Origin: a virus | Lineage: Duplodnaviria > Heunggongvirae > Uroviricota > Caudoviricetes | Strand: one strand, 5' to 3' | DNA length: 43,359 nucleotides | Virus record (IMG/VR): IMGVR_UViG_2541047745_000011 | Span: 1 to 43,359 of that record | Part shown: positions 1 to 43,359 of the stretch, piece after piece | How positions within the stretch are numbered: the stretch's first letter is position 1 | Layout of the letters: each line of letters starts with the position of its first letter | The notes under the pieces: generated by a model | Told to the model about the DNA's origin: nothing | The model's database searches: none | What the model saw: the letters and a program-made list of their open reading frames with translations, nothing else | Program-made: the position numbers and the translations under genes

Positions 1-1158
1 ATGCTCACCGTTAAGCAGATTGAAGCAGCAAAGCCGAAAGAAAAACCATACCGCCTACTCGATGGTAATGGCCTGTACCTTTATGTCCCTGTGTCAGGGA
101 AAAAGGTATGGCAGCTTCGCTACAAGATTGACGGTAAGGAGAAAATCCTGACCGTAGGAAAATATCCGCTAATGACTTTGCAGGAGGCAAGAGATAAAGC
201 ATGGACCGCGAGGAAAGACATCTCGGTTGGCATCGATCCGGTAAAAGCGAAAAAGGCTTCGTCTAACAACAATTCCTTTAGTGCCATTTACAAGGAATGG
301 TACGAGCACAAGAAGCAAGTCTGGTCAGTAGGCTATGCAACTGAACTTGCCAAAATGTTTGATGACGACATTTTACCCATCATCGGCGGTCTTGAGATTC
401 AGGATATTGAGCCGATGCAACTGCTGGAAGTAATCCGCAGATTTGAAGATCGCGGTGCAATGGAGCGAGCCAACAAAGCCCGCAGAAGATGCGGCGAGGT
501 TTTCCGTTACGCTATTGTCACCGGCAGGGCTAAATATAACCCGGCACCTGACCTTGCTGACGCCATGAAGGGGTACCGCAAGAAGAACTTCCCGTTTCTT
601 CCTGCAGACCAGATCCCGGCATTCAATAAAGCACTGGCAACATTTTCAGGAAGTATCGTATCGCTCATTGCCACCAAGGTTTTACGCTACACTGCCCTAA
701 GAACGAAAGAGCTTCGTTCCATGCTATGGAAGAACGTCGATTTTGAAAACAGAATTATCACCATCGACGCCAATGTGATGAAGGGACGCAAAATTCATGT
801 GGTCCCGATGTCAGACCAGGTGGTTGAACTTCTCACTACGCTAAGCTCAATCACCAAACCAGTATCAGAGTTTGTTTTTGCCGGGCGCAACGATAAGAAG
901 AAGTCAATCTGCGAGAACGCGGTACTGCTTGTGATCAAACAAATCGGCTATGAAGGTCTGGAAAGCGGTCACGGATTCAGGCATGAATTCAGCACGATTA
1001 TGAACGAGCACGAATGGCCTGCTGACGCTATTGAAGTGCAACTGGCACATGCCAACGGCGGATCTGTGCGAGGGATTTACAACCATGCTCAGTATCTCGA
1101 TAAGCGCAGAGAAATGATGCAGTGGTGGGCGGACTGGCTTGATGAAAAGGTGGAGTGA
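1..1158 (+). CDS. int: Tyrosine integrase, P4-like family
   Basis: 385-aa ORF; N-terminus MLTVKQIEAAKPKEKPYRLLDGNGLYLYV is typical of P4-type integrases; C-terminal catalytic region with HGFRH motif. ATG at window position 1. Confidence 0.85.
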   Translation: MLTVKQIEAAKPKEKPYRLLDGNGLYLYVPVSGKKVWQLRYKIDGKEKILTVGKYPLMTLQEARDKAWTARKDISVGIDPVKAKKASSNNNSFSAIYKEWYEHKKQVWSVGYATELAKMFDDDILPIIGGLEIQDIEPMQLLEVIRRFEDRGAMERANKARRRCGEVFRYAIVTGRAKYNPAPDLADAMKGYRKKNFPFLPADQIPAFNKALATFSGSIVSLIATKVLRYTALRTKELRSMLWKNVDFENRIITIDANVMKGRKIHVVPMSDQVVELLTTLSSITKPVSEFVFAGRNDKKKSICENAVLLVIKQIGYEGLESGHGFRHEFSTIMNEHEWPADAIEVQLAHANGGSVRGIYNHAQYLDKRREMMQWWADWLDEKVE

Positions 1159-1294
1159 TCCACCTTAACCACTATCGGATAGTACAAAGCCTTGCAATCC
1201 AGTGCAAAGCTTTGTGTGTTTCAGTTCCCTCACAATCACTATAATGTTCATTACGGTAATCATAAAACTAATGTATAGTTACATATTGTTTTCT

Positions 1295-3415
1295 TCATTT
1301 CACCACCCAACCAGAATTCCAGCGACCTGATTCTTTGATGTAGAGTCTTCCATTTACGATATCTCGATACTCGCTTCCAGGTGTGGCTATTTGTACTCCT
1401 TCAGGATTTCCAGTGCCAGCAATTATACTGTAACTAACGTCTGTGGCTAAATTCCTAACAATGTTAGCAGGAGGGTAAACGTTATCTGCAACAATAATAT
1501 TTGAGCAACTTGCTGTTACATCTACAAAAAACTCATTGCTTATCGAGTTGTGATAACAGTTGTTACTAATCACACCATTTTTAGCAGATGAATCAATACC
1601 TATAACTGCGTCTCCAGCTACAGATTCAAATGAATTTGATGTCACAGTGAATCCGTGGCATTCGCAGTTAATATGGACAGCTCTTCTTCCGTTCATTGCT
1701 GTATTACCTACAATTGATATGTTTCTACTTAACAAAGTTCCTTTGTATTCGCCATCATCCTCAAATATATAGAATATCGCCTTAGCCGTATCAACTTTAT
1801 TGTTGCTTGCAATCACATTAGCAATGTAATTCCCTCTAAGGAATATCCCATTACATGAATCGACTGTGTTTCCAGTGATGGAAACTCCGTCAACCCATCT
1901 CATATCAAGAATGGAGCCATCACAGGACTCAAAATTATTTCCTGATATCCTCCAGTCTCTGTGAAATATTCTACTACCTTCCAATCCGCTCTCAATAAAT
2001 GTTGGTGTAAGGCATGATATCACAGAATTTCCAGTGCAATTTTTAAATGTATTATGATGTATACACACATCTCTTGATGTTTCCCGAAGAGTTGTGCTTA
2101 CTTTCCTCCCGGTAAATATTATTGCTGGATTAGTGAAATTTATAAATGTGTTTGAACCAATGTCAACATTTTCCCACCTAGAAAAGCCACGAATGCCAGA
2201 ATAAGAATTACCATCAAAAGTACAATGGTGGATTTTTATATCAATAACTGGCTGCGCTCCATCTGTTGAACCGTGATTCCCTACGCCAACAGCCCATGAC
2301 GGTAGAGATTCTGACGGTCCAAAATAACAACCAGACACTTTAATGCTAGCGATATTATCATTGCTGGACAATGGTGTTTCAATCTGAATAGCATCTGAAA
2401 AACCTCTGTTACCTGCCCAATCCATAAACCCCATAAAACGGCAGTTTTCAATATTAACATTTCTCACGCGAGACAAGTCTATAGCATGCGCCCCTGAAAC
2501 ATTAAGGAATGTGCAATCCCGAAATATAATCCCATTAGTAAAAACAAATTCAAATATACTGGCTTGGTTTTTGTATATATTGCCATTGTTATTAAAAACA
2601 CCACCAAATACAGATATATTATTACCACATTCGACTTCAGATGTGTATATGCAAGCAAATGTATTTACACCTGTGTCTGAATTATCAAAAGCACGAATAA
2701 TAGTTGCACCTCGTAGATGTAAACTTGTGTTTGAGTATATCATTATTTTTTTTGTTATTTTTATAAGCCATTCACTACGAAAGGTTAAATTCAAACATCC
2801 GTTTATCTTTGCGATATTTAAAGCATTCTGTAAGGCATCGCTATCGTCGCTTACACCATCACCTGTAACCCCAAACCATGACGGTGAAACCTCATTCCCG
2901 TAAACCCTCTTCCACCTTCTACCGTTAAAACCTACAAGAATTGTTCCGTCATTATCTTCTGATGTCGTATCTGTTGGGTCAGCATAGAACACCCCATCAC
3001 CGCCATCGAACAAATTATTTCTTCCATAACAGATTATTTTGTCATTTGTGCCATTATATGAACGTATGTCTGTATAATTACCACCTCCTAAATACGATAC
3101 CCCGTCAATCTGATTTAGTTTCTGCTGAAACATGTCTGGATCATACTTCAGCACATTAGGAAAATAGAATTGCTGCGCTCCATACGCATCATATACAGCC
3201 ATAGAATGGCCTTGCACGGTTACGAATTTGGCAATCTGTCCGTTATATACCGGATATCCAGCAGCGTTAATGATGATTGGTTGCGAAACAGGGATGTGAG
3301 AACCGTCTTCGTTCTCCACATAAACCTGAATCTGGTTTTCAGGATTTACCGGGTCAGTGTCAATTTTACCGATATAAATTTTGCCATTAGCTACGGCTTT
3401 AAAAGAACGCGCCAT
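1295..3415 (-). CDS. Tailspike protein body (706 codons), P22/Sf6-type head-binding N-domain plus beta-helix receptor-binding domain; native first 18 codons separated by IS1
   Basis: N-terminus [40 protein letters not shown] matches residues ~19-60 of P22 gp9 / Sf6 tailspike; remainder is Asn/Ser/Thr-rich, beta-helix-like. Upstream of the ATG is the IS1 end, not a native RBS. Confidence 0.85.
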
Positions 3416-3432
3416 AGGGTAATGACTCCAAC

Positions 3433-3936
3433 TTATTGATAGTGTTTTATGTTCAGATAATGCCCGATGACTTTGTCATGCAGCTCCACCGATTTTGAGA
3501 ACGACAGCGACTTCCGTCCCAGCCGTGCCAGGTGCTGCCTCAGATTCAGGTTATGCCGCTCAATTCGCTGCGTATATCGCTTGCTGATTACGTGCAGCTT
3601 TCCCTTCAGGCGGGATTCATACAGCGGCCAGCCATCCGTCATCCATATCACCACGTCAAAGGGTGACAGCAGGCTCATAAGACGCCCCAGCGTCGCCATA
3701 GTGCGTTCACCGAATACGTGCGCAACAACCGTCTTCCGGAGCCTGTCATACGCGTAAAACAGCCAGCGCTGGCGCGATTTAGCCCCGACGTATCCCCACT
3801 GTTCGTCCATTTCCGCGCAGACGATGACGTCACTGCCCGGCTGTATGCGCGAGGTTACCGACTGCGGCCTGAGTTTTTTAAATGGCGGAAAATCGTGTTG
3901 AGGCCAACGCCCATAATGCGGGCGGTTGCCCGGCAT
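3433..3936 (-). CDS. insB: IS1 transposase InsB reading frame
   Basis: Translation [25 protein letters not shown]...[12 protein letters not shown] matches IS1 InsB. Confidence 0.9.
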
Positions 3937-4130
3937 CCAACGCCATTCATGGCCATATCAATGATTTTCTGGTGCGTACCGGGTTGAGAAGCGGTGTAAG
4001 TGAACTGCAGTTGCCATGTTTTACGGCAGTGAGAGCAGAGATAGCGCTGATGTCCGGCGGTGCTTTTGCCGTTACGCACCACCCCGTCAGTAGCTGAACA
4101 GGAGGGACAGCTGATAGAAACAGAAGCCAC
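3855..4130 (-). CDS. insA: IS1 InsA
   Basis: Translation [42 protein letters not shown]... matches IS1 InsA. Confidence 0.9.
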
Positions 4131-4185
4131 TGGAGCACCTCAAAAACATCATCATACACTAAATCAGTAAGTTGGCAGCATCACC

Positions 4186-4245
4186 CGCCATAGTGAAAAG
4201 TTGCGAAGGCATACTCACTACAACATTGGCTGTAATGTCTGTCAT
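4186..4245 (-). pseudogene. Tailspike 5' fragment (native codons 1-20) cut off by IS1
   Basis: Minus-strand translation from ATG at 4245: MTDITANVVVSMPSQLFTMA, then runs into IS1 and stops after 8 IS-encoded codons; matches P22 gp9 N-terminus MTDITANVVVSNPRPIFTE. In frame with the 1295-3415 body once IS1 and one duplication copy are removed. Confidence 0.85.
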
Positions 4246-4313
4246 TTAATTTGCTCCAGATACAAGGAATCGCCGCAGCATTGCCACAGTGATGCATTAT
4301 TAATCAAACAAAG

Positions 4314-4328
4314 AGACCACTGTGGTCT
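4314..4328. promoter_or_regulatory. Perfect 15-bp palindrome AGACCAC-T-GTGGTCT, candidate Mnt operator overlapping divergent promoters
   Basis: Symmetric site midway between the mnt start (4392, +) and the native tailspike start (4245, -); P22 Mnt binds a palindromic operator in the equivalent position. Confidence 0.4.
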
Positions 4329-4391
4329 TATTGAGGATGCAACCAGCAGATAATAAGATGCCGATCCACTCACAAAAGCGAGGCATCAAGA

Positions 4392-4643
4392 ATGGGAAGA
4401 GATGACCCGCAATTTAATCTGCGGCTACCTTACGAATTAAAGGAAAAACTAAAACAGCGAGCCAAATCCAATGGCCGCTCTCTTAATTCAGAATTAGTTC
4501 AGATAGTGACTGATGCTGTATCAAAGCCATCCAAAATTTCAGGCTATCGAGACGATGCGGAACGCATCGCTGATGAGCAGTCCGAACTTGTTAAGAAGAT
4601 GGTGTTTGATACGCTGAAGGATTTGTACAAAAAACCCACCTGA
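4392..4643 (+). CDS. mnt: Mnt repressor (ribbon-helix-helix, Arc/Mnt family)
   Basis: 83 aa, MGRDDPQFNLRLPYELKEKLKQRAKSNGRSLNSELVQIV...ELVKKMVFDTLKDLYKK closely matches P22 Mnt; GAGG RBS upstream. Confidence 0.9.
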   Translation: MGRDDPQFNLRLPYELKEKLKQRAKSNGRSLNSELVQIVTDAVSKPSKISGYRDDAERIADEQSELVKKMVFDTLKDLYKKPT

Positions 4644-4660
4644 TGGTGGGTTCCATTTAT
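4635..4660. terminator. Bidirectional rho-independent terminator between convergent mnt and lipoprotein genes
   Basis: CCCACC-tgat-GGTGGG hairpin with A-run on one side and T-rich tract on the other; overlaps the mnt stop codon. Confidence 0.5.
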
Positions 4661-5079
4661 TAGTCGTGCTTTGTTGACGGTATAAGGGATGCATTTGCCT
4701 CTTTAGGCTTCAAGGTATACATCCCACCATTAAATGGATCTACAGCAAGCCAACCAATTAACCCACCAAACACAAGGTTTCCACCAATATACCAACCATT
4801 AGCATTGGCTTTGATTGGCAGGGTAACTGGTTCGTACCCATCCTTCTCCATAGTGATCTGGTAGCTCTTTTTGCCAAAATAACTACCATCTGACTTGGCA
4901 AGAGTTACTCCTTGCGGGGTCTTACCTTGCGCAACAATCACGCCTGATTCGTCTTTTACCTTAAAGCTCGCACCGGAAGGATTGCTGTTCACTTGCACAA
5001 GCTGTGTTTCGTCACCAACAATAGTTGCGCACCCAGATAACAATATAGCGCCAGCAACGACGCCGATAATCCTCTTCAT
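4660..5079 (-). CDS. Lipoprotein of unknown function (accessory gene in sieA-equivalent locus)
   Basis: 139 aa; signal peptide with lipobox LLSGC; Gly-rich C-terminal region; sits where P22 carries sieA, between gene 16 and mnt. Confidence 0.6.
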   Translation of the reverse strand: MKRIIGVVAGAILLSGCATIVGDETQLVQVNSNPSGASFKVKDESGVIVAQGKTPQGVTLAKSDGSYFGKKSYQITMEKDGYEPVTLPIKANANGWYIGGNLVFGGLIGWLAVDPFNGGMYTLKPKEANASLIPSTKHD

Positions 5080-5213
5080 ATTACTTTCCGTTTTGTTAGA
5101 ATCAGAAAGATCTTAATAATAAAAAGTATTTTCGTGAAGATATTGTCGATTGAGTTAATAACTCATTTACACCCAACAGTGCCATGATGGCAAAGATAAG
5201 GAGAGTTAATCAT

Positions 5214-5699
5214 ATGAAAAAATCACTGTTAATTATCCCGCTTCTGCTGGCAGGGTGTGCAAAGGTTAGCGACTATCAGGCAAGTTGCGAACAACGCTAT
5301 CCAAAGCTTAGCGATATGGCTAATTGCCTTGATGCTAGCGTGAAGAGCGACTCACGCATGGCATCAGCACCAACACCTAAGTTATATGTCCTTGCTGCGA
5401 AGATGCTCGGGCAAGGTGTCGATGATGGCAAGATAAGTGACGCGCAGGCAAGACTTGAGCTTCAGAATCTTTATGTTCAATTACAAAGCCAAGAACAAGC
5501 CCAACAAATAGCACAAAGCCAAGCATTCCAGCAGGCTTTATTGAATTATCAGGCTGTAAACACAATGCAAGCTATCGAGCAAAAAGCGCGCCAGCCTGTT
5601 ATAACTCAACCTTACCCAACACGCGTTGACACTTACACAAACTGCAATTCAGGGTTTGGAAATACAGTCACATGCAACAGTAGCAGTAACATCAGATAA
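5214..5699 (+). CDS. Lipoprotein of unknown function, Gln-rich (divergent from 4660-5079)
   Basis: Start chosen at ATG 5214 (MKKSLLIIPLLLAGCAK, lipobox LAGC) with AAGGAGAG RBS at 5198-5205; track ORF begins at 5184. Confidence 0.6.
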   Translation: MKKSLLIIPLLLAGCAKVSDYQASCEQRYPKLSDMANCLDASVKSDSRMASAPTPKLYVLAAKMLGQGVDDGKISDAQARLELQNLYVQLQSQEQAQQIAQSQAFQQALLNYQAVNTMQAIEQKARQPVITQPYPTRVDTYTNCNSGFGNTVTCNSSSNIR

Positions 5700-5789
5700 C
5701 AATCAGCAAAGGTATCGCCTATGCAGAGGGATACGATAAACCTCGCGTTCTACATATTTGGTTTTTGCACGTTCCTGGTGTTTGAAAAG

Positions 5790-7787
5790 CTATTCTGACA
5801 ACGCATCAGACTTAGCCCCCTGAGTAAGGGCGTTAATGGCCTTTTGCGCCTGCTGCATGGCTTTCTCAAACGCTGTTGATCCGCGTGGGGTGTTTGCCAT
5901 TCGGAGCATTGCATTTCTGAATGGCTCGCTCTCATAGGCGCGAGTAAGAAGTCCGTAGCTTACTGCTGCGCCAGTTGTAGCCGGGTTCATTGCCGTCCCA
6001 TACCCAATTATGAACGGGATAGTTTGCTGCCCTGTGGGTGTTGTTACTGCCGCTTTTGCAGCCTGCTGCGTGGATTGCAGGTAGTTTTTTAATCCTTTCA
6101 GATAAGCAGCGTCCTGCCCCTTAAATGTGATGCCAGTCTGGTTTTGCAGGATGTTAAGCTGCCGAAGGAACTGGTCAGGGGATCCGCCAGATTTCTCCAT
6201 CGCCTTTCCAATGATGCCATTGCGCATTTGCGTCCTGCCAACACGACCAACTGAGTTATACAGAGTCTTAATTTCCGATTTGTTCTTGCTGAATAGCATG
6301 TTGTTGACAACTTCCGGCGTCAGGTCGCCTTTCATGAGAACATTCTTCAGCCTGGTATTCTTTAGTTTCGCCGCTTCGTCAGCGTAGACGGCATTGGCCT
6401 GCTGATATTTACGGAGAGTATCGTTGCCAAGATTCTGACCAATGGCACCATTGATATCGTCGGTCATTGCCTTGTAAACGCGCTGAATGGCAGCATCGGA
6501 ACGGTTTGGTAACACTGGTCGCTCACCTTTCACGTCCATTCTGAACTGGCTGCGCAGGTCGCTTAATTGCTTCAAATCCAGATTTACCGGACCATCAGGA
6601 CCAGCATTGCGAACAAGTTCATCACGATATGATTGAAGTTTTGAAATAGTCTCGTTATCAGCAACCTTACCAAGCTTCTGCAGGTTAGATATCTCAGTAT
6701 CAATCTGCTGAATTGCTCGCGCAGGCTGGATATTGACTCCCGCCATTGCATTCTGAACCTGCTCAAGACGGTTCCCTGCAGCACGACGAATTCCTGATGT
6801 TTTCGCTTTAAGGCTGTCAATAACAACAGCTGGATCATACTCCCCGAATTTATTGGCAAATCTCTGCACCAACTGGCTTCTCGCTTCCTGTTGCGTTGCT
6901 CTCATTCCGCTTGTGCCAGCCAGAGGGATATTTTCTGCTGTAGTCTGCGCCATTTTTCCGACGCGGGAAGTAGGTTGTAACAGGTCCGTGGTGTGCAGAG
7001 GAACTCCTTCACGCTCTGCAAATCTGATAGCCTGCTGCGCTTCTGGCGCAATAGCACCGCGAACGCCACGATAAGCAGCACCTAATCCACGTCCAGCAGC
7101 GTTAATAGCACCGCCAGCCAGCACACCAACGCCTAAATCGGTGGCGAGGGCTTCCGCATCATCTTTCGCACTATTTGCAGCAAGTGATCCAACTGCGTTT
7201 TCTGCGAGAAGTCGTGTTGCCCCCTGAGCAATTCGACCAGCAAGTGTTGGTGCCTGTGCCGCCGCTCTCTCAACGCCAGCAGGAGTGAGGTAAGGCAATG
7301 CTTCAGCAAATACCCTTCCCTCTGTCGTTTGTGGAGTCAGCGCGCCTTGCTGAAGGCCAAAGTCCTGCTCTAATCCCTGCGTTGTTACTCGTGGCGCTGG
7401 TTGATATGTACCATCGCCAATGCCGAGTTTACCGCCAGCCCAAGCCGCCGCGCTTGTTACAGCATCTGCAACTGATGCAGGTATGTTTGCCACGTTCACG
7501 CCAGCCTGCACCAGTCCGCGACCAGTCTCTTTCACTGCTTCACCAAGATCAGACATAAATCCACTTTGCTGTGGTTGTTGCTGTGCTACTGGTTGCTGTG
7601 TATCCACTGGCTGCACAGATGGCAATGGATAGGCAGCATAGAAAGCTTGCTTAGCCTGCTCTGCATTTTCTCCGGCTTGCGGGGCCACGACTTCATTGAA
7701 GTATTGCTCCTGAGCCTGCGCTTTTTGTTCTGGTGCTAACGCCTGATACTGTGGAGAGGCGATAACATCTTTCCATGCTTTAGCCAT
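5790..7787 (-). CDS. Ejection (injection) protein, P22 gp16-like
   Basis: 665 aa, Ala/Gln/Gly-rich; last gene of the ejection-protein block in P22 gene order 14-7-20-16. Confidence 0.7.
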   Translation of the reverse strand: MAKAWKDVIASPQYQALAPEQKAQAQEQYFNEVVAPQAGENAEQAKQAFYAAYPLPSVQPVDTQQPVAQQQPQQSGFMSDLGEAVKETGRGLVQAGVNVANIPASVADAVTSAAAWAGGKLGIGDGTYQPAPRVTTQGLEQDFGLQQGALTPQTTEGRVFAEALPYLTPAGVERAAAQAPTLAGRIAQGATRLLAENAVGSLAANSAKDDAEALATDLGVGVLAGGAINAAGRGLGAAYRGVRGAIAPEAQQAIRFAEREGVPLHTTDLLQPTSRVGKMAQTTAENIPLAGTSGMRATQQEARSQLVQRFANKFGEYDPAVVIDSLKAKTSGIRRAAGNRLEQVQNAMAGVNIQPARAIQQIDTEISNLQKLGKVADNETISKLQSYRDELVRNAGPDGPVNLDLKQLSDLRSQFRMDVKGERPVLPNRSDAAIQRVYKAMTDDINGAIGQNLGNDTLRKYQQANAVYADEAAKLKNTRLKNVLMKGDLTPEVVNNMLFSKNKSEIKTLYNSVGRVGRTQMRNGIIGKAMEKSGGSPDQFLRQLNILQNQTGITFKGQDAAYLKGLKNYLQSTQQAAKAAVTTPTGQQTIPFIIGYGTAMNPATTGAAVSYGLLTRAYESEPFRNAMLRMANTPRGSTAFEKAMQQAQKAINALTQGAKSDALSE

Positions 7788-9181
7788 TAATCACCCCATA
7801 GTGAAGAAAAGTTACTGCTGGCTGCTGGCTGTGATACCTGTGCAGGTTGAGATTGCTGCCGCTGAGATTTACCAACATTAACGTTATATTGTTGGTTGTA
7901 ATTGTTGGTGTATTCCTGAATCTCACGAATCGACTGCTGCATAGCCTCCGGGCTTGAATAGTCAACCTGCGGCATCCCCTGAAAATACATCTTCGCTTCT
8001 GCAACGGTGTTAATACCACTGGCCCCCATGTCCCTTGCTGCCGCCACACCCTGATTCTGCATTCTGCCCTGAATACGTTGTGCTGAGTTATATAACTGGC
8101 GCTGCTCTTTTCCTGTTAATCGGCTGCGAACATCAGCACCAATTGCCGGGTTACCTGCGCCGCCGGTCATTCCTGTCATGAAATCGAGAGCAGAAGCGTC
8201 TGCATTTGCGATCGCGTCGATATCCTTCTTCATGGCATAGTTTTGTGCTGATGCAGACGATGTTGCAGGCGCTGCGATTGAACTGGCAGGAACGCGAACC
8301 ATATTCCCCTCGTTGTCGATGCCTTCGTAGAACGCATTTGCCCCAGCGCCGTGAAGTTTCCCGCCAACCGTTACAGTTCTGCCATCTGATAACTGAACTG
8401 TACGCTCATCATTCCCAGCGGTTCCTCTTGTTGACGCTCGCTGCATTGCCAAATCCTGCCCGCGTCGCGCAGTAGAAGCAGATAAATCCTGACCGCGCAT
8501 CGTGATGTTCTGACCTCGTGCTGTTAGCGCCTCGCCAGCCTGATTGCTGCGGATTGTCTCTGCAAGTTTTCCGCGATCAATCTCACGCCCAACGATTCTG
8601 TCTTGCGCCTGAAAATATTGTTCTGGACCAAGTGCAGCCATTCCAAGGTGATCAACAAACTCTGTGAAACCTTGTGGATTTTGCTGATACATTTTCGCCA
8701 CATCCAGAGGGTCTACTCCGGCACGAGTAAGCTCAGATGAGTTGTTCTGCAACCATGACATCATGGCTTCTGGAGATGAAGCTGCCAGTCTGGCACTTGC
8801 TGCCAGTGTGCCGACAGTGGAACGCTGGTCTTCATCGACAAATTTCATGCCGTTTCTTACAGCGTCAAACTGCTCAGGATACTGTGATGCCAGTTTTCGC
8901 ATTGCATCGCGGTCACCAGATGTATATGCATCAGCATAAGCCTGCTGAAACTCTTGCTGTCGCTTCTGCTGATCCATCTGCTTATACATATCCATGACAG
9001 ATGAAATGCCCTGCAAAGCCTGCAAGCCAACGTTATTACGTCCTGAACGCTCCATCTCGTTATTCTGTCGAATGTATGCAAGCGTGGCGTCTGCATCACT
9101 TGCTCTTGGAGCGTTGGAGTTCATGCCGCCTAACCCGGCAAGAAGCGCGCCTGAATTACCAGCCTGTTGCCATGTAGCCAA
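7787..9181 (-). CDS. Ejection protein, P22 gp20-like
   Basis: 464 aa; position and size match P22 gp20 (471 aa). Confidence 0.65.
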
Positions 9182-9193
9182 GAGACACCTCCA

Positions 9194-9847
9194 TTAAAAA
9201 AGTGAACCAAGAAGACCGACGCCAGCACCAATTGCTGTACCCCAACCAGGCATGATTGCAGTACCTGCAGCTGCACCTGCTGCCGCTCCACCCAGGGCGC
9301 TCTGAAATCCTGATGGTTTATTCGCATTAGCCGCAGATGCTGCCGCCTGCTGTTGATACAACTGGCTGACGTTGTTGGCGTAGTTTTGTCCAGCGTTTGC
9401 CTGACCTGTAAGAGCACCAAGGCCGATATTTGCCAGATTGTTGTAGTTGTTCATCTGACCTGACAGCCAGTTTTGACCGAGTGTAGGTGCGATTGATGCT
9501 AACTGGTTTCCTGTTGCTGTAGAGCCTAATCCACCCGTTGCCTCTGCTGCTGCCAGACTCTGGTAACGCGCCTGACCAGCAAGGTCTTTGTACTGCTGGG
9601 AGTTGTAATACTGGTTAAGCGCCTGACCTTGCCCCTGAAGAGAGGAAAGATTCTGCAACTCTGATACGTACTGTTGAGCGAGTGGCGTGAACGGTGCAAG
9701 GTTTTGCATGTTCGTTTGCCACATTTCACGCTGCAATTCGATACCCTTTTCAGTTGCGCGTGCCTGGGCTTTTGAACCGCCATCACTGCCGCCTTTGCAG
9801 TAAACAGCTTTGCTGAGGTGCTTATTGGCAATCTGGAAAATTAACAT
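9194..9847 (-). CDS. Ejection protein, P22 gp7-like
   Basis: 217 aa; hydrophobic Gly/Ala-rich C-terminus; position and size match P22 gp7. Confidence 0.6.
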   Translation of the reverse strand: MLIFQIANKHLSKAVYCKGGSDGGSKAQARATEKGIELQREMWQTNMQNLAPFTPLAQQYVSELQNLSSLQGQGQALNQYYNSQQYKDLAGQARYQSLAAAEATGGLGSTATGNQLASIAPTLGQNWLSGQMNNYNNLANIGLGALTGQANAGQNYANNVSQLYQQQAAASAANANKPSGFQSALGGAAAGAAAGTAIMPGWGTAIGAGVGLLGSLF

Positions 9848-10304
9848 TCTTTAGCTCCTCGTATTTTGAGCGCGGTAACTGATAAATCGTGATGCCTACA
9901 GGCTTTCCATTGCTGGTATAAGCATCATCAAGGTGACCAACACGGGTAGCGCCAAGCAAACGGATAATTGCCCGTCCGTATTTGGTGATGTCAGGAACCA
10001 TGGTGATGCTGTTAAGGAATGGTGAGTTTTCGAGAAGCCATTTGCAGAATAATCGATGCCCTTGCAGTGCATATTCGCCTCGGAATCCGGGGTCGTACAC
10101 AGCATGGCATTCAACAACGCTATGCCAGAAGTTACGCACTTCATGAACCCCAGCCAGCACTAATCCTTCGTAGATGCCGAGATATACCGCATCAGGCTTG
10201 ATGTAGTATTTATCTCCACTGTCTACGATATTTCCCGTGTTTGCCGGGTTGTTGAGGAATTCTGCAAGCTTCACCGGATTATCGATGAGCTTTATTTCCA
10301 TCAC
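9822..10304 (-). CDS. P22 gp14-like virion protein
   Basis: 160 aa, starts [10 protein letters not shown]; lies between tail needle and gp7 as in P22. Confidence 0.55.
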
Positions 10305-11254
10305 TGCTCCGCAATGATTTTGATGGTTGTGGCAGTAAACGCCGCACCATTCGACTGAATGGTTAACGTACTGCCATTTGTGGCAAGAAAGCCGTCTTTA
10401 TCCACGCTGAAGAACGTAGCTAACAGGATGTTATCGGTCGTTGTCGCCGAGTTGCGGCTGCTTACCAGTGTGTCAGGAACAGAGCCGGAAAAGGTTAGCT
10501 GCATTGACCTGTTGGCTGTTCCGCTGGGCCACGTCCCGACGATCGCCAGCTTGAAGAACAAGGTTTTGTTCTCGTTGAACACAACCATCTTGTTGTTAAC
10601 GGTGTCGAAGAATGGTGCCAACGTGCCGGATGACGGCGTGAGCGTTTTCAGTAGGCTAACAAGGTTGGTCGGCGCTGTTGGAATGGTTACTGATACTCCT
10701 GAGTAAACAACCTCTGATTTCTTGCGCGTGGTGGCATACTCAAGCGCAGATATTCTTGTTGAGTGATCACCAACTGTGCTTTGTAGCGTCGAAATACTTC
10801 CCTCTGCCGCTGTGAGCCTGGTATCAAGTGCGTCGATATCAGTTGTATTCTGAGTTATGCGCGCATCATGGTTTGCTAACTCAGATTCATTGGCAGCAAT
10901 TCGCGTCTCGTGATCAGCCAGCTCTGTTTCAGCAGCCGTAATCCTTGTTTCATGATCTGCAAGAGTGCTTTCCGCTGCTGCAATTCTATTTTCATGATTG
11001 ATGAGAGTTGCTTCAGCAGCTTCAATTCTGGATTCATGGTCTGCAAGGGTGACATCCTGCTCATCATTCTTCACCTGTGCATCATAAGCCCCCTTCCCTG
11101 CTTCGTTGGCCTTGTTAGCCACGTTACCAACATCAGTGCCCTGTGCGATAACGTAAAGCAGATACGACTGCGAGAAGATATTGCGTGGAAGGACTGATGT
11201 GTCGAGTCGTGTAGTCTGAATGATTACCGGCTCATTGAGATTCGAATCAGCCAT
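10301..11254 (-). CDS. Tail needle (P22 gp26-like) with C-terminal knob domain
   Basis: N-terminus [43 protein letters not shown] matches P22 gp26; central heptad repeats; extra ~100-aa C-terminal domain as in Sf6/HK620 needles. Confidence 0.9.
10804..11044. repeat. 42-bp periodic repeats inside the tail-needle gene encoding 14-residue coiled-coil units
   Basis: Protein repeats [14 protein letters not shown] / [14 protein letters not shown] / [14 protein letters not shown] / [14 protein letters not shown] visible in translation. Confidence 0.5.
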
Positions 11255-12672
11255 TACTCAATCCTTATCTGGCAGCCAGACAGAGTGACAGGTGACTTCG
11301 TGATAACGCGCAATTTGAAGCCGACATTTTTCCTGATTCGCCCGACACGCTTCCACAAAACGCGTTTGTCGTAAACGAACGGTTCATTCTGCTCAATCAT
11401 CTGCTCACGCCCGTAATTGATGCCGTCAGTAGTTGCAGAGAGGAACAGGCGGTCAGCATACTGCGCAACGCCAGTTGAAGATTCAACTTCAAGGTCGAAA
11501 ACTCTGGCGTTATCCGCTTTGAACAACGGAGTAAACAGCAGGTGTTCCTGTTGCTTGTCGTACTGGCTGCTGATATCGAATTGCAATTTCCCGGTCACGG
11601 ACTCCAGCTTATCGCCGCACGTTATCTGATTGCCTTCGTAAATGAAGTCGATAGCGCGGTACACATCGTCATACAGGCCTGTTTTCAGCACACACCATTG
11701 CGGACCATTGGCACTTGAAGATGCGTCGTACACGAGGACGTGACGCGGAAGATGGATAATCAGCAACTCATGCGCATCAAACCGCAACGATTCCATCACG
11801 CCATCAGCCAGTTCATCAGCAGTGTAGGAGCGTAGTATTTTCTCAATGCTCGCGCTGGCGATTGGTGATACCTGACCGGAGCCGATGATATACACAGACG
11901 GCGCACCTGTTGCCGGATTGCTGATAAACGCATAGGAATCAGCAAACGGCGTTTTGCAGTAAGTTCCGGCGATGCCTTTTTGCACCATCAGCGATGGCTG
12001 TGCGACATACAAAGCAGCACCAACGGTGGTTGCACCAGTCAGGGAAAAATACTCAATCGTCGATGAACCAAAACAGACGATGAAGTCTCGCCATGTTCCG
12101 ATGCCGATGATGCCGTCAGGCTGAGACTCAGCACGATATTGTGCGCTGTAACGGTCAGGATGTGATTCGTCTTCAAGGTCAGTGATGAACCATGAATCAG
12201 TACCATCTTTTGACCACGCATAACGCCCACGTAAGCGAGTAATGTCGCGAACTGAACCTAACTCATACTGCGTGAATCCACTGTCTGTAGGCCAGTTTGA
12301 GACGGTTTTAACCGTGCCATCATAACGATACTCGACCAGTTGACCATTAACGCCTACAGCCTGTGATGTTCGACCATGCGCCATTGATACGCGACCACTT
12401 CCGGCGACGTCACCGACTTCACTTTCTCCTTTGTAGAGCTTCCCACCACACACACGATAAACAGCATTCTGCGCCATGTTGTACTCGACGCCGCGCGATA
12501 CACCGTTCACATCAGAGCGTTTGGCAATGCCCGGGAATGAGCGAAGATATCCGCTGCTGTTCAGGATTTCTTTGGGTGTAGCCAGCATATTCACTGGCAG
12601 ATAGTCGATATAGTCGGCATTTCGGAAGTCTTTGCCGACACCTTTCATGAGCGGAAGTTGCTGAATCGGCAT
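11254..12672 (-). CDS. Tail accessory / tail hub protein, P22 gp10-like
   Basis: 472 aa, same length as P22 gp10; positioned between gp4 and gp26. Confidence 0.75.
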
Positions 12673-12681
12673 TTATTCACC

Positions 12682-13143
12682 TCACGTACTCGGATCATCT
12701 TTCTCGATGTAAAACCGATTCCACGTAAACGCGCTTTTGTTACCACTACCGCGAGGCATGTCATTTCGCCGCTCAAGTGGTGGTATTTTGGTTAAAGCGA
12801 TGCAGATTGTCTGATATGCACTGTCAGCAGCGGCAAGGAGAGCGTCTGACGGCTGAATGACGTTATCCATGCACACTTGCACAGCGAGCTTCAAAGCGAC
12901 GCCATCATTTGCCCATGCAGGGATACCTGAATCATCGTCAGGTAACGGCATGATGCCGTTTTCTGTATCCGCAAACTGATATCCAAGCTCGATACCTTTC
13001 GCCTGCCATGCTGCCATCATGTCTTCGAGGTCATTAATGGCATCTTCAATTGCCTGAGGGTCGGCATCTGTCAACGTGGCATTGGAATACAGCCCGGCTT
13101 TTCGTAAAGCCTTAAGAACGAGATCACCCTTCGTTTTCGCCAT
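12682..13143 (-). CDS. Tail accessory protein, P22 gp4-like
   Basis: MAKTKGDLVLKALRKAGLYSNATLTDADPQAIEDAINDLEDMMAAW resembles the P22 gp4 N-terminus. Confidence 0.8.
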   Translation of the reverse strand: MAKTKGDLVLKALRKAGLYSNATLTDADPQAIEDAINDLEDMMAAWQAKGIELGYQFADTENGIMPLPDDDSGIPAWANDGVALKLAVQVCMDNVIQPSDALLAAADSAYQTICIALTKIPPLERRNDMPRGSGNKSAFTWNRFYIEKDDPST

Positions 13144-13351
13144 CTTCTTCCGCCTTAGCCACTTTTTGCTTCGTTGCGGTTTCTTCAGGAGTTTTTACCC
13201 AGCCTTTTTTCAGGTGAGATTTAACTTCTTCGTCATCAACAATGATGTAATCGACAGCAAACTGACCACAGGTGATCATGTTGCCCGGCTTATAGAGCAT
13301 TGTTCGTGCCATTGTCTTCTCCCAATAAAAATGGGGCCGAAGCCCCACCAA
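13124..13351 (-). CDS. Small hypothetical protein between coat and gp4 genes
   Basis: 75-aa ORF (may start at internal Met); acidic C-terminus; no recognisable family. Confidence 0.3.
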   Translation of the reverse strand: MVGLRPHFYWEKTMARTMLYKPGNMITCGQFAVDYIIVDDEEVKSHLKKGWVKTPEETATKQKVAKAEEDGENEG

Positions 13352-13353
13352 AA

Positions 13354-14607
13354 TTACTGCCCGGCAATAACGATGCCCGTATATTCAGGAACAAGTACAG
13401 AGCAACCGTACAGGGTGGTGAAACGCGCAGTGGTTACACCTTTGATGTGGTCGAAGGCGTAAGACATGATCAGCGTAGCGCCCTGCTCGGTGGTTGCTGT
13501 CATTACTTGTGGACCCTGACCAGTTGGGAACGCCAGCTTGCCGTACATCAGTTCAACAGAACCATCAGCCCAGAACAGGTTAGCCGGTGCGGCATTTTTG
13601 TTGAGAATGGTGATTGCTGCGCTACTTGCCGCATTAGCATCAACGTTTGCATATGGTCGGCTGGCGACATCCGCGTTGTCAGGCGGCAGAATTTTCGGGG
13701 AGATAGTTACTGTCGTTCCGCTTACTGCCAGAACGCGGAATACCTGCGGCTGCCCTGTGGTATCTTTGGTGATCTGGTGTACAGAATTCACCCCTGCGAT
13801 GGTAAACGCATCGCCAACCTGCAAACCTTCAGCAGATACCGTAATGGTCCCCTGCCGGTTATCCACTGGCATATCGTTAGCATCTTTCGCTTCAACCTTG
13901 TGCGCAGGTGCTGCTGCCAGCGTAATGGAAGTTGCTGTACCCTTCGGAACACGACCAGAAATATCGGTCTTGTAGCTATCGAAGGACGCAACCGGAGGGA
14001 TTTGCGCTTTTTCGTATGCTGTCAGGGTTGCGCCCTGAGCATAGGCACGGTGACCAAGCTCGCCAGCAAGGTCTTTGTAGTTGAAGGGGTTCCAGAAAGA
14101 GCGACGGTTGATACCCTGAGGTACACCAATCGCCGTCATGGTGGCATCAATACCTGCCGCACAGTTCCACAAATCACGGCCCTGTGAACCTGTGGTTGAG
14201 TCAGCCATCTTGATCACGTTAGTAGCACGCTGCGTAACCATGGAAATCAGGTCAGAGTCAATCTGTGCAGCAAGGCGCATACCTGCGGCGCGACCAGCTT
14301 CAGTTTTATGTTCCGGGTCACGCATTTCACGCGCATCCAGAGTGTACAGAATGTTTTTCGGCTCCTTGAACACAGAAGGAACAAGGCGCTGAACCAGTGC
14401 TGTTGGCGTTTTGCCGCTGAGGTCTAGGCCTTCCTCAATGTTCATGTGGTAATGCTGCGGACGATACAGAACATCACCTGCTCGCTGCATTGCTGTATCA
14501 CCAGGACGGAATTTTTTAGCGTTACGGGAAACTACACAGGCGGCCTCAAAGCCTTCAACGTAGTTTTCGAACATGATTTCAAGGTCTTTTGCTAATTGGT
14601 TAGCCAT
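13354..14607 (-). CDS. Major coat protein (P22 gp5-like)
   Basis: 417 aa; immediately downstream of scaffold gene; size and position match P22/Sf6 coat. Confidence 0.75.
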   Translation of the reverse strand: MANQLAKDLEIMFENYVEGFEAACVVSRNAKKFRPGDTAMQRAGDVLYRPQHYHMNIEEGLDLSGKTPTALVQRLVPSVFKEPKNILYTLDAREMRDPEHKTEAGRAAGMRLAAQIDSDLISMVTQRATNVIKMADSTTGSQGRDLWNCAAGIDATMTAIGVPQGINRRSFWNPFNYKDLAGELGHRAYAQGATLTAYEKAQIPPVASFDSYKTDISGRVPKGTATSITLAAAPAHKVEAKDANDMPVDNRQGTITVSAEGLQVGDAFTIAGVNSVHQITKDTTGQPQVFRVLAVSGTTVTISPKILPPDNADVASRPYANVDANAASSAAITILNKNAAPANLFWADGSVELMYGKLAFPTGQGPQVMTATTEQGATLIMSYAFDHIKGVTTARFTTLYGCSVLVPEYTGIVIAGQ

Positions 14608-14625
14608 GCTTAATGCTCCGATAGG

Positions 14626-15519
14626 TTATTTTTTTGCCTTTTTAGCGGCGAAATACGGCGTCCAGTCACCAGTTTCCAGCGCCTTGGCTTTCAGTTTGTC
14701 GAGGTTATTGATTACTGCGCCGCTGCTCCCCTTAACTGTCGGGGTTGTGGCTGCCGTGTTTTTTGCTTTTGGCATGATTTTGGCCTTCGATTCGATACGT
14801 TCCAGCAGACGACCAATTGCTACGGGGTTGGTAGCTTCTGCCAGTTGCTTGCGCAGTTCAGCGTTGCGACCGAGTGCCAGAACAACGATTTCCGGCTTCT
14901 CTGACTCAAACAGGATCGCGTTTTGTGTCTCGATGGGGATTTCCTCGAGTACGGCCTGTTCTGCTTCCTGATAGCCAGGAACCTTGAGAGCCTTAACACG
15001 TTGCTGATATTTGGATAATCGCTCTTGATAAGCAGCCTGAAGCTCCTGCTCCTTCTGCTTGCGAGCCATCTCCTGTTGCTGGTACTTTCCGTTATCCTCT
15101 GCCCACTTAGCCATGCGTTGCTGGTAGATTTCTTCATCGAAACCGATGTCCTCATCGTCCAGTTTTGGCATTCGCGGTGGTTGAGTGATTACCGACTGCT
15201 GCTCGACGGGTTTCTGAGACTGACGCATCAGTTCTTTCAGTTCGCGGTCTTTCTCTTTAATCGTCTTGCGCAGGTGTTTTACCAGTCCATGCTCTGCGCT
15301 ATCTTCGCTGGTTGGCGAATCCAGCTTTTCGTCACCAAAGTAGAATTCCTGTTCTGATTCGTCGTCATCAGTTTCAGTAGCTTCCTCTGCATCATTGCCG
15401 GAGGACTCACTGCCATCTTCTGTTTCAACTTCTTCAGCCAGTTCGACATCATCAGGAATCTGCTCTGACGCGTCGTTTTCGATTTCAACTTCTGGTGTGT
15501 TTTCTGCCATCTGGTCCAT
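14626..15519 (-). CDS. Scaffolding protein (P22 gp8-like)
   Basis: 297 aa, highly acidic N-terminal region, basic C-terminal tail ending GDWTPYFAAKKAKK; between portal and coat. Confidence 0.8.
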   Translation of the reverse strand: MDQMAENTPEVEIENDASEQIPDDVELAEEVETEDGSESSGNDAEEATETDDDESEQEFYFGDEKLDSPTSEDSAEHGLVKHLRKTIKEKDRELKELMRQSQKPVEQQSVITQPPRMPKLDDEDIGFDEEIYQQRMAKWAEDNGKYQQQEMARKQKEQELQAAYQERLSKYQQRVKALKVPGYQEAEQAVLEEIPIETQNAILFESEKPEIVVLALGRNAELRKQLAEATNPVAIGRLLERIESKAKIMPKAKNTAATTPTVKGSSGAVINNLDKLKAKALETGDWTPYFAAKKAKK

Positions 15520-15609
15520 TTGTTACCCCTGTTTACTCGATGTTCAGCCCATCGGAAGGCAATAGGGTGCCAGGCCTCATAAAGACAGCCATTGCACGTT
15601 ATGGGTTAA

Positions 15610-17808
15610 TTACTGCTGTGGTTGTTGCTGAGTTGATTTTTGCAGGATGCTGCTGATGTCCATGCGCTGCGCATGGCCCTGTGCCTGACTTTTCAGGACA
15701 AGCTCTGCATCAGCACGGGCATTGTCTCCTTGCTGTTGCTGGAACTGTCCGAGCAGTTTCAGAGCCTCGCGGATATCAGATTTCTGCTGGCTATCGGCAG
15801 ATGCGAGGATTTTCACAACATTTGCCGCTGCAACCTGAGCATCAGTCTGTGCCTGGAATGCTTTAACCTGAATGGCTGCCTGTTCGTTCTGCGCTTTCTG
15901 CAATTCAGCCTGACCAGCAAGAAGCTGACCTTGCGCAGCAACCATAGCCGGATCTGGCTGACTGGCCTGTTGTTGTTTCGCCTGCTCAACCATCTGCTGT
16001 TCTTCTGGGGTTCTCGGCTTGATAACTCCAGACAGAAGCAACTGATTGCGGTTGTATTCTTTAAGGTCGTCCATCCCTTCGCCGTCCATATTGTCGAGAA
16101 TCATCGACGATACAAGGTCGTGCTTCGGCGTTCCTGGTGGGATAAGTGCCAGCATGGAAAGTAACGACTTAACCGTTGCATCACGGCGAGTAGCGAACGA
16201 CTGACCAACATCGACAGTCACTTCATAGTTGCCCTGCGAAAGGTCATTAAGCGCGATAACCTGCCCTGTCTGACGGTCAACAACTTCACCAGTCATCAGC
16301 GCCACATCATCGCTGCCGTCCTCATTAACGATACGCATCGGCGTATCACTGCCATAGACCTCACGCGCCATAGAAAGCCACACGACGCCAGCGCGGCGCA
16401 TGGATTTAGCCATGTTGTCCATGTAGATATAGGACTGCGTATCCATCCGGTTAAAGATGCTATCAACGGTATCGGTAGCAACGTTGCTCGGCATGTTCTC
16501 AAGCTGCGAAGCCCCGGTAATTTGCTGAATAGCCGTTCCGGTGTACTGCAATAACCCGGCAAGAGCAGGAGGCATTTGTGTCGGAGGTGTATAACTACTT
16601 ACCTGAGCCTGCGCAGTAATATCTCCGTTTTTGTTTTTCAGACTGACCATCGGCAGGAACGCCGGGCGCTTTTTGTTGCGCTCCGCCCAATGAGTGGCGA
16701 GAGGACCAGGAATCATGTCAACATCAACTACAGGAATGCCATCACCGCCAGCCTGAGTAGCGTTATCTGCAATCATGGAAACCATCAGGTTCTCAAGACG
16801 CTGTGCATCCATCGCTTTTGCTGCGTGGCCTTCGATTCGCTCCTGATTATCAACAAATGAGCGACGCCCATATACCGGGATGAGTGGAATATGTTCGCCC
16901 GGAATACGCTTCGGTTCTTCCAGCCATTCAGCGCCAGACAGAAGACCGCAATAAACGCGGCGTTTCTTCACTGTCCGCTCACCGATCAGTTCGAATGAAC
17001 CATCGGTTAGCTCGTCGACAATATCTTTGATTTGATCTTCATCATAGATTGCCGTTTCTCCGCTAACAGGGTTGCGCCATGCTGAGAGCTTCACCTTCTC
17101 TATGCGAACTTCGTAGTAGCGACCAACATAGATAGCATCAGGAGTTGACCAGTCATATTGAGTGCCAGTGTCATCACGAGAAAGGCCTGCCGCGATGGAA
17201 TCAGGGTATTCAGCCTCGAACGCTTTAGGTGTCATGGAGAACATTTCCAAAGCCCACATAGCATCAGAGCGGTCATATTGCTTGCTGTCCTGATCGAAGA
17301 AGACGCATGTCGCTGGGTCGTAAACCGGGATAAGGCTTATACGGCGCTGTTCGTTACTCGGATCCATTTCATCTTCGTAATCGGCACACATGCGGAAACA
17401 ACCGAATCCGCCAGTTACGGCATCATCAAATGCGTTATCACACGCTTCGCCACCGGATGTTTCCTGATAGTCAGCGCGGAATTTGCCGTTCATCTTTTCG
17501 GCTAACGCTTCCGATGCCTTGTCATCCTTCGGCCTGAATTTAACGCTGATGCGATTCTGTCGATACTCGCCAATGATGCGATCACATTCACGGGCAATCT
17601 TATTCAGCTCAAAGCGCGGGTAATGCTCAAACCTGCCTTCATCAAATGAGTAACCAGCGTTTGTGCTGCCTTCCCACTGTGCGCCGGACACCCGGACGAA
17701 ACGTTGAGCTTCAATAATCTGCTCACGCATATCCTGCGTTGCTGACCAGGCATTATCAAAGTTGCACAGCACCTTGCGATGCCAGTCAGTCATCTTTTTT
17801 TCTGCCAT
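15610..17808 (-). CDS. Portal protein (P22 gp1-like)
   Basis: 732 aa; Gln-rich C-terminal barrel segment (QAKQQQ...QKAQNEQAAIQ...) resembles the P22 portal C-terminus. Confidence 0.9.
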   Translation of the reverse strand: MAEKKMTDWHRKVLCNFDNAWSATQDMREQIIEAQRFVRVSGAQWEGSTNAGYSFDEGRFEHYPRFELNKIARECDRIIGEYRQNRISVKFRPKDDKASEALAEKMNGKFRADYQETSGGEACDNAFDDAVTGGFGCFRMCADYEDEMDPSNEQRRISLIPVYDPATCVFFDQDSKQYDRSDAMWALEMFSMTPKAFEAEYPDSIAAGLSRDDTGTQYDWSTPDAIYVGRYYEVRIEKVKLSAWRNPVSGETAIYDEDQIKDIVDELTDGSFELIGERTVKKRRVYCGLLSGAEWLEEPKRIPGEHIPLIPVYGRRSFVDNQERIEGHAAKAMDAQRLENLMVSMIADNATQAGGDGIPVVDVDMIPGPLATHWAERNKKRPAFLPMVSLKNKNGDITAQAQVSSYTPPTQMPPALAGLLQYTGTAIQQITGASQLENMPSNVATDTVDSIFNRMDTQSYIYMDNMAKSMRRAGVVWLSMAREVYGSDTPMRIVNEDGSDDVALMTGEVVDRQTGQVIALNDLSQGNYEVTVDVGQSFATRRDATVKSLLSMLALIPPGTPKHDLVSSMILDNMDGEGMDDLKEYNRNQLLLSGVIKPRTPEEQQMVEQAKQQQASQPDPAMVAAQGQLLAGQAELQKAQNEQAAIQVKAFQAQTDAQVAAANVVKILASADSQQKSDIREALKLLGQFQQQQGDNARADAELVLKSQAQGHAQRMDISSILQKSTQQQPQQ

Positions 17809-17809
17809 A

Positions 17810-19225
17810 TCAACCTACACCACAAGGAATTGAGTAACTGGAATAGTCGGGTTGCGCAGCCGACTCCGGGCAATGCATACACATCATCAACGCATCAGCC
17901 AGGTTAGGAGATGGAATACCGAGCTTCTGCTTCATTTCGACCTTAGTCATAAGCTCCAGCTTCCCGTTGTTATTGAATTTGCGCTGAATCTGCGTCAGTT
18001 CTGCAAACAGCTTCTCCAGCATCTTCTCGCCTATCGCTTCTTTGTCGAAACTCAGCATGTCGTCGGGGTCTGCATACTCACCGTAGACAACCGCCCGATA
18101 TGTCAGATACAGCCTGTCAGCCAGCGCGTAATAGAATTGCGCTCGCTTATTGCGGAACACATCACCAATAGTGCGAACGTTGTCTCCCTGTACGACTTCA
18201 TCAGCCCATGCTCCGGCCTGATATGGTGCATCTTCATCAAATGGCGATTCGCTGCCCTTGAACATCGTGGCGGTTATTTTCTTGCCGGAGAACGCTTCCG
18301 TTGTCTGTCTGCGTAGCCCGGCACCAACACCATCACCATCCCACAGGTAGTGGTCAGCGCCGTCTTCAATCGCCAGAGAAGTAGCCCAGTCAGCGCCCTC
18401 GTTGATGTCCATCAGCAGACCTTCGGCAATGCGCTTAACTACCGAACCGTGACGCGATGCATAACCTTTAGCATCCGGCCCTGTATCTGATGGGTCATGT
18501 GCAGAGACAACAGCGCCTTTCGCTTTCCATCCGAGTTTCTTGTGCGCATCGGTTGCGGCTTCAAGCCATTCACGTTTGATGATTGCCATATCACTTGCGC
18601 TTACTGGCTCACCAAGCCAGATGTGACGATACAGTGTCGGATTTCTGCGTTTACACTCTTCCATCTCCAGACGGAGAACTTCAGGAAAGTGCAGGTTGTC
18701 GGTGTAGTTCACCGTCAGCAGACAAATATCATCAGGAGGATTTACGACGAATCGCTGATAGGTATCGTCGAGGATGTTCTTCGGGTTGAAGCTCACCCAT
18801 ATTTCGGAAAATGGCTTACGGATGGTTGGTATCAGGATATCCCATGATTCCTTTGTTACCGCTTCCGCTTCTTCCACCCAGCAGATATCAATGCCTTCGA
18901 GCGATTTAATCTTCGTCGGGTTGTTTTTGATGCCGTAGAACATGAACTCAGCATTCGTTCCGAGATGACGAATCATTGAACGCTGAATTTCAAACTCAGC
19001 CGAATACCCTTCACGCTCGATGGTATCTTCAAGCAACCGGATTACCGAATCGCTGATACTGTTTTGCAGTTCACGAGCGCAGAGAATACGCACAGGTTGC
19101 CGACGCGCCGCCTCAATAAGCAGCCTCGCAATTGCCCATGACTTACCGCTACCTCGACCGCCTTTGGCGACTTTGTAGCGATGCGCCTCAATGAACGGTT
19201 CAAAGATAGGATTAATCGAGGTCAT
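17810..19225 (-). CDS. Terminase large subunit
   Basis: 471 aa; Walker A-like GGRGSGKS near N-terminus; directly downstream of the small subunit. Confidence 0.9.
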   Translation of the reverse strand: MTSINPIFEPFIEAHRYKVAKGGRGSGKSWAIARLLIEAARRQPVRILCARELQNSISDSVIRLLEDTIEREGYSAEFEIQRSMIRHLGTNAEFMFYGIKNNPTKIKSLEGIDICWVEEAEAVTKESWDILIPTIRKPFSEIWVSFNPKNILDDTYQRFVVNPPDDICLLTVNYTDNLHFPEVLRLEMEECKRRNPTLYRHIWLGEPVSASDMAIIKREWLEAATDAHKKLGWKAKGAVVSAHDPSDTGPDAKGYASRHGSVVKRIAEGLLMDINEGADWATSLAIEDGADHYLWDGDGVGAGLRRQTTEAFSGKKITATMFKGSESPFDEDAPYQAGAWADEVVQGDNVRTIGDVFRNKRAQFYYALADRLYLTYRAVVYGEYADPDDMLSFDKEAIGEKMLEKLFAELTQIQRKFNNNGKLELMTKVEMKQKLGIPSPNLADALMMCMHCPESAAQPDYSSYSIPCGVG

Positions 19226-19662
19226 TTTCCGAACAGAGTGCTCATCGGTGATGTTTCAATCTGGATTGCGCCGCCGTCTTTGCCTGTTAGCTCGTGATCA
19301 ACCTTGTCGCGCCATTTATCCTTCTGTCTGTTCTTAAGCCAGAAGATGGCGGCGGTTGTATCAGGCGGGTAATACTTCTCAAGCGGAGTTTCGACAATTC
19401 TGTTTTCAATAACACGAATATCGATGTCTGGAGCCACGAAGCCCATAGCGCGTTGATAAAGACGATCACTAACTTCTGCATCAGCGACGGCCTTACCCTT
19501 TTTTATGGACTCCGAAAACTCAGGATAATCAAGCTTCCACTTGTTAATAGTTGACTCACTGACTTCGAAGAAATCAGCAAGCTCTGCATCGGTGTAGCCC
19601 AGCAAGCACAGTTTGCGTGCCTGTTCGGCGTACGCCTCTTGATACTTTGTTGGGCGCGCCAT
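19222..19662 (-). CDS. Terminase small subunit (Sf6 gp1-like)
   Basis: 146 aa; C-terminus GKDGGAIQIETSPMSTLFGK matches Sf6 small terminase; overlaps TerL start. Confidence 0.8.
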   Translation of the reverse strand: MARPTKYQEAYAEQARKLCLLGYTDAELADFFEVSESTINKWKLDYPEFSESIKKGKAVADAEVSDRLYQRAMGFVAPDIDIRVIENRIVETPLEKYYPPDTTAAIFWLKNRQKDKWRDKVDHELTGKDGGAIQIETSPMSTLFGK

Positions 19663-19664
19663 GT

Positions 19665-19907
19665 TTATGCTCCGGTAGTGAACAGGTCTAACGCTTCCTT
19701 CGATTTACGCACCGCTTCGATAGTGCGGGTCGTGATATCTGAATTAGCGCCGCCTGACTGGAAGTGAATTTTGAATAGCTCAAGCTTCAGCTCGTCAGTG
19801 CCAATGAACTGAAATGCTTCTTCTGCGGCTGCGTTCTGGTTCATGACCAGTTTGTAAATCTCTAACTGGAATTTCTGTTCTTCAGTCATGGGAATAATCT
19901 CTGCCAT
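19665..19907 (-). CDS. Hypothetical protein upstream of terminase genes
   Basis: 80-aa ORF coupled to TerS; no recognisable family. Confidence 0.4.
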   Translation of the reverse strand: MAEIIPMTEEQKFQLEIYKLVMNQNAAAEEAFQFIGTDELKLELFKIHFQSGGANSDITTRTIEAVRKSKEALDLFTTGA

Positions 19908-20163
19908 TATTGGCTCCGTTTATCCGTTAAAAGGGATATCAGTTAAGTTATCCCGTGCAGGGTATAAGCCATTGTCGAGACCACTCATTGAATGGTCTCT
20001 GCAATAACCGATATCTTTCCATCAGTCCGCCACCACAAAGAATCTTTTTTGCCATAAGGCTGGAGGTTCATCTTTCAGTGGCTGCCAGTGTTATTTCCCC
20101 ACTTTCTGGCTTGGGTTGTTTCGTGGTACTGCCGTAATGCAAAAACTGGATTAACCTGCGAAA

Positions 20164-20694
20164 TCACACCATTCCGGGCAAATACATTTGCACTTCATTT
20201 GCCGCTCTCTCACGTGCAACATGAAGCAATCTTTTTCGCCCACCAACGCCCCACTTAGCCATTTGGCTTGCGCACTGGCTTATCGCTTTGGTTTCAGTAT
20301 TGATGATGTGATCGATTCTATTCAGACGGGACATTGCGCCAACGCCGAGACGGACAACCGTTTTGAAAACTTCATAAACTTCGATTTCAAATTCCGGCTT
20401 AATCCATGCTGCATATCTGATTGCCAGAAGTTCAACACCCCACACACCTGGTTCTGCACCACCTTTGATTATTTTAAGTGGCTGAATTTGTTCCAAAGTG
20501 CTTTTTTGCACTTTGGCCTCCAGTGCTTTTATGAAGCGTTTTATCTGCGCGCTACGCAAAAACTGGCTTGGGCGCTGTTGCTCTGTAGCCTCTCCATTTG
20601 CAACTGCTGCTGCATGGAGATCGTTTAAGTTGTAGCGTCCATCCTCATCAACACGAACGGACACACCATTGACAATAACTGTTGGGTACTTCAT
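20164..20694 (-). CDS. KilA-N domain protein
   Basis: N-terminal pattern VIVNGVSVRVDEDGRYNLNDLH ... GVWGVELLAIRYAAWIKPEFEIEVYEVF resembles the KilA-N fold. Confidence 0.55.
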   Translation of the reverse strand: MKYPTVIVNGVSVRVDEDGRYNLNDLHAAAVANGEATEQQRPSQFLRSAQIKRFIKALEAKVQKSTLEQIQPLKIIKGGAEPGVWGVELLAIRYAAWIKPEFEIEVYEVFKTVVRLGVGAMSRLNRIDHIINTETKAISQCASQMAKWGVGGRKRLLHVARERAANEVQMYLPGMV

Positions 20695-20841
20695 CAGTAA
20701 TTACCTTTTAGTGATGAACCTTGTCACACAGGATTCCGGCCCACAGAAAGGTACCGATCACCAAACCGGCATCCTCAAGGGTCATCCTGAAAGGTTCTGT
20801 GTTCATAAGTCGCGCGTGTGAAGCGCGTTTACTGCGGACAT

Positions 20842-20864
20842 AAAAAAGCCCCGCATCGCGAGGC
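20842..20864 (-). terminator. Rho-independent terminator downstream of Rz
   Basis: Minus-strand RNA GCCUCGC-GAU-GCGGGGC followed by UUUUUU. Confidence 0.5.
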
Positions 20865-20896
20865 TCATTAAATGGACTTTGTGATTTGCAAAAAAA

Positions 20897-31845: not shown

Positions 31846-31880
31846 TTGCTATCTCCTTCCCGTTGTTGAATAAGGTGAGT

Positions 31881-31934
31881 TTACCTGCAGGTAAAAAACA
31901 AATCAATACCCACAGGTTATTTACCGATAGGTAA
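31881..31934. promoter_or_regulatory. OR operator region: palindromes TTACCTGCAGGTAA and TTACCGATAGGTAA between cro-like and cI genes
   Basis: Perfect 14-bp palindrome at 31881-31894 and related site at 31921-31934 in the 108-bp divergent intergenic region. Confidence 0.6.
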
Positions 31935-31953
31935 TCAAAGATAGAATTAAATC

Positions 31954-32640
31954 ATGGATAAATACGAACAAAGACGACTAAGGCTGATAGAGATAAGAGA
32001 CCGATTCTGTAATGGAAAGGCCTCAGAGTTGGCTCGTCGAATAGAAAGGGAACCATCATACGTTTCCAGAATGCTGTATCCGGAAGGAAAAAGCGGAAAA
32101 AAACGCATTGCTGACGATATGATGGAACTAATTGAAAAATCTTTTAATCTCCCACGCGGATGGATGGACATGCTTGCAGATAGCAAAGTTGGATCTGCAG
32201 ACCATCTTGAGTTTGCGGGTAACGTTCGTGCGGGTTTTGTTCCGGTAATTGGTGAAGCCGTTTTGGGAGTTGATGGCTCAGTGGATATGATTGAATTCAG
32301 ATCCGGTTGGTTAAGCATCTACAGTGGCGATAAAGATGCTTACGGTCTGAAGGTTAAGGGTGACAGCATGTGGCCAAGGATTCAGTCAGGAGAATATGTT
32401 GTTATTGAACCAAATACGCCAGTACATCCAGGTGATGAAGTCTTTGTAAGGACCAAAGATGGTCATAACATGATAAAGATCATGAACAAAACAAGAGACG
32501 GAGACTATCAGTTTAGTAGTATAAACAGCGATCACCGTCCAATCACTCTTCCTGTTGAAGAAGTTGATAAAATGCATTTTGTTTCAGCTATTGTGAAACA
32601 CACTAGGTACGTAGACCAGGACGATCTGCCAAAATTTTGA
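31954..32640 (+). CDS. CI-type prophage repressor (N-terminal HTH, C-terminal LexA/S24-like autocleavage domain)
   Basis: 228 aa; C-terminal domain with GDSM (Ser nucleophile) and downstream Lys; divergent from cro-like gene. Confidence 0.85.
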   Translation: MDKYEQRRLRLIEIRDRFCNGKASELARRIEREPSYVSRMLYPEGKSGKKRIADDMMELIEKSFNLPRGWMDMLADSKVGSADHLEFAGNVRAGFVPVIGEAVLGVDGSVDMIEFRSGWLSIYSGDKDAYGLKVKGDSMWPRIQSGEYVVIEPNTPVHPGDEVFVRTKDGHNMIKIMNKTRDGDYQFSSINSDHRPITLPVEEVDKMHFVSAIVKHTRYVDQDDLPKF

Positions 32641-32951
32641 GGATAAAGCAGCAAATGTTTATACCAGGTATAGTGGTCGCTGTTGTAATCATCTGCTTCA
32701 TATGGGCAAAGTTATCTCCTGTAAGCTCTAAGCATACAGCTGAACTCATGAAGAAGAAGCATCTTATACATGAGGCAGAAACGATAATTAAGAAGTTCAA
32801 AGGCATGTCATATGACGACATGTCATCAGATCAGATTGCTATGTATAAATGCGCCATTGAGCGTCTTGACTACTTAAACGGACTCAAACCCAAACACACC
32901 CCGGTAGAATCAAAATTGCCGCAATGGCCAAGCAATCCAAATAGCTTCTGA
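32637..32951 (+). CDS. Membrane protein of unknown function, translationally coupled to cI (rex/sieB-equivalent position)
   Basis: Start overlaps cI stop (ATGA); N-terminal hydrophobic helix IPGIVVAVVIICFIWA; followed by a strong terminator. Confidence 0.5.
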   Translation: MRIKQQMFIPGIVVAVVIICFIWAKLSPVSSKHTAELMKKKHLIHEAETIIKKFKGMSYDDMSSDQIAMYKCAIERLDYLNGLKPKHTPVESKLPQWPSNPNSF

Positions 32952-32962
32952 CATCTCCTTTC

Positions 32963-32986
32963 AGCCCGCAAAGCGGGCTTTTTTAT
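32963..32986 (+). terminator. Rho-independent terminator ending the cI operon
   Basis: AGCCCGC-AAA-GCGGGCT followed by TTTTTTA. Confidence 0.7.
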
Positions 32987-33004
32987 ATCAATCCAAAAAA
33001 TTAA

Positions 33005-33087
33005 TTACCTGAAAATTCAAACAGGTAAACTCTCACACTAATTTTATTTACCTGCAGGTATAGACAACAGTTTTACCTGTAGGTATA
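33005..33087. promoter_or_regulatory. OL operator / PL promoter region with TTACCTGCAGGTAT and TTACCTGTAGGTAT sites
   Basis: Same half-sites as OR (33048-33061 and 33074-33087) plus split site TACCTG-N10-CAGGTA at 33005-33026; upstream of nutL and N. Confidence 0.55.
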
Positions 33088-33128
33088 TTTTAAGCCATCA
33101 GCAGGACGCACTAACCACCATGAAGGTG

Positions 33129-33160
33129 ATGCTCTTAAAAATTAAGCCCTGAAGAAGGGC
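33129..33160 (+). promoter_or_regulatory. nutL (boxA GCTCTTAAAAATTAA, boxB GCCCTGAAGAAGGGC)
   Basis: Matches lambda nutL boxA/boxB. Confidence 0.8.
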
Positions 33161-33317
33161 AGCATTCAAAGCAGAAGGCTTTGGTGTGTGTGATACGAAA
33201 CGAAGCATTGGCCGGAAGTGCGAATCCGGATTAGCTGCCAATGTGCCATTGCGGGGTGTTTTCGTTCAGGACTACGACTCCCACACACAACCAAAGCTAA
33301 CTGACAGGAGAATCCAG

Positions 33318-34215
<898 letters not shown>

Positions 34216-34339
34216 TTAAAAGACAGGCATACTAATAAACACTGCACTGTGTATTCATTCCAACGAGTGAATACACGGAGCAATGTCGCTCGTAACTAAA
34301 CAGGAGCCGACTTGTTCTGATTATTGGAAATCTTCTTTG

Positions 34340-34364
34340 CCCTCCAGTGTGAGGGCCTTTTTAT
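34340..34364 (+). terminator. Rho-independent terminator (tL-like) upstream of cIII
   Basis: GCCCTC-cagtgt-GAGGGC followed by CTTTTTA. Confidence 0.5.
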
Positions 34365-34428
34365 ATGCATACCAATAACGCTTCACTTGAGGCGTTTTCG
34401 TTATGCAATCAAATATAAGGAGTTACCC

Positions 34429-34563
34429 ATGATGCACTTTCAGCTCGCGGGTAGCGGCGTCATGTCCGCTTTCTACCCGCACGAATCTGAATTATCACGC
34501 CGAGTTAAACAATTAATCAGAGCAGCAAAGAAACAACTGGAGGCGTTATGCGCAATGAAATAG
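34429..34563 (+). CDS. CIII-like protein (FtsH inhibitor family), tentative
   Basis: 44 aa with AAGGAG RBS; amphipathic segment PHESELSRRVKQLIRAAKKQLEAL resembles the lambda CIII core; not in ORF track as separate start. Confidence 0.45.
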   Translation: MMHFQLAGSGVMSAFYPHESELSRRVKQLIRAAKKQLEALCAMK

Positions 34564-34700
34564 CCATCAATCACCAGATGCTTCGTGCAGCACAAAACAA
34601 AGCAGTAATAGCCAGATTTATTGGTGATTCAAAAATGTGGCTTGAAGCAAATAAAGCGATGAAATCAGCTATCAACCTTCCGTGGTATCGCAGGAAATGA
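34548..34700 (+). CDS. Kil-like small protein, tentative
   Basis: 50 aa, MRNEIAINHQMLRAAQNKAVIARFIGDSKMWLEANKAMK resembles lambda Kil (..IATFIGDEKMFREAVDAYKK) from memory; below track size cutoff. Confidence 0.45.
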   Translation: MRNEIAINHQMLRAAQNKAVIARFIGDSKMWLEANKAMKSAINLPWYRRK

Positions 34701-34781
34701 GTTTTACAGATAACTGGTCAGACGAAGAATTCATTCGTCAGATGAACAAAATGCTCAATCAGCACAAAGAACAGGAGAAAG

Positions 34782-35093
34782 ATGATGATTCTGACTCTGA
34801 ATGATAAGCGTGAAATATCGCAAATAATCGCAAGTTTTACTGATGAAGATTACGAGCGAATCAACAGTGAAGTTGATCGCCTCTGCAAACGTTGCGACCC
34901 AATAAGCGAAATGCTTCGCTCATATAAACCAGATGAACACACTAAGGACGCTATCGACTGGCTGGAAGATGATGACTGTAACTATCAGGAAAAAGCCGCT
35001 GAATGGTTCTGGGATGCAATAACCGAAAGAGTTAAGGCTGAATATGCCTTCGCAATATTCAAACGCAGACATATTTATGGAGAAGCTGCATGA
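34782..35093 (+). CDS. Hypothetical acidic protein coupled to recT
   Basis: 103 aa; stop overlaps recT start (ATGA). Confidence 0.4.
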   Translation: MMILTLNDKREISQIIASFTDEDYERINSEVDRLCKRCDPISEMLRSYKPDEHTKDAIDWLEDDDCNYQEKAAEWFWDAITERVKAEYAFAIFKRRHIYGEAA

Positions 35094-36001
35094 GCAATAT
35101 CGTTGAATTCGTTAAACAGCAAGAGCAGTTATTCTGCGGAGCATTGACTGAACAGACGGTGACATGGGCTAAGGAAAGCCAGTTTGCAATTCAGTATTTC
35201 CAGAAAAACGATTACCTGGCTAAAACAGCACTGGCAAATCCAACCAGCGCACAGAACGCCATCATCAACGTTGCGGCGATCGGCATCACCTTAAACCCTG
35301 CAAGCAAACTGGCTTATCTAGTTCCGCGCGATGGCATGGTTTGCCTTGATATCAGCTATATGGGATTGCTTCATATTGCAATGGAGTCTGGTGTTATCTC
35401 ATGGGGTCAGGCAAAACTTGTTCATGCTAACGATACCTATGAGTCAAACGGGCTTGATAAAGCACCAACCCATAAATACAACGCCTTCGGTGATCGTGGT
35501 GATATCGTTGGCGTTTACTGCACAGTTAAGACGCCGGCAGGTGATTATCTAACGGAAGAGATGAGTCTGGCTGAAATTGAGGCTGTAAGGAAAACAAGCA
35601 AGGCGGCATTCAGCGATAAAGGACCATGGGTAAATCACTGGAATGAGATGGCGCGAAAGACGGTCGTAAAGCGTGCAAGCAAGTATTGGCCTAAGGCATC
35701 ACGTCTTGATAGTGCTATTCACGTACTAAACGAAGAAGAAGGTGTGTGGACTGAACCAGTTATGCCGCACAAATCAGAGGAAGATATCCGCGAAGATGAA
35801 CGGAAACGCCAGCAGGAAATAATGGATAAAGCACAACTTCTTTGCGATGAAATGGCTCAGGCAGAAAACATGGACGATTTGAAGCGATATTTTGCAGAAG
35901 CATATCGCCTGACATCTGGAATGAAATTGCAGCAGAACGTACAAGCCATTTACGCAGAATGCAAAGCGAAACTGGAGGTTGCCAGTGAGCAAACTATATG
36001 A
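35090..36001 (+). CDS. recT: RecT-family single-strand annealing recombinase
   Basis: SDKGPWVNHWNEMARKTVVKRASKYWP resembles the RecT motif ..GPWVTHWEEMAKKTAIRRLFKYLP. Confidence 0.85.
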   Translation: MSNIVEFVKQQEQLFCGALTEQTVTWAKESQFAIQYFQKNDYLAKTALANPTSAQNAIINVAAIGITLNPASKLAYLVPRDGMVCLDISYMGLLHIAMESGVISWGQAKLVHANDTYESNGLDKAPTHKYNAFGDRGDIVGVYCTVKTPAGDYLTEEMSLAEIEAVRKTSKAAFSDKGPWVNHWNEMARKTVVKRASKYWPKASRLDSAIHVLNEEEGVWTEPVMPHKSEEDIREDERKRQQEIMDKAQLLCDEMAQAENMDDLKRYFAEAYRLTSGMKLQQNVQAIYAECKAKLEVASEQTI

Positions 36002-36467
36002 AATTGCCAATGAATACGCAAAATTGATGGATTCAGATTTAGAACCAGAGATGATTGCTGACACAATAGAAGGCATGGAAGGAGAATTTACCGATAAAAT
36101 AGAGCAACTTCTTTCCATTATTAAAAATGAATCTGGTTATGCCGAACGCCTCAAGGAAGAGGCAAAGTCACTGAATGAGCGAGCCGCAGTAATTCAAAAT
36201 AAGATTGACAGCATCAAATCATATATAGCGTCATCGCTTGAAATGGTTGGCAAGAAAAATATTCGAGCAGGTATTCACCAGGTAACAATCCGCAAACCGT
36301 CAGAAACTGTAGAAATCATCGACTCAAGCGCCCTTCCTCCTGAATACGTTGAGTTTGAAACGACAATTAAAGCCGACAAACTGGCAATCAAACACCAACT
36401 AAAAGCAGGAATAAATATCCCCGGCGCTCAACTCAAAGTTGGGAAACCTTCACTTCTTATCAAATAA
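35979..36467 (+). CDS. Hypothetical coiled-coil protein downstream of recT
   Basis: 162 aa overlapping the recT 3' end; N-terminal coiled coil then beta-rich region; family not resolved. Confidence 0.35.
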   Translation: MPVSKLYEIANEYAKLMDSDLEPEMIADTIEGMEGEFTDKIEQLLSIIKNESGYAERLKEEAKSLNERAAVIQNKIDSIKSYIASSLEMVGKKNIRAGIHQVTIRKPSETVEIIDSSALPPEYVEFETTIKADKLAIKHQLKAGINIPGAQLKVGKPSLLIK

Positions 36468-36478
36468 CGGTATCGCCT

Positions 36479-36793
36479 ATGAAAAAGACTCCATGGGAGA
36501 AATGGGAAGTCGATTTCTTGCGCGAAGTAGCGGCGACAATGCCAGTTGAAGTTATCGCTGAAAAACTGGAAAGGACTGAAAAAGCAGTAATGGCGAAAGC
36601 AACAAGGATTGGCGCTGACATTGTTAGCCGACTTCGTGGAAGACGCTGGACAAGAGCCGAAGTATCACTTTTCGGTAAGTTCTCCGCAGAAGAAATAGCA
36701 ATTGCAACCTGCCGCTCAATTTATTCAGTAAGAGCTATGCGATACAAGCTAAAAAAACTCGATGAAGAAAGAGAAGGCATACGAATAAATTAA
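36479..36793 (+). CDS. Hypothetical protein
   Basis: 104-aa ORF in PL operon. Confidence 0.4.
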   Translation: MKKTPWEKWEVDFLREVAATMPVEVIAEKLERTEKAVMAKATRIGADIVSRLRGRRWTRAEVSLFGKFSAEEIAIATCRSIYSVRAMRYKLKKLDEEREGIRIN

Positions 36794-36809
36794 CATGGAG
36801 TAATTAACA

Positions 36810-37091
36810 ATGAAGCTAAACATCGACCTAGGCAAATACGTTATTACCGGAACAAAACACGATCTGATTCTTAGTGAAATAGGAGTTATCAAAGAAGGTG
36901 ATAATGCAGGGAAAGAAACATTAAGTCGTATCGGTTATTACAGCAAGTTTGAGCATCTGGTAAAAGAGTTATGCAACCGTGAAATCCTGTTATCTCAGGC
37001 GCAGACGCTACAGGATATTCAGCAGCATATCGAGACTTTAGGTGTATCACTTAGCATGGCTATTGACCAGTTCGTGGAGAGTAAATCATGA
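36810..37091 (+). CDS. Hypothetical protein
   Basis: 93-aa ORF, AT-rich. Confidence 0.4.
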
Positions 37092-37230
37092 GAGGACTTG
37101 CATACAATCCCGGCATTCTTCCGGCAGAAATGATTATTCGCCAGCGCGTAAAGCCAATGCCATCGAGAGAGGAATTGCTTAAGAGAAATTCTTTTCCGTC
37201 AGTGAATCAAAACAAATATCTGAATGCGAT

Positions 37231-37671
37231 GTGGTGGAGTGGAAAGAAATGAAACAAATGACACTAATTGAGATGGATGGTTTTCTGAAAGGTAAATGCA
37301 TCCCACGAGATTTAAAGGTTAACGAAACAAATGCTGAGTATCTGGTGCGTAAATTTGCTGAAGCGGAGGCCAAGTGCGCGGCGCTGGCTGCTGAAGTTGA
37401 GGCTGTGAAATCAGCACATCAAGATGCTGTAAACACCATCATGTATACCGCCAATCGAACGGGTGTTTTATACACTGAGAAGGCAATTCAAATGTCCTGC
37501 AAAACCCCGGCCACCGACGCCTTCCTGGCTGAAATTGAACGCAAAGCAATCCGCAAGTTCATTAACAGCATTGAACACATCCTGCGTGACAAGCTGTCTC
37601 CGTATGACACCGAAGAGATGCTTGAGGCTATGCGTATTTTTCTGGAAGAACAGGAAGGTGAGCAAAAATGA
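37231..37671 (+). CDS. Hypothetical protein carrying ATDAFLAE motif
   Basis: 146-aa ORF; shares [14 protein letters not shown] segment with the Ea22-like protein at 38604-39212. Confidence 0.4.
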
Positions 37672-37979
37672 TGATCACAAAACAACGTGTAGAAGAAATC
37701 ATATCCCGTATTGAAATGTATGGGCATGGTTCCGGGTATACCGCTGATGAGGTTTATGACCTTGCTGTACTGGCGCTGAATTTATCAAATATCGCAAAAC
37801 TCAAGCGATACGAGCTTGATATGGATGGTTGTGACTCGTTCGGTCAGGATTGTGGCGCTGACATGACTGAAGATTCTGATGGCGATTATGTCCTGTTTGA
37901 TGACGTGGTTAAGTTGTTTGAGTTTGATACAACCACTCAAAAGTTAGAAATCCCGGCAAAGGAGGCAACCAGTGAATAA
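37668..37979 (+). CDS. Hypothetical acidic protein
   Basis: 103-aa ORF overlapping neighbours. Confidence 0.4.
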   Translation: MMITKQRVEEIISRIEMYGHGSGYTADEVYDLAVLALNLSNIAKLKRYELDMDGCDSFGQDCGADMTEDSDGDYVLFDDVVKLFEFDTTTQKLEIPAKEATSE

Positions 37980-38616
37980 CCGCTTTTACATGATGTGCTT
38001 GCGTGAAACTGTAGGTAATAACGCCTCATTCCATTGCCATAACGGCAATGGTTACAGTTCTGATATCGATCGCGCTCATGTTTACACGCTGGAAGAAGCC
38101 CAAAAAACCTGGAATTGTGGTCGAGATATCGATCAGCCTGTTTGCGCTGATAGCGTGGATGCAATGGCAGTGTGGCACGTTGATTGCCAGTACATCCCTA
38201 CAGAAAGCCTGATTGAGCCAGATTGCACTGCGTATGTGGCCTATAAAAAAGGTTGCTGGAATGGCAACGATGTTTATTGGCTTCAACACGGTGGATTGCC
38301 AACAGATGACTTCAGTAAAGCGACCATCTTTAGCGTCGCCAACAAAAACGAACCAGGAATAATTTGGTTGCCATTTCCCATTGCTGATGCAGCAAAGCGC
38401 CGGACGTTCAATATCAATAACTTTAACCGCAGAACAATGGTTCAGGGCGCAGGTTTGGTCATGCCTGACTGGTTGAAAGAGCAGAACAGAAGAAAGAAGT
38501 CGCGAAGCGGGAAGGTGCGTTGGAATTGTCCGCATTGCGGAAAAATAACCTGGCAGTACAGCCCATATGATTTTGAAGGCTGTAGTGATTACAACTGTGA
38601 AGGATGGCGAGAATGA
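37972..38616 (+). CDS. Hypothetical Cys-rich protein with C-terminal CPHCG zinc-ribbon-like motif
   Basis: 214-aa ORF with many Cys/His residues. Confidence 0.4.
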   Translation: MNNRFYMMCLRETVGNNASFHCHNGNGYSSDIDRAHVYTLEEAQKTWNCGRDIDQPVCADSVDAMAVWHVDCQYIPTESLIEPDCTAYVAYKKGCWNGNDVYWLQHGGLPTDDFSKATIFSVANKNEPGIIWLPFPIADAAKRRTFNINNFNRRTMVQGAGLVMPDWLKEQNRRKKSRSGKVRWNCPHCGKITWQYSPYDFEGCSDYNCEGWRE

Positions 38617-39212
38617 CAATTGACTATCAGGTACTGCGTGAGGCGGCAGAAAAGGCAACACCAGACGAATGGGTCGCATTTATTTCGACGGATACTGGTA
38701 CTTATGCGGTGCACACGCCCAGTGATGAACGATGTGAAGACGTTATCAAATGGACCGGCTTTGATGGACAGAAAAATGCAGAGAACAACGCTCGTCATGT
38801 TGCCGCGTTCAACCCAAAGGTTGCACTGGAGCTGCTTGGTGAAATTAAGTGCCTGGAGGACACAAATATTGATGCTATGTGTCGAATTGCAGAGCTTGAG
38901 ACTAATCGCGCGGCGCTGGTGGTGGAGAATGAGCTGGCTCGTAAAGCAGTTCAGGCATTCTGCGATGTTGTTGGCGACAACACTGAGGTTATCTGTGAGG
39001 AGGTTGGGAGAGATGGCGTTCTGGTTATTTTGGAGGCCATGAAGGCAACAGGAAATATGCCAGCCACCGACGCTTTCCTGGCTGAAGTACGGGCGCAGGG
39101 CGTGGAGATGGCTATGGAGCATATGCAGTCGAGCGGTTCGTTAACATTTGGAGATTGCTACATATCACTTAACGAGTTCGCCGCCCAGCTTCGCAAAGGA
39201 GGCAACCAGTGA
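38604..39212 (+). CDS. Ead/Ea22-like protein
   Basis: Start region MTIDYQVLREAAEKATPDEW typical of Ea22-like prophage proteins. Confidence 0.6.
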   Translation: MARMTIDYQVLREAAEKATPDEWVAFISTDTGTYAVHTPSDERCEDVIKWTGFDGQKNAENNARHVAAFNPKVALELLGEIKCLEDTNIDAMCRIAELETNRAALVVENELARKAVQAFCDVVGDNTEVICEEVGRDGVLVILEAMKATGNMPATDAFLAEVRAQGVEMAMEHMQSSGSLTFGDCYISLNEFAAQLRKGGNQ

Positions 39213-39748
39213 GCGAAATTAATTACCAGGCACTGCGTGAAAAGGCAGAGAAAGCAACGTGTGGTGTGTGGTCGCTAGAATATGGAGAGGGCCGATTTGA
39301 TGGTGATGATGCACTAATTCATCGCGAGGCTGCTGGATATATTCCCATTTGCAGAATTGAAGGAGCGCATCCAGAAAGCGGTTTCGATGAAGATTTCCAA
39401 ATGGAACAGCAGGCCAATGCTGAATTCATCGCCGCAGCCAGTCCAGCTACTGTGCTGGCGCTGCTGGATGAACGGGAAAGAAACCAGCAATACATAAAAC
39501 GCCGCGATCAGGAGAACGAGGATATTGCGCTAACGGTAGGGAAACTGCGTGTTGAGCTGGAAGCCGCAGAGAAGTGCATAGCAGAACTGTCTGCTAGCCA
39601 CAGCAAATTGCGCGACACAATGGCTGGCATCCACAACACAATCCGAATGGATGGCGGCTATACGCCACTGGCAGCAATCCTTAACGCTGCTAAACGCGCA
39701 TATGAAGAATCAGCAAGCGCAGCTGGCATTCGCATCAAAGGAGAGTGA
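39209..39748 (+). CDS. Ead/Ea22-like protein (tandem paralogue)
   Basis: MSEINYQALREKAEKATCGVW ... ANAEFIAAASPATVLALLDERE. Confidence 0.6.
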   Translation: MSEINYQALREKAEKATCGVWSLEYGEGRFDGDDALIHREAAGYIPICRIEGAHPESGFDEDFQMEQQANAEFIAAASPATVLALLDERERNQQYIKRRDQENEDIALTVGKLRVELEAAEKCIAELSASHSKLRDTMAGIHNTIRMDGGYTPLAAILNAAKRAYEESASAAGIRIKGE

Positions 39749-39749
39749 T

Positions 39750-40037
39750 ATGGCAACTTTGCAGGAATTAATCGACCTGACGCCAGAACAGGAAAAAGCG
39801 TGGAATCGCCTTGTGAAGGCTGTAAAGGATTTCAGGGCAGCCGGAGGAAAGTTTTATAGCGTCCTGGACACGCTGAGCGCATACAACGGCGAGCACGTTG
39901 CCAGCATTGATAACGATAAGGGCTACCACACTGCAAGCGTCTATATGCCTAGCATTGATGCGCCAGGGCTAACCAGTTGGGCTGATGATTGGCACGGCAT
40001 CACGCTGAAAGATGGCGTTGAAGTGGATGAGGACTAA
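39750..40037 (+). CDS. Hypothetical protein
   Basis: 95-aa ORF starting at ATG 39750 immediately after previous stop. Confidence 0.4.
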   Translation: MATLQELIDLTPEQEKAWNRLVKAVKDFRAAGGKFYSVLDTLSAYNGEHVASIDNDKGYHTASVYMPSIDAPGLTSWADDWHGITLKDGVEVDED

Positions 40038-40040
40038 CAT

Positions 40041-40976
40041 ATGACAACTTTCACCGACAAAGAACTGATTAAAGAAATCAAAGAGCGCATAGGCAGCCTG
40101 GACGTTCGAGACAATATTGAGCGCCGTGCTTATGAAATTGCACTGGCATCACTGGAAGCAAAACCAATAGGTGCATTCCACATTGCAGAACAGCAAGTTG
40201 ACGGCACAAGTGACTACCTCAAGGATGGAGAATGGCCTATTGATAATGGGATTATTGAAGTATACGCCGCCCCTCCAATGCCAGTAGTACCTGAAGAAAA
40301 ACCAATGCCCAACCCTCTTAAAATGTACGCGGTCGATGCTGTTGCCGCTATTGCAGAGGTGAGAGGCTGGAATGCCTGCCGCGCCGCCATGCTTCAGGGT
40401 GTCGAACCTGCAAGTAATCATGAAGAGTTGTCAGAGGAGAACGGATCATCGCTTCAATTGCGCAATTTAATCCGGCAGCGCCATGCTGAATGGTCAGATA
40501 AGACGTTTGGCTGTGTTGGTCCAGTTGGCCCGCTGAAACATCTCTCAAAAGAGGCACTGGAAGCCGCAGCCGAACCAGACGATCTTAGCGAGTGGGCTGA
40601 TATGCAGTTTCTGTTGTGGGATGCACAGCGCCGTGCTGGCATCAGCGATGCTGAAATTACCGCTGCTATGGAAGATAAATTGAAGATCAACATGGAGCGC
40701 CAGTGGCCTGAGCCAAAAGATGGTGAGCCTCGCTTGCACATTAAAGAACCCGGCAACTCTCCGGTAACTCCGGATGGTTGGATAAGCTGTAGTGATCGAA
40801 TGCCGGATACCAAAACAGCCGTTCTTGTTGCCGTGGAGTTTGACAGGAAAGGTGACTGGCGAATGAAATGGGCGACTTACATCCCGGGTCATCCTGACGC
40901 TAATGATGGGTGGATAATTCCTGGTGCGTCGTGGAAACCGTCACACTGGATGCCGCTACCAGAGCCTCCACTTTGA
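40041..40976 (+). CDS. DUF550/DUF551-type prophage protein (putative MazG-like nucleotide pyrophosphohydrolase domain)
   Basis: 311 aa; segment RQRHAEWSDKTFG...EWADMQFLLWDAQRRAGISDAEI resembles DUF550. Confidence 0.5.
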   Translation: MTTFTDKELIKEIKERIGSLDVRDNIERRAYEIALASLEAKPIGAFHIAEQQVDGTSDYLKDGEWPIDNGIIEVYAAPPMPVVPEEKPMPNPLKMYAVDAVAAIAEVRGWNACRAAMLQGVEPASNHEELSEENGSSLQLRNLIRQRHAEWSDKTFGCVGPVGPLKHLSKEALEAAAEPDDLSEWADMQFLLWDAQRRAGISDAEITAAMEDKLKINMERQWPEPKDGEPRLHIKEPGNSPVTPDGWISCSDRMPDTKTAVLVAVEFDRKGDWRMKWATYIPGHPDANDGWIIPGASWKPSHWMPLPEPPL

Positions 40977-41072
40977 AAGCGAAGCTTATACATATCTTTT
41001 ACATCAGCAATCTATTGTTAATCTCCAATCAATGTTACGTTGTCATCTCACTCATGCTTTGGAGGTAGTGAT

Positions 41073-41252
41073 ATGTCTTGTCCAAAATGCGGTTCTGGAA
41101 ATATTGCAAAAGAAAAAACAATGCGTGGATGGTCTGATGATTATGTGTGCTGCGATTGCGGATACAACTACTCTAAAGACGCATTTGGAGAGCGTGGTAA
41201 AAACGAGTTTGTCAAAATTAATAAAGAACGCGAAGGCAACGAAAAAAGCTAA
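41073..41252 (+). CDS. Small zinc-ribbon protein
   Basis: 59 aa, CPKCGSG...CCDCG; GGAGGT RBS. Confidence 0.45.
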   Translation: MSCPKCGSGNIAKEKTMRGWSDDYVCCDCGYNYSKDAFGERGKNEFVKINKEREGNEKS

Positions 41253-41317
41253 TTTATTTATTCATATATGAAAACAATGTAACCAATATTCGAATTGAAG
41301 AACTGAAAGAACACCAA

Positions 41318-41339
41318 GCCGCCTGATGGCGGTTTTTTA
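41318..41339 (+). terminator. Rho-independent terminator at the end of the PL operon
   Basis: GCCGCC-tgat-GGCGG followed by TTTTTTATT. Confidence 0.7.
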
Positions 41340-41348
41340 TTGCCTGAT

Positions 41349-41364
41349 TTGCAGGTTCGATTCC
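41349..41364 (+). other. tRNA T-arm-like fragment TTGCAGGTTCGATTCC (5' part of a tRNA 3' half)
   Basis: 16-nt match to a canonical tRNA T-stem/loop, consistent with tRNA-Arg argW from memory; no 5' tRNA body upstream. Confidence 0.5.
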
Positions 41365-41383
41365 CTATTCGGAGATAGCACTC

Positions 41384-41584
41384 ATGCAACACGAACTACA
41401 ACCTGATTCACTGGTTGATTTGAAATTCATCATGGCCGATACTGGCTTCGGTAAAACCTTCATCTACGACCGGATTAAGTCCGGCGACCTGCCAAAAGCC
41501 AAAGTTATCCACGGGCGAGCAAGATGGTTATATCGTGACCATTGTGAATTCAAAAATAAGCTCTTAAGCCGCGCCAATGGGTAA
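41384..41584 (+). CDS. alpA: AlpA-family excisionase-like regulator
   Basis: 66 aa, LVDLKFIMADTGFGKTFIYDRIKSGDLPKAKVIHGRARWLYRDHCEF, typical AlpA/Xis HTH; GGAGATA RBS. Confidence 0.8.
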   Translation: MQHELQPDSLVDLKFIMADTGFGKTFIYDRIKSGDLPKAKVIHGRARWLYRDHCEFKNKLLSRANG

Positions 41585-41657
41585 AATAGCGGGTAAAATA
41601 TTTTTCACATCTAAAAAACACCATTCCAATCAATCCCCTGCCGCGTCAAGTAGATGT

Positions 41658-41672
41658 CTGCAGGGGACACCA
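41658..41672 (+). other. tRNA 3'-terminal fragment CTGCAGGGGACACCA, candidate attR core
   Basis: Sequence of a tRNA acceptor 3' strand plus ACCA, consistent with argW 3' end from memory; flanked by GGGTAAAATA direct repeats at 41579-41600 on the phage side. Confidence 0.55.
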
Positions 41673-42111
41673 GATACCCTTCAAACGATATCTACCTTCA
41701 CCCCGTAAAAGATAAGTTTGGCAGCACATTTGCCCTATCTACTCATTTTTCCTGCAACAGGTTGAAATCTCAACACGGTCAGAAAACGCTGATGACTAAA
41801 CAGCCCTGGGCTGGGCGATGTAACCATCACACACAATCCTGATCGCGAAATATGGCGTGACTTGATACTTCACTCCACAATGCTTTCCTTGATGAATTCG
41901 CAGGCCCGTGATACACGGGACAGGTCGCTGAATTACGACAATGCCCTGGAAATCAGCGAGCCGTGTATCCGGAGTACATTTGAGCGACTGTACCAGAACA
42001 TGAATGAGGCGTTTGGATTAGGCGATTATTAGCAGGGCTAAGCATTTTGGTATTATTATTTTCCGGTTGAGGGATATAGAGCTATCGACAACAACCGGAA
42101 AAAGTTTACGT

Positions 42112-43359
42112 TTATATTGCTGAAGGTACTGGCGTTTCCATCACTATTTGCTCACGTTTTTTACTCAGGAAGAAAATGCCAAATAGCAACATCAGGCAGA
42201 CAATACCCGAAATTGCGAAAAAAACCGTCTGGTAGCCTGCGTGGTCAAAGAGTATCCCAGTCGGCGTTGAAAGCAGCACAATCCCCAACGAACTGGCAAT
42301 TTGAAAACCAATCAGAAAGATCGTCGACGACAGGCGCTTATCAAAATTTGCCACGCTGTATTTGAAGACGGATATGACACAAAGTGGAACCTCAATGGCA
42401 TGTAACAGCTTCACTAATGAAATAATCCAGGGGTTAACGAATAGCGCGCAGGAAAGGATACGCAACGCCATAATCACAACACCGATAAGTAATGCATTTT
42501 TTGGCCCTACCCGATTCACAAAGAAAGGAATAATCGCCATGCACAGCGCTTCGAGTACCACCTGGAATGAGTTGAGATAACCATACAGGCGCGTTCCTAC
42601 ATCGTGGGATTCGAATAAACCTGCATAAAAGACAGGAAAGAGTTGTTGATCAAAAATGTTATAGAAAGACCACGTCCCCACAATAAATATGACGAAAACC
42701 CAGAAGTTTCGATCCTTGAAAACTGCGATAAAATCCTCTTTTTTTACCCCTCCCACATCCGCCGCTACGCACTGGTGTTCCTGCTCTTTAAAACGCATGT
42801 TGATCATCATAAATACAGCGCCAAATAGAGAGACCAACCAGAAGTTGATATGGGGACTGATACTAAAAAATATGCCAGCAAAGAATGCGCCAATAGCATA
42901 GCCAAAAGATCCCCAGGCGCGCGCTGTTCCATATTCGAAATGAAAATTTCGCGCCATTTTTTCGGTGAAGCTGTCAAGCAAACCGCATCCCGCCAGATAC
43001 CCCAGACCAAAAAAGAGCGCCCCCAGAATTAAACCTACAGAAAAATTGCTTTGCAGTAACGGTTCATAAACGTAAATCATAAACGGTCCGGTCAAGACCA
43101 AGATGAAACTCATACACCAGATGAGCGGTTTCTTCAGACCGAGTTTATCCTGAACGATGCCGTAGAACATCATAAATAGAATGCTGGTAAACTGGTTGAC
43201 CGAATAAAGTGTACCTAATTCCGTCCCTGTCAACCCTAGATGTCCTTTCAGCCAAATAGCGTATAATGACCACCACAGCGACCAGGAAATAAAAAAGAGA
43301 AATGAGTAACTGGATGCAAAACGATAGTACGCATTTCTGAATGGAATATTCAGTGCCAT
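42112..43359 (-). CDS. cscB: Sucrose:H+ symporter CscB (LacY-family MFS permease), host chromosomal gene
   Basis: 415 aa, MALNIPFRNAYYRFASSYSFLFFISWSLWWSLYAIWLKG..., 12 predicted TM helices; ATG at window end. Confidence 0.8.
   Translation of the reverse strand: MALNIPFRNAYYRFASSYSFLFFISWSLWWSLYAIWLKGHLGLTGTELGTLYSVNQFTSILFMMFYGIVQDKLGLKKPLIWCMSFILVLTGPFMIYVYEPLLQSNFSVGLILGALFFGLGYLAGCGLLDSFTEKMARNFHFEYGTARAWGSFGYAIGAFFAGIFFSISPHINFWLVSLFGAVFMMINMRFKEQEHQCVAADVGGVKKEDFIAVFKDRNFWVFVIFIVGTWSFYNIFDQQLFPVFYAGLFESHDVGTRLYGYLNSFQVVLEALCMAIIPFFVNRVGPKNALLIGVVIMALRILSCALFVNPWIISLVKLLHAIEVPLCVISVFKYSVANFDKRLSSTIFLIGFQIASSLGIVLLSTPTGILFDHAGYQTVFFAISGIVCLMLLFGIFFLSKKREQIVMETPVPSAI

Follow-up and report, generated by a model that had tools for sequence, protein, structure and literature searches.

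The tailspike gene of the prophage in the window (the whole 43,359-nt stretch of DNA that was analysed) is interrupted close to its 5′ end by an insertion sequence, and the open reading frame that remains downstream of the insertion is still 706 codons long. The question raised by this locus is whether its two junctions record a simple transposition that deprived the phage of its tailspike, or whether they reflect a larger rearrangement, an error of assembly, or a fusion that is of some use to the host. The reading that we prefer, to which we assign a probability of roughly 0.93, is a single simple transposition of IS1 into the tailspike gene of a P22/Sf6-like prophage at argW, with duplication of an 8-bp target; the loss of function that would follow is the part of this reading that we infer.

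IS1 and its target within the tailspike gene

The inserted element occupies positions 3418..4185 on the minus strand, which is also the strand and direction of the tailspike gene, and is a complete IS1 of 768 bp, as the initial annotation had proposed. Its terminal inverted repeats were located by an exact 23-bp search, IRR at 3418-3440 (plus strand) and IRL at 4163-4185 (as the reverse complement). Each of these exact ends occurs a single time in the window, which gives 768 bp from end to end, and their sequences (GGTGATGCTGCCAACTTACTGAT / GGTAATGACTCCAACTTATTGAT) agree with the family norm of imperfect repeats of ~23 bp bounding an element of ~768 bp. The element carries insA (91 aa; 3855..4130, minus strand; found in the ORF list, with matches to PF03811 and PF12759) and the insB' frame with its DDE transposase domain (3433..3936, minus strand; PF03400, E=2e-78). 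These are joined by a -1 frameshift motif of the A6C type, TTAAAAAAC, at 3873-3881 on the minus strand (IS1 position 305), and the -1 frame beyond this motif is open as far as the end of the element. A copy annotated as IS1B in E. coli 1070/13 is identical to the window element at 766 of 768 positions, and the IS1 of phage P1 shares 99.5% identity with it. Judging from its sequence, with both ORFs and both ends intact, this copy appears functional.

A perfect direct repeat of 8 bp, CGCCATAG, immediately adjoins IS1 at both ends. The gene-proximal (5′) copy lies at 4186..4193 (CGCCATAG on the plus strand, CTATGGCG on the minus strand), and the copy on the 3′ side at 3410..3417, where it holds the ATG of native Met19 (3413-3415). 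The initial annotation had described the same intact duplication, and its feature start of 3409 needs a trivial correction to 3410. A duplication of 9 bp was considered and rejected, as the bases next outward of CGCCATAG are unlike on the two sides. Duplications made by IS1 are as a norm 8 or 9 bp long (PMC12428005), so that the length found here is normal.

The insertion point falls after tailspike codon 20 (gene nucleotides 60/61), a similarly trivial correction to the earlier wording "at codon 20"; the native start given earlier (4245) holds. The site is mildly AT-rich (0.54-0.61, vs. 0.53 for the window). It has been proposed that IS1 hot spots depend on likeness of the target to the ends of IS1; such likeness too was considered and rejected here: the best local alignment of the 80-bp target with IRL or IRR scored 12, and among 1,063 control windows from the same prophage the mean score was 13.9, with 92% of controls scoring at least as high as the target.

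Read from its native start (ATG ACA GAC ATT at 4245, minus strand), the tailspike gene passes from codon 20 directly into the IRL of IS1 (GGTGATGCTGCCAACTTACTGAT) and is reduced to a 5′ stub of 28 aa (4159..4245, minus strand) made up of 20 native codons (MTDITANVVVSMPSQLFTMA), the residues GDAANLLI contributed by the IRL, and a stop. What remains of the gene is the 706-codon ORF (1295..3415, minus strand), which covers native residues 19-724 and is present both in the ORF list and as a gene call in the source assembly. It begins at native Met19, inside the 3410-3417 copy of the duplication, just as had been read from the sequence before. A full-length tailspike of 724 aa can no longer be encoded, and on this point the earlier claim holds, given that the native start now leads only to the stub.

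The history of the site can be reversed in silico. Removal of 3418-4193, that is, of IS1 together with one copy of the repeat, is the check that the initial annotation had suggested, and it yields one continuous ORF of 724 codons; removal of IS1 alone, with both repeat copies left in place, leaves the frame broken. Aligned with the intact 2175-nt tailspike genes of E. coli MS15236 and E3, the restored gene needs no gaps and is identical to them at 2153 and 2154 of 2175 nt, respectively (99%), and at 716 of 724 aa. MS15236 has an empty site (TTCACTATGGCGCGTTC) that equals the reconstruction exactly, and that of E3 has one synonymous base change within the 8-bp target (GCT for GCG). Near-identity among the window, MS15236, and E3 also extends over the final ~35 nt 5′ of the ATG, a stretch that contains the GGAG ribosome-binding site. 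The initial annotation had named two observations that would speak against it, terminal repeats that do not match those of IS1 and a junction that does not restore the frame; instead, the inverted repeats are exact and the frame is continuous. A precise excision event between the two 8-bp repeats, rare as it would be, might in principle restore the gene.

The prophage and its second insertion sequence

The element that carries this insertion is a P22/Sf6-like (Lederbergvirus-type) prophage of E. coli, integrated at argW in GCA_000457405.1. Its attL (argW) end is marked by an IntS-type integrase (1..1158, plus strand), and in the source contig the tRNA-Arg (argW) gene shortly precedes position 1 of the window. 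A search for attR that used the full 3′ end of the tRNA gave no match; the attR core was then found by exact-word comparison at 41349..41364 (plus strand), where 16 bp of the argW 3′ segment (TTGCAGGTTCGATTCC) are repeated, and a cscB-like permease is encoded beyond it (42112-43359). The deposited phage closest to this prophage is vB_EcoP-720R6, with 73% coverage and 96.4% identity over 4200-29000.

Apart from the tailspike gene, the virion module is intact, with full-length Pfam matches for a P22 portal, coat, gp4 adaptor, and gp10 tail hub, as well as for an Sf6-type needle knob and the large terminase. Injection genes of the gp7/gp20/gp16 type are present upstream of the tailspike, along with a mnt-like repressor gene (4392..4643, plus strand; PF03869 and PF11423) that is divergent from it. 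The late operon ends with the tailspike gene, which is convergent with int (136 bp separate their ORFs), and IS1 would therefore exert no polar effect on other genes.

The prophage also contains IS100, a member of the IS21 family with istA and istB (23483..25436, plus strand; 1954 bp, TG...CA ends; PF00665 and PF01695). It is flanked by a 5-bp duplication, GATGC, at 23478-23482 and 25437-25441, and its products are an IstA of 340 aa (HTH and rve) and an IstB of 260 aa (IstB ATPase); the same element is annotated in MS15236, at 100% identity over 1498 bp. The gene that it splits is a Q/gene-23-like late antiterminator (23208..25685, minus strand), broken after codon ~83 into a 5′ part (25442-25685) and a 3′ part (23208-23482). 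When restored, the antiterminator ORF has 172 aa and matches Phage_antitermQ (PF06530, E=1e-25). Expression of the late operon upon induction appears unlikely from this arrangement. Because the Q-like late activator is split by IS100, induction would probably give no particles at all, rather than tailless ones, unless Q were supplied in trans. The prophage would then have been disabled independently by IS100, and the IS1 event would represent one step of ordinary prophage decay.

A possible truncated product and related junctions

All 706 codons of the remaining ORF are still open, as would be expected if the insertion were recent or if the ORF had kept some use. Given a transcript, an N-truncated product without residues 1-18, started from the IS1 side, is plausible on the basis of several features near its start. 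One is a GGAG inside the IRR (3426..3429, minus strand; identified by reading the sequence), located 10 nt 5′ of the Met19 ATG and a possible Shine-Dalgarno site. The native tailspike site is likewise a bare GGAG (4254-4257, 8 nt 5′ of the ATG at 4245), and predicted local RNA structure is weak at the native start and at the Met19 start alike. The insB stop codon lies 17 nt 5′ of the Met19 ATG. Low-level translation of the ORF could accordingly be pictured in two ways, via the IS1-borne GGAG or by re-initiation after the insB stop, and the transcript might come from IS1's own weak promoter or from read-through across IS1 from upstream. A promoter scan picked up IS1's own promoter, in the IRL, at 4178-4151. 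We rejected a hybrid outward promoter at the other end of IS1 on two grounds: the TTGGAG of the IRR lacks a satisfactory -10 at a spacing of 16-18 bp, and a transcript from it would begin downstream of the Met19 ATG; the promoter scan returned no such promoter.

Expression of P22 gene 9 needs antitermination by gp23 at a terminator that shortly precedes the gene. In the window, a hairpin resembling a terminator, with a T-run after it, was found 5′ of the native tailspike start (4314..4328, minus strand; consensus scan only). It sits in the place equivalent to that of the P22 gene 9 terminator, and may have a comparable role.

Whether a truncated product could serve in the virion depends on the part that is missing. 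The restored protein matches the head-binding domain PF09008 over profile positions 1-112 of 113 (E=4e-66), and its residues 1-118 align to the Sf6 tailspike gp14 (7sg7) at E=3e-65. In the Sf6 virion, tailspike residues 4-16 are ordered and take a different conformation in each of the three protomers, residues 17-106 superimpose, and the asymmetry of residues 4-16 lets the tailspike trimer dock on the hexameric tail hub (PMC9728967). The 706-aa product begins at residue 19, with most of the head-binding domain kept and the entire N-terminal arm (residues 4-16) absent. Because this arm, the basis of the docking asymmetry in Sf6, is missing, the truncated tailspike would probably attach to the hub poorly or not at all.

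The body of the protein gave fainter signals. The beta-helix profile PF13229 scored 21.5 bits, under its cutoff of 25.9 bits; PF27114 (Phage_tail_beta) is precomputed on the tailspike gene of the source assembly; and matches of the body to beta-helix proteins in the PDB were weak. As a separate observation, the receptor-binding part has ≤28% identity to anything among 50,697 phage records, and is thus a domain without a close relative in deposited phages.

Only two records contain the exact 706-aa product, scaffold KE699702.1 of GCA_000457405.1 and the Logan assembly of SRR770080. The exact junction is absent from all 5,426 complete E. coli genomes, of which just two contain this tailspike type, both as intact copies. 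A literature search combining IS1, tailspikes, and prophages returned no paper that describes an insertion like this one. Related junctions were identified in two other lineages: co-oriented IS1 abuts the 5′ end of a P22-type tailspike gene at nt 57 in E. coli A23, and that of the tailspike gene in MLI104K1/K2 at about nt 38, in both cases beside intS. In A23 and MLI104K1 everything upstream has been deleted into dsdC/dsdX and there is no target duplication. A23 and MLI104K1/K2 look like a next stage of decay, brought about by IS1-mediated adjacent deletion. The closeness of the three junctions, with those of A23 and MLI104K1/K2 falling within about 20 nt of the insertion point in the window, is suggestive. 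We do not claim a hot spot, because the query could detect only co-directional junctions in the 5′ region of the tailspike gene (n = 3), and because likeness of the target to the ends of IS1 was not above chance.

These junctions also bear on the least improbable alternative, in which the insertion has adaptively re-wired the gene, so that the IS1 promoter and the GGAG together drive, independently of the antiterminator, a free, soluble, non-virion tailspike that is useful to the host. IS1 does share the direction of the gene and follows the terminator-like hairpin, but its promoter is weak and autorepressed. The GGAG stands 10 nt before an in-frame native ATG, and the ORF that follows is fully open, an openness that a recent insertion predicts equally well. 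The tailspike, moreover, has no export signal and, without lysis, cannot reach surface polysaccharide. Prophage remnants in two further genomes do keep equally oriented IS1-tailspike junctions in which the tailspike ORF is open; all three junctions, however, came from a query able to detect only this orientation and region, and they represent only 3 lineages among about 1,590 genomes with the head-binding domain. We therefore regard re-wiring as highly improbable, and it would be similarly surprising if the junctions in the three E. coli lineages had been retained because a free tailspike lacking residues 1-18 helps the host. Were it true, the tailspike might serve as a polysaccharide-binding or -cleaving factor released on lysis, or as a decoy against related phages.

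Slightly less probable still is that the flanks were brought together by an IS1-mediated rearrangement, be it a deletion, an inversion, or recombination between IS1 copies. Such events have occurred at this very locus in A23 and MLI104K1, where the deletion runs into dsdC/dsdX. In the window, however, the flanks are contiguous tailspike sequence with a matching 8-bp duplication, the signature of simple insertion, which IS-mediated deletion or inter-IS recombination would lose, and the upstream region of mnt and the injection genes is syntenic with related phages. An assembly artefact, with a multi-copy IS1 misplaced in an intact tailspike gene, is just as improbable: IS1 is highly repeated in E. 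coli (median ~10 places per genome) and short-read assemblies do break at it, but a misjoin would not yield an exact 8-bp duplication around a full-length element, each flank is one half of a single gene, and in the separate short-read assembly of SRR770080 the Logan contig ends inside the right end of IS1 (IRR) with the identical right junction, which speaks against misassembly.

Simple transposition thus remains the preferred reading, and its significance should be put modestly. Inactivation of a prophage gene by an insertion sequence is a textbook event; here a known element has acted in its known way, and the insertion itself is ordinary and brings no new biology. The locus does record one step of IS-driven prophage decay at argW, for which related genomes show the next step. 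It is also a trap for annotation, in that the 706-codon remainder, with its head-binding domain, passes with gene callers for an ordinary tailspike. With the remainder called as normal, predictors of completeness or host range would score this prophage as intact despite two inactivating insertion sequences.

Comparison with known insertions and tailspikes

With regard to the element itself, the IS1A/IS1B-type copies of E. coli K-12 and the IS1 of P1 share with the window copy their length, inverted repeats, insA/insB', A6C frameshift, and 8-bp duplication. At 99.5-99.7% nucleotide identity to annotated copies, the window IS1 shows nothing different, and its sole particular feature is the site of insertion. 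The remnants at argW in A23 and MLI104K1 resemble the window in that the first ~20 codons of the tailspike gene border on an IS1 of like orientation. They differ in that the rest of the prophage has been deleted, whereas the window has a simple insertion in a full-length prophage.

The tailspikes of Sf6 (gp14), P22 (gp9), and HK620 share the PF09008 head-binding domain with that of the window, which is nearly identical to Sf6 over residues 1-118. They also share its genomic position at the end of the late genes, where the injection genes and mnt precede it and int follows. In contrast, their receptor-binding parts bear no relation to that of the window tailspike (aa 113-724), whose gene is interrupted. 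Sf6 offers a further parallel, as it likewise has a P22-like temperate genome with a host insertion sequence, IS911, in the nin region (PMC3630932). That region is dispensable and the phage is viable, whereas the insertion sequences of the window strike an essential virion gene and the activator of the late genes.

A second insertion sequence, and IS1 junctions elsewhere

The prophage that carries IS1 in its tailspike gene has a second, independent inactivating insertion, an IS100 element (IS21 family; 1954 bp) at window positions 23483-25436, flanked by a 5-bp duplication, GATGC. It cuts the Q/gene-23-like late antiterminator gene (PF06530; 23208-25685 including the insertion) after approximately codon 83.

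P22-type tailspike genes abutted by IS1 were also identified in E. coli A23 (L003 4002-4880), MLI104K1 (L004 4004-4880), and MLI104K2 (L010), using a query able to detect only co-directional junctions within the tailspike 5' region; in all three the orientation of IS1 is the same as in the window. The junctions at these loci lie at nt 57 (A23) and approximately nt 38 (MLI104K1 and MLI104K2) of the tailspike gene and have no target duplication, the remaining prophage is deleted into dsdC/dsdX, and the tailspike CDS annotated by PGAP runs on into IS1. The tailspike 5' end may be a hot spot for IS1, a possibility that comes from a search whose ascertainment was biased toward such junctions.

The tailspike receptor-binding part

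The tailspike's receptor-binding portion (residues ~113-724; window 1295-3080) has no relative above ~28% identity in a set of 50,697 deposited phage genomes, in which the tailspikes of Vectrevirus match it best. Across 5,426 complete genomes of E. coli, only two, MS15236 and E3, have an intact copy of the entire gene. In MS15236 (L007 1-5123) the intact homologue lies within a prophage remnant adjoining torT, with an IS100 ~1.5 kb upstream that is identical in sequence to the window IS100.

Chromosomal location and gene content

In the interval 41349-43359, a sucrose permease gene resembling cscB comes after the 16-bp attR core, which places the prophage between argW and the csc locus. A 170-aa ORF with HNH_3 and AP2 domains (22501-23013, minus strand), which has the Q-like gene on one side and the lysis genes on the other, resembles a homing endonuclease. 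The immI-like region (4246-4391 and 4660-5699) contains mnt and lacks both arc and ant; between mnt and the gp16-type gene are two lipoprotein-like ORFs without a Pfam match (4660-5079, minus strand; 5184-5699, plus strand).

The integrase and tailspike stop codons are just 136 bp apart (1159-1294). This interval has no O-antigen-modification gene, in contrast to Sf6, which carries oac; the E. coli remnants have acyltransferase, gtr, or EpsG genes there.

Follow-up and report, generated by a model that had tools for sequence, protein, structure and literature searches.

An mnt-only unit with a putative class-specific operator beside the tailspike gene of a P22-like prophage

What is an mnt gene for when arc and ant, its partners in the immI region of phage P22, are missing and the tailspike gene is its neighbour? 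The question is raised by a P22-like (Lederbergvirus) prophage with its late genes on the minus strand, analysed here over a stretch of 43,359 nucleotides (hereafter, the window). An earlier note on this DNA had described mnt next to the tailspike start and had offered two explanations, namely that Mnt was rewired to regulate tailspike transcription, or that the locus is a deletion scar. Judging from homology, feature positions, protein-site covariation, selection and the loss of the ant promoter, we consider it probable that the locus is an ordinary mnt-only immI region, or "ant moron", of a P22-like prophage. Mnt, its class-specific operator and its promoter would form an intact autoregulated unit, with the DNA-injection genes on one side and on the other the tailspike gene, which Mnt would adjoin only because arc and ant are missing.

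The mnt gene and its surroundings

The product of the mnt ORF matched the Pfam families PF03869 Arc (2.8e-22, residues 3-50) and PF11423 Repressor_Mnt (2.2e-18, residues 53-80), and the PDB entries 1MNT (2.8e-34) and 1QEY, the tetramerisation domain (3e-12, 28/31 residues identical). Its identity to P22 Mnt was 76% (tblastn). Both marks of the P22 Mnt family were found: the N-terminal Arc-like ribbon-helix-helix domain is present, and the C-terminal coiled-coil tetramerisation domain is predicted from the Pfam and PDB matches. On these matches we classify the 83-aa protein as a true Mnt and not an Arc, and the presence of mnt claimed in the earlier note is confirmed. The recognition strand reads DPQFNLR, and the protein is a mosaic, with residues 1-45 like those of phage L (38/45) and residues 46-83 like those of P22 (32/38).

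The features of the region are collected in Table 1. A two-way hairpin terminator overlaps the mnt stop codon and is common to the converging gene at 4660-5079; in phage epsilon34, a terminator is annotated at the equivalent place. This converging gene and the small gene at 5184-5699 are divergently oriented and come after the homologues of P22 genes 20 and 16.

Table 1. Features of the mnt-tailspike region, in positions of the window
Feature	Position	Strand	Basis and remarks
P22 gene 20 homologue	7787-9181		
P22 gene 16 homologue	5790-7787		
Small gene	5184-5699	+	
Small gene	4660-5079	-	Product starts with a lipoprotein-like signal sequence
Two-way hairpin terminator, AACCCACC-TGAT-GGTGGGTT	4633-4652	.	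Terminator scan
mnt	4392-4643	+	ORF, 83 aa; N-terminal ribbon-helix-helix DNA-binding domain and C-terminal Mnt tetramerisation helix
mnt Shine-Dalgarno, GAGG	4380-4383	+	8 nt before ATG; read from sequence
Degenerate counterpart of the P22 ant promoter, TCGGCA (4364-4359), 16 nt, TTGCAT (4342-4337)	4337-4364	-	Aligned by "ctcaata" and operator register; weight-matrix score 1.3
Predicted mnt promoter, -35 TTGAGG (4331-4336), 17-nt spacer, -10 TAAGAT (4354-4359)	4331-4359	+	Weight-matrix score 11.7
Putative Mnt operator, "Q class", AGACCAC-T-GTGGTCT (AGACCACTGTGGTCT)	4314-4328	.	Perfect palindrome, 7+1+7; P22 Omnt register
Tailspike leader hairpin, CTGTGGC-AAT-GCTGCGG	4273-4289	-	RNAalifold on 8 phages: 7 pairs, 4 with compensatory changes
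Native tailspike 5' end, codons 1-20, MTDITANVVVSMPSQLFTMA	4186-4245	-	Pfam Head_binding positions 1-20; tblastn with P22 gp9
IS1, 768 bp, complete, insA and insB	3418-4185	-	Pfam IS1 transposase domains; ends read from sequence
Tailspike body downstream of IS1, 706 aa	1295-3415	-	ORF; Pfam Head_binding 1e-54, profile positions 20-112

The earlier note had found no room for arc or ant, and their absence was borne out. In tblastn searches of the window, P22 Arc and Ant matched nothing except mnt, and Ant gave nothing below E=0.08. Five small ORFs lie in or overlap the spacer between mnt and the tailspike start, and none had a Pfam match even at E<=10. A hidden arc-like ORF in the spacer is ruled out by these Pfam searches and by the tblastn search, in which Arc matched mnt alone. 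The search for sar RNA or any other Rfam family gave no match, and no Arc-operator-like sequence was seen in the spacer. The window therefore differs from a complete P22-type immI (mnt-arc-ant) in having neither arc nor ant, no strong ant promoter, no Arc operator and no sar. What characterises an mnt-only ant moron was found instead: mnt alone represents immI, has the gene 16 homologue on one side and the tailspike gene on the other, and is transcribed away from the latter.

The native tailspike gene starts at 4245-4243 on the minus strand, with a Shine-Dalgarno sequence, GGAG, at 4257-4254. The last ~50 bp before its ATG are homologous to P22, leader hairpin included; since P22 has the hairpin too, we count it as part of the tailspike gene rather than of mnt. 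A complete IS1, flanked by the 8-bp target duplication CTATGGCG at 3410-3417 and 4186-4193, splits the gene after codon 20, 60 nt into it, so that the native start is parted from the 706-aa body, whose ORF has its new start at Met19, within the duplicated target. None of 5,426 complete E. coli genomes had this IS1-tailspike junction.

The palindrome and the Mnt operator of P22

The spacer (4246-4391) is 146 bp long and holds the perfect AGACCAC-T-GTGGTCT palindrome, both as given in the earlier note. The centre of the palindrome (4321) lies 71 nt before the mnt ATG. An equally good palindrome occurred in 0.7% of shuffles of the 146-bp spacer (2.3% with loops of 0-3 allowed), and only 5 palindromes this good were found in the whole 43 kb.

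The earlier note had suggested a comparison with P22 Omnt, which turned out to have the same position and register, with half-sites that differ at +/-5 and +/-7. P22 reads ...ctcaat-AGGTCCACgGTGGACCT, and the window reads ...ctcaat-aAGACCACaGTGGTCT. Oriented alike, the two sites are tatattctcaat-AGGTCCAC-g-GTGGACCT-gtattg in P22 and gcatcctcaat-aAGACCAC-a-GTGGTCT-ctttg in the window. In both, TATTGAG, which carries the -35 of the mnt promoter, borders the site on the mnt side, the distance from its centre to the -35 TTGAG is 11 nt, and the site ends 3 bp before this -35. Because the flank "ctcaata" and the distance to the mnt -35 are the same, we identify the palindrome as the positional homologue of the P22 Mnt operator, belonging to a second specificity class. 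A dyad operator of this kind, whose half-sites are spaced by roughly one turn of the helix and which directly precedes the mnt promoter, is the arrangement of the Mnt family. No second Mnt operator was found within 3 mismatches elsewhere in the 43-kb window.

Two other roles for the palindrome were considered and rejected. One was that of an intrinsic terminator of late transcription: the window copy is flagged by the minus-strand scan, but phage L and other variants have no T-rich tail. An alternative RNA fold specific to the window, pairing the operator with 4282-4291, had a z-score of only -2.0 and was not conserved.

The assignment to a second class was examined in a survey of Mnt-operator pairs at more than 170 loci, drawn from IMG/VR (by a protein-guided scan and an extended-operator scan), from GTDB genomes and from named phages. 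All DPQFNLR Mnt proteins surveyed came with GACCAC-N-GTGGTC, its centre 71 nt ahead of the ATG. With all DPHFNFR proteins surveyed, the site was GGTCCAC-N-GTGGACC, its centre 66-70 nt ahead of the ATG, except in four L077-type contigs, which do not have this operator. In a third class, the strand (Y)DEAQFHLRL ((Y)SKYDEAQFHLRL) is paired with ATACC-N5-GGTAC, and in an E. coli prophage of strain CH4794, EDPQFKLRL is paired with GAACCAC-C-GTGGTTC. Recognition strand and half-site thus covary across four classes in the loci surveyed.

Compared with the P22 strand, A-R-D-D-P-H-F-N-F-R-M-P, that of the window reads G-R-D-D-P-Q-F-N-L-R-L-P, and the half-site GTGGACC of P22 is GTGGTCT in the window, with A and T swapped at +/-5 and a further difference at +/-7. 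According to work attributed to Knight and Sauer (1989, 1992), Mnt residues 2, 6, 8 and 10 reportedly contact the operator; on that account, the only contact residue changed would be residue 6, from His to Gln. With its changes relative to P22 Mnt, the PQFNLR of the window strand is identical to the strand of Arc.

Conservation within the class was assessed on 39 distinct Q-class upstream sequences. The operator arms were conserved in 80-90% or more of them, and the central base was C in 12, A in 11, G in 9 and T in 7. Conserved arms around a free centre are typical of a symmetric protein-binding site whose centre is not contacted. The Q-class operator, with half-site GTGGTC(T), would be matched by the DPQFNLR Mnt, which has Gln in place of His6 of P22, and, its tetramerisation helix being intact, the window Mnt most likely binds the palindrome as a tetramer. 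Within P22-like phages, operator class and orphan state are perfectly linked, which may be due in part to common descent and not to function, a point against our preferred reading. Natural Mnt/operator classes that carry His6 or Gln6 and differ in the half-site at +/-5 and +/-7 extend the classic model of DNA recognition by a beta-strand.

Distribution, selection and transcription into the tailspike gene

The tailspike 5' end, the spacer and mnt were found by blastn as a contiguous block in many phage records, where mnt and tailspike are annotated as neighbours. Over the region, nucleotide identity was 99% to Escherichia phage vB_EcoP-720R6 and 98% to Gally; Salmonella phages with the block include ST160, SE1, SPN9CC, L, ST64T, ST104 and others. 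It was present in 40 of the 5,426 complete E. coli genomes, LF82 among them. More distant orphan mnt genes lie by the tailspike gene in Shigella phage Sf101, Salmonella phage VSe13 and Proteus phage Brookers, and further ones beside the tailspike gene in prophages of Providencia and of an Escherichia species. A Serratia locus has the same Mnt class and operator, and no tailspike was detected beside its mnt. Altogether, ~80 related contigs have the junction, as have many named phages, the sources being Salmonella, Escherichia, Shigella, Proteus, Providencia and Serratia. The survey of related prophages suggested in the earlier note therefore speaks against its presentation of the locus as unusual. 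Indeed, the region has been named "ant moron", and its mnt-only type described, by Villafane et al. 2008 (PMC2629481), and the type was described in a second paper by Zaworski et al. (PMC8022706). By sequence comparison, the window locus is this already known mnt-only ant moron, near-identical to that of published phages.

If a recent deletion had taken arc and ant, mnt and its operator would be a functionless remnant left to decay, which is the deletion scar proposed in the earlier note. The decay of the ant promoter could be taken in this sense. So could two results on phage Gally in E. coli LF82 (PMC9928086): the deletion of mnt, which was built, did not affect survival in macrophages, and in the RNA-seq data (S1 Table; log2 values) mnt was at 3.7, the prophage background, in LB stationary phase. 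The same data show mnt at 9.0 after 1 h and at about 8.4 after 6 h in macrophages, a 40-fold induction that does not fit a remnant. Neither does the sequence evolution of the gene. In pairs of orphan mnt genes, dN/dS was 0.07-0.14, thus around 0.1, where dS was computable; elsewhere, synonymous sites were saturated and the protein conserved. These values indicate that orphan mnt is under purifying selection and so functional, and the unit as a whole would have a function for the same reason. The ORF was intact in all of the ~150 DPQFNLR copies found, the 148 copies of the set having been gathered by the DPQFNLR motif together with an intact ORF, so that completeness follows from that selection. 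Further points against a remnant are that conservation extends to the operator arms and the hexamers of the mnt promoter but not to the adjoining sequence or the central base, that the junction is widespread, and that the orphan state is seen in at least three operator classes and in six genera. The ant promoter itself argues against a scar: in P22 it sits on the mnt side of the operator, where a simple arc-ant deletion would have left it, yet it has decayed. We regard the remnant as very improbable.

Promoters were scored with a sigma-70 weight matrix on both strands of the spacer and of related loci. The predicted mnt promoter had the best score on either strand of the spacer, with a start site predicted near 4366. 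It corresponds to P22 Pmnt, TTGAGA-17-TATCAT, and its position is kept in all orphan loci, where the -10 ends 30-32 nt before the ATG (32 in the window). In P22, Pant scored 16.7 and Pmnt 14.3, and two other arc-bearing loci were similar. A strong Pant (15-17) was found only in loci with arc and ant; the aligned sequence of the window scored 1.3. No sigma-70 promoter facing the tailspike at a conserved position was found in the orphan loci. The best site on the tailspike strand, TTTTGT-16-TATTAT/TATGAT, scored 5.9 and lies upstream of the operator, at the same position in several variants. Since Pmnt is retained, the aligned Pant scores 1.3 and nothing comparable faces the tailspike, selection has kept Mnt, the operator and the mnt promoter, but no strong operator-controlled promoter into the tailspike gene.

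With the operator ending 3 bp before the -35, as in P22, Mnt binding would act directly in cis on mnt's own promoter, as a putative autoregulation. Bound Mnt may also hinder any polymerase crossing the operator. The P22 ant promoter, which fires across the operator into arc, ant and gene 9, has not been retained in the window, and for this reason the mnt unit would be no dedicated tailspike switch.

Control of the tailspike by Mnt, the other explanation of the earlier note, would mean that Mnt bound at 4314-4328 either shuts down a weak spacer promoter or stops polymerases that arrive by read-through from prophage-expressed genes upstream, leaving the tailspike low in the lysogen or tuned in dose. 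The geometry allows it, as the operator stands between all upstream transcription and the tailspike start, and an effect of Mnt/Arc on read-through into the tailspike gene has been suggested before (PMC2629481). In Gally (PMC9928086; log2 values), tailspike mRNA was at 3.9 in LB stationary phase and at 6.7 and 7.8 after 1 h and 6 h in macrophages, a rise of ~8- to 15-fold, and the adjacent upstream late gene stayed at 3.6-4.1 throughout. The tailspike mRNA varies independently of the late operon, and some late-operon-independent transcription must therefore reach the Gally tailspike. This transcription may stem from read-through out of gene 14, which is strongly induced, on the same strand and equivalent to the window gene at 4660-5079, or from an unmapped promoter, and Mnt could modulate it; this is a point against our preferred reading of an ordinary mnt-only region. 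So is the weak site facing the tailspike, with its recurrence in several variants.

That site, TTTTGT-16-TATTAT, overlaps the reverse complement of the mnt -10, for which alone it may be conserved, and would put the operator at ~+15 to +29. From the operator to the tailspike leader, the sequence is wholly different among variants, which speaks against tailspike control, as does the loss of the P22-type ant promoter (1.3 versus 16.7). The joint rise of mnt and tailspike in Gally does not look like simple repression; it is the opposite of what repression predicts. Moreover, antiterminated late transcription is not expected to be halted by a bound repressor. We found no sequence support for a rewiring of Mnt to the tailspike, and think such control rather unlikely.

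Possible immunity in trans and comparison with known systems

For the mnt-only unit, the most plausible selected function would be in trans: the Mnt of a prophage may silence the incoming ant module of a phage of the same operator class. An immunity of this kind, compatible with the ordinary mnt-only region preferred here, would act as an "anti-antirepressor", shutting the same-class ant promoter of a superinfecting phage and so sparing the resident C2. Operator classes are discrete and diverse, as expected of immunity specificities. P22, and not L, is said to have immI, and the P22 antirepressor is said to act on the L repressor (findings attributed to Susskind and Botstein, 1978); these P22/L genetics would fit an L Mnt that differs in class from the operator of P22.

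The operator core recurs identically, as GAGACCACCGTGGTCT, in complete mnt-like/arc-like/ant modules that have a strong ant promoter. A scan of viral contigs for the operator turned up seven ES18/SPN3UB-like siphovirus contigs (IMG/VR; L229, L150 and others), with tail genes 82% identical to those of Salmonella phages, in which the core GAGACCACCGTGGTCTTATTG has a DPQFNLR Mnt-like gene on one side and, on the other, a divergent arc-like gene and then ant. Their promoters are divergent; that of the ant operon, TTGACA-17-CATTAT, is strong, and the antirepressor has 322 aa. These modules share operator core and recognition strand with the window, and differ from it in the presence of the arc-like gene and antirepressor, in the longer, different C-terminus of the Mnt-like protein and in their place among siphovirus tail genes. 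By class, a Q-class orphan Mnt would be expected to recognise these ant modules. Other immI-like modules examined, those of SPN3UB, Oslo, 611R6, N7, KP12 and the L077-type contigs, belong to other classes.

Same-class modules were found in IMG/VR contigs only, and none among the 5,426 complete E. coli genomes or named phages; their confinement to metagenomic viral contigs counts against immunity in trans and against our overall reading. The same is true of the low expression of Gally mnt in LB stationary phase, which is odd for a constitutive prophage immunity factor. We therefore propose this immunity as the selected function only tentatively. Still more speculative is a broader picture, in which orphan Mnt would be a stand-alone prophage defence, autoregulated and induced by condition, that shuts same-class antirepressor modules and may also gate late-operon-independent transcription of the tailspike gene. 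If this were true, the discrete Mnt/operator classes would add to the immunity of enterobacterial temperate phages a second layer of specificity that can be exchanged.

Two genome papers left the function of the L/ST64T-type orphan mnt undecided. The present comparison argues that it is functional, because of purifying selection, the co-evolution of operator and protein, and the retention of the mnt promoter where the ant promoter alone was lost. It also points to a concrete and testable role, cross-immunity against antirepressor modules of the same class. The window copy is itself of little weight, being near-identical to a published arrangement in a prophage already disabled by IS elements.

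Among known systems, P22 immI (mnt, Pmnt/Pant, Oarc, Omnt, arc, sar, ant) has in common with the window a homologous two-domain Mnt, the place and register of the operator and the ~50 bp before the tailspike; unlike it, the window is without arc, sar, ant and the Arc operator, and shows a degenerate ant promoter, the half-site GTGGTCT and Gln in place of His6. P22 Arc (MPQFNLRWP) has the same PQFNLR recognition strand as the window Mnt, which differs from Arc in its C-terminal Mnt tetramerisation helix and in its putative site, which has the Mnt-type geometry of 7+1+7 with arms GTGG... and does not resemble the P22 Arc operator ATGATAGAAGCACTCTACTAT. The closest counterpart is the mnt-only moron of L, ST64T, ST104, ST160, SE1, Gally and 720R6. 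As in the window, injection genes are followed by small moron genes, an mnt on the opposite strand and the tailspike gene; the spacer is 135-147 bp long, the GACCAC-N-GTGGTC core lies 71 nt before the mnt ATG, and Mnt has the N-terminus MGRDDPQFNLRLPYEL. The window is set apart from these known morons by the IS1 in its tailspike gene and by the C-terminal half of its Mnt, which is of the P22/epsilon34 type and not of the L type.

Insertions in the prophage and arrangement of the window ends

The tailspike gene of the prophage is interrupted past codon 20 by a complete IS1. The element is flanked by an 8-bp target duplication, CTATGGCG (3410-3417 and 4186-4193), and 3' of it the tailspike reading frame restarts at Met19, within the duplication. 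Of 5,426 complete E. coli genomes, not one carries the junction between IS1 and the tailspike gene. Given the position of the insertion and the absence of its junction from these genomes, the prophage in the window probably cannot make normal tailspikes. The IS21-type transposase pair is a second IS insertion in this prophage; the match of its IstB-like ATPase reached 7.7e-112.

Features located in the window
Feature	Position	Strand or orientation	Description
IS1, complete	3418-4185	same as tailspike gene	interrupts the tailspike gene past codon 20
Leader hairpin CTGTGGC-AAT-GCTGCGG	4273-4289	-	about 28-45 nt before the tailspike ATG
Perfect palindrome TGAGTTAATAACTCA	5151-5165	divergent promoter region	between the genes at 4660-5079 (-) and 5184-5699 (+)
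IS21-type transposase pair, two ORFs	23569-25370	opposite to neighbours	rve integrase core and HTH; IstB-like ATPase

At one end of the window, the integrase gene (1-1158) and the tailspike gene are convergent, and only 136 bp (1159-1294) separate the former from the tailspike 3' end, the order of the circular phage form (attP arrangement). A LacY-type host permease lies at the opposite end (42112-43359), and no integrase adjoins the early-left genes of the window. The prophage may have been rearranged, or the integrase may come from another element.

Mnt and the leaders of mnt and tailspike

The two domains of the Mnt repressor (4392-4643) have different closest relatives. Residues 1-45, the DNA-binding domain, are nearest to phage L (38/45 identities, versus 31/45 for P22), whereas residues 46-83, the tetramerisation domain, are nearest to P22 (32/38, versus 19/38 for L). 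The best nucleotide match also changes partner within the gene. The Mnt of the window is a domain mosaic, and the pattern suggests that recombination took place at the linker joining its domains.

By eye only, an inverted repeat, GATGCC...GGCATC (4358-4363 and 4382-4387), was recognised around the mnt leader, overlapping the Shine-Dalgarno region; it is retained in the Q class (Mnt with recognition strand DPQFNLR and operator GACCAC-N-GTGGTC) and in the YSKYDEAQFHLRL class. In the Proteus phage Brookers, again by eye only, the repeat reads TTTGTC...GACAAA, a change that looks compensatory. The left arm of the window repeat extends into the predicted -10 and may therefore be absent from the mnt mRNA.

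The tailspike leader hairpin is kept in eight phages, P22 among them, with compensatory changes in four of its seven pairs. It is not an obvious terminator, because no T-run follows it.

Expression in Gally and a further palindrome

Gally, the mnt-only prophage of E. coli LF82, is 98% identical to the window over 4183-4700. In published RNA-seq (PMC9928086), its mnt, tailspike and three neighbouring genes rose 6- to 40-fold inside macrophages, while its late operon remained silent. The Gally homologues of the two small genes flanking the perfect palindrome were also up in macrophages, and their prophage expression was second only to that of c2 (PMC9928086, S1 Table). This palindrome may be the operator of some regulator.

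Related loci with possibly replaced tailspikes or complete modules

In the Q-class IMG/VR loci L035, L045, L060-L064 and L069, the usual tailspike start context still lies 146 nt from mnt, and the recognisable tailspike N-terminus, MTNMPNITPNVVIGMPS, starts about 415 nt from mnt, past an inserted segment. With a score of 13.9, the sequence TTGATC-17-TAAAAT in this segment resembles a strong promoter; the tailspike module of these loci may have been replaced by one that carried in its own promoter.

A full module of mnt-like, arc-like and ant genes was found in L229 (5790-6360), and also in L097, L150, L161, L235, L242 and L243, all of them ES18/SPN3UB-like siphovirus contigs. The operator core of the siphovirus module, GAGACCACCGTGGTCT, is identical to the palindrome class of the window; the Mnt-like protein of these contigs has a C-terminus longer than, and different from, that of the window Mnt.

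Follow-up and report, generated by a model that had tools for sequence, protein, structure and literature searches.

The DNA analysed here (hereafter the window) is a stretch of 43,359 nucleotides from a P22-like (Lederbergvirus) E. coli prophage. The locus of interest lies in its "ant moron" region, the segment between gene 16 and the tailspike gene of P22-like phages, which is in rapid flux and in which phage epsilon34 carries two genes, 14 and 15, of unknown function (PMC2629481). Between mnt and the gp16-type gene, the final gene of the ejection-protein cluster, stand two genes for predicted lipoprotein precursors, here called lipoA and lipoB (Table 1), and both their coordinates and their flanking genes agree with the initial annotation, which had placed two lipoprotein genes with lipoboxes LLSGC and LLAGC at this position. 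The mnt gene, annotated as Mnt in phages 720R6, Gally and epsilon34, is convergent with lipoA, and lipoB is convergent with the gp16 gene across a 90-bp spacer in which a terminator scan and RNA folding detected no terminator. The divergent region had been described as AT-rich and 134 bp long, and it is exactly that: its GC content is 30.6% against 47.3% for the window, and 0.5% of 134-bp segments are equally AT-rich. The two genes had also been called back-to-back; they are indeed divergently transcribed, but the arrangement is head-to-head. The gene said to run antisense to the late operon is lipoB, on the plus strand opposite gp16, and lipoA lies on the late strand. The proteins are unrelated, as had been claimed, being alike in the signal peptide alone when compared by hhalign. 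A scan of positions 4100-5900 against Rfam returned no RNA family. The tailspike gene of the prophage is split by IS1; the lipoA and lipoB ORFs are nonetheless intact.

Table 1. Features of the mnt-lipoA-lipoB-gp16 locus, in window coordinates.
Feature	Position	Strand	Basis
mnt (Mnt repressor, 83 aa)	4392..4643	+	Pfam Arc 2.8e-22, Repressor_Mnt 2.2e-18
Predicted hairpin terminator shared by mnt and lipoA	4633..4652		terminator scan; RNA fold -15.4 kcal/mol, z = -2.3
lipoA, predicted 139-aa lipoprotein precursor	4660..5079	-	phrog_6823 (9.2e-86)
Candidate lipoB promoter with extended -10, TTCATA (5075), 16-nt spacer, tgtTAGAAT (5097-5102)	5075..5102	+	consensus match
Divergent AT-rich spacer, 134 bp, 30.6% GC	5080..5213		base composition; diverged allele of a 121-bp spacer
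Candidate lipoB promoter, TTGTTA (5093), 16-nt spacer, AATAAT (5115-5120)	5093..5120	+	consensus match
Predicted lipoA promoter, -35 TTCACG (5138-5133), 17-nt spacer, -10 TAAGAT (5115-5110)	5110..5138	-	consensus scan
Degenerate PsieA-leader remnant	5182..5213	+	alignment with P22 sieA upstream DNA and other lipoB loci
lipoB, predicted 161-aa lipoprotein precursor	5214..5699	+	phrog_6067 (7.8e-110)
gp16-type ejection (DNA transfer) protein	5790..7787	-	phrog_770, 1.3e-238

Judged by their substitution patterns, both ORFs are genuine genes under strong purifying selection: comparison with the epsilon34 copy gives lipoA a dN/dS of 0.045, comparison with the VSe13 copy gives lipoB one of 0.037, and these values, together with hundreds of conserved homologs (728 for lipoA and at least 94 for lipoB), argue that neither is a chance ORF. 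One could suppose, from the rapid flux of the region (PMC2629481) and from the defective state of a prophage whose tailspike gene is split by IS1, that the two are ORFs in decay or without function, in a stretch prone to recombination, but a dN/dS of 0.04 in both genes, residues that are invariant across genera and the homolog numbers just given effectively refute this reading, which we think has next to no chance of being correct. The start of lipoB is ATG 5214 and not the in-frame ATG 5184, as supported by the AAGGAG Shine-Dalgarno sequence at 5198-5203 and by an alignment of 33 sequences in which the lipoB homologs all start at MKK, matching ATG 5214. The N-terminus of lipoA reads MKRIIGVVAGAILLSGC followed by ATIV (lipobox LLSGC, Cys17, Ala at +2), and that of lipoB reads MKKSLLIIPLLLAGC followed by AKVS (lipobox LLAGC, Cys15, Ala at +2). 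Both match the lipoprotein pattern of a positive n-region, a hydrophobic core and [LVI..][ASG..][AGS]C, and both carry, within the first ~35 residues, the lipobox [LVI][ASTVI][GAS]C by which we recognised signal peptidase II substrates, so that the proposed check of signal peptides comes out in favour of lipoproteins in each case. The lipobox Cys is invariant, and the Gly before it is kept in at least 90%, among 33 homologs per family. In E. coli, lipoproteins without Asp at +2 are sorted to the outer membrane in a Lol-dependent manner; given the Ala at +2 in both proteins, the outer membrane should be their predicted destination under this rule.

Beyond the signal peptides, the searches made here tied neither protein to a characterised one. 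The folds are predicted to be generic: for lipoA a beta-sandwich made up of residues 24-93 and 121-131, with a loop at 94-120 that is hydrophobic, rich in Gly and conserved, and for lipoB a helical domain (18-100) with conserved Cys25 and Cys38, then a long helix rich in Gln, a linker rich in Pro and, at the C-terminus, a Cys144...Cys154 loop. Both PHROGs families, phrog_6823 for lipoA and phrog_6067 for lipoB, are labelled "unknown function"; Pfam and NCBIfam scans gave no informative family for either protein, PADLOC-DB v2 no model at E up to 1, and PDB sequence profiles nothing significant, and a Foldseek search of lipoB against BFVD gave nothing at E up to 0.001. Hits to GspK for lipoB (18 bits) and to LEPBI_I2678 for lipoA fell far under their cut-offs, and a spanin or lysis role was set aside, the similarity being confined to the signal peptide and the location being wrong. 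An exhaustive profile search collected 257 representative relatives of lipoB, all small unnamed lipoproteins that share the N-terminal helical domain and a C-terminal T-x-C-x3-G-x4-C loop, some of them chromosomal and one on a small integrase/DUF3987 integrative element; no functional clue was found among the 257. A word-indexed search with a profile of the remote lipoB relatives returned only the close family, and a scan of one genome per species yielded only five lipoB loci. A search for remote homology to Cor-, Llp- and Bor-type proteins had been suggested as a check, and none of the three matched beyond the signal peptide. Homology to characterised virion or housekeeping lipoproteins, which would have spoken against a role in exclusion, was likewise not found in these searches; both families do have uncharacterised chromosomal relatives.

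The initial annotation treated the two genes as a pair, and this part of it does not survive a wider survey. In 5,426 complete E. coli genomes, 285 carry either gene and 24 carry both. Among IMG/VR loci, of which 80 were fetched around each gene and their neighbours classed by tblastn, lipoA and lipoB are adjacent in 15 of 80 in the lipoB set and in 17 of 80 in the lipoA set. These co-occurrence counts speak against an obligate gene pair. The same arrangement does occur in phages vB_EcoP-720R6 and Gally, where both genes are annotated as hypothetical proteins, and it is this recurrence of the identical pair, in 720R6, Gally and 24 E. coli genomes, along with the head-to-head orientation and the overlapping candidate promoters, that could suggest a two-component system functional only together and co-regulated from a shared divergent promoter. 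Set against that, one gene stands without the other in 261 of the 285 genomes, in 65 of 80 lipoB loci and in 63 of 80 lipoA loci; epsilon34 has lipoA without lipoB and VSe13 has lipoB without lipoA; and lipoA is found equally paired with hkcB, with a 129-aa protein and with a 109-aa protein. We regard a two-component system as very improbable. The genes behave instead as morons, with variable presence among relatives, a promoter-like element and a hairpin terminator around lipoA, and a PsieA leader in front of lipoB in relatives. With adjacency in so few of the 80 loci of each set, the juxtaposition seen in the window is one combination among many, and it is well supported that the locus consists of two separate single-gene moron cassettes that happen to adjoin and move independently.

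The lipoA cassette roams between phage types. The gene is 97% identical to epsilon34 gp15; it is always found on the late strand, facing mnt in convergent orientation. Its predicted promoter stands 30 nt before the ATG, and the pattern TTCAC[AG]-17-TA[AG]GAT recurs at the same distance from the ATG in about 74 of the 80 lipoA loci. The loci belong to two types of upstream sequence, which have the hexamers in common and are otherwise unrelated in the stretch between them, and the TAGGATGTTTCYGATT core is kept in more distant, siphovirus copies. At the other end, the hairpin has on the minus strand a GC-rich stem of 9 bp with UUUUUUG after it; it is predicted to end the lipoA transcript, and it is annotated as a rho-independent terminator in epsilon34. 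Lambdoid siphovirus prophages of E. coli, Proteus and Pseudescherichia carry homologs with 68-78% identity, each inserted as a single gene: in E. coli ED1a and Proteus the insert is flanked by gpT and the tape-measure gene, in Pseudescherichia by gpI and gpJ. One copy of the family sits in a prophage remnant, and a longer form with a C-terminal extension (57% identical) is chromosomal, beside nif genes. It is thus well supported, as far as promoter and terminator predictions go, that lipoA is an autonomous promoter-gene-terminator unit common to podovirus and siphovirus prophages.

The situation of lipoB is much more confined. Across the 80 lipoB loci, wherever the neighbour was readable, lipoB faces gp16 convergently across 14-91 bp and shares its strand with mnt, and it does so alongside three gp16 types; the same lipoB-gp16 arrangement is seen in Serratia, Morganella and E. 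coli O104:H4 prophages. Lying between homologs of genes 16 and 9, lipoB is placed in the slot that holds sieA in P22, where the order is mnt, orf59, sieA and then a convergent gene 16. Upstream of lipoB stands mnt (31 loci, at 93-94 bp), an orf59 homolog (18 loci, at 416 bp), a 104-aa exported protein (about 10 loci) or lipoA (the 15 loci counted above). No P22-type sieA was found in the same locus as lipoB among the 80. In locus L048, a stretch of 936 bp that reaches from mnt up to a point 12 nt short of the lipoB ATG has 91% identity to the mnt-orf59-PsieA DNA of P22; the P22 counterpart ends 7 nt before sieA, the ORFs that follow are wholly different, and similarity returns inside gene 16, past the swapped ORF. 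Because the upstream DNA is the same, the ORF different and the homology restored in gene 16, lipoB in L048-type prophages is, by alignment, an exact ORF-for-ORF substitute for sieA. It had been proposed that both genes occupy the position in which P22 carries superinfection-exclusion genes; this is exactly true of lipoB, but lipoA lies on the late strand beside mnt and has homologs in siphovirus tail clusters as well. In P22, 85 bp of upstream DNA (the putative PsieA) together with sieA are enough for exclusion from a single chromosomal copy, and sieA is present in 22 of 66 P22-like phages (PMC10883804), a limited distribution from which we conclude that other genes fill the slot elsewhere.

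Those other genes can be traced by the DNA that precedes them. A 27-nt leader, CATGGTATCCTGCnCAAAACTAAGGAG, which holds an extended -10-like TGgTATCCT and a Shine-Dalgarno sequence, lies in the fetched loci upstream of at least seven ORFs that are unrelated to one another, every one of which, to judge by eye from the sequence, has hydrophobic segments in its N-terminal part. Counted as loci and not as independent phages, with some contigs in both sets, these are lipoB (55 loci, lipoprotein signal), a 129-aa protein (21, Sec-type signal peptide), hkcB of 107 aa (13) and a 109-aa protein (11), both with a transmembrane anchor plus coiled coil, a 62-aa protein (4) and a 75-aa protein (2), both with two hydrophobic segments, and P22 SieA itself (1, a multi-pass membrane protein). 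In most relatives a 121-bp spacer sets the lipoA promoter back-to-back with the PsieA leader, and the 134-bp spacer of the window is a diverged allele of it: the lipoA hexamers and the AAGGAG are retained, and the canonical extended -10 TGgTATCCT is lost and reads TGaTGGCAA. In relatives lipoB either follows the PsieA region or comes directly after mnt, and this argues for its being made in the lysogen. For the copy in the window, expression is plausible via a candidate promoter at consensus level, of which two are given in Table 1; the scan gave four sites where chance would give 3.1, which is in line with chance and makes these candidates weak.

Taken together, we suggest that the locus holds two independent lipoprotein moron cassettes, lipoB in the sieA slot and lipoA roaming, each with a role in the cell envelope, and to this overall explanation we assign about an even chance. 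Superinfection exclusion is a reasonable guess for both proteins, and a stronger one for lipoB, where it is favoured by the precise swap with the only characterised occupant of the slot. To share the slot with sieA is nevertheless guilt by position and not evidence of the same activity, and we put forward envelope-level exclusion as the most likely role of lipoB only tentatively, with rather less than even confidence. As we picture it, lipoB would be anchored in the outer membrane, from which the helical domain, the long helix and the C-terminal disulfide loop would reach into the periplasm; it would there block the passage of superinfecting phage DNA through the envelope, with interference at the gp7/gp20/gp16 conduit of P22-like phages as a plausible means, and would be a functional analogue, not a homologue, of SieA. 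A bolder proposal, which as a whole we consider rather unlikely, is that the slot after gp16 is a dedicated, promoter-equipped exchange slot that collects unrelated envelope-targeted anti-phage proteins. Here the conserved extended -10 of PsieA and the leader would be its equipment, with recombination breakpoints at the Shine-Dalgarno sequence or the start codon; lipoB would be a new exclusion factor that is anchored in the outer membrane and blocks the trans-periplasmic ejection-protein conduit from there, as a complement to the block that SieA sets up at the inner membrane, and hkcB, the 129-, 109-, 75- and 62-aa proteins and lipoA would be exclusion proteins too.

For lipoA itself we propose, as a possibility on the doubtful side, exclusion through modification of the outer membrane or else protection of progeny. 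The autonomous promoter-ORF-terminator unit on the late strand suggests a dual supply, so that lipoA may be made both from its own promoter and by read-through of the late operon towards the tailspike gene. The protein would then alter an outer-membrane component from the periplasmic side by means of its hydrophobic Gly-rich loop, in the manner of Cor and Llp. Another reading is that the two lipoproteins serve the lytic cycle of their own phage and not the immunity of the lysogen, as late products that keep progeny from wasting adsorption or ejection on debris and vesicles (as T5 Llp does) or assist egress. This would fit the constant late-strand orientation of lipoA, which puts the gene where late transcription passes on its way to the tailspike gene, its insertion inside tail-gene clusters in siphoviruses, and the up-regulation of P22 sieA on induction (PMC10883804). 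It fits poorly with the conserved promoter and terminator that lipoA has of its own, with the antisense orientation of lipoB to the late operon, and with the survival of both ORFs intact in a prophage whose tailspike gene is split by IS1, and we hold it to be improbable.

The main rival to exclusion is host-directed lysogenic conversion, in which one or both lipoproteins would change the envelope to the benefit of the lysogen, for instance in adhesion, in stress tolerance or in the kind of serum resistance that lambda Bor gives, and would not serve the exclusion of phages. The existence of chromosomal, non-prophage relatives in both families makes this alternative credible and points to a possible general envelope role, which counts against the exclusion reading; lipoA, moreover, travels among very different phage types with different receptors, and no known defence model was matched. 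On the other side, lipoB occurs only in the sieA slot of P22-like prophages, together with sieA regulatory DNA, and neither protein has any Pfam or PHROGs similarity to Bor/Iss or to other conversion lipoproteins. Conversion is on this evidence a credible explanation, if an unlikely one.

The region and its variability are already published, and its genes are catalogued as hypothetical proteins. What is added here is the exact replacement of sieA and a conserved promoter-leader slot collecting unrelated envelope proteins: sieA is in about a third of P22-like phages, and behind the same promoter-leader stand lipoB and at least five further unrelated envelope proteins. As far as our literature search shows, the paper that describes the ant moron (PMC2629481) makes no mention of gp15 as a lipoprotein, of the lipoB family, of a conserved PsieA leader with ORF swapping or of gp15 homologs in siphovirus tail clusters, and our literature searches found no study of either family. 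The leader-linked ORFs make up a small set of candidate exclusion proteins that can be tested directly, and an assay exists in the form of single-copy insertion at galK, plating and K+ efflux (PMC10883804). Should lipoB act from the outer-membrane side to block injection, it would provide a second handle on assembly of the gp7/gp20/gp16 conduit; if nothing is excluded, the locus is merely a further pair of conversion genes.

Among known systems, the closest in position is P22 SieA. It shares with lipoB the slot after and convergent with gene 16, the mnt strand, the size (164 against 161 aa) and an envelope location (predicted for lipoB), and in some lipoB prophages the upstream mnt-orf59-PsieA DNA and the leader are common to both. 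The proteins themselves have no sequence relationship, with a probability of 0.2% in a direct hhalign comparison against P22 SieA, and SieA crosses the inner membrane several times and carries an FxRYPxEAxxFNK motif on the cytoplasmic side, whereas lipoB, predicted to sit in the outer membrane, has neither the motif nor a transmembrane helix after the signal peptide. In the case of epsilon34 the likeness is to the whole region, the gp15/ant moron segment being the same as here, with its variability and its genes of unknown function already on record (PMC2629481).

Another outer-membrane lipoprotein carried as a moron is lambda Bor (Iss), which confers serum resistance and is expressed from the prophage. 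Bor/Iss is like lipoA and lipoB in being a prophage lipoprotein of this kind, and unlike them in size and fold, with no Pfam or PHROG match. Cor of phi80, N15 and HK022 and Llp of T5 are outer-membrane lipoproteins that inactivate the FhuA receptor, and, as small phage lipoproteins encoded by moron or accessory genes near tail genes, they may serve as a model for lipoA, and possibly for lipoB, acting at the periplasmic face of the outer membrane. In the two proteins described here the mature domains are larger and have another predicted fold, and such similarity as exists is that of signal peptides: Cor phrog_1119 aligns with these only (residues 1-20, E 0.0034; for lipoB, residues 1-29, E 0.092), the NCBIfam Cor model (NF047972) gives lipoA 11.7 bits, where the cut-off is 31, and covers no more than residues 1-30, and T5 Llp (PDB 8A60 chain B, 8a60_B) aligns over residues 1-30 only, at E 1.9. 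Two further exclusion systems act on DNA entry. The lipoprotein Ltp of TP-J34, from Streptococcus thermophilus, blocks DNA entry by engaging the injection machinery of the incoming phage, and gp15 of HK97 is an exclusion protein that blocks DNA injection and is encoded by a moron in the tail-gene cluster. Neither has detectable homology to lipoA or lipoB, and hosts and membrane topologies differ, but as mechanisms these two are the nearest models for lipoB and for the siphovirus context of lipoA.

The window has an IntS-type integrase at one end and, at the other, an MFS permease similar to sucrose/lactose-type symporters, an arrangement that would suit a prophage integrated at the argW/csc region of the K-12 map better than a free phage genome. 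The tailspike gene of this prophage is interrupted after codon 20 by a 768-bp IS1 flanked by an 8-bp target duplication (CGCCATAG), and the start of the ORF listed as 1295-3415 is a fortuitous ATG within that duplication. Since the insertion cuts the N-terminal MTDITANVVVSMPSQLFTMA off from the remaining ORF, the prophage cannot produce an intact tailspike.

The tailspike start and that of the Mnt repressor gene, mnt, are no more than about 146 bp apart (window 4246-4391), as is likewise the case in the related phage 720R6. Neither arc nor ant is present in this interval, and the window prophage therefore has no antirepressor for Mnt to repress. The role that Mnt retains may be the control of read-through, or of the lipoprotein gene lipoB where mnt precedes it. 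We also observed a deletion variant upstream of lipoB (IMGVR_UViG_3300045988_051161) that joins the mnt start region directly to sequence matching window 5127 onward; mnt and the divergent lipoprotein gene lipoA are gone, and lipoB now follows closely on the mnt promoter region.

Coordinates of the features discussed, in the window or in fetched loci (L-numbers)
Feature	Location	Remarks
Integrase, IntS-type	window 1-1158	window begins at its ATG; convergent on tailspike gene
Tailspike fragments	window 4186-4245 and 1295-3417	minus strand; split by IS1
IS1	window 3418-4185	within tailspike gene
MFS permease	window 42112-43359	window ends at its ATG
Deletion variant	L063, ~6880-7000	upstream of lipoB
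Porin gene	L004, L006, L008 10261-11424; L007 10270-11343	Porin_1/Porin_4
Theta-like genes	L017 1295-1597; L018 1772-1996	Morganella
Leader, examples	L048 3310-3346; L114, L121, L136, L153, L160; P22 (L189) 4250-4287	

The lambdoid prophages with a lipoA homolog sited between gpT and the tape-measure gene (L004, L006, L007 and L008) also have a porin gene inserted at the junction of the tail genes gpM and gpL; it is a second envelope moron of the tail cluster that holds this homolog. A DNA polymerase III theta-like gene adjoins a chromosomal lipoB relative in Pectobacterium peruviense (L195 6438-7411), and in Morganella similar genes are found where P22-like prophages with lipoB have their edge. 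Perhaps the lipoB relative of Pectobacterium is what remains of a prophage and not a genuine chromosomal gene.

Two misleading names are spreading among annotations of the relatives. Both phrog_795 and the RefSeq records of epsilon34, ST160 and SE1 label Mnt as a "partition protein ATPase", while a Cronobacter lipoB homolog carries the name "general secretion pathway protein GspK", for which the sole basis found was a sub-threshold match (18 bits against a cut-off of 130).

Among the fetched loci (L029-L189), the slot that follows the ejection protein gene gp16 has a 27-nt leader, CATGGTATCCTGCnCAAAACTAAGGAG, in front of at least seven exported or membrane ORFs that are unrelated to one another; behind the leader, homology breaks at the Shine-Dalgarno or the start codon. 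The leader is the counterpart of the P22 PsieA region, the putative promoter upstream of the exclusion gene sieA, and its site looks like a promoter-equipped cassette-exchange site.

Follow-up and report, generated by a model that had tools for sequence, protein, structure and literature searches.

A near-invariant block of about 125 nt (the core; positions 20009 to 20132, minus strand), situated downstream of a KilA-N gene in the late operon of a P22/CUS-3-like prophage, is probably a structured RNA element related to the Rfam family Proteo-phage-1 (RF03044), and the inverted repeat next to it is the upper stem of an RNA hairpin, H2. The window analysed was the whole stretch of 43,359 nt (IMG/VR record IMGVR_UViG_2541047745_000011), which profile searches and gene order identified as a CUS-3/P22-like E. 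coli prophage. We hold with moderate confidence, for the explanation as a whole, that the locus is a mosaic junction of the late operon and that its features are to be read on the minus strand, i.e. that of the late transcript. The conserved core matters more than either the KilA-N gene or the repeat, being common to podoviruses and siphoviruses with unrelated virions.

To begin with the locus, the KilA-N gene (20164-20694, minus strand) was found between the Rz spanin gene (20897-21346, minus strand; Pfam Phage_lysis, E = 5.2e−36), which is the last of the lysis cassette and the upstream boundary of the cargo site, and the DUF2560 gene (19665-19907, minus strand; PF10834, E = 1.1e−43), a homologue of P22 orf80 and HK620 hkbM that forms the downstream boundary on the side of the terminase genes. 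The location between lysis cassette and terminase genes given in the initial annotation was thus confirmed, as was the variable cargo site in the late operon that it proposed: relatives carry Rha, KilA-N, Gp49-family, 'anti-CRISPR'-annotated or DNA-binding genes at the same site, and phage L has no gene there. The flanks, described as noncoding stretches of about 200-250 bp, measured 202 bp upstream (20695-20896) and 256 bp downstream (19908-20163); they are noncoding but not empty, as conserved modules make up both of them, and the main content of the downstream gap, the structured-RNA-like block, had been overlooked. The KilA-N-like protein of 176 aa also held up in the domain search, with a match to PF04383 above the cut-off (E = 7.3e−18, 64.8 bits; cut-off 23.8) that aligned residues 9-113 to profile positions 6-104 of 107, the domain being N-terminal and the C-terminal remainder variable. 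With P1 KilA and APSE protein G, identity was limited to about residues 6-121 (34% in the case of the N-terminal domain of P1 KilA), and the protein was 90-95% identical to ST104 orf45, SE1 gp47 and ST64B sb54. The only pointers to a possible DNA-binding or regulatory role are family names, such as that of PHROG 129 ('transcriptional regulator'), matched at 1.6e−60. The gene is already annotated in RefSeq as a KilA-N domain-containing protein, and this part of the finding is ordinary, i.e. a known KilA-N gene at a known variable site. Moreover, a Salmonella-type KilA-N cassette is joined here to CUS-3-type E. coli flanks, an arrangement present at a coverage of at least 80% in only 54 of 5426 E. 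coli genomes.

Directly after Rz, the upstream gap contains an intrinsic-terminator-like hairpin, T1 (20840-20866, minus strand), formed by GAGCCUCGC-GAU-GCGGGGCUU and followed by UUUUUUAU, for which the terminator scan counted nine pairs, six of them G-C. This hairpin is labelled 'terminator' in the record of phage Emek, is 100% conserved in several phages and also appears in mEp460. The KilA-N gene, together with its own conserved non-coding leader (20695-20839, minus strand), is inserted after this Rz terminator. The leader travels with the gene in ST64B, SE1 and UPF_BP1, is 87% identical to a stretch in 933W-type Stx phages and folds with z = −2.2, while it keeps no reading frame, because its indels relative to phage 2851 are of 5, 1 and 2 nt. 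The 32-codon ORF within it (20708-20806), whose frame those indels break, is unlikely to be a gene. In the promoter scan, the leader gave no sigma-70-like site, the nearby promoter-like matches being inside coding sequence and at chance level. Considered as a moron, a unit with promoter and terminator of its own, the cassette has T1 before it rather than after it, the weak hairpin with UUUU at 19929-19954 follows the core and not the gene, and its leader holds no sigma-70-like site.

The core was present in about 200 phage records with identities of 80-99%, including the podoviruses P22, L, Sf6, CUS-3 and epsilon34 and the siphoviruses HK022, HK140, HK446 and HK106, as well as in 1120 of 5426 complete E. 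coli genomes (21%). Across 117 distinct copies, conservation exceeded 95% in nearly every column, and the downstream sequence joins on in at least five different ways, starting after ...GGAAAGACAUC. Almost invariant in hundreds of lambdoid phages regardless of the flanking genes, the core ranks with the most conserved non-coding sequences in their late operons, although part of this invariance could come from frequent homologous recombination at a module junction and not from selection on an RNA. Among the E. coli matches sampled in RefSeq, most had no feature under the core, some had only a neighbouring Rha-family gene and none was labelled as RNA; where labels exist over the core, they read 'orf25' or the start of 'orf118'. 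Furthermore, the literature searched on P22 orf80/rha, Proteo-phage-1, BTP1 small RNAs and P22-like non-coding regions does not describe the element.

The structure proposed for the core on the minus strand comprises a short hairpin P2 (CCCA, 20115-20112, with UGGG, 20101-20098), a loop-tail pairing (GCCAG, 20110-20106, with CUGGC, 20088-20084), a closing helix (GCCACUG, 20082-20076, with UGGUGGC, 20035-20029) and, inside it, two helices pairing AAAGA (20075-20071) with UCUUU (20041-20037) and GCC (20060-20058) with GGC (20053-20051), followed by a terminal hairpin (CUGAUG, 20025-20020, and UAUCGG, 20013-20008, around the loop GAAAGA). In the enteric alignment, 97.7% of the cells were compatible with these pairings, compared to 30-54% in the slid controls, while no pair changed on both sides, because the core sequence hardly varies among enterics. 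The predicted structure rests on the Pseudomonas relatives described below and on thermodynamics, the fold of the minus strand (z = −3.2) being better than that of the plus strand (z = −1.6). GGA motifs were also seen in the loop of the terminal hairpin and raise the question of CsrA/RsmA binding, of which no claim is made.

At the Rfam gathering thresholds, no matches were obtained in the whole window, nor did RF03044 reach its gathering score in the copies of P22, HK022 and E. coli. Below the threshold, RF03044 matched the core along its full 82-position model with 21.6 bits (E = 0.08-0.29), short of the gathering score of 42. Other sub-threshold Rfam matches (asX2, isrJ, GcvB and IS009) were discarded, lying over the T1 terminator or at chance level. 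Sequences from Pseudomonas, on the other hand, proved to be true members of RF03044 (85.6, 71.7, 45.2 and 42.2 bits against the gathering score of 42), and in Pseudomonas prophages the structured RNA is about 195 nt long, so that its 5′ 82 nt correspond to Proteo-phage-1 and about 110 nt extend beyond the Rfam model, and 11 pairs carry compensatory changes. We derived a covariance model (R1) solely from Pseudomonas-prophage members of the family, with no enteric sequence, and searched it against both strands of the window (86.7 kb); its top match, at 20009-20132 on the minus strand, was full-length, with 17.9 bits and an E-value of about 1.5e−4 that is rough owing to a shortened calibration, as is that of the next best match (E = 0.62). 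The ends of the R1 match coincide with those of the conserved block, and both R1 and RF03044 matched the minus strand only.

The correspondence can be followed motif by motif. The core carries AAGCCAGAAAGUG (20112-20100) and GAAAUAACACUGGCAGCC (20097-20080) on the minus strand, which are the conserved loop and tail of RF03044 in the same order, and the pairing between them changed on both sides, from GCCGG/CCGGC in Pseudomonas to GCCAG/CUGGC in enterics. Hairpin P2 of the model is reduced to the invariant CCCA/UGGG of 3-4 bp, and P1 is not paired consistently, as the sequence upstream is not the same from copy to copy. The 3′ domain of the extended Pseudomonas form is present as well, namely the closing helix GCC...GGC, UGGCGGAC and a terminal hairpin whose loop is GGAAAGA; this terminal hairpin covaries in the Pseudomonas set. 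A reciprocal model from enteric sequences (R2) placed its best match correctly in all eight Pseudomonas loci (E = 0.01-1.9), a search that is weakly informative and partly circular, because the loci had been chosen by a motif shared with the model. As for context, the element follows the lysis genes in enterics, lies between nin and the late genes in Pseudomonas group ii and upstream of recombination genes in group i, whereas copies of the P. brassicacearum group are located among ordinary chromosomal ORFs, judged by their translations, and end in a terminal hairpin and a U-run. Overall, the core resembles the Pseudomonas RNA in motifs and in helix layout; common descent and a shared function would account for this likeness and are suggested by it.

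Next to the core, the repeat GAGACCA-N9-TGGTCTC is the upper stem of H2, an 18-bp two-tier RNA hairpin on the late-transcript strand (19967-20009, minus strand). In the lower stem, GGUUAUUG pairs with CAAUGGCU; a 2x2 internal loop opposes CA to GA, and the upper stem is formed by GAGACCAUUC (19999-19990) and GAGUGGUCUC (19986-19977) around the loop AAU. The region 19925-20010 of the minus strand folded with −32.5 kcal/mol (z = −6.2). Over 12 sequence variants of H2, 98.7% of the cells were paired, compared to 37-57% when the partners were slid, and eight of 13 pairs vary on one side yet stay paired (A-U, G·U or G-C), so that pairing survives in nearly all variants, for the most part by G·U; the shuffle control was uninformative here, every change being one-sided and involving a G·U pair. 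In phage L, three G·U pairs break the DNA palindrome and leave the RNA stem intact. A look-alike hairpin with the same CA/GA internal loop, H1, precedes the core in most phages without a cargo gene there. Among 128 copies with enough flanking sequence, H1 was found in 77, H2 in 89 and both in 51; the segment H1-core-H2 of HK140 folded with z = −7.5, and the G·U pairs of both hairpins are valid on the minus-strand RNA only. A third, weakly terminator-like hairpin (19929-19954, minus strand), GGGAUA-N10-UAUCCC followed by UUUU, is kept in Stx phage 2851, Ss-VASD and mEp460, and downstream of it lie a Shine-Dalgarno motif GGAG (19914-19917) and the start codon of DUF2560. The repeat was also considered as an intrinsic terminator and rejected, because the stem is followed on neither strand by a U-run (minus strand, GACAAUGGCUUAUACC; plus strand, TGCAATAACC); the scan made no terminator call.

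As a best guess, we take the core to be excised from the late transcript as a stable non-coding RNA. It would be transcribed within the Q-antiterminated late mRNA, released, or at least bounded and stabilised, by endonucleolytic cuts at the flanking two-tier hairpins, and would then act as a folded non-coding RNA, probably through protein binding and not as a leader specific to the next gene; this mechanism as a whole is offered tentatively. The cuts are suggested by resemblance to RNase III substrates, as H2 combines 8 bp, a 2x2 loop and 10 bp in a fold with the z-score given above. Moreover, since the Pseudomonas chromosomal relatives outside prophages end in a hairpin and a U-run, a stand-alone RNA gene is suggested. 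In its widest form, the proposal is that the core and its bracketing hairpins may represent the enterobacterial branch of a larger phage RNA family of about 130-200 nt, of which Rfam holds the 5′ end only, and that the RNA might be excised from the late transcript of phages such as P22, L, Sf6, HK022 and CUS-3 to work in trans, by binding protein, in late infection, e.g. in host takeover or counter-defence; this is possible, and we put it forward with low confidence.

Alternatively, the element might act only in cis on the late mRNA, either as a processing or stability determinant or as a processive-antitermination signal comparable to HK022 put or Bacillus EAR, by which the long head-tail operon beyond the Rz terminator would be expressed. 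In every annotated relative inspected, it lies within the operon on the late-gene strand, after a terminator-like hairpin and with more than 20 kb of genes downstream, and the copies in Pseudomonas prophages are likewise on the gene strand before long operons. An own promoter was not found either, the promoter scan returning no sigma-70-like site in either gap of the window or upstream of the core in HK140. However, Q and qut, which already provide processive antitermination, are encoded (HK140 annotation), the downstream gene varies among phages, and the Pseudomonas chromosomal relatives are apparently stand-alone, outside phage operons, so a purely cis-acting element seems unlikely.

Somewhat lower still is the probability that the core has no RNA function at all and is a conserved 'linker' or boundary between exchangeable modules, held nearly identical through frequent homologous recombination between lambdoid phages, with the hairpins as leftover terminators. 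The core does sit exactly where the modules change, with variable cargo upstream and the different downstream junctions right after it, phages whose virion genes are unrelated share it at 95-99% identity, as is typical after recent DNA exchange, and covariation is absent within enterics. Nevertheless, a linker would not be expected to share its motif order and helix layout with a covarying Pseudomonas RNA family, to fold much better on one strand or to carry hairpins whose variants consistently keep the pairing of the late strand. A role as a boundary and a role as an RNA are not mutually exclusive.

A functional plus strand, whether through an antisense RNA or by terminating leftward transcription directed against the late genes, is very improbable: the phage L record does mark a plus-strand terminator inside the core, and the consensus scan gave the same weak plus-strand site in HK140, but this 'terminator' is an A/U-rich stem of nine pairs, three of them G-C, complementary to an internal helix of the core, the plus-strand fold stays within the range of shuffled sequences, A·C mismatches would replace the G·U pairs of H1 and H2 on that strand, and neither covariance model matches it.

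We also give hardly any credence to a small protein encoded in the downstream gap. The 35-codon ORF (19948-20055, minus strand) is annotated in P22 as orf25 and forms the first 35 or so codons of orf118 in L, SE1 and ST64T; nonetheless, it has no Shine-Dalgarno or other ribosome-binding site and no PHROG match, its ATG is replaced by AAG in 6 of 117 copies, and a frameshift through variable A-run length occurs in 5 of 117. Beyond codon 15, the sequence differs among phages, with at least five unrelated continuations, and the changes R to G, P to L and S to P keep the RNA pairing. A 36-nt deletion, which joins the ORF in frame with the homologue of DUF2560, gives rise to the 'orf118' form. Judged from its sequence, the core is non-coding and not translated, and the ORF was not taken to be a gene.

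Finally, the repeat had been linked by the initial annotation to Mnt, as a second binding site of this repressor, through which immI would control the late operon or the cargo gene. The window encodes an Mnt protein (4392-4643, plus strand) that matches Pfam Arc and Repressor_Mnt and is 76% identical to that of P22, and a candidate operator (4311-4329), AGAGACCAC-T-GTGGTCTT, lies 63 bp upstream of its gene; with AGACCAC-T-GTGGTCT, it has the 7-1-7 geometry of the P22 operator GGTCCAC-G-GTGGACC, annotated in NC_002371 at 14822-14844. The repeat itself is present, at 19977-19999 and not one base lower (19976-19998) as first reported, and a perfect 7-bp inverted repeat with a spacer of 3-12 is not unusual by itself (50 in the window vs. 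27 in shuffles). The candidate operator shares its left half, GAGACCAC (4313-4320 in the operator), with the repeat and agrees with it at 7 of 8 positions of the right half, and AGACCA...TGGTCT pairs occur at only these two places of the window against 0.08 expected by composition in a post hoc test. The half-sites, said to be the same, thus agree in the hexamer AGACCA/TGGTCT but not in spacing, the 7-mers being 7 nt apart in the repeat and 1 nt apart in the operator (+6 bp). Furthermore, the search for the repeat in related prophages returned homologous copies in which the A/G base behind the operator resemblance is a common polymorphism, with 29 copies of the A allele and 38 of the G allele. 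The siphovirus HK140 carries the identical perfect repeat, and its complete annotation is without mnt, arc or ant; the copy of HK022, which we take to lack immI and whose record is unannotated in that region, has the G allele. The homologous repeat of P22, GAGGCCA...TGGCCTC, does not match the P22 operator GGTCCAC, and in phage L the RNA stem outlasts the palindrome, as described above. Both the repeat and the P22 operator are inverted repeats, and the hexamer links the former to the candidate operator of the window; however, the repeat is 7-7-7, lies 16 kb from immI within the transcribed late operon and does not co-vary with the operator sequence. Hence, a second Mnt site is highly unlikely, and the repeat, as far as these comparisons go, is not a Mnt operator.

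If the structured RNA proposed here is related to Proteo-phage-1, the Rfam model is too short as well as too narrow. Because the core is linked to that orphan family, the family gains tractable hosts (P22 in Salmonella; HK022 and CUS-3 in E. coli) in which its function becomes testable. The analysis also corrects likely mis-annotations, namely orf25, the extension at the N-terminus of orf118 and the small leader ORF of the KilA-N cassette. Were the larger family and the trans-acting RNA true, a functional non-coding RNA would have been overlooked in phage records and in a fifth of the complete E. coli genomes.

Hairpins processed by RNase III are known from polycistronic phage mRNAs, such as the T7 R sites, the lambda N-leader and sib. 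Like these, H2 is situated between cistrons of a long phage mRNA and has a helix of about 18-20 bp that a small internal loop divides into a lower and an upper stem, although this loop is a symmetric 2x2 (CA/GA), in contrast to the asymmetric loops of the T7 sites. With regard to gene order, the P22 rha-orf25-orf80 region and the KilA-N cassettes of ST104, SE1 and ST64B occupy the same position of the late operon as the locus studied here. The three cassettes (orf45, gp47 and sb54, respectively) have the same leader and, downstream, the same core and hairpin, whereas P22 has Rha at the site where the window has KilA-N, and SE1 and ST104, unlike the window, have the 36-nt deletion after H2, because of which annotators called the fused 'orf118' in them.

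The Gifsy-1 isrK-orf45-anrP-isrJ locus resembles the upstream gap in layout only, comprising a terminator, a leader with a small ORF and then anrP, which encodes an anti-repressor-like protein (PMC4825925). Both have a leader conserved in nucleotides and not in amino acids, a small ORF and a regulator gene after it; in contrast to Gifsy-1, the small ORF here does not overlap the start codon of the KilA-N gene. Rfam IsrK had no match, and isrJ was at chance level (17.9 bits vs. 37, E = 1.8). The Gifsy-1 locus was considered as a homologue of the leader and is kept only as an analogy.

The closest comparison is with Proteo-phage-1, an orphan 'sRNA' motif of proteobacterial phages for which the main text of its description names no function (RF03044; Weinberg et al. 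2017, PMC5737381). The family and the core have the same order of blocks, with the hairpin loop AAGCCNGNNAGUG followed by a 3′ tail AAAnAACACNGGCAGCC able to pair with it, and both occur in proteobacterial prophages, on the same strand as the operon around them. On the other hand, the core falls short of the family's gathering score (21.6 vs. 42 bits), its first hairpin is not clear and its second is cut to 3-4 bp; it is A+U-richer and placed after the lysis genes, unlike Pseudomonas groups i and ii. Compared to the longer Pseudomonas form, the core is without one entire hairpin (CGCGCACCC...GGGUGGCGCG) and its next branch is much shorter, while the closing GCC...GGC helix, UGGCGGAC and the terminal hairpin with the GGAAAGA loop are shared by both.

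A sensitive search of phage records, in which the 256-bp gap downstream of the KilA-N gene was the query, returned 200 matching records with 80-99% identity, among them P22, L/ST64T, Sf6, CUS-3 and epsilon34 as well as the siphoviruses HK022, HK140, HK446 and HK106, and the match was independent of which gene sits upstream. The conserved unit, called here the core, comprised ~130 nt (~20005-20135), and nearly all of its columns were >95% conserved in an alignment of 117 distinct copies from IMG/VR and the phage records; after ...GGAAAGACAUC, at least five unrelated continuations were found among different phages. The core alone was present in 1120 of the 5426 complete E. coli genomes, and beneath it the sampled E. 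coli hits had mostly no annotated feature and in no case an RNA label. Furthermore, enterobacterial-type copies appeared on short contigs of MAGs labelled Nanosynbacter, Bacillota and Collinsella (loci L202, L203, L210, L212 and L214), most likely as mis-binned enterobacterial phage DNA. The core block is non-coding. A 35-codon ORF, annotated as 'orf25' in P22 and as the first part of 'orf118' in ST64T, L and SE1, was rejected as coding; it had no ribosome-binding site, its ATG was absent in six copies, the length of its A-run was altered in five, and it continued differently after codon 15 among phages, while the 'orf118' form derives from a 36-nt deletion joining it to the DUF2560 homologue. 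The phage L record (L003, MW013503) annotates a plus-strand terminator within the core (1136-1180, equivalent to ~20034-20078 in the window), which is the complement of an internal core helix and probably a terminator-prediction artefact.

A permissive Rfam scan (below gathering score) gave one suggestive match, RF03044 Proteo-phage-1, at 20080-20151 on the minus strand (21.6 bits against a gathering score of 42, E=0.08), the alignment spanning all 82 model positions with AAGCC.G..AGUG and AAA.AACAC.GGCAGCC in common. With the Rfam consensus, rather than the window sequence, as the search pattern, 59 viral contigs of high G+C content were retrieved together with 31 genome loci, whose representatives scored 42-86 bits and are true RF03044 members by Rfam's threshold. 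The RNA of Pseudomonas prophages extends ~110 nt past the model, with compensatory changes at 11 base pairs and in several helices of the 3' part; of this ~195-nt RNA, RF03044 models just the 5' 82 nt (L144 5263-5458, L149 7775-7960 and other loci of the Pseudomonas alignment A3). At its 3' end stand UGGCGGAC and a hairpin with a covarying stem and a GGAAAGA loop, and the corresponding end of the window block reads UGGCGGAC-CUGAUG-GAAAGA-UAUCGG. A covariance model derived solely from 24 of these Pseudomonas sequences, run unfiltered on both strands of the whole window, placed its top match, full-length, at 20009-20132 on the minus strand (17.9 bits, E~1.5e-4), followed by a next-best match with E=0.62, both E-values being rough, and the ends of the top match agreed with those of the independently defined block. 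Moreover, the loop-tail pairing changed on both sides, from GCCGG/CCGGC in the Pseudomonas RNAs to GCCAG/CUGGC in the window. Reciprocally, an enteric model placed its best match correctly in 8 of 8 test loci, but with weak and rough E-values (0.01-1.9) and in a test that is partly circular. Because of the Rfam match, the Pseudomonas-model match, the shared 3' end and the compensatory loop-tail change, the block is treated as a reduced, A+U-rich variant of the Proteo-phage-1 family, and not as a member by Rfam's criterion. Compared with the Pseudomonas form, it lacks one hairpin, its second 5' hairpin has only 3-4 bp and its first is ill-defined. The enteric copies, too invariant to show any covariation, displayed none, and the predicted structure of this form leans on relatives and energy models.

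In most phages the core is preceded by a two-tier hairpin, H1 (CAUUA-CA-AAGCCCAUC-UACG-GGUGGGCUU-GA-UAAUG), and a second one of similar build, H2 (19967-20009, minus strand), follows it. The inverted repeat GAGACCA-N9-TGGTCTC lies in the upper stem of H2, extending on the minus strand to 10 bp (GAGACCAUUC-AAU-GAGUGGUCUC); a 2x2 internal loop (CA/GA) separates it from an 8-bp lower stem in which GGUUAUUG is paired with CAAUGGCU, and the segment folds at -32.5 kcal/mol (z = -6.2). Across 12 sequence variants, pairing was retained in 98.7% of cells, versus 37-57% with partners slid, and 8 of the 13 pairs varied one-sidedly with pairing kept, the fourth being A-U in the window, G-C in P22 and, in the majority of copies, G·U. 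In phage L the H2 stem contains three G·U pairs, by which the DNA palindrome is lost. Since G·U pairs become A·C mismatches on the plus strand, the folding strand is that of the late transcript. A different hairpin (e.g. AAAGCCA...UGGCUUU) occupies this place in Stx phage 2851, Ss-VASD and mEp460, with the lower-stem partner GAUAAUGG retained. Among 128 copies, H1 was found in 77, H2 in 89 and both in 51, and the H1-core-H2 segment of HK140 folded with z = -7.5. Both hairpins have the same CA/GA internal loop (L189, that is HK140, 1060-1105; window 19967-20009), and the hairpin with GAYAAUG is seemingly duplicated at both ends of the core segment. This resembles the outcome of an insertion of the core into such a hairpin, or of an exchange there.

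The initial annotation had placed the repeat at 19976-19998 and given it the half-sites of the candidate Mnt operator. The repeat is present, one base rightward (19977-19999). Perfect 7-bp inverted repeats with spacers of 3-12 are common in the window (50, versus 27 in shuffles). AGACCA...TGGTCT pairs occurred at just two sites, the repeat and the candidate operator, versus 0.08 expected in a post hoc test. The candidate operator, AGAGACCAC-T-GTGGTCTT (4311-4329), has the 7-1-7 geometry of the annotated P22 Mnt operator (GGTCCAC-G-GTGGACC), whereas the repeat has 7 nt between the 7-mers; AGACCA/TGGTCT is shared, but the spacing differs by +6 bp. The link to Mnt was removed because siphovirus HK140 carries the identical perfect repeat with no mnt, arc or ant in its complete annotation, because the fourth base is polymorphic (29 A copies and 38 G copies, the A creating the operator resemblance), and because the P22 copy (GAGGCCA...TGGCCTC) is unlike P22's own operator. 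HK022 has G at the fourth base. The Mnt gene (4392-4643; Pfam Arc and Repressor_Mnt) lies in the immI region, 16 kb from the repeat. Its product is 76% identical to P22 Mnt, with Gln replacing His6, and the presumed half-site is AGACCAC versus GGTCCAC in P22, with geometry unchanged, which may represent a natural repressor-specificity change paired with an operator change. An IS1 element in this region (~3418-4185; InsB 3433-3936 and InsA 3855-4130, both minus strand), ~125 bp from the candidate operator, truncates the leftward gene of the arc/ant side (start MTDITANVVVSMPSQLFTMA), and has probably inactivated the antirepressor arm of immI in this prophage.

The late genes, all on the minus strand, comprise the holin (21806-22009), endolysin (21331-21834), Rz (20897-21346), DUF2560 (19665-19907), small terminase (19222-19662) and large terminase (17810-19225) genes, with the 176-aa ORF (20164-20694, minus strand) between Rz and DUF2560. 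Upstream of the holin gene, a homing-endonuclease-like gene with HNH_3 and AP2 domains (22501-23013, minus strand) precedes the lysis cassette. Over 19600-21000, E. coli strain 317 (NZ_CP023357.1) was 100% identical, and the P22-like phage CUS-3 ~97% identical to the flanks of this stretch. A KilA-N-like protein at a variable cargo site, with flanking gaps of ~200-250 bp, had been proposed, and all three points held: the domain search matched PF04383 KilA-N (E=7.3e-18, residues 9-113) as well as PHROG 129, RefSeq already using the KilA-N name; the gaps measured 202 bp (20695-20896) and 256 bp (19908-20163); and related phages carry different genes, or none, at the equivalent position. In particular, Rha-type genes were found in P22, CUS-3 and Sf101, the same KilA-N gene in SE1, ST104, UPF_BP1 and MG40 (protein identity 90-95%), a small unrelated gene in HK140, and in others either Gp49-family genes or ones with a DNA-binding or 'anti-CRISPR' annotation, while in phage L Rz stands directly next to the downstream element with no gene between. 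When query coverage of at least 80% was required, this particular combination was restricted to 54 of the 5426 complete E. coli genomes. APSE protein G is a distant relative of the protein (49% identity), and the P1 KilA N-terminal domain is 34% identical to it. Rz is immediately followed by a strong terminator-like hairpin (20846-20866 plus U-run, minus strand), annotated as a terminator in the phage Emek record. The leader of ~150 nt that follows (~20695-20845, minus strand) accompanies the KilA-N gene in ST64B, SE1 and UPF_BP1, shares 87% identity with a segment of 933W-type Stx phages and folds moderately well (z = -2.2). A small ORF in it, annotated in some records (UPF_BP1 gp30, PHROG 16173), looks spurious because indels of 5, 1 and 2 nt relative to phage 2851 break the frame. 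No promoter-like site was found in this upstream gap, whose layout recalls the Gifsy-1 isrK-orf45-anrP locus (PMC4825925), to which no homology was demonstrated.

Given that the core showed no separate promoter, it would be produced within the Q-dependent late transcript. It would be bounded by the two-tier hairpins, which in geometry resemble RNase III sites in polycistronic phage mRNAs, and would itself function as a folded RNA. The strongest pointer to a stand-alone function, itself a hint, is provided by P. brassicacearum-group relatives, which sit among ordinary chromosomal ORFs, apparently outside prophages, with neighbours whose translations, read by eye, suggest a ZIP-type transporter, a KGG-repeat stress protein, a Sir2-type deacetylase and a LysR-type regulator. 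These copies end in a terminal hairpin and then a U-run, and look like a stand-alone RNA gene. Two Proteo-phage-1 members in the core chromosome of P. brassicacearum-group strains (L191 ~7290-7491 and L194 ~3780-3976, both minus strand) lie between the KGG-repeat and Sir2-type ORFs. In Pseudomonas phages the element precedes Rad52-like and Gp157 genes in one group (i) and lies between NinG and DUF2280/terminase genes in another (ii), contexts whose difference argues against a leader tied to a single downstream gene. A purely cis role of the core, in processing, stability or antitermination, appears less probable than a function as a separate RNA, and a 'recombination linker' role slightly less probable still. 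Set against known systems, the finding of the initial annotation amounts to biology already described, together with an operator idea that lacks support, and the core, which misses the Rfam threshold and which public records leave unannotated or label as an ORF, is a previously unrecognised variant of a functionally orphan RNA family.

Follow-up and report, generated by a model that had tools for sequence, protein, structure and literature searches.

A 98-residue membrane protein encoded behind cI in lambdoid prophages, with paralogs beside gene 16, is a candidate phage-exclusion factor

Introduction

Directly behind the repressor gene of a lambdoid prophage lies a gene for a 98-residue, predicted single-pass membrane protein, and the family to which this protein belongs (PHROG 10450) is, judged from sequence and genomic position, a good candidate for a new family of phage-exclusion proteins. 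The prophage was analysed as one stretch of DNA of 43,359 nucleotides (the window). Genes co-transcribed with the repressor are a proven source of anti-phage functions in prophages (Rex, Stk, Hex), and a moron behind cI will not surprise specialists. The noteworthy part is the cassette-like divergence of the gene, a prophage that carries two paralogs of it, and the link that PHROG 10450 makes between the cI slot and the slot of sieA, a gene present in only 22 of 66 sequenced P22-like phages and thus missing from two thirds of them (Leavitt et al. 2024, PMC10883804). The family is small enough for easy genetics and has been missed in most genomes by RefSeq annotation.

Results

A gene between the repressor and the left operators

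The virion genes of the window are P22-like (Table 1), with 92.6–96.6% nucleotide identity to CUS-3, Kapi1, and related podoviruses over matched segments that make up 35–65% of positions 1–25000. The immunity region (31900–33100) is of the type found in mEp043, a lambda-like siphovirus, to which it is 96.8% identical, and the mEp043-type module of cI and the following ORF is therefore present alike in siphovirus mEp043 and in the P22-like prophage of the window. The chromosome of E. coli ECONIH4 is 100% identical to the window over cI (31954–32640) and over the ORF with its flanks (32641–32990). Read along the plus strand, the order of elements is cII (minus strand), cro (minus strand), three OR operators, a PRM-like promoter, cI (plus strand), the ORF (plus strand), a terminator, OL operators with a PL-like promoter, and N (plus strand). 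An earlier note on this DNA had placed an ORF directly behind the repressor gene, in a slot equivalent to that of rexAB, and both points hold: the ORF list gives 32637–32951 on the plus strand from a TTG codon, directly after the S24-type repressor gene, and within the immunity region the ORF is flanked by cI and OL/PL, in the same gene order as in lambda.

Table 1. Coordinates of the features of the window that are discussed in the text.
Feature	Position	Strand	Basis
Tailspike gene	1295–3415
Ejection gene 16	5790–7787
Ejection gene 20	7787–9181
cro	31615–31845	-
OR operator cluster, three TACCnnnnGGTA sites	31882–31893, 31907–31918, 31922–31933		pattern search
PRM-like promoter, TTTACC-16-TAGAAT	31920–31947	+	consensus scan
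cI repressor gene, 228 aa, Peptidase_S24 C-terminal domain, mEp043 immunity type	31954–32640	+	Pfam PF00717, E = 1.4e-17; PHROG 4
TTG overlapping the cI stop codon (TTGA); mechanical ORF start, probably unused	32637–32639	+	ORF list; extension unconserved
GAGGA Shine-Dalgarno sequence on the cI stop codon, 11 nt 5′ of ATG 32655	32639–32643	+	sequence read directly
98-aa membrane protein CDS (PHROG 10450), stop codon included	32655–32951	+	PHROG match, conserved N-terminus, pN/pS 0.21
Predicted transmembrane helix, residues about 2–18	32658–32708	+	family-wide hydropathy and flanking charges
Intrinsic terminator of the cI-ORF operon, AGCCCGC-AAA-GCGGGCT then T6	32963–32985	+	fold and conservation
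OL operators (far edge of the slot)	33049–33060, 33074–33085	+	pattern search
PL-like promoter, TAGACA-17-TATATT, interleaved with the OL operators	33061–33089	+	consensus scan
N gene, lambda-type	33318–33641	+	Pfam N36, E = 1.5e-26

The signals around the ORF point to transcription from the repressor promoters. A pattern search for the TACCnnnnGGTA operator gave 16 matches in the window, compared with 6.5 expected, with clusters at OR and OL. The –10 hexamer of the PRM-like promoter ends 7 nt 5′ of the cI ATG, a spacing that would yield a leaderless cI mRNA as in lambda. No promoter-like site was found by consensus scan between the cI stop codon and the ORF start, and the sole other plus-strand match of the scan fell within cI (32263–32291). 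At the far end of the ORF, the strong terminator claimed earlier was found, with a stem-loop at 32963–32979 (a 7-bp stem with 6 G-C pairs) followed by a T6 run to 32985. Its predicted folding energy is –12.6 kcal/mol (z = –3.4), none of 200 shuffled sequences folded equally well, and its sequence was unchanged in all 29 copies checked (IMG/VR and GTDB). With no promoter-like site 5′ of the ORF and a terminator 3′ of it, PRM and PRE appear to be the only evident route of transcription. The gene should thus be the distal member of the repressor operon (PRM/PRE, cI, gene, terminator), and its product should be made alongside cI in the lysogen.

The start codon

Overlap of the ORF with the cI stop codon as ATGA had been part of the earlier reading, and it is absent: positions 32634–32642 read ATTTTGAGG, and the cI stop codon (TGA, 32638–32640) is overlapped only by the TTG from which the ORF list starts. 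The sequence across the junction is ...AAAATTTTGAGGATAAAGCAGCAAATGTTT... and contains an ATG at 32655, 14 nt 3′ of the cI stop codon and preceded by a GAGGA Shine-Dalgarno sequence. Four lines of sequence evidence identify this ATG as the true start. The PHROG profile that the product matches from end to end has 98 positions, the length expected from ATG 32655. Those homologs with an N-terminus and without a gene-caller extension begin M/V-[FYW]-I-[PS] and align to the Met encoded at 32655. The TTG at 32637 lacks a Shine-Dalgarno sequence, and the six residues that it would add (MRIKQQ) are unconserved in homologs. Upstream extension is impossible in other cI-linked lineages, either because an in-frame TGA lies immediately 5′ of the homologous ATG (loci L012 and L046) or because a GTG start follows the cI stop codon by only 5 nt (locus L047). 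On these grounds, we rejected the TTG start.

The cI-ORF junction, including GAGGA, showed no variation across 29 copies from IMG/VR and GTDB. The start codon itself is GTG in mEp043 and in 6 of 29 IMG/VR copies, through replacement of the A of ATG by G, and this variation at 32655 is probably why annotators have chosen other starts. Between the cI stop codon and the start of the following gene, the gap is 14, 39, or 5 nt in three cI-linked lineages. Close spacing is therefore conserved, but coupling by overlap is not a feature of the family; translational coupling through proximity is possible.

The gene is real and under constraint

Searches with the 98-residue product identified its family but no function. 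It matched PHROG 10450, whose function is unknown, with E = 1e-55 and 187 bits (residues 1–98 on profile positions 1–98 of 98), and distant homologs matched the same profile with E-values of 1e-24 to 1e-51. Weak additional matches were to phrog_1077 ("transcriptional regulator," E = 0.003) and phrog_10423 (E = 0.02). A Pfam scan at E ≤ 1 returned only TTC3 and Chromo_MIT1, both at chance level and far below cut-offs, with no match to SieB, T4 Imm, or other exclusion families that have Pfam models. NCBIfam and PDB sequences gave no match above noise, PADLOC-DB v2 (5027 models) assigned no family to the window protein or to two distant homologs, and neither Pfam nor PADLOC yielded a match to RexA or RexB. 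The earlier statement that the protein has no recognisable family therefore needs amending, as it belongs to PHROG 10450, but stands insofar as this PHROG carries no function and the protein has no Pfam, NCBIfam, PADLOC, or PDB match.

Ten proteins reached E ≤ 1e-3 in an exhaustive HMMER search, eight of which are family members (31–97% identity); homologs of 30–45% identity had phmmer E-values down to 4e-17. A profile search recovered 21 cluster representatives from E. coli, E. fergusonii, Salmonella, and Cronobacter, and one locus was found among GTDB species-representative genomes with a narrower family alignment. The ORF occurs in 52 of 5426 complete E. coli genomes, as does cI, once per genome, and among the matches listed for these genomes the two are adjacent in every record in which both appear. 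Every family member whose context was examined lies in or beside phage genes.

Several observations show that the gene is real and under constraint. All 35 close copies (given as the window, six GenBank/RefSeq loci, 28 IMG/VR loci, and one GTDB locus) are intact, and they comprise 14 DNA alleles. Over these copies, pN/pS is 0.21 for the ORF compared with 0.11 for the adjoining cI. At least four lineages, spread over two genomic slots and sharing 30–45% identity, have kept the length, the transmembrane segment, and the positions of Cys-Ala, Glu-Arg-Leu, and Trp-Pro. Annotation has rarely captured the gene: RefSeq places no feature under the ORF in 29 of the 30 genomes listed and in the remaining one calls a 67-residue protein from an internal ATG, and the mEp043 copy is annotated as a hypothetical protein (gp49). 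In the literature on mEp043, other mEp phages, and repressor-adjacent membrane proteins, we found no functional work on the ORF. The family is thus uncharacterised but falls within a well-known kind, the accessory or exclusion genes of prophage lysogeny modules.

Predicted membrane topology and fold

The product (98 residues, pI 9.1) begins with a hydrophobic segment, MFIPGIVVAVVIICFIW, whose mean Kyte-Doolittle hydropathy is 2.84 over 17 residues (residues 1–17). As this is the one strongly hydrophobic segment by hydropathy, the earlier prediction of a single-pass membrane protein is borne out. Across the family, zero to two residues, none of them charged, stand ahead of the helix at the conserved start, and one to four Lys or Arg residues occur among the 15 that follow it, with an additional basic cluster further on. 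Based upon the positive-inside rule and the missing basic n-region, we predict an N-out/C-in topology with the bulk of the protein in the cytoplasm, although one clade shows only a weak bias in charge.

In an AlphaFold2 model built with a 16-sequence alignment (mean pLDDT 81), a helix spanning residues 5–47 is continuous with the transmembrane segment, a second helix (residues 58–76) packs back onto it, and an extended tail follows. Met56, Cys66, Ala67, Leu71, Trp91, and Pro92 are invariant in the family, and Ile38, Glu40, Ala41, Arg70, and Leu74 are nearly so. The family motifs are Y-x-C-A-x-E-R-L and W-P, and the Pro-rich tail ends in Trp-Pro. Structure searches returned nothing beyond generic helical hairpins.

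A second clade occupies the sieA slot of P22-like prophages

A second clade of the family occurs in P22-like prophages and includes members in phages N7 and HZ41. These paralogs are convergent with ejection gene 16, with about 20 nt between the gene ends, at 31 loci (all 25 IMG/VR loci plus L007, L009–L011, L015, and L016). In P22, the same position next to gene 16, in the interval that ends at gene 9, is held by sieA. We found no SieA in the paralog loci, either by tblastn with P22 SieA or by a regular-expression search for the SieA motif. In the literature checked, we also found no description of what occupies this slot in P22-like phages that lack sieA.

The paralog occurs in two contexts. 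In one, which is frequent and exemplified by N7, it is the last gene of an mnt operon, behind mnt and the ORFs for a zinc-ribbon protein and a coiled-coil membrane protein; in the other, it stands alone after the tailspike gene, with its own AAGGAGG and a GTG start. The start of the N7/L071 paralog is likewise preceded by its own AAGGAGG. We considered the zinc-ribbon protein and the XhlA-like coiled-coil membrane protein of the N7-type mnt operon as conserved partners and rejected them, as they are absent from many loci; PADLOC matches of these upstream partners proved to be coiled-coil noise. In P22, genes at the mnt/sieA position are known to be expressed in the lysogen, as are genes behind cI in lambda, and by analogy the mnt/sieA position would be a second lysogen-expressed slot for the family. 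The positional case for exclusion is strengthened by this second, independent slot.

The window gene itself lies behind cI, and the interval between genes 16 and 9 of the window holds IS1, mnt, and two lipoprotein ORFs. In IMGVR_UViG_2563366933_000009, both paralogs are present on one contig, one linked to cI and the other to gene 16 (L026 and L074). Two paralogs in one prophage suggest that they are non-redundant, and the arrangement is compatible with distinct specificities of the two. In phage N7, the repressor is of the P22 c2 type and is followed by no such gene, and the paralog lies by gene 16; the family is therefore not tied to one repressor type.

The gene diverges much faster than its neighbours

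Two more lineages of lambdoid prophages, from E. coli and Cronobacter, carry a homolog of 97–98 residues directly after a cI that is ~83% identical to that of the window. In the comparison with L012, identity is 83% for cI and for cro but falls to 42% for the 98-residue protein. DNA similarity to L012 extends through cro and cI, ends at 32631, and restarts at 32995 in the OL region. The gene and its terminator thus behave like a cassette that has diverged strongly while the sequences on either side are conserved. The gene moves together with immunity modules, and between lineages it diverges much faster than its neighbours.

Discussion

Comparison with known systems

Like rexA and rexB of lambda, the 98-residue gene lies distal to cI, would be transcribed from PRM/PRE, and is followed by a terminator before OL/PL; RexB is likewise an inner-membrane protein. 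However, Rex consists of two proteins, one of them polytopic (RexB has four transmembrane helices), whereas here a single gene for a one-helix protein of 98 residues stands between cI and the terminator. Lactococcal Sie2009-type proteins, which block DNA injection, are likewise small, membrane-anchored, and encoded in the lysogeny module beside the repressor, but they have about 160–170 residues and belong to phages of Gram-positive hosts, and they are not known to be related to PHROG 10450. The Hex gene of phage 434, named for heterologous exclusion of P22, is transcribed from PRM together with the repressor gene, which it overlaps or directly follows, and its 158-residue ORF product blocks RecA-stimulated cleavage of particular repressors (PMC3564112). 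Compared by description only, Hex shares the repressor-operon slot with our gene, but no membrane association has been described for it, and PHROG 10450 also occurs away from such repressors.

P22 SieA has 162–164 residues, three predicted transmembrane helices (four in types B and C), and a best-conserved motif, FxRYPxEAxxFNK, that is predicted to face the cytoplasm (PMC10883804). Like SieA, the 98-residue protein is the product of a single gene, is predicted to reside in the inner membrane of the lysogen, and should have its bulk on the side of the membrane where the SieA motif is predicted to lie; its paralog clade occupies the exact place of sieA, on the mnt strand. By contrast, the protein has 98 residues and one helix, it lacks the SieA motif, and the window copy is found behind cI. 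We rejected homology to SieA, as hhalign gave a probability of 0.7% over the transmembrane segment only and FxRYPxEAxxFNK is absent. HK97 gp15 is a proven inner-membrane exclusion protein and is YebO-like (Cumby et al. 2012, summarised in PMC3594210). Like the 98-residue protein, it is small, its N-terminal transmembrane helix leads through a basic flank into a helical C-terminal region, and its single gene is followed by a dedicated terminator; it is expressed from the prophage, as the 98-residue protein should be. The two differ in length (62 versus 98 residues), in location (the tail operon versus the immunity region), and in relatives, as gp15 has chromosomal YebO relatives whereas the PHROG 10450 members examined are all phage-associated. 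Homology to gp15/YebO was also rejected (hhalign probability 1%, transmembrane segment only). In position, the window gene thus belongs with Rex, Hex, and Stk and its paralogs with SieA, and in architecture its product resembles HK97 gp15, but in sequence and fold it falls outside all of these groups.

Possible superinfection exclusion at the inner membrane

We tentatively favour a role of the 98-residue protein, acting alone, as a superinfection-exclusion factor at the inner membrane, and we place this reading ahead of its rivals while holding it with considerable reserve. It ranks first because, in phages that lack sieA, the paralog takes up the slot of that gene and because proven exclusion proteins of such size and plan exist (HK97 gp15). 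By this account, a lysogen would make the protein alongside cI, using the gene's own Shine-Dalgarno sequence on the cI stop codon. The N-terminal helix would anchor the protein in the inner membrane with one or two residues outside, and the cytoplasmic part would consist of the helical hairpin and the conserved Pro-rich tail that ends in Trp-Pro. Acting within the membrane or at its cytoplasmic face, the protein would interfere with genome delivery by incoming phages, and the most plausible target would be the P22-like ejection-protein conduit or a host inner-membrane factor that the conduit needs. More speculatively, it could act on the membrane-embedded end of a gp16/gp20 conduit or on a host factor, for example YajC, discussed by Leavitt et al. 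(PMC10883804). The predicted cytoplasmic location of the conserved SieA motif provides a precedent for action from the cytoplasmic side. The protein would then be a functional analogue of P22 SieA and HK97 gp15, not a homolog.

A broader proposal, which we consider somewhat more doubtful still, is that PHROG 10450 as a whole may be an unrecognised family of one-helix, cytoplasm-facing exclusion proteins that replaced SieA in some P22-like phages, were independently recruited to lambdoid cI operons, and exist as fast-diverging paralogs with different target ranges, each blocking the ejection-protein conduit or a host factor (YajC) from the inner face of the membrane. Different target ranges of fast-diverging paralogs, if real, would explain the presence of two in one prophage. 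Should a block of genome entry be confirmed, the protein, with its single helix, would offer a minimal tool for studying the passage of podovirus ejection proteins across the inner membrane; otherwise, it would be one more uncharacterised moron.

Alternative explanations

Two other roles deserve weight, although both seem improbable to us. As an abortive-infection effector, the protein would be inert in the lysogen until it sensed a phage, would then oligomerise via its hairpin and depolarise or permeabilise the inner membrane, and would kill or arrest the cell before phage release, as a one-protein counterpart of RexA/RexB. The operon position shared with rexAB suits such a role, as do a single transmembrane segment with an amphipathic-looking helical hairpin that could oligomerise, rapid cassette-like divergence of the sort typical of defence genes, and two paralogs within one prophage. 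Yet a sensor partner is missing, with the gene alone behind cI and its upstream neighbours variable in P22-like phages; there is no similarity to RexB or to any PADLOC model of abortive infection; a single transmembrane helix of ~17 residues would make a minimal pore former; and constitutive expression beside cI argues for a harmless resting state, with no trigger evident. Alternatively, the protein could serve lysogeny or host physiology, whether as a Hex-like stabiliser of the lysogen, a modulator of FtsH/HflKC-type proteases, or the agent of an envelope change useful to the host, and this reading ranks equal second with abortive infection, behind exclusion. Proteolysis is modulated by cIII and RexB of lambda, a cytoplasm-facing helical domain on a membrane anchor would sit at the site of FtsH action, and the anatomy of the operon suggests PRE transcription during the establishment of lysogeny. 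Hex, co-transcribed with cI, affects spontaneous induction (PMC3564112). Nevertheless, a repressor-specific role is unlikely given gene-16-linked paralogs in phages with an unrelated repressor (the P22 c2-type of N7), the 42% identity of the protein relative to 83% for cI and cro is unlike that of a partner co-adapted to cI, and a moron of benefit to the host would be unlikely to track two phage-specific lysogeny slots so strictly.

The remaining readings, a secreted protein and a dead ORF, are largely excluded by the sequence evidence. Translation from the TTG would place two basic residues before the hydrophobic core, so that MRIKQQ, this core, and the sequence IWA|K could form a signal peptide and release a mature periplasmic protein of 80 residues, like Glo of Vibrio phage K139. 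The residues I-W-A satisfy the –3/–1 rule of signal peptidase I, and the single invariant Cys could make an intermolecular disulfide in the periplasm. We regard secretion as very improbable, however, as the extension is blocked in L012 and L046 by the in-frame TGA and in L047 by the 5 nt gap, N7/L071 has its own AAGGAGG, a basic n-region at the conserved start is lacking in every member (basic residues follow the helix), IWA is confined to the window lineage, and the TTG has no Shine-Dalgarno sequence. Least probable of all is a non-functional leftover ORF that merely persists between the essential cI and OL. The gene is small, rare, relatively AT-rich (40.7% GC compared with 47.3% for the window), and usually skipped by RefSeq, all of which might be expected of such a relic. 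Against this stand the intact reading frames of all 35 close copies with a pN/pS of 0.21, a good Shine-Dalgarno sequence and a dedicated terminator, and the retention of key positions at 30–45% identity over at least four lineages and two slots.

A replaceable cassette between cI and OL

When window positions 32632-32994 were compared with L012 and L047, two cI-linked lineages of the PHROG 10450 family, nucleotide similarity broke off precisely where cI ends and returned at OL. The ORF behind cI and its terminator therefore form a discrete, replaceable cassette with conserved sequence on both sides. The PHROG 10450 gene behind cI is systematically under-annotated. No NCBI-pipeline feature covers it in 29 of the 30 listed RefSeq E. 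coli genomes (H4-H33) matching window positions 32641-32990, and in the one remaining genome, whose strain carries the GTG start allele, an internal ATG was used to call a product of 67 residues.

In the PRM-like promoter (window region 31920-31954), 7 nt separate the end of the -10 hexamer from the cI ATG, and the predicted maintenance transcript would, like that of lambda, carry cI without a leader. The gene downstream of cI has a normal Shine-Dalgarno sequence. Synthesis of its product and of CI is not necessarily equal.

A second exclusion candidate and the gene 16-to-tailspike interval

The slot just after N, on the opposite strand, is the sieB position in lambda-type prophages. In the window, this slot holds an ORF whose product matches PHROG 1244 (E = 4.6e-53), a family without an assigned function, and has a zinc-ribbon-like cysteine pattern at its C-terminus. 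In L003, a related prophage, the slot next to N is annotated as 'super-infection exclusion protein B'. A PADLOC search with the window product returned only a non-significant match to PDC-M53B (E = 0.012). This ORF adds a second candidate for an exclusion or Abi gene to the window's immunity region. Between its gene 16 and its tailspike gene, the window has neither SieA nor a second PHROG 10450 copy, and neither arc nor ant accompanies the mnt homolog located there.

Features of the window and of related loci
Feature	Sequence	Positions	Strand	Details
Gene 16-to-tailspike interval	window	3433-5699		sieA/immI slot
IS1 copy	window	3433-4130		insA/insB-like ORFs
mnt homolog	window	4392-4643		76% identity to P22 Mnt
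Lipoprotein ORF	window	4660-5079	-	lipobox LSGC
Lipoprotein ORF	window	5184-5699	+	lipobox LAGC
167-residue ORF	window	33634-34137	-	directly beyond N, opposite strand to N
Upstream pair (Cys-rich and coiled-coil proteins)	L011	3580-4420		phage N7 ORF16 and ORF15
Upstream pair	L009	2196-2886
Upstream pair	L015	1530-2367

Paralogs at other loci

Upstream of the paralog in the mnt operon, several P22-like phages encode a small Cys-rich, zinc-ribbon-like protein and a second protein with one transmembrane helix, a coiled coil, and weak XhlA/SlyX-like matches; both are missing from many other paralog-carrying loci. The most divergent homolog, the 114-residue P0008 (L008, region 4001-5747), is flanked on one side by P22 gp7/gp20-like genes and on the other by a T6SS Hcp-Tlde1 pair, and its locus possibly lies at a prophage edge. 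Two paralogs occur together in a 38-kb P22-like prophage contig (IMGVR_UViG_2563366933_000009; loci L026 and L074), one behind cI with 97% identity to the window protein and the other convergent with gene 16 and 98% identical to the N7 protein.

Follow-up and report, generated by a model that had tools for sequence, protein, structure and literature searches.

The window, i.e., the whole stretch of 43,359 nucleotides that was analysed, is a P22-like E. coli prophage. Its recombination genes lie in the N-antiterminated early-left operon, downstream of cIII (PF08134) and kil (PF06301), which occupy positions 34324–34700 (+) and form the upstream operon context outside the recombination module. 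The order cIII, kil, module is common to lambda, P22, phi80, and HK639. The first-pass annotation had described a RecT gene between two small overlapping genes, and all three open reading frames (ORFs) are present where it had placed them. Two further members of the module, an Abc1-family gene (36479–36793) and a 35-codon ORF (34697–34804), had been missed.

The central gene (35090–36001, +) encodes a RecT-family single-strand annealing protein of 303 residues. It matches Pfam PF03837 with E = 3.7e-32 and 111.9 bits (cut-off 24) over profile positions 5–186 of 198, and the phage RecT family TIGR00616 with 82.4 bits (cut-off 52.65). It is not an equivalog of Rac RecT, as the NF007351 score of 101.8 is below the cut-off of 296. 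The product is a phage annealase, and its ssDNA-annealing or strand-exchange activity is predicted from family membership. Residues 1–219 (35090–35746, +) form the core, which is 59% identical to the core of phi80 Rec. Residues 220–303 (35747–35998, +) form a C-terminal tail that appears to be partner-specific. In a comparison of four Gp157-partnered and four Exo-partnered related sequences, the tail was conserved only among RecTs with Gp157 directly downstream (50–52% identity) and found no match in the Exo-partnered RecTs, despite cores that are 49–59% identical. This co-variation of the tail with the downstream partner (Gp157 or Exo) hints at a physical link; it could also be mere linkage of neighbouring DNA.

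The downstream gene (35985–36467, +) encodes a protein of 160 residues that belongs to the Siphovirus Gp157 family (phrog_253, E = 7.6e-54; PF05565, E = 2e-37 and 129.1 bits with a cut-off of 28.6, full length over profile positions 1–162 of 162). The ORF is open from a TTG at 35979, which the first-pass annotation had taken as the start of a 162-codon gene, but GGAGG at 35974–35978 directly abuts this TTG. The GTG at 35985 is spaced 6 nt from GGAGG, and the gene begins there in the Kapi1, HK140, and PGAP annotations (483 nt, 160 aa). Hence, GTG 35985 is the better start, and the RecT and Gp157 genes overlap by 17 nt and not by 23 nt. The search returned 248 homologues, with 62–97% identity among the matches listed. 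In the AF2 model (pLDDT 84.6), a 68-residue helix leads into a beta hairpin, and the C-terminal part is loosely structured. A fold search of BFVD matched only Gp157 or "resistance protein" models, and the structure searches overall yielded nothing beyond generic coiled coils and further Gp157 proteins. Gp157 genes nearly always adjoin an annealase gene. Relatives in Klebsiella, Staphylococcus, Lactobacillus, and Bacillus phages adjoin Sak4, Sak, or Erf with no nuclease annotated nearby, and the same association of Gp157-family genes with annealases has been described (PMC8093625). In the Firmicutes phages of that study, Gp157, Gam, DUF1351, and DUF2483 genes are found beside erf or sak4, with an SSB rather than a nuclease in the vicinity. 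Gp157 usually lies 5' of Sak4 or Erf in these phages and is accompanied by SSB, whereas in the window it lies 3' of RecT without SSB.

The upstream gene (34785–35093, +) encodes p103, an acidic orphan protein in the position of lambda gam (phrog_3486, E = 1.7e-59). The ORF is open from 34782 and has two ATGs in succession at its beginning; public annotations place the start at 34785, for a product of 102 aa. The stop codon of this gene and the start codon of RecT overlap by 4 nt (ATGA). No match to p103 was found in Pfam, NCBIfam, or PADLOC. The family is small, with 48 cluster representatives among 1.84 billion and identities down to 27%. Its members have a median pI of 4.66 and a net charge of about −9, and the pI of p103 itself (4.65) is close to that of GamL (4.70). 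The AF2 model is all-helical and of low confidence (pLDDT 55). On sequence grounds, both the p103 and the Gp157 ORF are real genes.

Two smaller genes complete the cassette. p104 (36479–36793, +) is a basic, helix-turn-helix-like protein of 104 aa. It matches phrog_323 (E = 4.5e-20), as do P22 Abc1 (E = 1.3e-23) and Mu gp9 (E = 5.2e-29), which places it in the P22 Abc1/Mu gp9 family. BLASTP detected Mu gp9 (E = 5e-5) and gave no match to P22 Abc1. p104 and Gp157 occur together in 79 of 80 related loci, and both consistently accompany this RecT. Between kil and p103 lies the acidic micro-ORF of 35 codons (34697–34804, +; phrog_17766, E = 7.6e-16, and phrog_2123). It can be read as "orf40" from GTG 34682, but ATG 34697 is the likely start, and Kapi1 carries it as an annotated CDS of 108 nt. 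Its product has a pI of 4.2 and has an SDEEFI motif in common with P22 Arf, at E = 0.19 only. The micro-ORF was found in 73 of the 80 related viral loci.

The first-pass annotation had noted that RecT lacks a partner exonuclease, and this holds. We searched the whole window by tblastn with ten phage nucleases (lambda Exo, phi80 Exo, the exonucleases of ENT47670 and Midgardsormr38, three YqaJ, two DUF3799, and SEN22 exoVIII). The best hit had E = 0.098 and lay outside the module, which rules out a nuclease hidden elsewhere in the prophage. A Pfam scan of the early-left ORFs revealed no nuclease either.

The module had been suggested to be non-canonical, a description that does not stand. According to a 2025 Genome Research survey (PMC12315714), a nuclease is missing in 84 of the 246 enterobacterial lambdoid Rec modules, and modules with an anti-RecBCD function and an annealase but neither SSB nor nuclease form a named class, the "P22 type." The module of HK140 is described there as combining a type 4 annealase with MuGam and lacking both nuclease and SSB. 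The window module shows the P22-type combination, its anti-RecBCD component being assigned through the MuGam call that the survey makes for the HK140 homologue of Gp157. HK140, mEpX1, Kapi1, Gally, and Louie share this gene content and gene order with 97–98% nucleotide identity and essentially no difference. Hence, the cassette is an unremarkable phage recombination module that has been catalogued before, and the window holds another copy of it. The survey, in its description of the HK140 module, does not name p103, the ORF of 35 codons, or the gene of the Abc1 family among the members. The small acidic gene upstream of RecT is the sole unexplained part of the cassette, and it sits where other phages keep a RecBCD inhibitor.

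More distant modules differ in some of these parts. In HK639, RecT and Gp157 are 68% and 62.5% identical to those of the window and follow kil in the same order, but GamL replaces p103. In Dewey, RecT (97%) and Gp157 (99%) are nearly the same, again in the same order after kil, and lambda Gam replaces p103. The gamL-rec-exo genes of phi80 and the gam-bet-exo (Red) genes of lambda resemble the window in that they are early-left genes that follow kil and in that a small acidic protein is encoded directly 5' of the annealase. They differ in having a 5'-3' exonuclease 3' of the annealase where the window has Gp157, and the RecT C-terminal tail is unrelated. The arf-erf-abc1-abc2 genes of P22 share with the window the absence of a nuclease, a gene of the Abc1 family (phrog_323), and a very short acidic ORF ahead of the annealase region. 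However, the P22 annealase is Erf and not RecT, and its RecBCD modifier Abc2 has no homologue in the window. In Mu, the Abc1-family gene gp9 adjoins the gene of the end-binding protein Gam, as p104 adjoins Gp157, but the gene order is reversed, there is no annealase, and Gp157 belongs to a different Pfam and PHROG family than Mu Gam, and homology is unproven.

Taken with this class, the module is probably a P22-type lambdoid Rec module that combines a phage annealase with anti-host-nuclease functions, lacks a phage exonuclease, and is expressed from the N-antiterminated early-left operon. Gp157 would act like Mu Gam, as a coiled-coil dimer that binds the ends of duplex DNA and shields the linear injected genome and rolling-circle tails from RecBCD. 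The C-terminal tail of RecT may dock on Gp157 as the tail of lambda Beta does on Exo, and RecT would thereby be delivered to protected ends. Single-stranded DNA for RecT could be supplied by host nucleases such as RecJ or by replication forks. p103 would be a second host-directed inhibitor, acting on RecBCD or SbcCD as an analogue of lambda Gam and phi80 GamL, and the Abc1-like p104 may have a helper role that is dispensable, like that of Abc1 in P22. DNA-end sealing by Gp157 would, however, conflict with the resection required by RecT.

The link between Gp157 and Mu Gam is weak but consistent at the sequence level. PHROGs labels phrog_253 as Mu Gam-like, and the survey assigns the HK140 homologue to the anti-RecBCD MuGam type, a typing for which PSI-BLAST, HMMs, and AlphaFold 3 were used (PMC12315714). 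With hhalign, Gp157 and Mu Gam aligned over 118 collinear columns (E = 1.3e-3, probability only 18.8%). Both alignment searches, with a diverse Gp157 alignment and with a Mu Gam alignment, recovered mostly close relatives, so this profile-profile test was shallow (Neff about 3). PF07352 matched 3 of 12 Gp157 family members. It matched a 62%-identical relative over nearly its full length (E = 0.0034, 17.8 bits, cut-off 28.3) and did not match the Gp157 of the window, which thus falls outside the Mu Gam profile. BLASTP of Gp157 against Mu Gam gave E = 0.6. The Gp157 profile misses the solved Gam structure 2P2U, whereas the Mu Gam profile finds it with E = 1e-11, and sequence and profile searches of the PDB with Gp157 and p103 gave only coiled-coil noise.

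Given such values, the label "Mu Gam-like" could be a coiled-coil annotation artefact. Gp157 would then be an annealase mediator or loader, i.e., an adaptor that brings the annealase, be it RecT, Sak4, or Erf, to a host factor, for instance SSB, an exonuclease of the host, or the replisome. This would agree with the generic results of the structure searches, with a Mu Gam similarity under every curated threshold, with the annealase that is almost always next door, and with the co-variation of the RecT tail, which fits a dedicated protein partner. Nevertheless, we consider it doubtful. The alignments with Mu Gam, weak as they are, run over the full length, cover the non-coiled C-terminal part, and show the shared motifs GK...G....R.PS and (I/V)xG..(L/V)K.G. 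The Abc1-family neighbour is also found in Mu, and the published typing arrived at MuGam independently. Moreover, in locus L205, Gp157 directly follows a RecE-like exonuclease with no annealase before it. The same locus rules out that Gp157 is a strict substitute for the exonuclease.

For p103, the evidence comes from position. In all 13 loci with readable neighbours, its homologue lies directly 5' of the Rec module with a stop/start overlap of 1 or 4 nt, and the first module gene is translationally coupled to it. p103 is small and acidic, lies 3' of kil, and directly precedes annealase or nuclease genes, as expected for the gam slot. The equivalent slot holds lambda Gam in Dewey (63% identity to lambda Gam) and GamL in HK639. 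By its slot, p103 is therefore a candidate host-nuclease inhibitor. Similarity does not add to this: hhalign gave a probability of 16.8% over 25 columns with the lambda Gam family and 10.5% with GamL, the PDB searches did not return 2UUZ or 5MBV, and BLASTP against lambda Gam, GamL, Arf, Abc1, and Abc2 found nothing significant. The PHROG of p103 is phrog_3486 and not phrog_1050.

The first-pass annotation had suggested that the flanking genes may encode an inhibitor of RecBCD or host nucleases and an accessory factor, to be checked by domain searches. This proposal stands in part. The downstream protein is identified as Gp157 and is classed as Mu Gam type (phrog_253; PMC12315714), and p103 occupies the slot of lambda Gam and GamL. 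Both labels stay putative, as the Gp157/Mu Gam tests are sub-threshold and p103 has neither a Pfam match nor significant similarity to Gam, Abc2, or any other known inhibitor.

An extended reading, which we put forward tentatively, is that p103 (phrog_3486) represents a third, unrecognised type of gam-slot inhibitor that acts on RecBCD and/or SbcCD, can be exchanged for lambda Gam or phi80 GamL, and is coupled to whichever gene opens the Rec module. Separately, the RecT tail would be a swappable docking domain for Gp157 instead of an exonuclease, and Gp157 an end-bound RecT loader. Alternatively, p103 could be a RecT-specific cofactor comparable to Arf, which accompanies Erf in P22, and not an inhibitor of host nucleases. 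The invariable coupling to the next gene, the presence of RecT as the coupled gene or the one after it in most of the 13 loci, and the missing similarity of p103 to known inhibitors would suit such a cofactor. However, the coupled gene is sometimes a nuclease instead of RecT, and homologues of p103 also precede modules with no detected RecT: in SEN22, the homologue is followed by exoVIII and a 189-aa protein, in L211 by a 167-aa protein and YqaJ, and in L205 by the RecE-like exonuclease and Gp157. As true RecBCD inhibitors fill the same slot in Dewey and HK639, we regard the cofactor role as unlikely.

It is highly improbable that p103 or Gp157 is an unrecognised exonuclease with a novel fold, which would make the module a canonical exonuclease-annealase pair: expectation and positions that match those of Exo or YqaJ in related cassettes speak for it, but neither protein has a nuclease match in Pfam, PHROG, or NCBIfam, neither model (a long helix with a small hairpin for Gp157, all-helical at low confidence for p103) has the mixed alpha/beta core of PD-(D/E)XK or DnaQ, and p103 homologues co-occur with real nucleases in several loci while a Gp157 homologue directly follows one. 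Thus, the check for an exonuclease fold or nuclease signature in the flanking proteins by profile searches, AF2 models, and tblastn was negative for both.

The module itself adds nothing new, as Rec modules without a nuclease are frequent among lambdoid phages and the exact cassette is present in several sequenced coliphages. If p103 inhibits RecBCD or SbcCD, however, it would define a new family of small inhibitors of use in recombineering or linear-DNA protection, and the scoring of phages such as SEN22 as having "no anti-RecBCD" would change. If the RecT tail binds Gp157, this would account for the way in which annealases change partners in the course of mosaic evolution.

PADLOC gave no match, so a defence-system reading is not indicated. 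Chi sites are over-represented in phages with a recombinase but without a RecBCD inhibitor. The window contains a single Chi site in 43 kb and hence no enrichment, which mildly favours the inhibitor-encoding class. In a 99.7%-identical prophage, the PGAP annotation lists no exonuclease in the early-left operon or the displayed nin/Q region, and the nin region encodes NinB and RusA.

The assignment of 35090-36001 (+) as RecT is secure, with a match to PF03837 at E = 3.7e-32 and a TIGR00616 score above the cut-off. The gene of the upstream 102-aa protein (p103; 34785-35093, +) ends in an ATGA that is shared with the RecT start. Downstream, the reading frame is open from TTG 35979, which is abutted by a Shine-Dalgarno sequence, GGAGG (35974-35978). 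The first-pass annotation had started the gene there; three independent annotations start it six bases further on at GTG 35985, giving a protein of 160 aa (35985-36467, +) and a 17-nt overlap with RecT. Both small ORFs flanking RecT are members of conserved protein families and hence genes, not chance ORFs.

Searched against the whole window by tblastn, none of ten phage exonucleases (types lambda Exo, YqaJ, DUF3799, and RecE) scored better than E = 0.098, and lambda Gam, GamL, Abc1, Abc2, Erf, and Beta gave no significant match. Pfam detected neither a nuclease nor an SSB in twenty ORFs of the early-left region and its neighbourhood. In a 99.7%-identical prophage, PGAP annotated no exonuclease within the early-left operon or nin/Q region shown; its nin region carries NinB and RusA. 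The exonuclease searches, Pfam, and PGAP thus confirm the earlier observation of a RecT without partner exonuclease between two small overlapping genes. The module has an annealase gene, no nuclease gene, and a constant escort of Gp157 and an Abc1-family protein.

It had also been proposed that this arrangement is non-canonical. Kapi1, HK140, mEpX1, Gally, and Louie all carry the four-gene cassette (102-aa gene, RecT, Gp157, Abc1-like), with a nucleotide identity of 97-98%. Of the 80 closest viral contigs, 79 have RecT, 79 the Abc1-like gene, and 77 the 102-aa gene. A 2025 survey of 325 lambdoid phages describes HK140 by name, with an annealase of sequence type 4 and MuGam as anti-RecBCD, and without a phage nuclease or SSB (PMC12315714). 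According to the same survey, 84 of 246 enterobacterial Rec modules are without a nuclease gene, and a "P22 type" class with 46 members consists of anti-RecBCD and annealase only (PMC12315714). On this description, the cassette is an already known module type and not a non-canonical one; the earlier reading was largely right in spirit and overstated the oddity. Only two leads are left, the orphan protein in the gam slot and a possible contact between the RecT tail and Gp157.

Gp157: The downstream protein is a full-length member of the Siphovirus Gp157 family (PF05565, E = 2e-37) and falls into phrog_253, labelled "Mu Gam-like end protection" in PHROGs. Relatives occur in 572 phage records, with hosts including Streptococcus, Vibrio, Staphylococcus, Lactobacillus, Listeria, and Escherichia. 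In four of five diverse records examined, an annealase gene is adjacent to Gp157 or close to it, and no nuclease is annotated in the vicinity: Sak4 in Klebsiella VLCpiS13c, Staphylococcus StauST398-5, and Lactobacillus Lc-Nu, and Sak, one gene away, in Bacillus TP21-L. The fifth, a Streptococcus thermophilus phage, has it next to genes for a helicase and a DNA-binding protein. The proximity to annealases was also reported in a survey of these proteins in Firmicutes, in which Gp157, Mu Gam-like, DUF1351, and DUF2483 genes are listed as occupying equivalent positions beside erf and sak4 (PMC8093625).

Profile-profile comparison aligned Gp157 and Mu Gam over 118 collinear columns, nearly all of both proteins, with common motifs in the non-coiled part (E = 1.3e-3, probability 18.8%, from shallow alignments). 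Pfam Phage_Mu_Gam was matched by 3 of 12 family members; an enterobacterial Gp157 62% identical to ours covers positions 13-147 of 149 (E = 0.0034). As an independent test of the link, these similarities are weak but coherent. The Abc1-like gene directly after Gp157 (36479-36793, +) belongs to phrog_323 alongside P22 Abc1 and Mu gp9, and Mu gp9 lies directly upstream of Mu gam. The same neighbour beside Gp157 and Mu gam is a further contextual hint. That Gp157 works like Mu Gam is therefore the leading, unproven reading; its membership in the Mu Gam family is not established. In PHROGs, phrog_323 is labelled "transcriptional regulator, D5-like" (here and at loci L005, 1483-1782, and L209, 4971-5255), which masks its sole genetically studied member, Abc1, an aid to P22 recombination.

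RecT tail: Over the core (residues 1-219), RecT shares 74-82% identity with its counterparts in HK639 and two metagenomic cassettes of the Gp157 type, and 49-59% with the Exo-partnered RecTs of phi80, ENT47670, Midgardsormr38, and the related locus L207. For the last 84 residues (220-303; 35747-35998), identity is 50-52% among the Gp157-partnered RecTs; BLAST gave no match to the Exo-partnered set, which has a distinct common tail of its own, unrelated to the former. PDB entry 6M9K shows the lambda Beta tail fragment in complex with lambda Exo, and 7UJL shows the same fragment with SSB. By analogy, the pattern suggests that the tail is a partner-docking domain through which RecT may contact Gp157. 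In this small, phylogenetically related sample, mere linkage of neighbouring DNA is an equally good explanation.

p103: p103 is the only part of the cassette that this literature leaves out. It has no match in Pfam, NCBIfam, PADLOC, or PDB and belongs to phrog_3486 (PHROGs category function-unknown). Its family has 48 cluster representatives among 1.84 billion proteins and is uniformly acidic (median pI 4.66, net charge about -9); the AF2 model is all-helical and unreliable (pLDDT 55). We compared nine metagenomic or genomic loci (homologues 27-41% identical) and three phages. The surroundings of p103 are notably uniform in these: cIII/kil come before it wherever those genes are visible, and a recombination module begins immediately after it. 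The composition of this module differs, with, in gene order, RecT and Gp157, a RecE-like exonuclease and Gp157, DUF3799 and RecT, RecT and YqaJ or Exo, exoVIII and a 189-aa protein, or a 167-aa protein and YqaJ. At 13/13 loci, the window included, the p103 stop and the start of the following gene share 1 or 4 nt, and its conserved C-terminal E-(A/V)-A codons hold the next gene's Shine-Dalgarno sequence.

In Dewey and two viral contigs, a true homologue of lambda Gam (63% identity) occupies the gam slot, followed by RecT, Gp157, and Abc1-like proteins 97%, 99%, and 98% identical to those of the window. HK639 has GamL in this slot, then RecT (68%) and Gp157 (62.5%), and phi80, with the same RecT core type, has the order gamL-rec-exo. 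Similarity of p103 to lambda Gam or GamL is not significant: a 25-column DDDxxFQE-type motif is in common with the lambda Gam family (probability 16.8%), and the full-length alignment with GamL is weak (10.5%). As p103 is independent of the annealase or nuclease type that follows, genomic context favours a host-directed, Gam-like role, which we hold tentatively, at somewhat under even chances. A RecT-specific cofactor would fit the coupling to RecT and is unlikely given the modules that differ downstream. In Salmonella phage SEN22 (3498-5510), a 96% identical 102-aa protein precedes exoVIII, a 189-aa protein, and an Abc1-like gene; this module type is scored as without an anti-RecBCD gene in PMC12315714.

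Between kil and p103 lies a very acidic 35-codon ORF (34697-34804, +), in a position similar to that of P22 Arf, the Erf cofactor. The two have an SDEEFI motif in common, which is not significant (E = 0.19), and the ORF matches phrog_2123, labelled "recombinase" in PHROGs. Several related loci have a gene of ~320-340 aa a few genes before the gam slot (phi80, 5844-6812; L201, 73-1044; L202, 2256-3260; L210, 1791-2810; L217, 1765-2736). By size and position, the phi80 counterpart is Agt/Mog, annotated "anti-toxin for Gam".

The window is a P22-like (Lederbergvirus-type) E. coli prophage, and virion genes of CUS-3, Kapi1, and Gally match its left 24 kb. In the immunity region (~31.2-33.6 kb), a cI-like repressor and a lambda-type N are encoded on the plus strand, and the minus strand has a cII-like gene and a gene in the cro position. 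Starting at N, the rightward early-left operon includes cIII, kil, the RecT cassette, and Ead/Ea22-type genes up to ~41 kb, and a host MFS transporter gene occupies 42112-43359. In the scanned interval, all plus-strand terminator-like sites are at or before 34396, upstream of cIII, and none is within the cassette. Judged from the sequence, the cassette is expressed within this operon and translationally coupled throughout.

In the mechanism we propose, Gp157 dimers would cap duplex ends and exclude RecBCD, and RecT would be recruited via its own tail. Single strands would come from host nucleases or replication forks, and p103 may be a second block on host nuclease. In a P22-like phage with headful packaging, the module would mainly serve to circularise the terminally redundant genome and to protect rolling-circle tails. 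One Chi site occurs in 43 kb against 1.3 by chance, i.e., there is no enrichment. Chi enrichment marks recombinase-positive, inhibitor-negative phages (Bobay et al.); hence, its absence mildly fits an inhibitor-encoding phage.

N and cIII are separated by a 167-aa gene (33634-34137, -) that runs antisense to the early-left operon, where P22, lambda, and HK140 carry sieB. It has CxxC...CxxC spacing in its C-terminus, no match in Pfam or PADLOC, and may be a superinfection-exclusion moron. The tyrosine integrase (1-1158, +) is at the virion-gene end, pointing inward; the opposite boundary (41271-42112), beside the host MFS gene, is the early-left operon end and is without integrase. This layout would fit an attP between xis and int, as the Kapi1 record layout suggests.

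An IS21-family element (23569-25370, +) encodes an IstA-like transposase (rve and HTH domains, 340 aa) and an IstB ATPase (260 aa, PF01695, E = 7.7e-112). The element has an HNH-endonuclease gene (22501-23013) to its left and further ORFs to its right; it is on the opposite strand, and the prophage may be disrupted here. The second IS of the prophage, an IS1 transposase fragment (3433-3936, -; PF03400, E = 2.3e-78), adjoins a 706-aa ORF (1295-3415) that is read as the tailspike from its position and the annotations of matching phages. A 311-aa ORF (40041-40976, +) fuses two domains, dATP/dGTP pyrophosphohydrolase (PF04447) and DUF551; in E. coli strain 317, whose prophage is near-identical, the two names are on separate ORFs.

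Follow-up and report, generated by a model that had tools for sequence, protein, structure and literature searches.

A phage-borne copy of an argW segment upstream of torI at the right end of a P22-like prophage

Introduction

The closest described relative of the locus studied here is the KplE1 (CPS-53) module, characterized by Panis, Ansaldi et al. (PMC2951348, PMC3509656), in which the elements are arranged as attL-intS ... torI-attR at the tRNA gene argW. These studies determined that excision of KplE1 and HK620 substrates is dependent on the integrase IntS, on TorI, and on IHF and gives attP and attB, in vitro as well as in vivo (PMC2951348, PMC3509656), with a conversion of ~80% in vitro (PMC2951348). 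In the published view, a low level of IntS persists at all times and control of excision is exerted via the recombination directionality factor (RDF), which here is TorI; its promoter, PtorI, was called 'non-characterized' (PMC2951348). Attachment regions are also on record for the phages HK620 (NC_002730) and Sf6 (NC_005344), and the HK620 record annotates the attP core and repeats, hkaC (TorI), and int.

The system resembles attP and attR of phage lambda in having a bivalent integrase with arm-type and core-type sites, in the use of IHF, and in RDF-directed excision. The lambda genes xis and int are neighbours that are transcribed together, and Xis binds in the P arm, whereas the published RDF sites of the KplE1-type module are located on the P' arm (attL). 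In the locus described here, unlike in lambda, int and the RDF gene lie on either side of attP, and the RDF gene is preceded by a copy of the bacterial arm. Tandem arrays of genomic islands at tRNA genes are a second point of comparison, as they likewise have more than one tRNA-derived fragment near the end of an element. Every fragment in such an array repeats the same crossover block in full and delimits an element of its own, whereas the two fragments found here come from neighbouring, non-identical parts of the tRNA and are carried by a single phage.

In this report the right end of the window is examined, the window being the whole 43,359-nt stretch of viral DNA that was analysed (IMGVR_UViG_2541047745_000011, positions 1 to 43,359). 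An earlier note on this DNA had claimed that the 3' half of a tRNA, consistent with argW, is split into two pieces around an alpA gene at the right end of a prophage, and had proposed either a composite attP or tandem or remnant elements at the same tRNA locus. The recombination system itself is already known and has been dissected by experiment in KplE1 and HK620, and the window is a further instance of it beside the csc locus.

The right junction of the prophage

The region 41349-41672 is very probably the attR junction of an HK620/Sf6-like prophage of the P22 family that is integrated at argW by way of a module of the KplE1/CPS-53 type. In all likelihood the module has IntS at its left end and the excision factor TorI at its right end, with attP lying between both in the circular phage. 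In BLAST comparisons the free phage HK620 was 98.5% identical to window positions 41000-41672, Sf6 and many relatives aligned with 41279-41672, and unoccupied argW loci aligned with 41658-42100. P22, Sf101, and HK629 have no more than eag and the terminator behind it in common with the window, as far as ~41343-41352, and the homology with P22 and HK629 stops at TTTTTTATTG, ~41343. K-12 KplE1 is near-identical to the window at the DNA level from ~41334 to 41672, the upstream argW segment included. In the records of HK620 and Sf6, the matching positions carry annotations for the attP core and repeats, TorI, and IntS. The features of the two ends of the prophage are as follows, in window coordinates.

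1-1158, plus strand: intS, the tyrosine integrase gene of the argW module (99.3% DNA identity to annotated intS genes)
41316-41339, plus strand: intrinsic terminator after the eag-like gene (terminator scan), ending a mosaic block common to P22, HK629, and others
41340-41352, plus strand: TTGCCTGATTTGC (TTGC-N5-TTGC), in the HK620 record a putative cII-binding site of a 'phage integration' promoter
41349-41364, plus strand: upstream argW segment, a copy of 2 nt of the variable loop, the 5' T-stem, the T-loop, and 2 nt of the 3' T-stem
41371-41374, plus strand: torI Shine-Dalgarno sequence GGAG, conserved in all lineages, 5-14 nt after the conserved 12-mer of the argW segment
41384-41584, plus strand: torI, the recombination directionality factor (excisionase), with a match to PDB 1Z4H and RefSeq matches annotated TorI
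41579-41588 and 41591-41600, plus strand: two probable IntS arm-type sites, GGGTAAAATA in both cases, overlapping the torI stop codon
41628-41640, plus strand: putative IHF-like site AATCAATCCCCTG, with the conserved block ATCAA.CCCCTG in the nine-lineage alignment
41653-41672, plus strand: crossover core region, in which 41658-41672 is the argW-identical block CTGCAGGGGACACCA
41673-42111, no strand assigned: host flank argW-cscB, collinear with unoccupied sites, with a DUF4942 gene fragment at 41862-42029

The intS product contains the Pfam domains Arm-DNA-bind_3, Phage_int_M, and Phage_integrase, and its protein identity to the Sf6 and CUS-3 integrases is 98.7-99.5%. The window begins at the intS ATG, and attL and argW therefore lie just outside of it. 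In a near-identical prophage (L121, with a 99.3% identical intS) attL consists of an intact argW, then the P' arm, and then intS. The gene that the earlier note called alpA does encode a protein of the AlpA/Xis-like excisionase group but is torI and not alpA, as all 66 residues of the ORF (66/66) align with the 'Tor inhibition protein' of PDB 1Z4H at E=7e-43. The protein is 100% identical to HkaC of HK620 and gp18 of Sf6, and torI is the cognate RDF gene of the intS at the left end.

The putative IHF site AATCAATCCCCTG is close to the IHF consensus WATCAANNNNTTR, and attR in this system reportedly holds the single functional IHF site. The direct repeats GGGTAAAATA, expected by the earlier note to be integrase arm sites, are most likely just that, to judge from the attP repeat annotation of HK620 and from the TAAA motif, which is common to IntS arm sites (Panis 2010, PMC2951348). 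Two copies of GGGTAAA are conserved in all nine of the aligned lineages.

KplE1 and the window have in common the core, TorI, the arm-type repeats, and the IHF-like site, with int and the RDF gene on opposite sides of attP. They differ in that KplE1 is defective, a remnant of 10 kb in which torI is preceded by yfdT and followed by dsdC, whereas the window holds a full-length P22-like prophage that abuts the csc sucrose locus. Apart from the matter of the upstream segment the locus is ordinary: a full-length P22-like prophage with an attR that is textbook for the argW module of KplE1, HK620, and Sf6.

Two adjoining segments of argW and the crossover core

Both tRNA fragments of the earlier note are present, TTGCAGGTTCGATTCC exactly at 41349-41364 and CTGCAGGGGACACCA exactly at 41658-41672. 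When they were compared with a real tRNA gene at an unoccupied locus, both matched argW exactly, and argW is therefore the tRNA in question. That locus (L006, 1441-1515) reads ...ggctaaTTGCAGGTTCGATTCCTGCAGGGGACACCA followed by gataccc, and another excerpt of this same empty site reads ...GGCTAATTGCAGGTTCGATTCCTGCAGGGGACACCA, then GATACCCTTCAAACG; from this reading the two fragments are adjoining segments of argW that share one C. The upstream segment corresponds to the part of argW directly 5' of the crossover core in attB. The 293-nt gap between the segments (41365-41657) holds a single 66-aa ORF (41384-41584), and the window past 41672 runs on as the host flank of the empty argW site. The placement at a prophage right end is correct.

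The match of the upstream segment is not due to chance, as it is a 16-mer of the very tRNA that is targeted, abuts the core in tRNA coordinates, and lies less than 300 bp away. An argW 16-mer within 300 bp of the core is expected by chance at ~1e-7 (~600 positions / 4^16), and shuffled sequence gave 0.05-0.06 matches per window with up to 2 mismatches allowed. A hidden tRNA or tRNA-like gene was likewise rejected: ARAGORN found no complete tRNA in the window, Rfam gave no tRNA match in 41200-41500 at E<=10, and the tRNA-derived part amounts to 16 + 15 nt only. The contiguous 30-mer that the two segments would form when joined was not found in the window, even with 3 mismatches.

The second segment (41658-41672) is the identity block in which IntS exchanges strands. 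In BLAST comparisons of the window with HK620 and with empty argW sites, phage homology ends at 41672 and host homology begins at 41658. The core expected of this module at the phage/host junction, CTGCAGGGGACACCA(T) with 15-16 nt, repeats the last bases of argW and is present exactly between these breakpoints. The published KplE1 core is the 16-nt CTGCAGGGGACACCAT (PMC2951348), from which the core of the window departs at the final base alone; this host has a G after CCA, which shortens the identity block from 16 to 15 nt. The breakpoints and the published core both define the crossover block as the second segment alone, and the premise of a non-contiguous attR is thereby removed. From its sequence the core appears to be an imperfect inverted repeat with a 7-bp spacer, GATGTC / TGCAGGG / GACACC, and the matching bacterial half-site would be GATTCC, i.e. 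the 3' end of the upstream segment. On the phage side, the sequence next to the core is T-loop-like in most relatives, namely TTCGATGTA-TGCAGGGG.

The upstream segment belongs to the phage

Two elements in tandem at argW could in principle account for two tRNA fragments, in which case the large prophage would end at the upstream segment and be followed by a small remnant comprising torI and a separate attR. Tandem arrays are common at tRNA genes, and in Hafnia (L112) a P4-like integrase gene is present directly after an argW-type attR core. The free, packaged phages HK620, Sf6, and others carry the upstream segment, torI, the core, and int contiguously, and the tandem or remnant reading is refuted by these genomes. 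The same order of segment, torI, and core is found in K-12 KplE1; no extra integrase or junction was found between the two segments, and the RDF encoded by torI is the one that belongs to the left-end intS. We regard the tandem arrangement as extremely improbable.

TTGCAGGTTCGATTCC is identical and at the same distance from torI in HK620, Sf6, and K-12 KplE1 despite differing upstream genes, and 52 of the 53 E. coli-type loci have it exactly, with a constant gap of 293-294 nt to the core. The upstream segment is a phage-borne copy of part of argW and an old part of the module, and it is neither the crossover site nor the remnant of a second element. The term composite attP used in the earlier note holds in the weak sense that the P-arm side carries a second conserved argW-derived segment but fails where it implies a crossover site. 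For annotation this means a standard argW attR, a gene named torI, and no hint of a second element.

The segment is located between the upstream terminator and the torI ribosome-binding site, and its conserved centre is AGGTTCGATTCC (41353-41364), with GTTCG inside it at 41355-41359. This part of the genome has been labelled a cII-dependent 'phage integration' promoter in HK620 and pI in Sf6; neither record annotates the identity with argW. PMC2951348 and PMC3509656 do not mention the segment or its argW identity, and papers on HK620, Sf6, and the KplE1 intasome may discuss the region. In HK629 a lambda-type TTGC-N6-TTGC is found at the same position after the common eag terminator. A cII site was considered as an explanation of the segment and rejected, as TTGCCTGATTTGC overlaps only the first 4 nt of the segment and the motif is not conserved in diverged modules where the 12-mer is kept. 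A known sRNA, STnc130 on the minus strand, was also rejected, with 24 bits against a threshold of 55 and a match mainly on the terminator hairpin.

The attR substrate used for excision in vitro was 135 bp in length and begins at primer CTCTTAAGCCGCGCCAATGG, corresponding to window position 41561 (PMC3509656). The upstream segment is dispensable for excisive recombination because this substrate excludes it and because several functional relatives are without it.

Conservation and distribution of the segment

Diverged modules were gathered from other Enterobacterales and from phage genomes. In an alignment of nine lineages, with TorI proteins 70-100% identical and an ascertainment bias in that the lineages were picked for a recognisable segment, the mean pairwise identity was 0.95 for AGGTTCGATTCC, 0.31 for the 25 nt upstream of the segment, and 0.43 for the 6-nt spacer after it. 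In the same alignment the third codon positions of torI reached 0.56, the P arm 0.64, and the crossover core 0.85. The ascertainment bias is partly offset by the randomised flanks in this alignment.

The segment was found upstream of the RDF gene in Enterobacter (L011), Serratia (L013), Citrobacter (L014), Hafnia (L112), a Pantoea species (L016), P. stewartii (L020), Edwardsiella (L019, L021), and a contig labelled as an Actinomycetes MAG (L012), as well as in the Erwinia phages Midgardsormr38 (L123) and phiEt88 (L125). Midgardsormr38 has two copies in tandem, CAGGTTCGATTCCCGT followed directly by CAGGTTCGATTCCCAC. The segment was absent from the modules of Klebsiella, Cronobacter, Dryocola, Tatumella, Arsenophonus, and several other Pantoea, and from Salmonella phage Emek and Erwinia phage EhrS_49. 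Roughly half of the diverged lineages examined are without it, functional phages among them, and any role of the segment must therefore be accessory. In Klebsiella, Emek, and EhrS_49, which have no copy, the RDF gene overlaps or closely follows the upstream gene. We infer from this pattern of absence a link between the segment and stand-alone torI expression. The conserved 12-nt centre set within divergent flanks, the tandem duplication, and the depth of retention argue for strong purifying selection on the centre.

The phage phiEt88 bears on what the segment follows. Its RDF is 39% identical and its Int 74% identical; the RDF gene is still preceded by AGGTTCGATTCCC and the core is still of the argW type, while the arm sites differ (GCGGGCATAA) and the P' arm is without GTTCG pentamers. 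From this phage the segment follows the tRNA target, and hence the core specificity of the integrase, and not the specificity of the RDF. The first 16 codons of the phiEt88 RDF gene are TorI-like, and a mosaic joint may have carried the segment along. Among the TorI relatives found, none is aimed at another tRNA and every one has an argW-type core; the next integrase relatives are at most 38% identical and have different gene layouts. A scan of viral contigs for TorI loci returned only ones that are 100% identical.

Possible roles of the segment

We infer that the segment would be a regulatory site for stand-alone torI expression that mimics the tRNA (B) side of attB and attL. The segment would reproduce what the integrase meets on the tRNA side of both sites. 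In the mechanism that we prefer, a bivalent IntS that occupies the arm sites behind torI would at the same time hold the segment in front of the gene through its core-binding domain, and this bridging would enclose torI in a ~225-bp loop that silences the gene in the lysogen and keeps excision off until the lytic programme overrides it. Such silencing would fit the published view of RDF-controlled excision. Isolated core-type half-sites bind lambda-type integrases weakly, which counts against the mimicry. A full pseudo-core beside the segment (GATTCC-N7-GAGATA) was considered and rejected, as GGAG is not at a fixed distance but 5 to 14 nt away depending on the lineage. No canonical sigma-70 promoter for torI was found in 41000-41800, and hexamers picked by eye within the 12-mer match poorly. 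Ranked against the others, the half-site mimic comes first as a possible explanation held tentatively, an operator for TorI comes next, and an RNA element and the lack of any present function come after it.

If the preferred mechanism is true, it would be a new way to couple integrase occupancy with RDF expression, and the torI control region, proposed by the Ansaldi group as the main step of excision control, would have been identified. The most conserved non-coding stretch in that region is the copy of a tRNA arm, and it offers a 12-bp target for mutagenesis and binding assays.

The second possibility is that TorI itself binds the segment and autoregulates its gene, recognising the GTTCG in the copied T-loop together with another pentamer that follows at 12 nt. 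On attL, TorI sites are defined by the pentamers GTTCG, GATCG, and GTCCG (Panis 2010, PMC2951348), and TorI is a proven repressor of PintS (PMC2951348). In the window the GTTCG of the segment (41355-41359) is followed by ATTCG at 41367-41371, and the diverged modules have GTTCG-N7-GTTCG (L011, L020), GTTCG-N7-GTCCG (L019, L021), or GTTCG-N7-GTACG (L112). The attL side has six such pentamers on one strand at spacings of 31, 20, 43, 10, and 10 nt, the first of which is the argW T-loop; the T-loop is not among the five TorI sites reported on attL (PMC2951348). The second pentamer is missing in L012 and L014, and a single pentamer is expected by chance about once per 600 nt per strand in the window (70 in 43 kb). 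A 5-nt motif also fails to explain an invariant block of 12 nt, and phiEt88 keeps the 12-mer despite an RDF that is only 39% identical and a P' arm without GTTCG sites. An operator role thus appears unlikely on the sequences compared.

An element in the leader of the torI mRNA was considered as well, either a T-arm-like hairpin that mimics a tRNA or an anti-Shine-Dalgarno pairing UUCC:GGAG, which would tune translation or stability. The segment lies 5-14 nt upstream of the Shine-Dalgarno sequence in every lineage that has it, and UUCC:GGAG is the sole consensus helix given by RNAalifold. A full hairpin that closes the invariant loop, with stems altered yet able to pair, is kept in several lineages, namely Edwardsiella (GACAGG/CCTGTC), phiEt88 (GCTAGG/CCCAGC), and L011 (TAGG/TCTA), and mean pairing is 4.3 of 6 positions compared to 2.9 for random 3' strands, although this statistic is inflated in that 2 of the 6 counted pairs fall within the conserved 12-mer. 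The consensus energy is just -0.8 kcal/mol with zero compensatory pairs counted, and the E. coli leader folds no better than shuffled sequences (z = -1.4). E. coli, L012, L014, and Midgardsormr38 no longer have the stem but have kept an intact 12-mer. We consider a role of this kind to be rather improbable.

Origin of the arrangement

Descent of the segment from argW, rather than convergence, is suggested by the argW-specific bases TTGC.. and by its T-loop, which is the GATT variant. It could then be a relic that has no function at present, for example of an ancestral attP with ~30 nt of argW in which a torI/P-arm cassette was inserted into or beside the T-loop copy. The two segments abut in tRNA coordinates, a T-loop-like direct repeat stands on each side of the RDF cassette, and the segment is dispensable for excision in vitro and absent in many lineages, all of which such a relic would explain. 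A neutral 12-mer, however, would not stay 95% identical with flanks at 31% and synonymous sites at 56%, and a functionless segment would not be duplicated in tandem as it is in Midgardsormr38. A segment without function therefore seems quite improbable. A relic origin is compatible with a present function, and it is only the lack of function that is disfavoured.

Simple schemes in which tandem lysogens are followed by a deletion would give the observed order only with extra steps. These comparisons bear on how tRNA-specific attP sites and their excision genes are assembled. The flanking repeats, GGTTCGATTCC ... TTCGATGTA-TGCAGGGG, would fit a longer tRNA-derived attP that long ago received an insertion or served as a site of recombination, and in this remote evolutionary sense the composite attP of the earlier note may be right.

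The terminator and the putative cII site

The features discussed in this section are as follows.
41340-41352: TTGC-N5-TTGC of the HK620-type phages, directly 3' of the shared eag terminator
41577-41708 (+): 43-aa ORF, hkaB in HK620 and gene 17 in Sf6

In phage HK629, which has a lambda-type integrase, a canonical cII site with the spacing TTGC-N6-TTGC (L004, 1541-1554) occupies the same position that TTGC-N5-TTGC occupies in the HK620-type phages. Based on these matching positions after the eag terminator, the sequences place the mosaic joint, where the early-left genes give way to the different integration modules, at most about 10 nt from the putative cII site. An Rfam match to STnc130, an enterobacterial sRNA, lies on the minus strand at 41307-41434, antisense to the terminator, to piece 1 (the phage-borne copy of the argW T-arm) and to the start of torI. 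The match covers the full length of the model but is sub-threshold (24 bits versus a gathering score of 55), and most of the alignment is carried by the terminator hairpin.

The hkaB/gene 17 ORF extends over the arm sites and through the crossover core, and its 3' part is host sequence in the prophage. No Pfam family matches this ORF, and it is unlikely to be a real gene.

Copies resembling piece 1

A second near-copy of piece 1 was found in the window.
40398-40413 (-): TTGCAGGTTCGACACC, 14/16 match to piece 1

This near-copy is on the opposite strand, within a 311-aa ORF (40041-40976). The expected count of such near-copies is ~0.05 per window, and TTGCAGGTTCGACACC is probably due to chance. 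In Erwinia phage Midgardsormr38 (L123, about 1745-1790) a T-arm-like element is present in two tandem copies, CAGGTTCGATTCCCGT and CAGGTTCGATTCCCAC, directly 5' of the excisionase gene. As in E. coli, GTTCG pentamers occur five times in the P' arm of this phage.

The host flank and other argW loci

Two features were identified in the host sequence.
41862-42029 (+): DUF4942 fragment, 56-aa ORF (Pfam match, E=6e-6)
42112-43359 (-): cscB, sucrose/oligosaccharide MFS permease, reaching the window end

The site of the window prophage has the argW-csc arrangement, whereas K-12 has argW-dsdC. The DUF4942 fragment is located between argW and cscB, on the host side of attR, and is annotated in unoccupied argW loci as well; it therefore seems to be left over from an older island that was next to argW before the window prophage arrived. 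The annotation of one empty-site genome gives cscB as a pseudogene interrupted by an internal stop.

Hafnia, another genus, has a true tandem array at argW: in locus L112 (2700-4134) a P4-type integrase gene begins about 170 nt past the argW-type attR core of a TorI prophage, and the gene after it encodes a Phage_P4_cII domain. Additionally, enterobacterial-type torI/attR sequences (TorI identity 85-92%) are present in two contigs labeled as Actinomycetes (L012) and Parachlamydiaceae (L029) MAGs, where they are likely the result of binning contamination.
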